A stretch of DNA of 37,908 nt from Klebsormidium nitens (taxonomy: Eukaryota; Plantae; Klebsormidiophyceae): NCBI GenBank assembly GCA_000708835.1, contig DF237136.1:1-37908 (forward strand), given 5' to 3'. Positions 1-37,908 of the stretch are shown here, piece by piece. The position numbers and the translations under genes were made by a program. Under the pieces are notes generated by a model, which searched no databases, was not told where the DNA came from, and saw nothing but the letters and a program-made list of their open reading frames with translations. The stretch's first letter is position 1. Every line of letters begins with the position of its first letter.

Positions 1-491
1 CCTTCCAAAGGAGTGCCTTTAGCGTGGTTGAGGGGGTAGGTGCGGACAAGTGCCTCGTTGATTCGGGTAGCTCTCAGCACCTAAACGGGGACAAAAGCCT
101 TTTTGAGTTTCTCGAGATGTTTGGGGGGAGTGGCCGAGAGTTCACGTTCGGAGACAAGGGAAATTTGTGGGGAGAGGGGAGCGGCTCAGTTGAGCTGTCG
201 TGTGCTACACCGATGGGAGACGGTCCGGTGACTCTGCAAAACGTGATGTACGTCCTTGGTTGCGGCAAACCTGATCTTGGTGAGCAAGGCAACCGAGGTC
301 GCGTCAGTGTTGTTCGAGGAGAACGGCAACTGTGAGCTTGAGGTTGACGGGGAGGTAGTCCTTGTAGCTCGGAAAGTGAAGGGGATCTACGTAGTCGACC
401 GGGCGGAGAACGCAGGATCTCCAAAAGTGGTGCAAAAGGGGCCGCTTTCCGAACTGGAGCGGGAGGGCGCCGCGGCGGGGAAGGACGCGTG

Positions 492-955
492 TGTTGAGAT
501 TGTGCTATATTTGTGTTATGGTCACTCGTCATTGGGTCTTATTGTAGTGCTCGGCACTCATGCTCATCAATCATTGATCAGCCATGCATCGTAAGAGAAA
601 CACACAAAGCGCCTCACAAGCGGCTTCCTTCTCTCCACAATCTCCTCTTAGAATGATGTGTGACAATAGTGTTTCTCCTCACTATTGTCTCACGGATCTG
701 TACTTCCACTAAACTCACTAGACTACTAGGCTCACTAGCCTAAGTCACACACTACTAGGCTCACTAGCTTAGGTCACACTCAGCCTTCGATATCCTCATC
801 TACGGTCACATTTACGGTCCTCTCAACCGCCTAACCTCCAAGGTATAACCGCCTAACCGCCGTGCACGCACGCCGGCGTTCACTAGTACAAACCCTGACT
901 CGGGCCAAACCCTAATCACAGTAATTCGGCTTACTATAATCACCGAATTCCAACA
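492..955. mobile_element. Solo LTR (464 bp) inserted in copia element A
   Basis: Termini TGTTG (492) and CAACA (951-955). Exact 5-bp TSD GCGTG at 487-491 and 956-960. It interrupts the pol reading frame and is homologous to 4560-5243. Confidence 0.93.
722..779. repeat. Two 29-bp tandem repeats inside the solo LTR
   Basis: actactaggctcactagcctaagtcacac and actactaggctcactagcttaggtcacac. The same unit reappears right after the gap in the second LTR (~5023-5051). Confidence 0.9.
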
Positions 956-960
956 GCGTG

Positions 961-1586
961 CTCCCTCGTGAGATAGCCGGAAACGGGCGAGCTATGGCAC
1001 CGACGGACGTTGCACGCCAGGTATGAGAACCTGGCGAAGATGGTGAAAGACAATTTCGTTAAAGGTGTTGGCGTGAAACCCGGGGGCGTTCAAGGCGCTC
1101 AAATCCTCGGTGTGTGAGCCGTGCATCATGAAAAAGCAAACGCGGCCCCCCTTCCCAAAATCGGAGTTGGTAAGCATGGAACCTCTCGAGCTGGTCCACA
1201 TGGACGTGTGCGGGCTGATGCCAGTCCCCTCGGTCGGGGGGAGCCGGTACTTCGCCGCGTTTTTGCCGACTTCAGCAAGCTCTCGGTGGTAGTCCCCATG
1301 AAGCAGAAGAGCGAGGTAGCCAAGGTGACCGAGCACGTGATTAACCGGTCGGAGTTGCAATCGGGGAAGAAGCTCAGGTCGGTGCGGACGGATTGGGGGA
1401 AGGAGTACGTCCACAAGGCCCTCAAGGACGTGTTACGGGGGCAAGGGGATGGTGCACGAGAAGACCGCCCCCTACATAGCCGAGCAGAACGGATCGGCAG
1501 AGCAGCTCAACCGGCAATTGAAGGAGAAGGTCCGGGCGATGCTCGAGGATTCGGGGTAGCCCAAAGAGATGTGGGCGGAGGCCGTT
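961..1586 (+). pseudogene. Copia GAG-pre-integrase and integrase core, disrupted and running into an N gap
   Basis: CEPC zinc motif and VHMDVCG. Frameshift near 1265 and an in-frame TAG before PKEMWAEAV. Confidence 0.9.
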
Positions 1587-2284
1587 NNNNNNNNNNNNNN
1601 NNNNNNNNNNNNNNNNNNNNNNNNNNNNNNNNNNNNNNNNNNNNNNNNNNNNNNNNNNNNNNNNNNNNNNNNNNNNNNNNNNNNNNNNNNNNNNNNNNNN
1701 NNNNNNNNNNNNNNNNNNNNNNNNNNNNNNNNNNNNNNNNNNNNNNNNNNNNNNNNNNNNNNNNNNNNNNNNNNNNNNNNNNNNNNNNNNNNNNNNNNNN
1801 NNNNNNNNNNNNNNNNNNNNNNNNNNNNNNNNNNNNNNNNNNNNNNNNNNNNNNNNNNNNNNNNNNNNNNNNNNNNNNNNNNNNNNNNNNNNNNNNNNNN
1901 NNNNNNNNNNNNNNNNNNNNNNNNNNNNNNNNNNNNNNNNNNNNNNNNNNNNNNNNNNNNNNNNNNNNNNNNNNNNNNNNNNNNNNNNNNNNNNNNNNNN
2001 NNNNNNNNNNNNNNNNNNNNNNNNNNNNNNNNNNNNNNNNNNNNNNNNNNNNNNNNNNNNNNNNNNNNNNNNNNNNNNNNNNNNNNNNNNNNNNNNNNNN
2101 NNNNNNNNNNNNNNNNNNNNNNNNNNNNNNNNNNNNNNNNNNNNNNNNNNNNNNNNNNNNNNNNNNNNNNNNNNNNNNNNNNNNNNNNNNNNNNNNNNNN
2201 NNNNNNNNNNNNNNNNNNNNNNNNNNNNNNNNNNNNNNNNNNNNNNNNNNNNNNNNNNNNNNNNNNNNNNNNNNNNNNNNNNNN
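1587..2284. other. Assembly gap (N run)
   Basis: Continuous Ns between the copia integrase and RT. Confidence 1.
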
Positions 2285-2472
2285 GGTGCGAGAGAGCAGA
2301 GCAGAGCCGGAAGAGATTGCGGAGGACATAGGGCTGCCAACACCGGCTGCTCAGAGGTACCCCGCGCGTGAGAGACACGCGCCAGGGGAGTGGTACCGCG
2401 CCAACTTGGAGGCGGATACGAAAGCGGGGGAGCACCCCAAAGGAACGGGGAACATCCAGAACCGCAGAGTTA

Positions 2473-3808
2473 TCAGAAAGCCGTAGGGGGAGAAGAGAGT
2501 GACCTCTGGCGGAAATCTATGGACGATGAAATGCGTTCCCTGTTGGAGAATGGGACGTGGGAAAATCGGAAGGGGTTAAGCCGGTTCCTATAAAGTGGGT
2601 ATACAAGATAAAGCGGGACGCTCACGGGAATGTGGAGTGATACAAGTCCCGGCTGGTGGCCAAGGGCTACCTGCAGAAGCAGGGTATTGACTTCGACGAG
2701 GTCTACGCCTCGGTGAGCAAGCACACGACGTTACGTGCACTGCTAGCGGTGGTCGCGGAGCGCGACTTGGAGCTGCACCAGCTGGACGTTTCTTAACGGG
2801 GAGCTAGAGGAGGAGATTTGCATGCAGCAGCCGGAGGGATACGAGCAAGGTGGGCCGGAGATGGTCTGCCCCCTCAAGCGCACCTTGTACGGTTTGCGCC
2901 TGAAGGAGGAGCTCGGGAACTTTGAGTTCGTGGCGTCAATGGCGGATGCGGCGCTCTTTACGGAAATAGTAACCGGGGAGCGGGTGTACATAGTGGTGTG
3001 GGTGGACGACATTCTAGTGGCGGCCCGGGGAGTGGACCGCATTGCCAAAGTAAAGGCGCATTTGGGGGAGAGGTTCGACGTGCACGACTTGGGGGAGGCA
3101 AAGCTTTTATTTACTCGGAATGGAGCTGACGCGCGATAGGGAGGCGCGCACCCTGAAGCTAACGCAAAAGAAGCTGAAGGGAGAGCTTGTGGGACGGTAC
3201 GGACTAGCAAGCGCTCGGTCGCGCTCAGTCTCGCTCGGAACAGGAGACAAATCAACCAAAGAAGGTGAATTCCTCGACACAAAGCGGTTTCCCTATTGTG
3301 AGTGCGTGGGGAGCCTCTTGTACTTGAGTGTGTGCATTAGGCCCGACATTGCACAGGCAGTGGGTGCGCTTGCGCACTTTATAGCGGGGCCGACGAAGGA
3401 GCGCTGGCGGGCGGCGCTTGGAGTTGTGCGCTACTTGGCGGTTACGGCAAAGGGCGAGGTAACCTTTGGGGGGAGCGGAGAGACTTTCATTCCTTATTGC
3501 GACGCAGATTACGCAGGTGACGTGGACACAAAGCGGTCCACAACGGGGTACGTCTTCCTAATGTACGGGGGGGCGGTGAGCTGGTCGAGCAGGCTGCAGC
3601 CAACGGTGGCGGCCTCGACAGTAGAGTCGGAGTATATGAGCGCAGGGCAAGCGGTGAAGGAGGCGCTGTGGTTTCGCAAGCTCGGGGTAGATCAGAGTTG
3701 GATCTAGGGACGGTCCTGATCTACTGCGACAACTAAGAGGCAATACGGATCCTCAAGCAATTGGTCACTTCACAGCGGTCGAAGCACATTGACGTGATTC
3801 ATCACTTG
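2473..3808 (+). pseudogene. Copia reverse transcriptase and RNase H, disrupted
   Basis: RVT_2-type motifs, with deletions after LDV and LYGLR and a frameshift near 3120. RNaseH motifs DADYAG and TVESEY are present. The sequence stops after KHIDVIHH with no PPT or 3' LTR. Confidence 0.9.
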
Positions 3809-3919
3809 TGAAGTGCCGCGTTCCTCAAGCTCGCAATTGCTGTTCTCCTTGAGCACACCGAAGCGACCTCACGAGGTATCTGCGGTGCTTTCTTTGATCC
3901 TTGTGAAGTGCCGCGTTCC
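3805..3919. repeat. 20-bp exact direct repeat at the truncation point of element A
   Basis: cttgtgaagtgccgcgttcc at 3805-3824 and 3900-3919. Confidence 0.95.
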
Positions 3920-4559
3920 GGGTGCGTCCAGGACCGTCTGCGTAAATACATGGAAGGTTAATTCTCGACCGAGAACTATTGCGACCATCGTAGGACTGCG
4001 ATGGACAGTCGCCGGGTGTCGGAGTTTGGCCAAAAGTCCCCGGGTTCGGAAGTCGATACATTTAACGCGAATTTTATGCATACTACATACCTACACGGTA
4101 CGGTACTTTAGTAGCTCGTTGATATTGATGTATCATGTGAGGCAACTACCTATTGTAGGTCTCTACCTAAGACTTGGCGTTGTGTAGCCTAGGCCCTAGC
4201 CTCAACCTAAGCTACGGTACCAATATGTGGACCATCCCCAGTAGATGCCGTACTCGCATAATCGTACGACATCGGTCCCAATCGCTGATACCACGACTTA
4301 GATGGTAGGCACTATGGGTAGATTTCTGTTGGTCTTGTACGCGCAGAAATAGTTATATTAGTACGAATACTCGGTGGTATGTACTGCTTGCACTTCAAAC
4401 CACATGTAGAGGCGGACCGGCGGACCTTACAATGCGAGTCGCATTGCATGTCAACCGTACGATCTTCTACTTGGAGATCTACTCATCTTGATGTCCTTTT
4501 GGCTAGACTTTGAAGGAAGAGCTTTGTGGGATTTCATGCGTCGCCTTCAGTTGAAGGAG

Positions 4560-5243
4560 TGTTGAGATTCACCTTGTAGGGGACTAGAATTGTGTGGTTT
4601 CACTCGTCATCGGGTCTTATCGTAGTTGCCNNNNNNNNNNNNNNNNNNNNNNNNNNNNNNNNNNNNNNNNNNNNNNNNNNNNNNNNNNNNNNNNNNNNNN
4701 NNNNNNNNNNNNNNNNNNNNNNNNNNNNNNNNNNNNNNNNNNNNNNNNNNNNNNNNNNNNNNNNNNNNNNNNNNNNNNNNNNNNNNNNNNNNNNNNNNNN
4801 NNNNNNNNNNNNNNNNNNNNNNNNNNNNNNNNNNNNNNNNNNNNNNNNNNNNNNNNNNNNNNNNNNNNNNNNNNNNNNNNNNNNNNNNNNNNNNNNNNNN
4901 NNNNNNNNNNNNNNNNNNNNNNNNNNNNNNNNNNNNNNNNNNNNNNNNNNNNNNNNNNNNNNNNNNNNNNNNNNNNNNNNNNNNNNNNNNNNNNNNNNNN
5001 NNNNNNNNNNNNNNNNGTCACACACTACTAGGCTCACTAGCCTAGATCACACTCACACTCAATCATAGCCATCGATATCCTCATCTACGGCTCCATATCG
5101 GCGGCCCTCTCAACCGCCTAACCTCCAAGGTTAACCGCCTAACCGCTGTGCACGCACGCCGGCGCTCACTAGTTCAAACCCTAACTCGGTCCGAACCCTA
5201 ATCACGGAGTTATCCGGCTGACCATAATCACCGGATTCTAACA
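4560..5243. mobile_element. Second solo LTR of the same family (contains the N gap 4631-5016)
   Basis: Termini TGTTG (4560) and TAACA (5239-5243). 5-bp TSD AGGAG at 4555-4559 and 5244-5248. The 3' half aligns closely with 744-955. Confidence 0.88.
4631..5016. other. Assembly gap (N run)
   Basis: Continuous Ns inside the second LTR. The equivalent stretch of LTR copy 1 is only about 190 bp. Confidence 1.
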
Positions 5244-6736
5244 AGGAGCCTTTGTAACAGCCCCATAATTCACCACTTTTGAGGATCGCCTTTTGATAAC
5301 ACCTTTTGACCACCTCCACACCGCATGCAACATGTCTAAAGTTTCCCAGAGTTAAAGATTTCTCTAAAATTTGTGTTGCTCGAAGTAAAATTGGTGTTGT
5401 TATGAGGTAAATTCCCATTTAGCCCGGGAATCCTTTGAATCTTGCCCGTTCCAACCCCGGCCGATCCCAAGACGAACGCCCACTGAGGAAACCCCGTAAA
5501 GTTTCCAAATCACTCACAGAATGTAAAGGATAATCTTGGGACGGCCGTGCGACCGATCAAACGGTAGTTGCCCCAATTATCCGGGCTCAAATAAAGCACC
5601 CTAGCTACCTCGTACCTTCATTGCCTTACACACCGGTCGAGATCAGATTTAACGCATCCCTAGGACATACATCACGTATCTGCAAAGTGACAAGACTTTC
5701 TTCGGTCGATGTTGTACACTTGTGCAGCTCAACGGAGCCGCTCATTTCTGCCCATAGGGTGCCCTTGTCCTCAACCGTGAATTCTTGGCTACTTGCTCCG
5801 AAACATTTCGAGGGTCTCAAACAAGTAGGCTCTTCTCCCAAGTCAGATCTGGGAGCTACCCGACTCGACGAGCCACCTGTTGGTAGACACCGTCTCTGAT
5901 GACGCTAAAGGCCACCTTCTTGGAAGGTTCCCCCCCTATTCTGCTCCGCCTTTGCTCGCGCTTGTCCCGCTTGCTGCACATAGCAACGTGACCGAACTCC
6001 CCGCTATTATTATAGCACTTAGGCCGCTTGCCCCGCCTCTCATGCTTGCCTTGGTCTTTTTCCTTGTCTCATTTCCGCCTAGCCATATAGGCCACAGCGG
6101 AGTCCAACCCATCGCCGCCCTTTTGCTTGGACGACGCCTCAAACTTCTGCTCATGCACCAAGAGCTTTGGCAGAATCGCATCCACCGAGCTTATGGCGCT
6201 CTCCGAAGTCTCTAGTATTGTTTTCAGAATACTGAACGTCTCGGGCAATCTCGCAGATACGCTTCTCGCCAATCCGTCCGGTTTCATCTACAAGCCGGTG
6301 GCGAAAACCCTATACAAGTCCTTTTCCCGACCCACTAACATGGTCACGAGCTCACCCGCCTTCATGTTAAGACATGCAACTCTTACCAGAGCTACAATCT
6401 CCTTGAATTGATTTTGCTCTTGTAGGTCGTCTCAAGGAGAGTCCACAGTTCCTTTGCGGTTCACCCGCCTCAATCGACTTCAAATGGTGGTCTTCTTGAC
6501 GTTAAGCCCGATCATGGACAACGTTGTCTTTCATTGAGCTGGGGGGGGTCCGGAATGTTCAACTTCATCCGAAAGATCCTTCGAATTCAGAAGAGAATAA
6601 GAGTTCGAAATCCACGTTCATTACTTTTACACGTCGAACTTATCGATGTGGATCTTGTAATCGTCGGCCGTTTCAGAAATGCGTTCCCCTCCTCTCTTTC
6701 TCAAGTCTGAAGACCCGTAATTTATCTTTTTAAGCT

Positions 6737-6761
6737 CACCTTCACCTTCACCTTCACCTTC
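6737..6761. repeat. (CACCTT)4 microsatellite
   Basis: caccttcaccttcaccttcaccttc. Confidence 0.9.
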
Positions 6762-9240
6762 TTTTTCTTCTCACTTATCCCCTTGACGAGCTTTACAATG
6801 TCGTTTGGCTCTAAATAAAGCAACCACAATAAAGCAGACCGCCCCCACCGATGCCTTTATTGACAAGAGAGAACCATCGGCCGACCTTGGCACGAAGCCG
6901 TCAATTATCGCCGTTCAGAAGGCCTACCGTTTGAATGCTTGCCGCCCCTCACTCCCTAGGGGCCGTCGTGCGCCGTGGTGCGCCGTGAGCCAATAATCGA
7001 AAAGACGGCGTTGTTGGGATAAGTGATCGAATGATGAAGTTCACACAATGTATATATTGAGTGCTTGGAGTCTAACGGCGCTAAAACTATGCAGTACGGT
7101 GTGCTATGCTAGACTCACATAAGTAAAGCCGCACTCCTGGTCCGGGTCCATCCCTAATAGCCTAGTAGGCTCAGTTGACCGCGGACATAAGCAGGTTCAA
7201 CATTTTCGCGCAAATTTGGACATTGCGGCTATTATTGAACCCACTCACAACGGCGCTTACTCAATACGTCATTTGGGGTAACGCTGTAATGCGCGCATTA
7301 ACCAACCGCCAATTGCTAATTACCGCGTTATCGTCGAACTTCTGTCGACGTCATCCACGAGGTCGCGGATATAAGATACCCGACTCTCAACAAATACCAC
7401 TACCAATGACACATCATTTTTGTTTTTGAAAATGTGAAGAATATGATGCATAGTAAGACGCTCCGTGTTTTTTGAAGGCATGGCTGCCATTAACGAGTAA
7501 TGGTTTTAGTGCCGAGCAACACGATAAGACTCGATGACGAGTGGACAAGTACACTACTAGTCCCTTACTGACCCTGAGTTTCAACACGCCATTTAAGTGC
7601 CTTTCAGCAAGCGTTTTGATGAAGGATGGATCGAGGATGAGATAGCAATCCTTCTTTATCGTTATTAGGAGAAATCAAACACAACACTAGTCCATAGTAT
7701 CAATCTGTATGTGAACTAGAGGGAACCCTAGAGAATTCCGGAATGTGGTCAATAACATAGTTAGCATGCGTTTAACCCTCAAGCACATCATTACGAGGAC
7801 CTCTTATTCTATCTTTGATCTTACGATTTGAGCCTTCGTTTGTACCAAGGTTAGCTTGAATTATTTAGGTGCATGATACGCGAGCTTGAAATGTGTGCCA
7901 TATAAAGCAATGTTTTACAAAGCTCGTTTGCTTGCAGCCTGTGCTTCTCGTTTAAATGACCGTCCCCATGGTTTCGACTCTTCTGAATAAGCATTTTTCT
8001 CTCCTTCTTTTGAGAGCGGTCACAGGAAAGGGTTGTAATCCGTTCTCAAACCCTCAGAGGGAGTGGCGTAATCCAAACACACCACCACTATTTTGTAATT
8101 TTACCAGGCCCTTGCATCACAGGCTAAGTGGCCGGTTGCATAAGCGGACAGTCACGCAGCGCGGTACGATACATACCATACGTGATTAGGCACTAAATTT
8201 AAATACCATCCAATTCAATTGAAAGCAAGCGCGAAAAATCGATCTAGGTGGATTGCCAGAAAAAATTATGTATGGAAAATCTGCTAAAACGGTACCGCAA
8301 CCATCAATATTATTTGAATCTGACACCGCACGATCGCAAGTCGCAAGACCATTTTTTGGGGAGAAAGGATCCTAAACACTTTCGGCAGACTGCACACTGA
8401 CTAGAAACTGGCCACGAAGTGGGACAAGGCCACTGCCGAGAGCTTGAAGGTGGCGCTCCATGGGTACGAATAGCTCCAGAGCTGCAACACTTACAACGCA
8501 GCTTATAGATTGTCCAACCGGCATAGAGTTTGTAGCCAGCTTATCCCTCAGCTGAAAGTTAAGGCAACCGAGACATTCTTTAGACCCTACCCAGTGTCGT
8601 CCTAGTAGCCCTGCTGTACTGCTCACAAATGGAGATCTTTGCATGCTTCCAATGACAAACGCTACGCTTTGCAGCCTTTGTACATAGTGGAAACGGTCAC
8701 TCTAATCCTGCAAAGAACACAAGAAATTTGCTTTGAAATGCATTACCTCTTTCAGATCGTTACAAGCTTGCGTTTTGAATAAATGGTGATGAGAAGCATT
8801 GCTGCGCACAGCACCATCGGTCCAGCCAGGAAGCTTGACGGCAAGGTAGCTAAAGTATTAATGGCGTCATGCAGCTTCACGCGCGACCCTTCAAACGCGT
8901 AAATTTCTTTGTTCGTATCTCCTTCAAGTTCGGCGAAACCAATGCGATATCAAAACGTCCCAAAGGCAGATCCCAAGCCTAAGTTCGGCGACCGTCCCAC
9001 CAGATCGAAGGACTTGGGGCCTGTTCAAATGGACCCTTGGGATGTGGGGTCTCTCAGGCAAATTGCGAACCTGGGTGCCAAAATCATAGCATCCAATCCG
9101 AGTATCCGATTTGAGCTAGCTATTCGGACCGATCAAGTCTCCGCTGACGTTGTGCGCACGCAGGTTATCAAAGCATTCCAAATTTTGGCACCTAACCCTT
9201 TGGCCCTTTCTCGATCGAGAAAAGGGGTGTCTCTGTGTGA

Positions 9241-11352
9241 CGATTGGGCTATGGTTAAGTCTAACCGCATCTCATAAGTGTTAATCTTCGGGTTTTGCGA
9301 GTTTGCCGACGTGTTGGCATGTGGCTAGTATTGATGTGACATAATTAGTTGTAATTATGCTTCTAAGGCTAAGTTGTATGGTAGGGCAAATGATTGTGTT
9401 TAGTTCTGCTCAGTCCGTTTAGTCCTAAACAGTTCGTTAGTCAATGTCAGTCGCTGTCATGACCAGGATTGCTTGGCGTGGCGCACTGTGCCCTACTATG
9501 CGGTCGTGAGTACGCTACCTCAACAGCTGGACGGGGGACTTGGAAATGATTGGATGCAGCCCTCGAGTGCGCTCGAGACTGCCCCTCCATAATTCAGGTC
9601 TTCACTGAATGCGCGAGCGAGGAACATGGCTTGGTTCAACTTGCAAGGATCATTCGAGGTGCAAATTCCCAACCAGCAAGCAGCACTGTCTTGAGCTGAA
9701 AGACAACATTTTTACAGAGCAAGCGCCTTCGTCCAAGAATGCCTGCAACCATGGTTTTCGCACATGGCTGCCGTTAGTGTTTCGTAGTTATCCTGCCGGC
9801 ACTTCGCTTAAGCTGGCCAACCGTCACACTCTGCCAAACGGCGGGAACTGCCAATGAAGGCCGCCAAGTTGCCCATCGACGTTTTTTGGCGAGGAGTACG
9901 TACGTCGTGTACATTGGTACACCAAGCAATACAGAGGCTGTACATAATAGTGACGAAAGTTGACGTAACGCACCCGACAACCGGAACCCGGAACCCCGGT
10001 GCAGTCTGAATAAGACCCCCCGTCCAGGGTGATACACGAATCCTGCAACTTCAAGTTCCGACTCGAAGTCGATAATCAGGCTTAGCAAAACCCCGTTTGC
10101 CTTCGGAAGGCCAAGACCCCGATTTTGGTCTGAATAGGCCCTTGAAGACGGTATTGGCACAATACATGGTTTTCATAAGGACGGTTTTGCGACAGTGAAA
10201 CACTGACTCTAGAACGCGTTGCTAGTTCGTTGACACCGACGTACATTGGTGGCAGTGACAAGGCCCGCGCCGGGTTTGAGCCTTTGAACTAGTCACCTGC
10301 GCCCGTAGCAGAGCCGGCTGCTAATCATTGAAGCCTGCACATGCTACATTCAACGGATGCCGGGCCTGACGGGCAATAGAATGGGCCAAGCTATCGGGGT
10401 CCCAGCTGAAGGAGGAACTTTAAGTGGCAAGCGCGAGTACGATCGGGCCCAGGAGTTCTGTTTGTTGCAGTCGGGACTTGATATCCAGGAGCGAATCTCG
10501 TGAGGGAATGCCGAGGTAAAACGCCCTTACTTACGCAAGATCTTGCTAATCTCATGCAACGGAGATTGTGGTCATTGCAGCGTCGAAAGTAGCCAGTGGC
10601 GTATATCGGCCGGTCTTGGGTCACGTGCTTCGGTTGTGTGACGGTTGGCCAGCTGAAGCGAAGCGCTGGCGGGATAACTAGACACACATACGGCAGCCAT
10701 GTGCGGAAACCATGGATGCAGGCATTCTCGGATGGAGGCGCTTGCTTTGTAAAATTGTTGTCTTTNNNNNNNNNNNNNNNNNNNNNNNNNNNNNNNNNNN
10801 NNNNNNNNNNNNNNNNNNNNNNNNNNNNNNNNNNNNNNNNNNNNNNNNNNNNNNNNNNNNNNNNNNNNNNNNNNNNNNNNNNNNNNNNNNNNNNNNNNNN
10901 NNNNNNNNNNNNNNNNNNNNNNNNNNNNNNNNNNNNNNNNNNNNNNNNNNNNNNNNNNNNNNNNNNNNNNNNNNNNNNNNNNNNNNNNNNNNNNNNNNNN
11001 NNNNNNNNNNNNNNNNNNNNNNNNNNNNNNNNNNNNNNNNNNNNNNNNNNNNNNNNNNNNNNNNNNNNNNNNNNNNNNNNNNNNNNNNNNNNNNNNNNNN
11101 NNNNNNNNNNNNNNNNNNNNNNNNNNNNNNNNNNNNNNNNNNNNNNNNNNNNNNNNNNNNNNNNNNNNNNNNNNNNNNNNNNNNNNNNNNNNNNNNNNNN
11201 NNNNNNNNNNNNNNNNNNNNNNNNNNNNNNNNCAGCTAGCATTAACTACGTCACATCAATACTGTGCTCATACGCCGCAACCTGGCGTAATCGCTTAACT
11301 CAGGGGTTATTCTCGTAACGACGTGCGGTTAGACTTAACCAAAGCCCGTTCG
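9241..11352. mobile_element. Long imperfect inverted-repeat (foldback or MULE-like) structure with arms of roughly 590 bp and a ~800 bp spacer
   Basis: Three reverse-complement matches: 9699-9829 with 10636-10765 (about 130 bp, high identity), 9327-9340 with 11250-11263 (14/14), and 9252-9269 with 11324-11341 (18/18). No TSD found. Confidence 0.8.
10766..11232. other. Assembly gap (N run)
   Basis: Continuous Ns inside the right arm of the inverted repeat. Confidence 1.
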
Positions 11353-11721
11353 TTACAGGTTGGGAACTTTGAGGGTCTTTAATTTTGATAGGTATTTGGA
11401 TGCAGACTTCGGCCAGAGTCCATAGTGATGCAGATCAATGAGCTGTGTGGTCCAACAGAGATGTCCGCCGCTCGCAACAGGAGATGGTACGCATATGTGA
11501 CAAATGAATAGCCTCGCGTGCACATGACGATCGCGTCATTCTTCGCAAGCGTCTACCACTGCACATGAAGAGATGGTCCTGCCGCGGTCATGGTAGACTT
11601 GCAGGTCGAGTCAGGTGCAGGCTCCAGTCATGCACCAATGATGGCCCATGCGCGTGCACGCGTGTTTCCCTTATGAAAGATACACAAAATTCTAGCTTCT
11701 CAAAGCCGTGAGCGTTGAGAA

Positions 11722-13378
11722 CACATGTCATGTATACGGATCCCAGACCGTGCAGTTCCTCGGAGTACGGCGTGCTACCACCGCACTGGTACCGCGGTGG
11801 TACCGCACACCGTTCGCGGTGCGTGCTCGGTGCCAACGTGCCCGGTACATGCAGTCGAGATATTTTGGCACGCGATCTCTCAAGACGTCGATCGGGACAT
11901 GTACAGTGCCAATGCGCAAACAGTGGACAGGTTGTCAGATGTTACGTACAACTCACTGGAGATTTCGTATATTTCGGGGCCTCCTGACCTCCGTGGAGAT
12001 ATCTGTTCAATGTTGCACTCGGAGTTGACTATCGGGCACTGCTTGATCTGAATTTTTGCCCTCAATAGTCACTGCTGACTCTCCGAACGATGCTCGGGGT
12101 TGGTGAGCTCGGTTCGAGCGCGGTTCATGCGCGTCTGCCGTTCTAGGTACCTATGTACAAAATTGAGTACCATTTCATGAACGGTGTACCGGTACCTAGC
12201 TAAGTAGGTCTGGACTCTGGTGGTCTGCGTGCAGGCACTGGGTACCGTACTGGTAGGCATACACTGCCATACAGGGTACCTGGGTTCAGCATTGTGCCTA
12301 CCGTCCTGTACCTATGGTACCTACGACCCGCCTCGGCCTCAGCCTTCAGGCCGCGTAGGTACGGTACCTTACTCACAATTTACTTACCTAGCGTTGGCCC
12401 GGTACCGAGTACCGTTGGAACTAGGACTAGGAATCCTAACTTTCATCAGACTCGTCAGTTTGAATTCGGAGTGCGAGCAACGACTCTCTTTCAGGATTCC
12501 AGGCATCCACATAAACCGTCGATGTAATATGTGAGCCATATCCAACGGCGATTCGTCCCTGTCAAAGCTGCAACCCTAATTATCAACTTGACCAAGCTCG
12601 AGCTGGCTGCTCCAGTCTGCTCAAGCTTATAGTCCTAGCTAGCCACGACTGCCACGATGACCATCAAGATAGTTGAGCGTCACCCACAGCAGCTGGTCTC
12701 TTGATTATTAATTGCTCCAAGATGGCGCTTCTAACTTATTTATCATGGTTTTGGCAATTGCTACTTAAAGCCTGTGTGTACCAATGTGCTGAATGTGAAA
12801 TTTGAAAAGTTTGAGCTTCAAGTTTCATGATTTGTCACCTTTGTGCTCAGTCCAAATCAGTCTGTCATTGCCAACTTCCGAAATGTCTCAGCTCCATGCA
12901 TTTTCCAAAGAGGTATGGGGAAGTCTTGGGAATCTTTAGGAAGGCCCCAAAAACATGTTGAGCTGAAAGTATGTCAAAACGATTTTTGGAGGCCGAACCG
13001 CAAGTACATTTGCATTCATAGCACATTGGATAGGGCGCCTGCAACTTAAATTGAGAGAGCCGCATGATCGGAAAGAAGCGCTTTGAAGGTAGCCATTCTG
13101 CCATTGCTTTGCAAGGATTTCGCTGCTTGGAAGCCATACTTGTGTGGTGTCTCCATGCGCTCTCTTTGGACCCTCTTTTTGCAACATGCAGGCAGTACGA
13201 TGCCTCTGTACTCGATCCGTACTAGGACCTCGGAGGTACCATACGGGCATCATGAAGTCACCACCAGGTACCGGCGATGCGTACCGTCGATTGAGCTGTA
13301 CTTGCGTACAAGTACCGTGCAGTCTACGCGCCGGTACCACGCAAATTTGGCCGGGGACTTCCGCGTACGTGACATGTG
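11722..13378. mobile_element. Candidate non-autonomous CMC/EnSpm-like DNA transposon (1657 bp)
   Basis: TIR cacatgtcatgtatacgga versus the reverse complement of the right end, cacatgtcacgtacgcgga (16/19; all mismatches are transitions). CAC...GTG termini, AA on both flanks, and GTAC-motif clusters toward both ends. No transposase recognised. Confidence 0.55.
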
Positions 13379-15515
13379 AAGCTAGTAGCTATTTAATTGT
13401 CACATTAATCTTGATAGTACGGGGCCGCCACCTTGACTCAGAAACAATCATCTAGCACATATGAGCCCCATATGTGATCGTGATAGAGAATGAGTTGAAG
13501 GCGTATATGTCCAATCGTCGCATATGTCCCGGCTCAGGCATGTGTCGGAACAAGATGAAGCGATCACATTTTTGCATGAAAATGTAGATGTCCATGCTTC
13601 AACCCGGTAAACATACATTGAACTTGCCATGGAAACGTACATGCACTGCATGATAAGTACATGTGGCACATAAAATGAAACTCAAGAGCGCCATACAGAT
13701 TTTATGCCCAAGCCTGCATGACAAAATGTTTTTCGATAAACCTGCTTATCGTGTCGACATGTATAGGTCGAAGCTTGACATCTAAGTACCATTAGCCTCG
13801 ATAGCATATAGTATGCACACATGCATTACAGCAATGATTAATTGTAGGGGACACGAACCGGAAAGTGCAAACTAAAAACGTTCATGCTCCTCAAGCTAGA
13901 AATAGATGCAAAACATTTTCCCAAAGCTCTTGTCGAGTGAGTGCCTATATCGCGCGATGGTGACTTCTCATTTGTTAACGCCCTTAGCCACATTAGAGCC
14001 ATGGAGCACGGTCTTTGGCAGTCCCGGGATAGTTTGTTGAATCTACAGCTCGCTACGATTGTAAGTCTTGTCCGGCGATCAATGAGAGAAACGGTAATGG
14101 CAAATTAATAATGAGCACGAATTATTGTTTTAACATGTCATTTATTGCTCGAAGTAACCTTGAAGCAAAGCCTCAATTCAAAACAACTCAGATCTGCGTG
14201 CATTGACAACAAAAAATATCCCAACACGGACTACAATCGCAGATATACAAATTCGGAATATGTCTGACTAGCTCTTTTCTATGTCCCAGAATCGCAAATG
14301 TACAGGTTTCGAACTCCTCGCTATATGTAAGACGGTAATCACCCTCAGCTATGTTCCTTCCCTTTGCTTTGATTTAAATTCTTCACGAAAGCGTCCGTGT
14401 AAGTTTGAATGTCGTTCATTGTTTCGTGTACTAGAGAAGTTAAAATATGCTGTACATAGAATCCTGCACAAGTTCGGGAGCAAAACAACATAAGCTACAG
14501 ATTGACGAAGTATCATGTATGTTCCACAAAAGTCGGGACAAAAGGCAAAACATCAAGCTTGCTTAATAACGATGGTCAGATTCTCAGAATCCAAGCACAA
14601 CCTTTCATCATCTGGAAGCTCGGTACTTGCAAACAGCATGTTTCAGCTCAATAACATCTGGCTTGCTTATCGAAAGAGGAAAGAGCTTCAAGAACGATCC
14701 TTCTCCTTCTCGGACGCAAGTCTCGAAACAAAGCGCGGTCTAAAACGGGGTATTGTAGCAAAGATCAGGCGTACCTGCCGGACCTGGGGCAGCTATTGAA
14801 GGGCGGGCCCTTTGCTTGAGCGTCAACCGCGAAGTGCTTCCAGCGTGCTTGTCTCCTACTCCGGGACCTACCGGTTCCACTTGGAACATACCATTGAAGT
14901 CTTGCATGAACCCCGGCCTAGCTCTGAAGAGAACCAAGAGTACAAAGTCAAACGGCAAGCTAGAAGAAAACGAGACGAGGTGAGGAGGGAAAGTCAAAAT
15001 TGGACCGCAGAGCAGATTGACCAGATATCGCAGATCTACATGCGTTCTTTATGATATGAAACGGGTCAAGAATACCAGATCGGACAACGCAGATACTCCA
15101 ATGATCCAGCGCGATCCGGCCTAGCCCTCACCACCGTACTCTGACAATTCTCGAAGGACTTGAACACAACAAAAAGCACTTGAACACAACAAAGTTCGTC
15201 AGTTTTGACTCGTCAACTGGTAGTATAGAAGCGTCAAGATTGCAAACCCGTTGCCTCTCAAAGCACAAGACCGTGCATCTCAGGGATGCCGTCACACTAA
15301 ATGGAGTTTCGTAAAATAGCAGAATTCTTCTCCAAGGTTGCTCAGCCCGTACTGTCAGACTGACAAAGCTTGAGCACAGCGCACAATAACAAGTGAAAAG
15401 CCTCCTCAAGCACTGTAAAATGTTGTGGTTCATTGGACAATACAAAAGAACACGCAATCATAGACTGTACAGGGTGCCATACGAACCGAGGATGAACTAA
15501 ATGAGGGCAACTCAC

Positions 15516-17764
15516 AAGTCGAATGTGATTGATCTCTTGACAGGGTCCTCATTCACCCAAAGCTGAGACAGGAACGTTCCATTGAACATCATACACTTCC
15601 ACCGCTGCCGTTGGTGCAAAAGCTTCTTCCCGTCTTTGTGTTCAATCTGCCGGCACATGAGGCGAACTTTTGAGATCCACGAAGTTTGACCGTTCGAGCA
15701 GAAAGCAAACCAGATTTGAGTATAAGGCAGACTGGTGCAAAATGCCGTTTCATCCAGCGCCACCCGTGCTTTCACACCCGCTGCGTCAAGGCCTTTCCTC
15801 AACGACGAAAACCCAGCCAAAGCCGTTCAAATGCTTCTAATACATTCACTGGCATTGAGCAAGCTTGCCTACTCCCCGACGTCTGCGCGTGCCAACGCCT
15901 GCGCGCAGTCCTATTGTAATGCATGATATCCACACGGACAGACAGACGTGCAAGCCCACCTTGGCTCCAGCAATTGAGCGGAAGACGTTCTTGGAGTTCT
16001 CGTGGTTTGCTAGGATGCTGTACACTGTGTCGGCACTGGCGTTGATATCTTGTGTCGCCAAAACTTCAAACACCTGGGCCTGTAAGGGATTGGACATGCG
16101 TCTCATGAATTCCAGAAATGAAGCTTTCTTGGCAGAAGCGGAACAAGTGCGCAAGCTGGAAACATGGTCAGGCAATGGCAAAATAGTCATGGACTATTTT
16201 TGTGGATTCAATCAAACCTTCCATGGTGTTCCTCTGATGACACTCTACTAGGTAGGCAGAAAACTAGCTGAAACCGGCCGCACGAGGTCAATCTGATATG
16301 AATTGGAAATAATCTCAATAGACTATCAACTTGAGATGAATAAACAGATGAATGTCTTGAAATGAGTAAGGTGAGGAATAAACCCAATTGGTTCTGCTCC
16401 GAGTTTGGTGTCAGACTTGAGGGGTCGACACCAACTTTTGACCTGCCTCCAAAGGCGTTCCCTTCGAGCCTTACTGCTAAAAGGGCCTGAGAGTGAGGCA
16501 GGGCCTAACTAAATCACCACAGTGTTTGGCACCATTGTTGCTTTGCTTAGCAGTGATTCAAAAACATAAGTGGCAAGAAGAAGTCAATTTGCCCTACCAG
16601 AATCCTGATATATGAAAGTTTACCTGGCCCGTTTCGTCCTTAGGCTTCCACACTCGAACATGTGGCTCCAGTGCACCCCGCCGGTCAATGAGAAAGGGCC
16701 GCCCATGAACAACTCGCACCTTGCCCACATTCCTGTAAGACCACCGCGAGTGAGACAGACGCAGCAAGCACCACCACTTCTCATTTCCACCTTCACGCGT
16801 TATGAAGTCTTACGTACAGGCACATAGTACTATGTTTCCCAGATTCCATTTAAAAGTTGTACAAACGAACAATAGAACCTGCAATGAGTCTGTTAACCAT
16901 CATAATGACTCCTTCCAGGTTTTTGAAAGATCTAATGATTCGCTTTCCAGATCACTAACAGCACAACTCTGACTTGGAGGGAATCGGGCAGGAATCCACT
17001 GCCGATTACGATTTCAGGTTTGCACGCAGTCAAACACATGGTCATTGTCAGATTGCTTGCAGACTTTTTGGTTGGTGGTGGCCCGCAGACATGCTCCTAT
17101 AACCCTTGTGTCCATTGACTGTTCTACCTGGATAGACGAACTTCACCGACGCATTGGCTGGCATTGACAAAGACAAAAATACACTAGGATACATTCCCAA
17201 CAGACGCCTTCATCATAGTGTGGCATTCTCAACCAAGCATTGAACACAGCCACGTCCTAATGGAGCTGAAAAATGCTCACCAATAGCTGGAGTTGCTGTT
17301 TACTTTGCTAGACCTCCACGCTGCATGTGCCTATCTTTCAACAGGTTGACCAGACCTGTATGTTTTGACAGCGATTTGAATCATCCTCTGATCGACAGCA
17401 CTTCAGATAAACATTCATGATGAAGAAGGCCAATTGCGTGCACTCACCTCTGCAATAATTTCCCAACACTCTCATAGCGGGGCACTCCAGTGATGTCCAA
17501 CCCAAACTCCTTCAAACGCTCCACAACGTGTTTCTTTCTGTTGCTCTGGAAGTGCATTGTTCTCTCCACATCTGGAGACATAGCGCATGTGCCGCAAATG
17601 TTGAAAGGCAGGTCTCCCCCTGCCCTTTGACTGCTTGCACGCAGAACCCTGTTGCTGAACGGGCTCAGCTGCTTCAAGGCTGCATGCACTGATGCAGTGC
17701 TATACAGTGCTAGGAAGCCGCCAAGGCCAGCAATGAAACATCGATTACTTTTTCTGGGGGGCAT
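15516..17764 (-). CDS. SRPBCC/START polyketide cyclase-dehydrase-like protein (partial model, 3' end unresolved)
   Basis: Phase-consistent exons 17764-17448, 16732-16624, 16079-15960 and 15646-15516 with GT-AG sites. Core peptide EPHVRVWKP...VFEVLATQDINASADTVYSILANHENSKNVFRSI...KLLHQRQRWKCMMFNGTFLSQLWVNEDPVKRSITFDL resembles plant and algal Polyketide_cyc family members (recalled, not searched). Confidence 0.6.
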
Positions 17765-17992
17765 CTCACGTGCTTCGACTTGACTTGCACAGAAAGTTGA
17801 AACCCTAATCTGACACGCGGTGTCTGCAGCAGGGCTGCAGAAGCCTGAGAAGGGCTCTGAACGGTACCTAGTTCGACGACGAAAGGGCGCTGCATGGTGA
17901 ATGCGAAGCGATAGAATTTTAAAAGCTGGCTGAGGTTGCTTCAAGGGCGTGAATCATAAGAAACATAGGCCTAGAAGCTCATTGCTGGCAGC
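17765..17992. promoter_or_regulatory. Probable bidirectional promoter and 5' UTR region with a telo-box
   Basis: Divergent ATGs at 17764 (-) and 17993 (+) are separated by only 228 bp. AAACCCTAA at 17800-17808. Confidence 0.5.
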
Positions 17993-20900
17993 ATGTCGGG
18001 GGCTGCAGTGGCTGCTGTTGCCGGTGCAGGTATGAGCCCTATGTCTTGTTTTACTGAAGAACAGTCTATTGATTGAGGCAGTATCTTATCTGACACGTTC
18101 ACCTCAGATGCTAGACGTTCGCTTCTTCTGATCGTATCAACCGTTCAACCGTTCCTTGATAGTACCACTCGAACTTGCAGGCGGCGGGATCCTTGCGCAG
18201 GTTGTGACATACCCCTTGCAAACTGTGAGTCACCTCTGCTACTGATCTGAGCATGCTCATCTATCATATGACCACTGATGTTTCATCTTGCATCGCATGT
18301 TTGATGGTCTCTCAAGGATTGTCCAGCTTGGCATTCTCTGTATCTAGAGCACAACTTTCATACGGAAGCGGAAGGTTTGATGTGGTCAATTCTTGCAGGT
18401 CAACACCAGACAGCAAACAGAGAGAAAGCTCCTGAGGCTTCCCGATGCAGATGTTACCCCATCTGAAGCATCAAAAACCACTTTGCAGCAGTTTATAAAG
18501 GTAAAACCGCTGAACCAAAGTAGTTTTGGTGGTCAATTGGGTTTCTGCCAGAGCTGCATGGGAGGATTGTGCTGATGGAAGATGGATATGCATTCATTCA
18601 CTGATTGCTAGTGTTGTCCAGGGCATGAGACCGCTCATGTTGATTGCCTGATGGTGGTGCATCTGTTGTGAGCAGATTATCAATGAAGAAGGGCCCAGTT
18701 CTCTGTATCAGGTACGCTTTTAGGCATTATGGCAGCTGCGGCTCTTGAACATGAACTTGCTGATTGATTCTTTATTAAGTTTGAACCCATATCTTACGAG
18801 GCAGCTCAGGCTTCGTTGCAGTTCTGAAGCAATGATGAGCAGTCACGAAGTCCAGGAAAAGCTGTCGCCTTTCTTCCTGCTTTAACCGAACTTGATCTGC
18901 CCCACTTCTGCTGAGGGGCGAGTGGTTGCATCGCTCCTGTTGTATATTGTCTGGAGTTCTGGACACGCAAGAAGCTGGCATTTCCCACGAGATACCCGAG
19001 GATTCATCTCACTCTGTCAATTTCTGCGTGATTGATTCTCTCAGGGCTTGGGAAGTTCCATCGTGGGAACTGCACTTTCTCAGGTGAGGCATTCGCCACG
19101 ATCCAGAATGGATCGGACCCTTTTTTTGGAATGATGTTACGTTCTTATAAGATGTTCTGTGAAAAACATGCTTACTGTTTACAGTGATCCAAGGGCAGAT
19201 TGCAAGAATCGCTTATCATGTTGTGGTGGAGCTCAAGCAGACACTGGGCCTGATTTGTCGTAATTACAACTGTTTGCTGAGTCATTTTTGAAAGTTCTTT
19301 GTCATAGGGAATATACTACGGAGTGTACCAAATGGGCCGTGATTGGGCGACCAACAAGAACAAGAAGAGTATTGGCACGTTGACAAGCCTTGCGGTCGCC
19401 GCTCTTAGTGGGTGAGTGGCCTGGTCAATCTACCTTCCTCAAAGAACCCTCCCAACCCCCATCACCCACCACTGTTTGAAAAGAACACGTTCACTTTGCT
19501 GTGGACTTAATTTGCTGCAGCTTTCTTCCGGATGCTCCTGCGAAAGAGGCGTTGACATGGTGAGCAGAAGCAGGAAGCGGGAAAACCGCTTTTGGATATC
19601 CTTTGCACGTTCAAATCGCAGCAATCTTGGCCAAGTTATCGATGACAGTGGCATCAAGCTCATTAACCTGTTCCTGCCTCCTTGCTAGGTGCGTCAATGT
19701 GCTGCTGACTACACCAATATGGGTTGTGGTAACACGGCTGCAGGTACAAAGCTCGTCTTCTTGCTCTGCAAACCAGCATCGGCAGGGCATCCCCTTGCTG
19801 CAGAAAGTTCGTGTTCAAAAGTAGGAGTCTTATGCTTGGGACGTTGAGAATCTGCTCACTCCGTCTGCCTGACTGCTTCTTCCCCCTCCTGGGTCAAGCT
19901 CGATATATCACTTCAAATGCAGACCGAGAAGCAAGCACGGAAGGCCAAGCTGCGAAGACTCTCAGAAGCTGCTGGCCGATACGAGCTCGAAACGGGAGTT
20001 CGAGACAGGAGCTTTGTTGAGAAACCGGTAACTACGGCAGGCGCGGTGAGTACTGGCCCTAACTGTTTCGTCGATGGTAGGTTGGATCCATGGTGACGGG
20101 CTGCTCAAGTCGCTAAACAAGGATGACAGGTCGGGCTCGGGTGTTCGTAACGAAACGCCTGTCTTGTGCAGGTTGCTGAGATGTACAAGGAGGCGGGCCT
20201 TCTAGGTTTTTGGAAAGGTGTTTTACCTGCGCTGATCATGGTGAGCACCTTCGACTTCGAGAAGCGTTGTGCCGCTGACTTGCTCGGATGTTACGGGCTC
20301 GATCACTCGCTGAGAAGAATCGGTCATCCTCATGATGTTCAAGCTGATGATGCCTTTGAAAAGCTGGAAAGGCCCAATGGACATGTTGCATCTGGACCTG
20401 CTGATAGAAGTTGACCAGATCCGAGTGATAATGACACTTTGTTTTGCAGGTTAGCAATCCAGCAATTCAGTTCATGATTTACGAAGCGCTGCTAGAGCGA
20501 CTGACTGCAAAGAGGCGGTTGAATAAAGCAGGGTTCAAGAACATTTCTGCCTCAGAGGTGAGGACTGCGTTGCGGCTGTCCTTACCGACATCTGTTGGAG
20601 ATATCGTTTTGGTTTGCTTCCCCCGCACCCGCTTCTTGAGCTGCAAGCACTCAAGGCGCCTCGTGTTCTTTGTGCATCTCACTCTTGCCTCCTTCCGTCC
20701 GTGCCCTCACAGCCCGGCGATTCCTTGCAGGTGTTTATGCTCGGCTCCGTGGCCAAGCTGGGCGCAACGCTGGTCACGTACCCGCTCCTAGTCATCAAGG
20801 TGCTTCTTCACCACACCTGAGCATACGGGCAAGGAGGGAGTGAAGGTCGTGCTTGTGAATACGTGCACTACCTATCGCATCGTCAATCTTCGAGGCCGAG

Positions 20901-21514
20901 CCCTGGTTTTTGGCAACCTTTACTGACGGTGCCCCCCGGTTCATTTGCAGTCGAGGTTACAAGCGAAGCAGGATATTGGGACGGACGACTCGTTGCAGTA
21001 TACTGGTGAGTACTCTGACTGACGCTTGGGTCTCGTGCACTCGGACATAATGTGTGACCAGCTGCGGACCTACTTCGAATCGGTCTAGGTAGGAAGCTGA
21101 AGAGAGTCCTCAGGTGCCGACATGCAAGAAGCACCTGCCGCTCTATCGTGCCGCTGGAGTTTGACCAAATCCGTCTTGGTCGCAGGGACCCTTGATGCTG
21201 TGGCCAAGATGGTGAAGCACGAAGGGTTTCTCAGCTTCTACAAGGTAGGCACCTCCTTTCCAGACGTGCGTCGCTTGGGAAGGCACCAGCTGCCTTGCAA
21301 TCAGCTTTATCCCCTGAGATGTCTCTTGTGGCCCTGCGTTCGCCAACTCGTTAACGCTTCTTCTTCGGTCCTCGTTTGTCCTCGACAGGGGATGGACCTC
21401 AAGATCGTGCAAAGTGTCCTGGCTGCCGCCATTCTTTTCATGACCAAGGAAGAGCTCGTCAAGCTCGCGTTCGTACTGCTGAGGTCCAACAAGGGGCGGA
21501 AGCTACCAGCTTAA
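17993..21514 (+). CDS. PXN: Peroxisomal NAD/adenine nucleotide carrier (mitochondrial carrier family, PXN/SLC25A17-like), 14 exons, ~341 aa
   Basis: Exons 17993-18029, 18181-18224, 18399-18500, 18676-18711, 19045-19083, 19308-19411, 19689-19743, 19923-20045, 20172-20240, 20450-20557, 20731-20799, 20951-21005, 21186-21244, 21389-21514, all GT-AG and in phase. Peptides AGAGGGILAQVVTYPLQTVNTRQQTER, TTPIWVVVTRLQ, FWKGVLPALIMVSNPAIQFMIYE, AKLGATLVTYPLLVIKSRLQAKQ and KIVQSVLAAAILFMTKEEL are near-identical to plant PXN. Confidence 0.95.
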
Positions 21515-22483
21515 CGTGACAACCTAGCAAGCCCATGTCCGCCAATGGCACCCGAGAGAGATCAGAAGGCTGGTGACAGCAAGGTTATAATCTGTAAAAT
21601 ACCGAACTTTGCGATCCAATAAGGACTTTGCATGATTCTGGAAAAAAGAAAGCAAGGCCCCGCTCAAATAGACTCGGCTCCTATCGTATGTCCTAGAATG
21701 TCCATGTGCGCACCAGTATTGGTATTCAACCACGGCATAGTTGCATTCGATGTTTTACCCGGTGTGCTGTATCTTTTTGACTTGCTTCGTTGCTGGAATG
21801 TCGTCAAGGAATCGTCGATTGCTTACAGTCGTCTGCCCAGCCCTAATTTCACCAAATGTTGATGAAGCTCGATCAGAATGAAAAGCTACCACTGCATTCT
21901 AATTGAATGTGCACGCGTTACTTTGGCCGCCATGACCATGGCCCAGCCCGAATGCGAAAGAAGTCTATATTATGAGATAGTACTCTACCATCATGTGATA
22001 TGGAGACTGGAAATCATTCATTGACGTGTTCAGTGACATGCAGGCGTATATGTTGCACGCTATGTAGTTGTGCCCGCGACTTGCGTACACGTGCTGCATC
22101 ATGTGTGCATTCAACGGATTGGTGGATGCATTCGTTGTTCCCACCGCATTTATCCCTGACCCGTGCGTCTTTACATATATGGTTGTGCATTATGTCGAGG
22201 CTGCTCAGATGTGCGTTCCTAAAGCCTGCTAGCTCAGCAAGCATGACATCACCAACCATTAGTGCTTCTGGAGATAGCCTTAACAGGATGCTCGAAAGCT
22301 ACCGTCATGCTTCAGCCGTTTGAGGATCACTCGCAAGGTGGGTTCAGCAGCATTCCACAGGCACTGAAGAAGCATTGCAACCTGATAAAAGGGTGCATTC
22401 AGAGAACGGCAAGCAAGCGGAGACAGTCAATACAATCAATATACAATAACAGAAAGTTGGTGAGACGGTGCTTCATTGGCGAC

Positions 22484-24495
22484 CTAGTCCTTCATCTCGG
22501 AAGTATCTTTCCCCTCGGCACCCTCAGTTTCCGTCTTCGCTTCCGTCTCCATCTTCGCTTCCGCCTCCTGCTTGGGGTCAGGAACGGCGTAGTACTTGTA
22601 GTGCAGCTCCCCCACGTCGTCCCCGCTCACCTTGGTCCACCCGTCCTTGCCCACGTGGTACACTGCACCACCAGCACACCCGCTCAGACACGCACGCTTC
22701 GCCGCTGGCAGAACCCAGCTAGCTGTAGCCATTAGGTGCTTGAAACAAGGGCGCTTCAACAGAGCGAAACAGAGTGTAACAGGGCGCCGCTACAGCAGAA
22801 CACCACCTCGACCACTCACCGCTGACGGTGCCCCCGCTGTAGGCGTCCCGGAAGGTGGCGTGGTAGATGGCGCGCCGCCCCAGCTCCTGCGCATCTTCGC
22901 GGCTCATGTTCCACTGGTACCTGAAGCGCACATCAGCAGATCAGAAAGATCAGCAGAATAGCAGATTAGCAGATCAGGCAGATTAGCAGATTAGCCCGCG
23001 CCACGCCCCCAACCCCGTGCCACAAACGACAGCAAGCCGACAACTGGGTGTGTCTGTCGCCCGCTGCTTTCAGAGGTTGCAGCGGCAGTGTGCAGGGCGG
23101 CCTGGCCGGCCTGGCGGGCTCACCCTGTGTCCAGAACCCCATACGCATACGTGGACCCCGAGCCCACCGAGAAGCGCTTCCCTCGGACACGTGAACCCTC
23201 GCTGTCGACATAGAACAGACCCGGCCCCTGCAAACGCAGCAGGGTACACCTTCAGGGACAGCCATGTGGATACATCTAGAGCAGCCTGCCCCTGCACACC
23301 TGCTAGCGGGAGCGAGGGCGACTGGGACTGAGAGAGCTCCAGTAAACGCCCCTGAGCGACTTGGAACACGCAGGACTCTCCTCCTCTACCGGGGCTGCTT
23401 TCAGCACTCGCCCATATTGTCCCGTGGCCCAAGGCCATCCAAATGCAGCCGTTGCTCAGGCGACAGTAGGGTGGAGGGGCCAGCGTACCGTCTCATCCCA
23501 CCCCGCGACCATGGTCCCCTGCACAAGCCCAAAACCACTGGTGAGACACTGAAGAGGATGTGAAGCCTCACGTGCAGACACATGAAGTGGTGTAATCAGA
23601 CAGGAAACTCTTCCCAATCACTGGACAGCAGCGTACCAAAGTGGCGGAGGGCGATGGCTGACCATTGAGAGGCCCATTCCCTTGTAGCCGTATAGCGTGT
23701 TGGCCAGCAGCTTGGACGCGCCGGTCACACTGATGCGCTTCTTGTTGGCCAGCTCGTGCAGCCGGCACTGCACACCACGCACAGCAGGCGCACGTCAGAA
23801 AGAAGCGGTGCCAGGGTCCAAAAAGGGCAGCTGACGCGGTGCAGCCCCTCATGTGCTGACCACAGTGCGCAAAGGGGCCTGCCCGCACGCCTCTCCCCAG
23901 AAGCGCCCTGCTCAACCTGGCTGGATGCAGCACGTTCTGCCGGGGGGCATGGCTGCGTACACTGACCTGGATGCCGAGGTCCCGCTGCCAGAACTGACAG
24001 TCAGCGGCGCCACCGGCCATGGTCCCCAGCAGGTACGGGTTGATCTCAATCACCTTCTTGACCGTCTGGGACGCTGCACAACACAACAGCAGGACGGCCA
24101 TGTCAGAAGAGAGAATCAAGTGCCTTGCCCTTCTTGACACACTTTTTGACAGCCATCCCCAGATTATCGCAAGTCGCTGCCCTGTTGGCGCAAGGCCCCC
24201 TTTTCACAGCATCGCCCATCGAAAGACTCGTGACGCCAGTAAATCATAATACTTTGCGAGCAAGAAGAAAACGCCAAGTGTTGGAGATTCACAACCAATC
24301 GGCGAAGTGACGTGGATTCGCGACGGATGAAGTAGTGCTGCTGGATGCGCCGGTGGCAGGCTCACAGATGTAGGGTCCCATGCTGGCGCGCGAGTCCACG
24401 GCCACCACCACCCCGTGCTGGTAGATGAAGGCCAACGTGGTGGTGCCGTGCGCCGGCTTCACCAGGTCCACCGCCGCAGCCTCAAAGCCATCGAG
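22484..24495 (-). CDS. PSMB5: 20S proteasome subunit beta type-5 (PBE); the first exon probably lies at ~24600-24765 and is unresolved
   Basis: Exons 24495-24366, 24073-23967, 23767-23663, 23518-23489, 23227-23124, 22920-22820, 22662-22484, all in phase. Motifs: AHG-TTTLAF (catalytic Thr1), [69 protein letters not shown]. Confidence 0.96.
22931..22995. repeat. Degenerate 8-bp tandem repeat (GAT[C/T]AGCA) in a proteasome-gene intron
   Basis: catcagcagatcagaaagatcagcagaatagcagattagcagatcaggcagattagcagattagc. Confidence 0.8.
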
Positions 24496-25155
24496 CTGCA
24501 CGCACGGGCAGGAGCGGGGCGGGGGTGGGTGGCAGGACAGCAACAGCAAAAGGAGGCAGCCAGCTGCAGGGGATGGGCATAAGAGGCAGCCCAACCATGG
24601 ACAATTGCACGGCGAATTTATGACAGGCCAATGAAGTTGCGCCAGCTCAAATCTTGCAGGTATGCTTGGGGGCACTCCTGCACAGTGCCAACCCGCTCGT
24701 GCTCTTCGATCCTGTTTTTGATGACCCTAAGTGGACTCCCTGTAGGTTCGAAACGTCGATGACATCGCTGTATCAAATTCAGCGATGCAACCAGAGTGAT
24801 CAACACGAGGAGGATGCACAGCGAGCCCAGCCATGCCAACCGACGGAGACGGTCACTATCAACCATGTTTGGCTGCAATTATGCTTACGTCTTTCACAGC
24901 TGGGAGCTCAAACCCCGGAAGTCCCAGCAGGGTCCCAGCCCCCGCCTCTGGAACCTGTCGCCTCAGCGAGGGGGGATCCAAGCAGCGCATGTCCAGCAGC
25001 ATGGTGGCCACCAGATGCCTTGTCCTGCAATAACGACCAGAAGCCCAAGGTCCGGGTGAACGAGCTTTGATACAACTATCCGGAGCAAGAATAGCGTCTT
25101 GGAAGCAATCCTGGCCTGCAATCAGTTGAACACGTACAGCCTCAGCAGGCTCAAG

Positions 25156-25203
25156 AGGCCTTGATTCTGAAAGGCCTTGATTCTGAAAGGCCTTGATTCT
25201 GAA
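25156..25203. repeat. Perfect 16-bp tandem repeat, three copies
   Basis: (aggccttgattctgaa)3, ending one base before the MITE left TIR. Confidence 0.95.
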
Positions 25204-25204
25204 C

Positions 25205-25730
25205 CTGGTACCCCCCCATATTTATTTTGAGGGGGGGGGCACGGGGCCCGATTGGTGACCCAGGGTGAGGGGGAGAGGGCCGGCCGGCATTCTAAAACCT
25301 TCCGGGCCCCCATGGGGGGGTGGCTTGACGCCTTCGCGCGCCGCGAGGGTCTTATGTACCACTTTCACCAACACACACATCCCTGATTTTATGATGAAAT
25401 TTATCCTTCAAATCGAGCATCAAAAGAGTCAAACTGGCGATTGCAAAAATTGAAGAGCTGCCCTGCGGGATATTACCAAAAAGTGTTGTACGTATAAGGA
25501 AGTGAACAAAAAGTGAGGGATATACGAGCATAGGCCAAAATTATGCAGTGAAAAAGGAGTACGTGAAAAACTTGGAAAATCCTATGGCTATTCGATCCAT
25601 GTGCCCGATCTCGAGCCTATATGCAGCAGGGCCAGGGGGAAGGGGGGGGGGGCTTGGGGCCCCGGCGCAGCTGAGGCCCCCTACCTGGGGTCTTGGCAAG
25701 GGACCCCTTTCGAATATGGGGGGATACCAG
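25205..25730. mobile_element. MITE-like element (526 bp) with 18-bp TIRs
   Basis: ctggtacccccccatatt (25205-25222) versus the reverse complement of 25713-25730, ctggtatccccccatatt (17/18). G/C-run-rich subterminal regions and an AT-rich core. No clear TSD. Confidence 0.7.
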
Positions 25731-25947
25731 TTACAAATTGACGGTACCCTCATGGAAGACAGGAGCTCGACCTTTTATATATTGCTAATTATCTTGGAGC
25801 GCGCCAGGTACCACCATGGCAGCACGCCCAGGCATCCGCTGGATGGTGGTGGGGGACAGATGTGCTCTCAATGGCTCCATTCTGCAGTTAATGGATGGAA
25901 AGGCATCCTGATAATTCTGGCACCGGTGTCCAAGAAGCAACAGCAAC

Positions 25948-28900
25948 ATGTTTCCAGTCTTGAAAGCGCAATTTGAAAAGGCGGTGCCGAAGCAGTCGGC
26001 TGAGGTGGATACAGTGCACTATACTGAGCATGTAACGTTCTCATTCAGTGCAAGGTTGCCGCGTGCAAAACTGCACTCAAGAAACAGGTGAGTGAAAAGC
26101 CTCAGGATGGGAACATTCTGTCACTGCTTGGGGTCTGCTACAGCTGATCGGCTACACAATTGAAAGAGTCAATGCAGTGGGAAAATTTCTCTGGCATCCC
26201 CATCGATGGTGAGGGCGTCTCAGAGTCTGCCTCAAATCATACAGTAGGCTTCGAAATCCTCAATCTCGGCCCTTACTATTGACCTTGTGGACAATTTGGC
26301 AAGGGTAGTGGCACAGCATTGCCTTTCTCTCCTCCTGATGGGGTAGCGAGGGTGCATTTGAGGTCTTTGCAGCTCTGACCTGAGTGCGGACGGTACGCGA
26401 GACACTTTCTCTGTCATGTACAGGCGAGCAAGGAGAGTGTTTAAGAACCTGTCAGCATCCAATCCCCAAAGAGAGTGTGAACTGGATGTAAGCCAGCCCT
26501 TTACTTGGTTGCACTGCTGAAACTATCTGGCTTATGACGTGCTGACGGCCTTTTCTTCATTGGAATCACAGACAGTGGTAAAGTGATGTGCAGCATAGTG
26601 CGTCATTTGAGCTTGTGCTGTGTTGTGCGGTCCTTTGCAGAGTCCTGCCTTTGAGTGGGTGGACTACAGCGCTCCTTCAGTGTGCCTCGAGGAAGAGGAG
26701 GATGGGGCCTGCCTCCGGGAAGAGCCCGCCCCCTGTTCTGAGGACCCCAGTGCGCTGGTGTGCTCCATTGACACCCGCCAGCTGCCACAGAAGAGGTGGG
26801 TGCACTCTGGGCTGTGTTGCCTTAGCAGTTAAGGCCTTCAAGCTAAGCCCCTTGAGAAGTAGCTAGCTGAGGAGCTAGCGGGGGATTGGACGTGTCTCGC
26901 TTGTTTCACACGAAGTACCACTCATGACAGTTTGGAGCACAATACACATACAGTTGATCTGTAGACTGGGAGTGGCGGTTTCACTGCAGCCTTGGCCTTG
27001 CAGGAAGCGGCGTCCTTGGGTGTCTCTCGTCATTGACGACATGGGGGTGGATACCTGGGCCTCTGAGAGGGCCGTCCGCCTGCGCCCCGCTGTCACGCTG
27101 TCGTACCTGCCTTATGGGCCCCAAGTACGGCAGCAGGTGGGCAAGCCTGCCGCGGCAGCCATGCAAGACCAACAGATTGCCGCTGATATTGTTGTCAACA
27201 CTTGGCACCTCCTGCGATGCCCTCGTTGAGGAATGCCACATTGAAGACCTGTCCAATCGCTCAACGGCGGAGCTGAGCTGTGGTGTTGCAGGCTCGGGCA
27301 GCGGCGGCAGCGGGGCACGAGTTGATGGTGCACCTGCCGATGGAGCCGTTCAACAAGGCGGCAGACGCGGGGCCCAACGCGCTGCACTCCAGCATGGCGC
27401 CGCACCAGCTCAAGGAGCACCTGCACTGGGCGCTCTCGCAGTTTGACGGTAAGAACTAGCCCGATGCTGAAGGGCAACGTTGTCACAGCAAGCTGCACCG
27501 CACTTGCATTGAGAATTGAAAATGCCCTGCCCAGCTTCGTCTGGCTTTGGAACTTTCTGACGAGTCCGCTTCTAATCCATCATCTGTGATATTGCAGGTT
27601 ATGTTGGGTTGAACAATCACATGGGGAGCCTGTTTACCAGCAGGTCCCCGGGGGGTATGACGGTGGTGCTGGAAGAACTGCAGAAACGAGGTGGGGCCCC
27701 TTACACCACTGTCCATCACAGCATCGCCAGAACTTGTTAGTGCTGTTTTTGGTAATAGAGTCATCGAGTTCACTACTCCTGCCAGGTTCTGTGGACTTGG
27801 GCCACTCACTGTGCCCGTCAGGCGCTGTCATCTCGGGCTTCGCTGACGTCTGTCTTCCTGCGCAGAGCTGTTCTTTCTGGACTCTCTGACCGCCACAGAC
27901 AGTTTGGGCCAGGAGCTGGCAGCCCACCTGGGGACCACATTCGGTGCACGCGATGTGAGGCTGCGCTGGCCGGCCTCCATAAACATGCCTGCTCTTCTGT
28001 TGCCTGATCTCTCCAATGCTTGTCTTTTGCCAACGAACTGCCCTCTCCCCTTCTTGTCAGCTGCACTCTCCTATCCCCAGGGAGCTCGCAGGCCTGGCCC
28101 TGGCTGTCCATGCACTCGTTACCCACGTCCTGTCCTTGACTGGGTTGCGTGCAGGTGTTCCTGGACTCACAGCGCGGGGCAGTCTCTGCGGTGGGGGAGC
28201 GGCTGCAGGAGGTGGAGCAGCTGGCCCACAAGAATGGGCATGCCATTGGTAGGCGCACATGCCTGCAGTCGACCTTTTGACGGGCCTCACTCTGAGGAGG
28301 TTGAGAGCCATCGTGTCGAAAGATTCCTGCAGATGCACAGCAAAACTCTGGTCCTGGCCTGACCGTTGACATGTGCACTTCTGCGTGCAGCCATCGGGCA
28401 CCCATACGATGAAACGCTGGAGGCCCTTGAGAAGTGGCTGCCCCTGCTGCACAGCAAGGGCCTTGTCCTGGTGAGCCACGGCCGTTGCACCTCCGGCACT
28501 GTCACCATTGCAGATGCAACCAGCACGGCCGAGAGAGTTCAGCCGCACCTGAAGTCGCACCTAGTCTCCAGCAGGTGGACGATGCGGCCTTGTCGCATCT
28601 GAGACTTGTCTTGACAGGGGGTGCTCTGGCGTGGGTGCAGATGCCCCTCAAGAAGGCTCTCCTTCGGGAACGCAAGGAGCGGGAACGAGCTGCAGGCGAG
28701 GCGGTGCTGGCCTTCACGCGAGCTAAGCAGGTGCAGAGTGTGGATAACACCTGGTCGTGTCCAACTTTTCCTTTCTACGACGACTCTTCTGCACGAACAG
28801 TGCTTTCCAGAAATTGAGTCTCAGAGTGGCCATAACATGACGACGCCGAGCCCTCCAGCAAGCTGTTTGAAGATGCCCGCTTCCCACTGACGTTGCGTTC

Positions 28901-31541
28901 CTGTTGGCTGACTTCATTGTGTGCTTTGTAGCTGCGGGCCATTCAAGCGCAGCGCGACCGGGCCTGGCAGGAGCGCCAGGCGAAGCTGGTGGCGGCAGAG
29001 CTGGAGCAGGCCTTTGGGGACGGCACGGTGCTGGCGTGGCAGGGCCTGCAGGATGCGGGCGTGGAGAAGGCGCTGCGCGCCGCGCTGGCGAGGCAGCGGC
29101 CGCCATCCGGCAGCCTCAAGGCGAGCCTGCAACGGCTGCTGGCAGCACCGTTCTGGGGAGGCAAAACGGAGGAGCCGCAGGTGGAGAAGGCCGCGGCGCG
29201 GCTGCTGCGCAGGCGGGGACACCCACAGCAGCGGCCGGACCTGTTGGCCACGCGGGCAGGGGGCCTGCACGCCCACGCCTTACTGCACCCGAAGCTGCCC
29301 GACATGGTGCGCCGGGGCCGAGGCAGGGCCAGAGGTGGGAGGGGTCTTGTGGACAACAGTCTGCCGATGCTGGCTGTGAGGGACGACGTGAAGGCCGTTC
29401 AGCAGGAGGGTGCCCGTTGCGAGGAAGCAGGGCCAGGAGGGGATGTAGAAAGGATGGCAGGCAGCAAGGGCCCCCCACGTCTGGTCGGCAAGAGACGCAG
29501 AGGCAGGCAAGACAGGGTTCCTCGGGCGGAGGTGGGCCAGCCATGCCGGCAGCAACGGCAAGCAGGCGACGAGGCGCACCTTGGAGGCGCTTCACAGGAG
29601 GGCAGTGGCGCCACGGCGGAGTGGGCTCCCCTGTCAGGACACCCGCTCAGCTGGACGACGGGGGAGGACAGCAACGAGGCCGCAGCGGACCTGCGACGGG
29701 GCGTGCTGGTGGCAGCGGCGCTGCAGCAAAGCCGGGGACGGCTAAATGCGCCAGGAGGACGGACAGGCCCAGGTGGGAGCGGGTGGCGGGGTGGGGCGAG
29801 AGCTGTGAGAGCTGGAGGGGGCGAGAAGGACCCCGCGGCAGCCCAGCAGCGGGGCGGGGAGGCCAACGAGGGCGCCATGCAGCGCTGGCTGGCGCAGCTG
29901 GGTGGGGGCAAGCTGTCCGCCGGCAGCAGCCCCAGGAGCGTCATCGTCCCTGAGGCACTTGAGGAGCCAGCCGACGCCTCCAGCCCCGAGCACTCGGCCC
30001 CCGGAAGTCGTACGCCGTCTCTCTCGTCCAGTGAAGTGTCCACTTGCGGGACAGGCCCGGCTGTGCTGGAGGGATGGTCGTCCCCGGCGCGCAGCAGCAG
30101 CTCCAGTGACGATGTGCCGAGCAGTCTGTCGGAGGCCAGCTCAGGCGAGGAGGCAGGCCCCGCAGGCGGCGCAGCGTGGAGAGCAGCGCTGCAGTCGGCC
30201 TCCACAGTGGCAGCCGCACTGGCGGTGGCCATGCACCTGGCGGCACACGCCCGCCGGAAGACTGAGGAGGCAGCGCAGGCAAACCCGCCCAGGCTGGCTG
30301 GCCCCTCAGGCTTCACTGCTGCGATCGGAGGACCCGAACAGTCGCTTGGGCCAGAAATGTCGGCGAATGGTGTGTCGCCCAAGAAGGCGACCCGGTGCAG
30401 TTTCAGCAGGCTGGAGATGCGGCCTGCGGCGGAGCTGTCCGTTAAAGCGGCGGCACCCGCCAGCTCTGCAGCCCGCCCAGCTGCGCAGGCAGGAGTCCGG
30501 GCCGCAGCTGGCAAGGAGGAGGTGCTGCCCTCTACGGCTTCTGGTGCGGATGCGGATGGTGCGGCGGGCAGCCTGGCGCGCCCTGCCTGCCACGCCCTGG
30601 CCGCCCTGGAGAAGCCCACACAGGACCGCCCGCCTCTGGCCCTCACCCCAGCTGAGGCGAGCGGTGAGGAACTGCCAACACAACCACAGACGGGCGGGCA
30701 CGAGGCCCGGCCCGCGTGCCAGCCAGCAGCCAGCCCCGAGGGCAACCCAGCAGACGGTATCGGGGCGCCCGCGGTGCTGCAGCAGACGGACCACGCTGGC
30801 CGTGAGCTGCGGCGGGCCGGTCTGGTCGCACCAGGCGTCCCGGGCCAGCGACGAGCACGAGCCGTTACCTCCGAGGAAGGGGGACGCGCCTCCCAGGGGC
30901 CGGCCGTGCTGGTGGCCCTCAGGCAGCAGGGAGAGGCCGAGCAGGGGGCGGCCCAGCCGGTGTGCTCCCTCCCAGGTGCGGTAGATGTGGCAGGGGCGCC
31001 AGGAGCTGCGAGCGGAGCAGCTGGGGCTGAGGAGGCGCAGCTGGAGGAGCCAGGGTCGCCTACGGCCAGCGGCAGCTTGAGTGCGGAGCCGGAGTGGTGT
31101 GACGCCGAGGCGGAGCCCGTGTCGCCCGCGAGCACCCCTTCGTCTTGTGCAGCCAGCGGGGTGCAGGGGTCCGTTGCGTGTCAGCTGGCAGCTGGTGGAC
31201 GCGTGCAATATGAGTACACCTCCACTGGGGACGGGCCAGCGGATGCTGTGCATGCGCCCTTAGGGAGCACGGCAGTGGGTACAATCAGCGAGTTGAGCAA
31301 AGCGATGGGGCGCTGTAGCGGAGAGGGGGCCCGCTCAACGGCTAGCAAAGCAGGCGCAGGCGTGCAGGGAAACATAGAGGCGGAGCAGAGCAAGAAGTTC
31401 GGCTGGTGGCGCTGGACGGTCGGGTGTGTCCTGGGAGGCTTCGAGGACGCAGGGACGAGAGAGAGCGGGGACCGCATGCGGCCAGCAGCTCTACACGGGA
31501 AAAGACGCGTTGTACCCCTCGACGTGGACGATCCGCAGTAA
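25948..31541 (+). CDS. Divergent polysaccharide deacetylase (PF04748/YibQ-like) fused to a long low-complexity C-terminal region, 11 exons, ~1234 aa; the first two exons are tentative
   Basis: Exons 25948-26087, 26424-26487, 26641-26795, 27004-27136, 27292-27448, 27598-27690, 27866-27954, 28155-28248, 28391-28470, 28641-28730, 28932-31541, all GT-AG and in phase. Motifs VSLVIDDMG, TLSYLPY, HELMVHLPMEP, GLNNHMGSLFT, FFLDSLT, RDVFLD and AIAIGHPY occur in the canonical order. Confidence 0.85.
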
Positions 31542-33331
31542 AGAATTACTCACTTCGACTGCTAGCCTAGGCGTGTTGTTTATTTAGTGTTTCGAGTTGC
31601 TCTACTTGTTGCAGGCTCGTCTCCTAGCCTCCTCACACAAAGTTAAGAGACGTGCAATCCTTGATACAACTGCAGATCAGGGAACTCAGCGGAGTAGGTA
31701 GTCACCCGCCTGTTTGCATCAGTGGCGCATGGGTGACTGTAAAGTTAGAGGGTTGCCGCTTTGACAGACGGTAGCTTCAAACCGGTTCCGCAACGCAGCA
31801 ACAGTTCAGGCCCAGTCAAGCGTTGGCACATTGCTAAGCTGTTCTTACAGAACTAGAATGTCTGAGGGGCTCAATATGAATTGAAGACGGGACTGTTGTT
31901 ACCTAAGCACACCTGCATTTGGTTCTCAGCCTTAATCTTGAAAATGGTGCATGTACATGTAAATGGTACATTACATCAGCAGTCGTAGTAGTCGATCCGG
32001 AAGCAATGATCCTTGCACGGCGGCTGCAAGCCCTTATTCTGATCAAACGTACCTTATGTCAATATCCAGGCATGTGCAACGTAACTGCTTGCCCAACAGT
32101 CTCACCTGTATGTGAGCACTCGATTGCCAGCGCTGACCGTGTATACTCCGTATACTATGATATCTCTAAAATTAAGTCGGACATGGTTTTAAGAAATCGC
32201 AAGCCCATGAGCCATTGACTCGAGTTTTCACAGGTATACGTGGCCGGCTATATACAACGCAATGATCACGGTCACTCGCGATATATTTTATCCTCCAGTA
32301 TGATTCCATACAAGGCGGCATGCACATAAAACCCTGCAGCCTCTTAGAGATCGATCGCAGCACTGTGATGCCATCAGCTAGATTTCTGACTTCACTGCTT
32401 CATTAGGTTATAGATCGACGCAGAACTCGATTGTGTCGGGTCACCTGCCGCGCTGAGGTGGAGCTTCAAAACGTGGACGGTACCATGGCCCTACGTACAA
32501 AACATGGTTGAAACAAATTGCACACTTGTCTAATACAGACTTACGGACTTCTCGAGACTCAAATTATACTCGGCCGCGTTGATTACAAAAGCTTCCTGCC
32601 TCTTGCAATTCGATCATTGCGCAGCCGCACCTCAGGCTCGCAGGCTGTGCACGGCCAGAGTCACCCCTGGTTGACACATCTGGGAGCTTACGTTCTCGTG
32701 CACCAATGACTGTTTGCAATTACAATCACTGCTGCGATCGCAACCGCGATGGGTCAATCAAACCGCAGAACCAGCTTATAGTCACCTTCATATGCTCTCA
32801 GATTGCGGAGTCCTAGAAGTTGTGCGGTATCTTTTGGTGAAATATCTTCTCACAATCAGGATACGTGCATCAGCTTTCCAGCCATGCATGGAGGAAGGAA
32901 GGGAGGACCTCCTCAGGTGCGAATAGTCGTGTCAATAGTGGAAAGACTGTCGAAGTGGAGAGTTCTCGAGCAGCCGGTGCGTAATACGGTCTTCAAGAGA
33001 TCCTCTCAAAAGCGTACGCGACTGACTCGCTCAAGAGGAGAGTCCGCTGGGACTAAACCTCTTTTTATGTTACGGTTTGGTTTTGTGTTCAGTTGAGACC
33101 TTTGTTGTGCTGGAAAGGGTTCCTTTTGGGCTTGCTTAACCTAGTCTCAGTCCTCTTTCCAGAAAGCAAGTTTGTCATGTGTTCTCAGCCTCCTAGCTCT
33201 GCACCGGCGCCTGCGCCTCCATCAGGCTTCAACGGTACAGAAATTCCTCTCACGTGCTTGACGTCGTCCCGAATCGGCGACCCTTTCCGTGTAGCCGTCG
33301 GCATATGGGATGTGTGGAGCTCGGCGGTCGC

Positions 33332-35435
33332 TTACGTGAGAGCCGCAAGCTGTCGGCGGATTGGCGAGATCTCTGCAGCGGCCACGACACCTGAAAGCTG
33401 ATCAGGACGTTTCGGCAAAGCCTGCCGCCGGCCAGCACCACGGCTTGAGAACTAGTTGCACGCTGGAAGCAATCTCTGCGAGCCGCACCAAATTTTCACA
33501 CGGCACTCGTCTGTGGGCAAGATATAATGTGAGTTTCCGTGCGTGGGAGCACGCAGCAGGGGTGCGGCGCCTCACGGAGGTGCGTGTCCAGGTCGGGCCG
33601 CGCGTCGCCGCTCGCGTCCTCGTCGGTGAGCAGCGGCATGGGCTGCACCAGCAGCTGCAGCGAAGGGACGGCCCCGGCCGCCTGCTGCACATCACGGGGC
33701 AGCAGGGGAGCGGCGTCAGGGGGCCACTGCAGTGGTGGAACGCGGGGAGGACGATCAGGGGCGCGCTACTCGCAGCCAGCACAGGATCAACCAACTACAT
33801 GAATCTAACTAGTGGAGGATCTGCAGATGACGATGGGCGGTCTTGGCGACGTCACCTCAAGAACGAGCTTGCGAGTGATGCCAGCAACGGGCGGAGTGGC
33901 GGCGCGGGGGCGCTTGCCTGCTTGTAGCTGAGCATGAGGTCCTTGAAGGCCTGGAAGTCGCACAGCGTCATCAGGAAGTCGAAGACGTCGCCCTCCGCCT
34001 CCCCGTGCTCGCTGCACACACACGCCGGCCGCTCAACGTCGTCCGAGCTGCTGCTCATGCATCTAGGTCCAAAATCACATGAGTGGTGGTGGATCAGAAC
34101 GCGCAGCCCGTCTTCTTCAAAGTTGCAGGGGTTGACCCTTGTTTGAGTAACATAGAGCGTCCGGATTTTTAATCAGGCCACGCCCGCTCTCAGAAAGCTC
34201 AAAGGGGCCTGGCAGCTGGAACGGGTCACGTCCTTTGGCTTTGTGCGACGCTGCCCTGTTGAGGCGCCTCACCTGAGCTGGTGCAGGAAGTCGTGGAGGG
34301 GCAGATCCGGGAGCGCCTCCGCCAGGCGCGCCGCAATCACACCGTCCAGCACGTCCACCTGCACCACACACGCGCTCAGCACTGCACTCAGCAATGCAGG
34401 GAATAAGGGAGGGGCCGCTGATGCACCTGCCGCTCTCATTTTTACGGAGGTAGCCAGGGCAGCACGGGGCAGCAGGGCAGCGGCTGGAGAGCTGGAGACT
34501 GGGAAACACTGGGGACTGCACGGTGGGCTCACGTATTGTTGGAAGAGCTCCATGTACTCCAGCTTGTTCTCATCACTGTCCTCAAACACCGCACAGTGCG
34601 CGGCGCAGAAGGACGTCTGGGCCTCCTCAAAATCCGCATCTGCATAGCGGCCCACACTGCTGGTAAGTGGTCACATCTGCGATGGCCACCGGCATACTGG
34701 GAGCCAGAAACAGTGTGCCCAAGAGAGATGCTTTGCATGCTGCAGAGACAAAGCAACCAGAAGTTGACCTGGTGACCATATGTAGCACACGTCGTCGCTG
34801 GCCAGGGTGGCGGCCCCCTCTGCTGGCCTGCTGCCGCCAGCTGCAGTGGCTCACCTGTGATGATGTCCTCCAGCGCCCCCACCATGCGGTCAAAGTCGGC
34901 CTCAGCCCCGCTGCTGCTCCTGCATGGCCAGGCCGCCCAGGGATGAGCAGCAGGGAAGGCCGCCCGCCAAGGACAAGGGGGCCAATCCAGACTGCCGTGC
35001 TCCTTTGAGGAGGCTGGTCATACCTGCTGTCTGCAGCTTTTCTATGACAGCAGATCAATGCACGAAAACCAATCTAGTAAACAGAACATGCGGTTGATAA
35101 CTGATCTGCAGGTGGTGCACCCTGCAAGCTACAAGAGCCAGATTTCTAGAGCTGACAAATCGAATTTTCAACTGTTTCTAGCCCTTACATACAGCAGTCG
35201 ACGACCTCCTCCATCCCATCAGGTATGCACTGCGAGTCCTGGCACTCATCAGCTGCAAGAAGACAAGACAAGCTCGTCAAAGTGGCTCTGCTCCGGAAAG
35301 AAGATCTAACCCTGCTCTTCACTAGATCAAAGATTCAACCTGCTGCAACACAGACAAGAGCAAGGGCAGGCCACTCATGGGCTCACCAATAATGTCCACG
35401 TCAAGATCCTCAAGCAGAGGGCTAGGACCGGCCAT
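33332..35435 (-). CDS. ARL2BP: ARL2-binding BART-domain protein (ARL2BP-like); the last two exons are tentative
   Basis: Exons 35435-35387, 35252-35189, 34919-34855, 34639-34533, 34358-34273, 34011-33918, 33684-33576, 33390-33332, all in phase. Peptides ADFDRMVGALEDII, FCAAHCAVFEDSDENKLEYMELFQQY and GDVFDFLMTLCDFQAFKDLMLSYK match the ARL2BP pattern. Confidence 0.85.
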
Positions 35436-37908
35436 CGAAGTTACCCGGAACGAGCTCCCCGAATTGTGTAGCTGCAGGGGATGAAGCACCACACTGCGGC
35501 AAACACTTCCAAACAAGCTGGCGACTTTGAAGAGCTGAGCGCGTGGGCTCGAGCCAACGTCAGCTTATTATTCATTTGTGAGTCTCTTGTATAGCACGGT
35601 ACACAAGCTGGTGGTAAATGGAAAGTCTGTAAACCTGTTGGCAGTGTTTTACACCCAACTTTAACCCACCTACATAGACTTCTGCATGTTCAGCGCATCG
35701 CAAGAGCTCAGAAATGAAGAAAGGGCCAATCATACCTGATCAAGAGACCTTGCCTAAAGGAATTGTACCGTCTGCCCTAGAATTTCCTTGTAAAACGTGC
35801 GCGCACAACACAATTTTACGGCTGCGATTGCAATTTGGTCAGGTGCTGCGAAGACTTGCCGTCCGATGTGAATGCGGAGTACCTCTCAGTGTACCAAATT
35901 GGACGGTACGTATCTATCGGTTGCCGGAGTCTTGACCTCCGATTCACCGAAGCGACGTCCGACTCGCCGCTCCGGCGACAGTACTGAGTACGGCCCCCCG
36001 TACGGCCACAAAAGCGGACTCGGGATGTTGCACGCTTAAAGTTGGCTGATAGATCGAGGCTCATGAGCATGTGGCGGCGCCGCCTTCAATTTGGGATTGT
36101 GGAAAGCAAGAGGATAGTGCAACCCTTTGACCATGGCCTGGGCATATTGAGTACTGACAGTAGAAAGAATGCTCACTTCTCATTACAAAGCAACTTCAAA
36201 CCAGATATTCAAGCAAACCAGCCACCTCAAACAACGTTCATATGCTCAACCTCCTGATCCTCACTCACTGTTCGACGTGACCCGCTAGCTTAGTAAGCTT
36301 GAAGCAACTGAGGGGCAACTGAGTCGATTCAATTTTGGGGCAGATTTGCTGCAGCACACCTCGAGCTGCGGCCACCACACAACTGTACAGATGTGATTTA
36401 CCACCCAAATCCATAACAGAACTGCAGTAATTTCACCAGTGCCTTAAGTCCCCCCGAACAGTTGCCCTGCTATTGCGAGACTGTCCGTGAAGACCCTCCG
36501 CGACTCAGTGCGTCTGTTCCGCGACTTTGTTCTGCGAGCTTCGCGACAAGTTCAACACCATGATGAGTTTACAACCCTTTTCGAATGTAGTGATGATCGA
36601 AGTTAGTGTCATGCATTTGGGGCTGAAGAAGCAATACCGACCGCCTGCAACGGGTTCATCAAGGCATGTTGCCGATGATCGAATCGTAATGCTGGGATTT
36701 TGGACTCCACCAACGGCCGTTGCAAAGCACTTGGAAAGTCAGCATGCACGAGTGCTTATGGAGCCAAGCTGCCATTGTTGAAAGTCTTGGAGACATGGCT
36801 ACCAATTGAAAGTTGCTTATGGGCGCCAGCGATCTTAATGCTGGCAGGTCCAAGCATCCCTATGTTCGATAAGTTCAAGCAGGTCGGCTTTCTTCGGTTT
36901 GATGCATCAGAAACCAACGAGCATGCCTTATATTATCCTAACAGCAACTCCTCAAGGTGAGGTCACCTGTACATGCGAAGTGAAAATATGCATAGCTTGT
37001 TATTTCATCTATACCCAGATGACACATGACTTGGTTGGAATGAAGCCAACGTCGTCGTTTCGTACTTGGTCGAAGTCAAGCCATTAGACCTACTTCTTGA
37101 GTCGAGGTACAAGCTAGACCGCTTTTAGACATCGTCATCCGTTGCCCCTTCTGCAAGCGGCAGGCGGCCCAAAGCCACGGTTGGGATGCCACTACCAGTT
37201 GGGCCTGCTCCAACAGTTGAGCGTCTGATTAATTGAAGGTAGCAATTAAGTTCCCCGGTTGAGTCGTCCGCCAGATAACAGTTCACTTTGAAAACATCCA
37301 ACATGTGAATCATTGTACCTCGAAGACATTGAAGAACTAATTGGCGAATTATCCTGAACCAGTTTCCAGTGCTCGGTAGATGAGCCGATGATGATGATTG
37401 ATGTTGATCCTGATGTGGCAGGACTCGAAGCACGGCCTAGCTAGTGAGCGCCGTGCTGTGGGCAAAAAGAGTCGGCTGGCCGTTGGAGAAGCAAGCATGA
37501 TGCAACCAAGCATCCCAAACAGGAACGTACTGCAAGCCGAAAACTAGGTATACAAAGTCTCGGAAAGGCGCTCTATAGTTACAGTAGATTTGGCTTTCAC
37601 TCGATGCCTGGAGGTGGCAATCGAACGTTCATCATGAGCACCTTCGCGGTAGCGAAGCCTGGATGCTGCAGAACGACTGGGACGCTTTGAGCATACGTAT
37701 GATACAATGTCAATGATGTCAGTTTTGCTCCCACGGGCCCTGCCCGTTGCTGACTGTCTCGTGCATCGACTGCACTTGACACAGGCACGGAGAGGGCCTC
37801 ACATACTACCACTTACTAGAATGTGAATCACTGAAATGATCGAGTCCAAGGGGGGGAGCCGCGTGTCCTCCAAACCCTTCGGCGTCGACTTCGTGAGTAC
37901 TTCCCCTC

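Follow-up and report, generated by a model that had tools for sequence, protein, structure and literature searches.

The window analysed here, a whole stretch of 37,908 nucleotides of DNA from the green alga Klebsormidium nitens, carries on its plus strand a gene of 11 exons whose coding sequence (25948-31541) starts with the ATG at 25948, ends with the stop codon at 31539-31541 and encodes a protein of 1234 amino acids. The boundaries of the six domain exons were first derived by eye and all coincide with GT..AG joints in transcript contigs; the 10 joints of the whole gene are all present in spliced contigs from four runs that belong to four studies. Contigs are also unbroken from 28930 to 31900, with a 3′ UTR reaching at least 31900. 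The translation of the spliced model is an exact match to a public K. nitens protein of 1234 aa (P0001), which was found by a search with the intron-free last exon as query and which bears the public name 'Divergent polysaccharide deacetylase superfamily'. The exons, the evidence for each and what they encode are as follows:

25948..26087, plus strand: exon 1, beginning with the ATG; residues 1-46 and two bases of codon 47
26083/26420 (cut +4), plus strand: joint of exon 1, GT..AG, seen in 4 runs
26424..26487, plus strand: exon 2, N-terminal extension; transcript joints, and equal length with AG/GT flanks in the ortholog (locus L025)
26641..26795, plus strand: exon 3, a stretch of the N-terminal extension that is acidic, holds four cysteines and ends in basic KRKRR; transcript joints
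27004..27136, plus strand: exon 4, opens the PF04748 domain and carries VIDDMG (D131, D132); profile positions 1-36, joints, ligand mapping
27292..27448, plus strand: exon 5, HLPMEP (H178); profile positions 38-88 (53.1 bits), joints, ligand mapping
27598..27690, plus strand: exon 6, NNHMGS (H224); profile positions 91-119, joints, ligand mapping
27866..27954, plus strand: exon 7, FFLDS; profile positions 121-149, joints
28155..28248, plus strand: exon 8, (RD)VFLD; profile positions 150-178, joints
28391..28470, plus strand: exon 9, AIGHP and the end of the domain; profile positions 180-205, joints
28641..28730, plus strand: exon 10, start of the long post-domain helix predicted by the AlphaFold2 model (residues 338-393); joints
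28932..31541, plus strand: exon 11, tail of about 870 aa and stop codon; transcript contigs, and reading frame kept in the ortholog

A sequence-only reading of this DNA had assigned the gene to 27004-28470. These limits hold for the domain, the boundaries of whose six exons are all seen in the transcripts of the four studies, but not for the whole gene, which begins upstream and ends downstream of them. Two other candidates were rejected on the way to this gene model: the ATG at 26416, which falls within intron 1 by the transcript joints and is therefore not the start codon, and a 578-aa open reading frame on the minus strand (29399-31135), which we read as a by-product of 72% G+C, the transcripts backing the plus-strand gene.

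The neighbours of the gene are eukaryotic, a proteasome beta subunit gene and an ARL2BP/BART gene, one on each side, and a related alga has an ortholog in synteny (locus L025, protein P0002) in which every exon is kept. The reading frame of exon 11 is retained there at 63% identity; for the domain identity is 95.4%, with a dN/dS of 0.069 at a dS of 0.33, and the domain is under strong purifying selection. Bacterial contamination, a mis-assembly or a dead pseudogene could be suspected in a family that is otherwise bacterial and for a protein whose best matches are bacterial, but the probability of any of these is virtually nil: they are ruled out by ten GT..AG introns that are all spliced out in transcripts of four studies, by the eukaryotic genes on both sides, by an exon structure and synteny that are repeated in a second alga together with the low dN/dS of the domain, and by a reading frame that is intact across 1234 codons. 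The K. nitens gene is real, expressed, nuclear and spliced.

The deacetylase domain and the regions around it

Compared singly to the PF04748 profile, the six exons score 26.1, 53.1, 26.8, 16.0, 16.3 and 23.4 bits, in collinear matches that jointly span profile positions 1-205 of 212, which bears out the earlier proposal that they rebuild a complete domain. The whole protein gives 239.2 bits (cut-off 27.5, E=3.4e-71) for residues 128-340, covering profile positions 1-210 of 212, so that the profile check suggested at the time is positive both for the entire product and for each exon alone; profile and transcripts together confirm that a bacterial-type PF04748 (YibQ/SddA) deacetylase is encoded in an intron-rich algal nuclear gene. 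No further domain was found in the whole 1234-aa protein by Pfam or NCBIfam. The motifs IDD, HLPMEP, NNHMGS, FLDS, RDVFLD and GHP, described as intact from the letters of the DNA, are all present in the spliced product, and the presumed metal and catalytic Asp/His residues are indeed retained, as D131, D132, H178 and H224 align with the four ligands D31, D32, H78 and H123 of Escherichia coli SddA. No substitution occurs in these Asp-Asp-His-His columns, either in the 8 sequences aligned for the comparison or in the 28 rows of a wider alignment (A1). Judged by profile and alignment, residues ~125-340 are a PF04748 (YibQ/SddA-type) deacetylase domain with its metal-ligand residues intact.

The AlphaFold2 model, built for a construct of residues 60-460, reaches a pLDDT above 95 in the domain. 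A Foldseek search with this model finds the two solved PF04748 structures, BH1492 of Bacillus halodurans (2NLY, TM 0.91) and Atu2773 of Agrobacterium tumefaciens (2QV5, TM 0.85), both at an rmsd of 1.5 Å, and the same structures are matched by sequence, with E=2.5e-24 and E=6e-27, respectively. Neighbours ranking below both include cytoplasmic ChbG/YdjC chitooligosaccharide deacetylases and CE4 enzymes. As modelled, the fold of the algal domain is that of the solved members of PF04748, which are single-domain bacterial proteins with no assigned function. The algal protein agrees with BH1492 at its Zn-binding Asp-Asp-His-His site, whereas Atu2773 has, in the alignment, GG at the positions of the algal DD ligands.

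On the N-terminal side of the domain, the exon 3 region (residues 68-122) is near-identical between K. nitens and its ortholog. On the C-terminal side, a long helix follows the domain in the model (279-334 of the construct, that is residues 338-393), and Ala, Gly, Arg and Ser abound in the tail of about 870 aa, where islands at 366-455, ~670-700, 779-805 and 1166-1234 are conserved. The dN/dS of the exon 11 tail is 0.57 overall and 0.25 for its final 69 aa. A feature search of the ESM Atlas with the tail and the N-terminal extension returned no matches. We infer that the C-terminal region consists of a coiled coil and then a mostly disordered tail, and that both extensions are alga-specific.

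Relatives and origin of the domain

The search for relatives yielded 11812 sequences, the best 150 of which share 42-53% identity with the algal domain, and the named top matches are all Rhodospirillales/Alphaproteobacteria (Inquilinus, Oceanibaculum, Magnetospirillum, Azospirillum, Aestuariispira and Rhodovibrio). Identity is about 50% to Rhodospirillales-type sequences, as opposed to 34-41% to those of other phyla. In a tree whose rows were drawn from the best matches, with no cyanobacterial sequences included, the algal pair falls in a clade supported at 98/93 whose remaining rows are all alphaproteobacterial; left free, the tree groups the algae with Rhodospirillales-type rows at a depth of three supported nodes (98/93, 97/87, 99/91), with a stem branch of length 1.12 leading to the algal clade. 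When the algae are made to fall outside the alphaproteobacterial rows that were sampled, the AU test gives p=0.086 and does not reject this position, so nesting within the Alphaproteobacteria is likely and strict nesting is not claimed. The phylogeny that had been called for to identify the donor shows an alphaproteobacterial affinity.

The gene had been thought to be acquired either horizontally or endosymbiotically. Horizontal transfer from bacteria is supported; an endosymbiotic, cyanobacterial origin is unsupported, as the close relatives that bear a name are all alphaproteobacterial and no cyanobacterial protein is found among the named top matches. The sequence affinities point to a Rhodospirillales-type alphaproteobacterium as the most likely source of the domain.

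Sources were screened from 341 aa upwards, for the best 120 of the 1295 relatives in the 341-1085 aa band and for all 13 of 679-2160 aa (the 11812-relative search itself came without taxonomy), and among these the query is the only one with a eukaryotic source. The same listed matches include no homologs from mosses, other charophytes, glaucophytes or ferns. PF04748 proteins of 751-906 aa were considered as possible eukaryotic members and rejected, one being bacterial by gene context and all having the domain at the C-terminus. If the gene had instead descended from an ancient source, for example the alphaproteobacterial ancestor of mitochondria, and had then been lost in nearly all other eukaryotes, an alphaproteobacterial affinity would also be seen in the tree, and both the AU value and the long algal stem would be easy to accommodate. 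We consider this very improbable, however, given the depth at which the algae sit among Rhodospirillales-type sequences, the higher identity to these than to any other phylum, and the lack of a further eukaryote among the matches listed, which means that ancient descent requires very many independent losses.

The preferred reading is therefore that of transfer, and a comparison of architectures indicates what may have followed it. The proteins of the Rhodospirillales type (Azospirillum, Oceanibaculum, Magnetospirillum, Inquilinus, Rhodovibrio), which are the closest to the algal one (46-53% identical along the full domain, and in one clade with it), are 320-480 aa long and consist of an N-terminal anchor, a Pro/Ala-rich linker and a C-terminal domain; none of them is characterised. 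In the algal protein this bacterial layout is reversed, and introns and alga-specific extensions are added. The Klebsormidium lineage would have received the PF04748 domain horizontally from a Rhodospirillales-type alphaproteobacterium, bacterium to alga being the probable direction, after which the gene would have gained ten spliceosomal introns, lost the bacterial N-terminal membrane anchor and picked up its N-terminal extension and long C-terminal region. Intronisation after a bacterial origin, as first supposed, fits the ten spliced GT..AG introns.

Cellular location, substrate and possible role

To our knowledge, PF04748 had no assigned function until 2025, when one was assigned to E. coli SddA. 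The role given for E. coli YibQ in the sequence-only reading proves right, since YibQ is SddA, a GlcNAc deacetylase acting on denuded strands; denuded peptidoglycan glycan is the only substrate demonstrated for PF04748, and the D31A/D32A mutant of SddA is inactive (bioRxiv 10.1101/2025.02.18.638797, PMC12440217). SddA and the algal protein have in common PF04748, all four metal ligands and a layout in which the globular catalytic domain comes early in the chain and the long C-terminal region after it is flexible, with 30% identity over 222 aligned positions. They differ in length (319 aa versus 1234 aa) and in that SddA is periplasmic and has a signal peptide, which the algal protein lacks. 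In addition, sddA is in an operon with the amidase-activator gene envC (LytM/M23), for which the algal gene has no counterpart, operon linkage being not applicable in a eukaryote. In L001 and L003, the two bacterial loci examined as the closest, the PF04748 gene sits among trpC/trpD, a histidine kinase, a P-type ATPase and MerR, with no envC/M23 gene beside it, and so the division-linked role of SddA may not hold for the donor subfamily.

By analogy with SddA and given the conserved site, a metal held by D131, D132, H178 and H224 would activate water, and the activated water would remove the N-acetyl group from GlcNAc residues of a GlcNAc-containing glycan. The reading that best joins all these results, and that we hold to be probable, is that of a transferred, intronised and expressed Klebsormidium gene with an SddA-type metal-dependent deacetylase domain. 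The likeliest single class of substrate, put forward tentatively from the comparison with SddA, would be denuded (peptide-free) peptidoglycan glycan strands or their fragments.

Where such a substrate could be met is another matter. A simple hydropathy scan finds no N-terminal hydrophobic segment or signal peptide in the algal protein, the best 19-aa window scoring 1.43 (residues 783-801) and revealing no clear transmembrane helix, whereas a hydrophobic anchor at the N-terminus is the rule among the closest bacterial proteins (138 of 150). By eye there is no obvious transit peptide, given the early acidic residues (positions 10, 18, 20 and 27) and the near-invariance of residues 68-122 between the two algae, which makes the N-terminal extension unlike a cleaved presequence. 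The basic clusters RNRRARR, KRKRR and GKRRRGR read like nuclear localisation signals. This apparent absence of an export or targeting signal does not sit easily with a periplasm-like substrate.

One could imagine, then, an enzyme of the cytosol or nucleus acting on some other acetylated substrate, for which the candidates would be chito-oligosaccharides, fragments of peptidoglycan that are imported or recycled, or a further metabolite or glycan that contains GlcNAc; the long tail would help to localise the enzyme or act as its scaffold. This is plausible, if on balance doubtful: the lack of a signal peptide, N-terminal anchor or clear transmembrane helix, the basic clusters, the long helix after the domain and the presence of cytoplasmic ChbG/YdjC deacetylases among the structural neighbours all agree with it, but the architecture of nearly all close relatives is that of a membrane-anchored, periplasmic protein, nothing indicates a particular alternative substrate, and we know of no PF04748 member that works in the cytoplasm.

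Import routes to the space between the plastid envelope membranes are varied, and the enzyme might also be imported there and, like SddA at the E. coli septum, deacetylate denuded strands, in this case those of plastid peptidoglycan during chloroplast division. Mosses, other charophytes and glaucophytes keep plastid peptidoglycan as well, but are without a homolog among the matches listed, which, along with the acidic N-terminus that has no hydrophobic signal and the near-invariant residues 68-122, makes this proposal, itself an analogy, unlikely. It draws on the sole substrate demonstrated for the family (bioRxiv 10.1101/2025.02.18.638797), on the intact metal-site residues and strong purifying selection in the domain, on the visualisation of plastid peptidoglycan in K. 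nitens, as Takano et al. (2018, Cytologia 83:375) are cited for it in PMC9434261 and PMC9954125, and on the presence of a DipM (LysM-LytM) homolog in Klebsormidium (PMC4015805). The Mur enzymes, PBP and DipM of streptophytes are likewise nuclear-encoded, intron-bearing and of bacterial ancestry in a plastid lineage that keeps peptidoglycan (PMC4015805, PMC9434261). Their genes are shared across glaucophytes, charophytes, mosses and ferns, with demonstrated effects on chloroplast division; the algal PF04748 gene, unlike them, is found only in Klebsormidium-type algae among the matches listed.

It is tempting to go one step further, to a scenario that we rate as quite unlikely, in which Klebsormidium rebuilt the bacterial septal denuded-strand pathway from genes acquired from bacteria, for the splitting or recycling of its own chloroplast peptidoglycan. 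An amidase would strip the peptides, and an SddA-type deacetylase (the algal protein) and a DigH-type glycosidase would then process the bare strands.

In conclusion, a eukaryotic member of PF04748 is, as far as we could find, new; the protein is already annotated publicly, and we found no study of the gene. It is a well-documented case of a bacterial enzyme transferred, intronised and rebuilt in a lineage near the origin of land plants. Should the enzyme not be plastid-related, it would be one more lineage-specific transfer, of modest interest. As an expressed, spliced and conserved eukaryotic copy in a peptidoglycan-bearing alga, however, it is a testable candidate for plastid peptidoglycan modification, and if the bacterial denuded-strand pathway was indeed rebuilt, it would represent the first eukaryotic peptidoglycan deacetylation in organelle division.

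Gene structure and transcripts

The window is eukaryotic nuclear DNA, and its divergent polysaccharide deacetylase gene had been proposed, from sequence alone, to be intronised, a proposal that transcripts bear out. The six coding pieces are flanked by AG and GT in a three-frame reading of 26400-29400, and Logan contigs from four runs, each of a different study, when mapped to 26000-31900, lack ten stretches, all with GT..AG ends: those at exactly the sequence-derived boundaries and two more introns farther upstream, so that every exon joint is supported. These runs carry no RNA label, yet only spliced transcripts could yield contigs that lack ten canonical introns. A word search with the last exon retrieved the 1234-aa 'Divergent polysaccharide deacetylase superfamily [Klebsormidium nitens]' (P0001; NCBI, UniRef, EukProt), which is the letter-for-letter translation of the spliced 11-exon model. 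The gene is, therefore, already annotated publicly, and the interval first proposed for it, 27004-28470, covers only its catalytic domain.

Exons of the deacetylase gene
25948-26087, + strand, exon 1, starting at ATG 25948
26424-26487, + strand, exon 2
26641-26795, + strand, exon 3
27004-27136, + strand, exon 4
27292-27448, + strand, exon 5
27598-27690, + strand, exon 6
27866-27954, + strand, exon 7
28155-28248, + strand, exon 8
28391-28470, + strand, exon 9
28641-28730, + strand, exon 10
28932-31541, + strand, exon 11, the intron-free last exon

A short contig (26059-26449), found in three of the four runs at a depth below that of the spliced contig, keeps intron 1 unspliced. With this intron retained, the ORF from ATG 25948 terminates right after the end of exon 1, and the in-frame ATG at 26416 could begin a protein devoid of the first 47 residues. 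A 578-aa ORF runs opposite to the last exon on the - strand (29399-31135); in all likelihood it is a product of base composition and not a gene, as G+C there is 72% and the transcripts are of the + strand.

Family, fold and metal site

Each of the six pieces, translated singly, matches Pfam PF04748, in collinear order (profile positions 1-36, 38-88, 91-119, 121-149, 150-178 and 180-205 of 212), and all the motifs named in the sequence-only reading were found; the only other match, given by the sixth piece, falls well short of threshold. The whole of P0001 matches the PF04748 profile with 239 bits (E=3.4e-71, residues 128-340), and Pfam and NCBIfam searches matched no second family in it. Solved members of the family are recovered by the domain sequence (2qv5 at 6e-27, 2nly at 2.5e-24), and an AlphaFold2 model of residues 60-460, with pLDDT above 95 throughout the domain and a long helix C-terminal to it, superposes on both at an rmsd of 1.5 Å (TM 0.91 for 2nly, 0.85 for 2qv5), CE4 and ChbG/YdjC deacetylases being the remoter structural neighbours.

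The E. coli member YibQ (SddA) removes acetyl groups from the GlcNAc of denuded peptidoglycan strands, in line with the sequence-only reading, and shows no activity on intact sacculi or muropeptides; Zn is putatively bound by D31, D32, H78 and H123, and mutating the first two (D31A/D32A) abolishes activity (bioRxiv 10.1101/2025.02.18.638797). D131, D132, H178 and H224 of P0001 align with these four ligands, in agreement with the earlier claim that the presumed metal and catalytic Asp/His residues are kept, and the four positions are invariant in all 28 aligned sequences. Together, these results support the prediction that the algal protein is a catalytically competent metal-dependent deacetylase.

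Conservation, neighbours and origin

A word search also found P0002, an 879-aa ORF 63% identical to the algal tail, in a related alga (locus L025, an 18-kb contig of the Logan assembly of SRR23617307). All ten upstream exons are kept there, with identical lengths and AG/GT flanks, whilst the introns are 66-74% identical. In at least two species the domain, at 95.4% identity, dN/dS 0.069 and dS of about 0.33, is subject to strong purifying selection; the tail, at dN/dS 0.57 overall but 0.37 for residues 366-460 and 0.25 for the last 69 residues, has clear conserved islands. Synteny is conserved as well, since a proteasome gene lies upstream in both L025 and the window.

Other features of the window
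22719-24675, - strand, proteasome beta-subunit gene exons, three pieces of which match PF00227, upstream of the deacetylase gene
34269-34655, - strand, ARL2-binding protein BART domain exon (PF11527, E=3.8e-10), an ordinary eukaryotic gene downstream
1001-5000, parts with G+C of 0.30-0.42 and strong GC and AT skew, against 0.5-0.7 in the deacetylase gene region; this stretch could be a repeat or mobile element

The sequence-only reading left the choice between horizontal and endosymbiotic acquisition, and the results favor a bacterial, probably alphaproteobacterial, donor. HMMER, run in full against 1.84 billion representatives, detected 11812 relatives, the best 150 of which are 42-53% identical, 237-738 aa long and with the domain C-terminal. 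The top named matches are all alphaproteobacterial (Inquilinus, Oceanibaculum, Magnetospirillum, Azospirillum, Aestuariispira, and Rhodospirillales/Alphaproteobacteria MAGs); among species-representative genomes the best loci belong to Rhodospirillaceae and Rhodovibrio (46-50% identity), those of Acidobacteriota, Gammaproteobacteria and Desulfovibrio reaching only 34-41%. Cyanobacterial sequences were absent from the close matches, which leaves descent from the plastid ancestor without support.

In a maximum likelihood tree (LG+C20, 60 rows) the two algae join with support 100/100 on a stem of 1.12, inside a 45-row clade (98/93, with 97/87 and 99/91 at inner nodes) in which every labelled row is alphaproteobacterial, next to Azospirillum-, Oceanibaculum- and Magnetospirillum-type rows in no resolved branching order. 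The affinity to Alphaproteobacteria is thus well supported, but strict nesting within them is not proven, as an AU test placing the algae outside 43 bacterial rows gave p=0.086 (log-likelihood difference 18.4).

Apart from the query itself, eukaryote-source entries were absent from the best 120 matches in the 341-1085 aa band and from all 13 in the 679-2160 aa band, and no mention of a eukaryotic PF04748 gene was found in the literature. One long candidate for a eukaryotic homolog proved bacterial by its gene context.

Localisation and possible substrate

A hydrophobic window (Kyte-Doolittle at least 1.6) occurs in 138 of the 150 bacterial proteins most similar to P0001, nearly always in the N-terminal 60 residues, which would fit a layout of membrane anchor, linker and periplasmic C-terminal domain. 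A hydropathy scan of the algal protein found no N-terminal hydrophobic segment, its best window (1.43, residues 783-801) being a conserved Ala-rich stretch of the tail. By eye, P0001 shows no signal peptide and nothing like a typical transit peptide; four of its first 30 residues are acidic, and ahead of the domain lie the basic clusters RNRRARR and KRKRR. Between the two algae the N-terminal 122 residues have a dN/dS of 0.25; residues 68-122 hardly differ at all, which is more conservation than a cleaved presequence would be expected to show. This part of the alga-specific N-terminal extension (window 26641-26795) contains an acidic stretch with four cysteines (C83, C92, C100 and C109) and matched no known family.

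We infer the substrate of the algal enzyme solely by analogy with SddA, to which it is 30% identical. The E. coli gene sits in an envC-sddA operon, whereas neither of the two closest bacterial loci has an envC/M23 gene beside its PF04748 gene (L001 has trpC/trpD and a histidine kinase as neighbours, L003 a P-type ATPase and MerR), so that the argument from the SddA operon to septal amidases is not simply transferable to the donor subfamily. Action on plastid peptidoglycan, as once suggested, would suit an alga whose plastids are reported to contain it (Takano et al. 2018, as cited in PMC9434261 and PMC9954125) and which has a DipM homolog (PMC4015805). It seems unlikely, however, for a protein that has no evident targeting signal, a gene of non-cyanobacterial origin and, among the matches listed, no homolog in any other plant lineage with peptidoglycan. 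A substrate outside the plastid is a tentative but plausible possibility.

The K. nitens protein adds a eukaryotic member to an enzyme family already known; its gene is publicly annotated, yet no discussion of it was found in the literature. Its interest would climb sharply if localisation or biochemistry linked it to chloroplast peptidoglycan.
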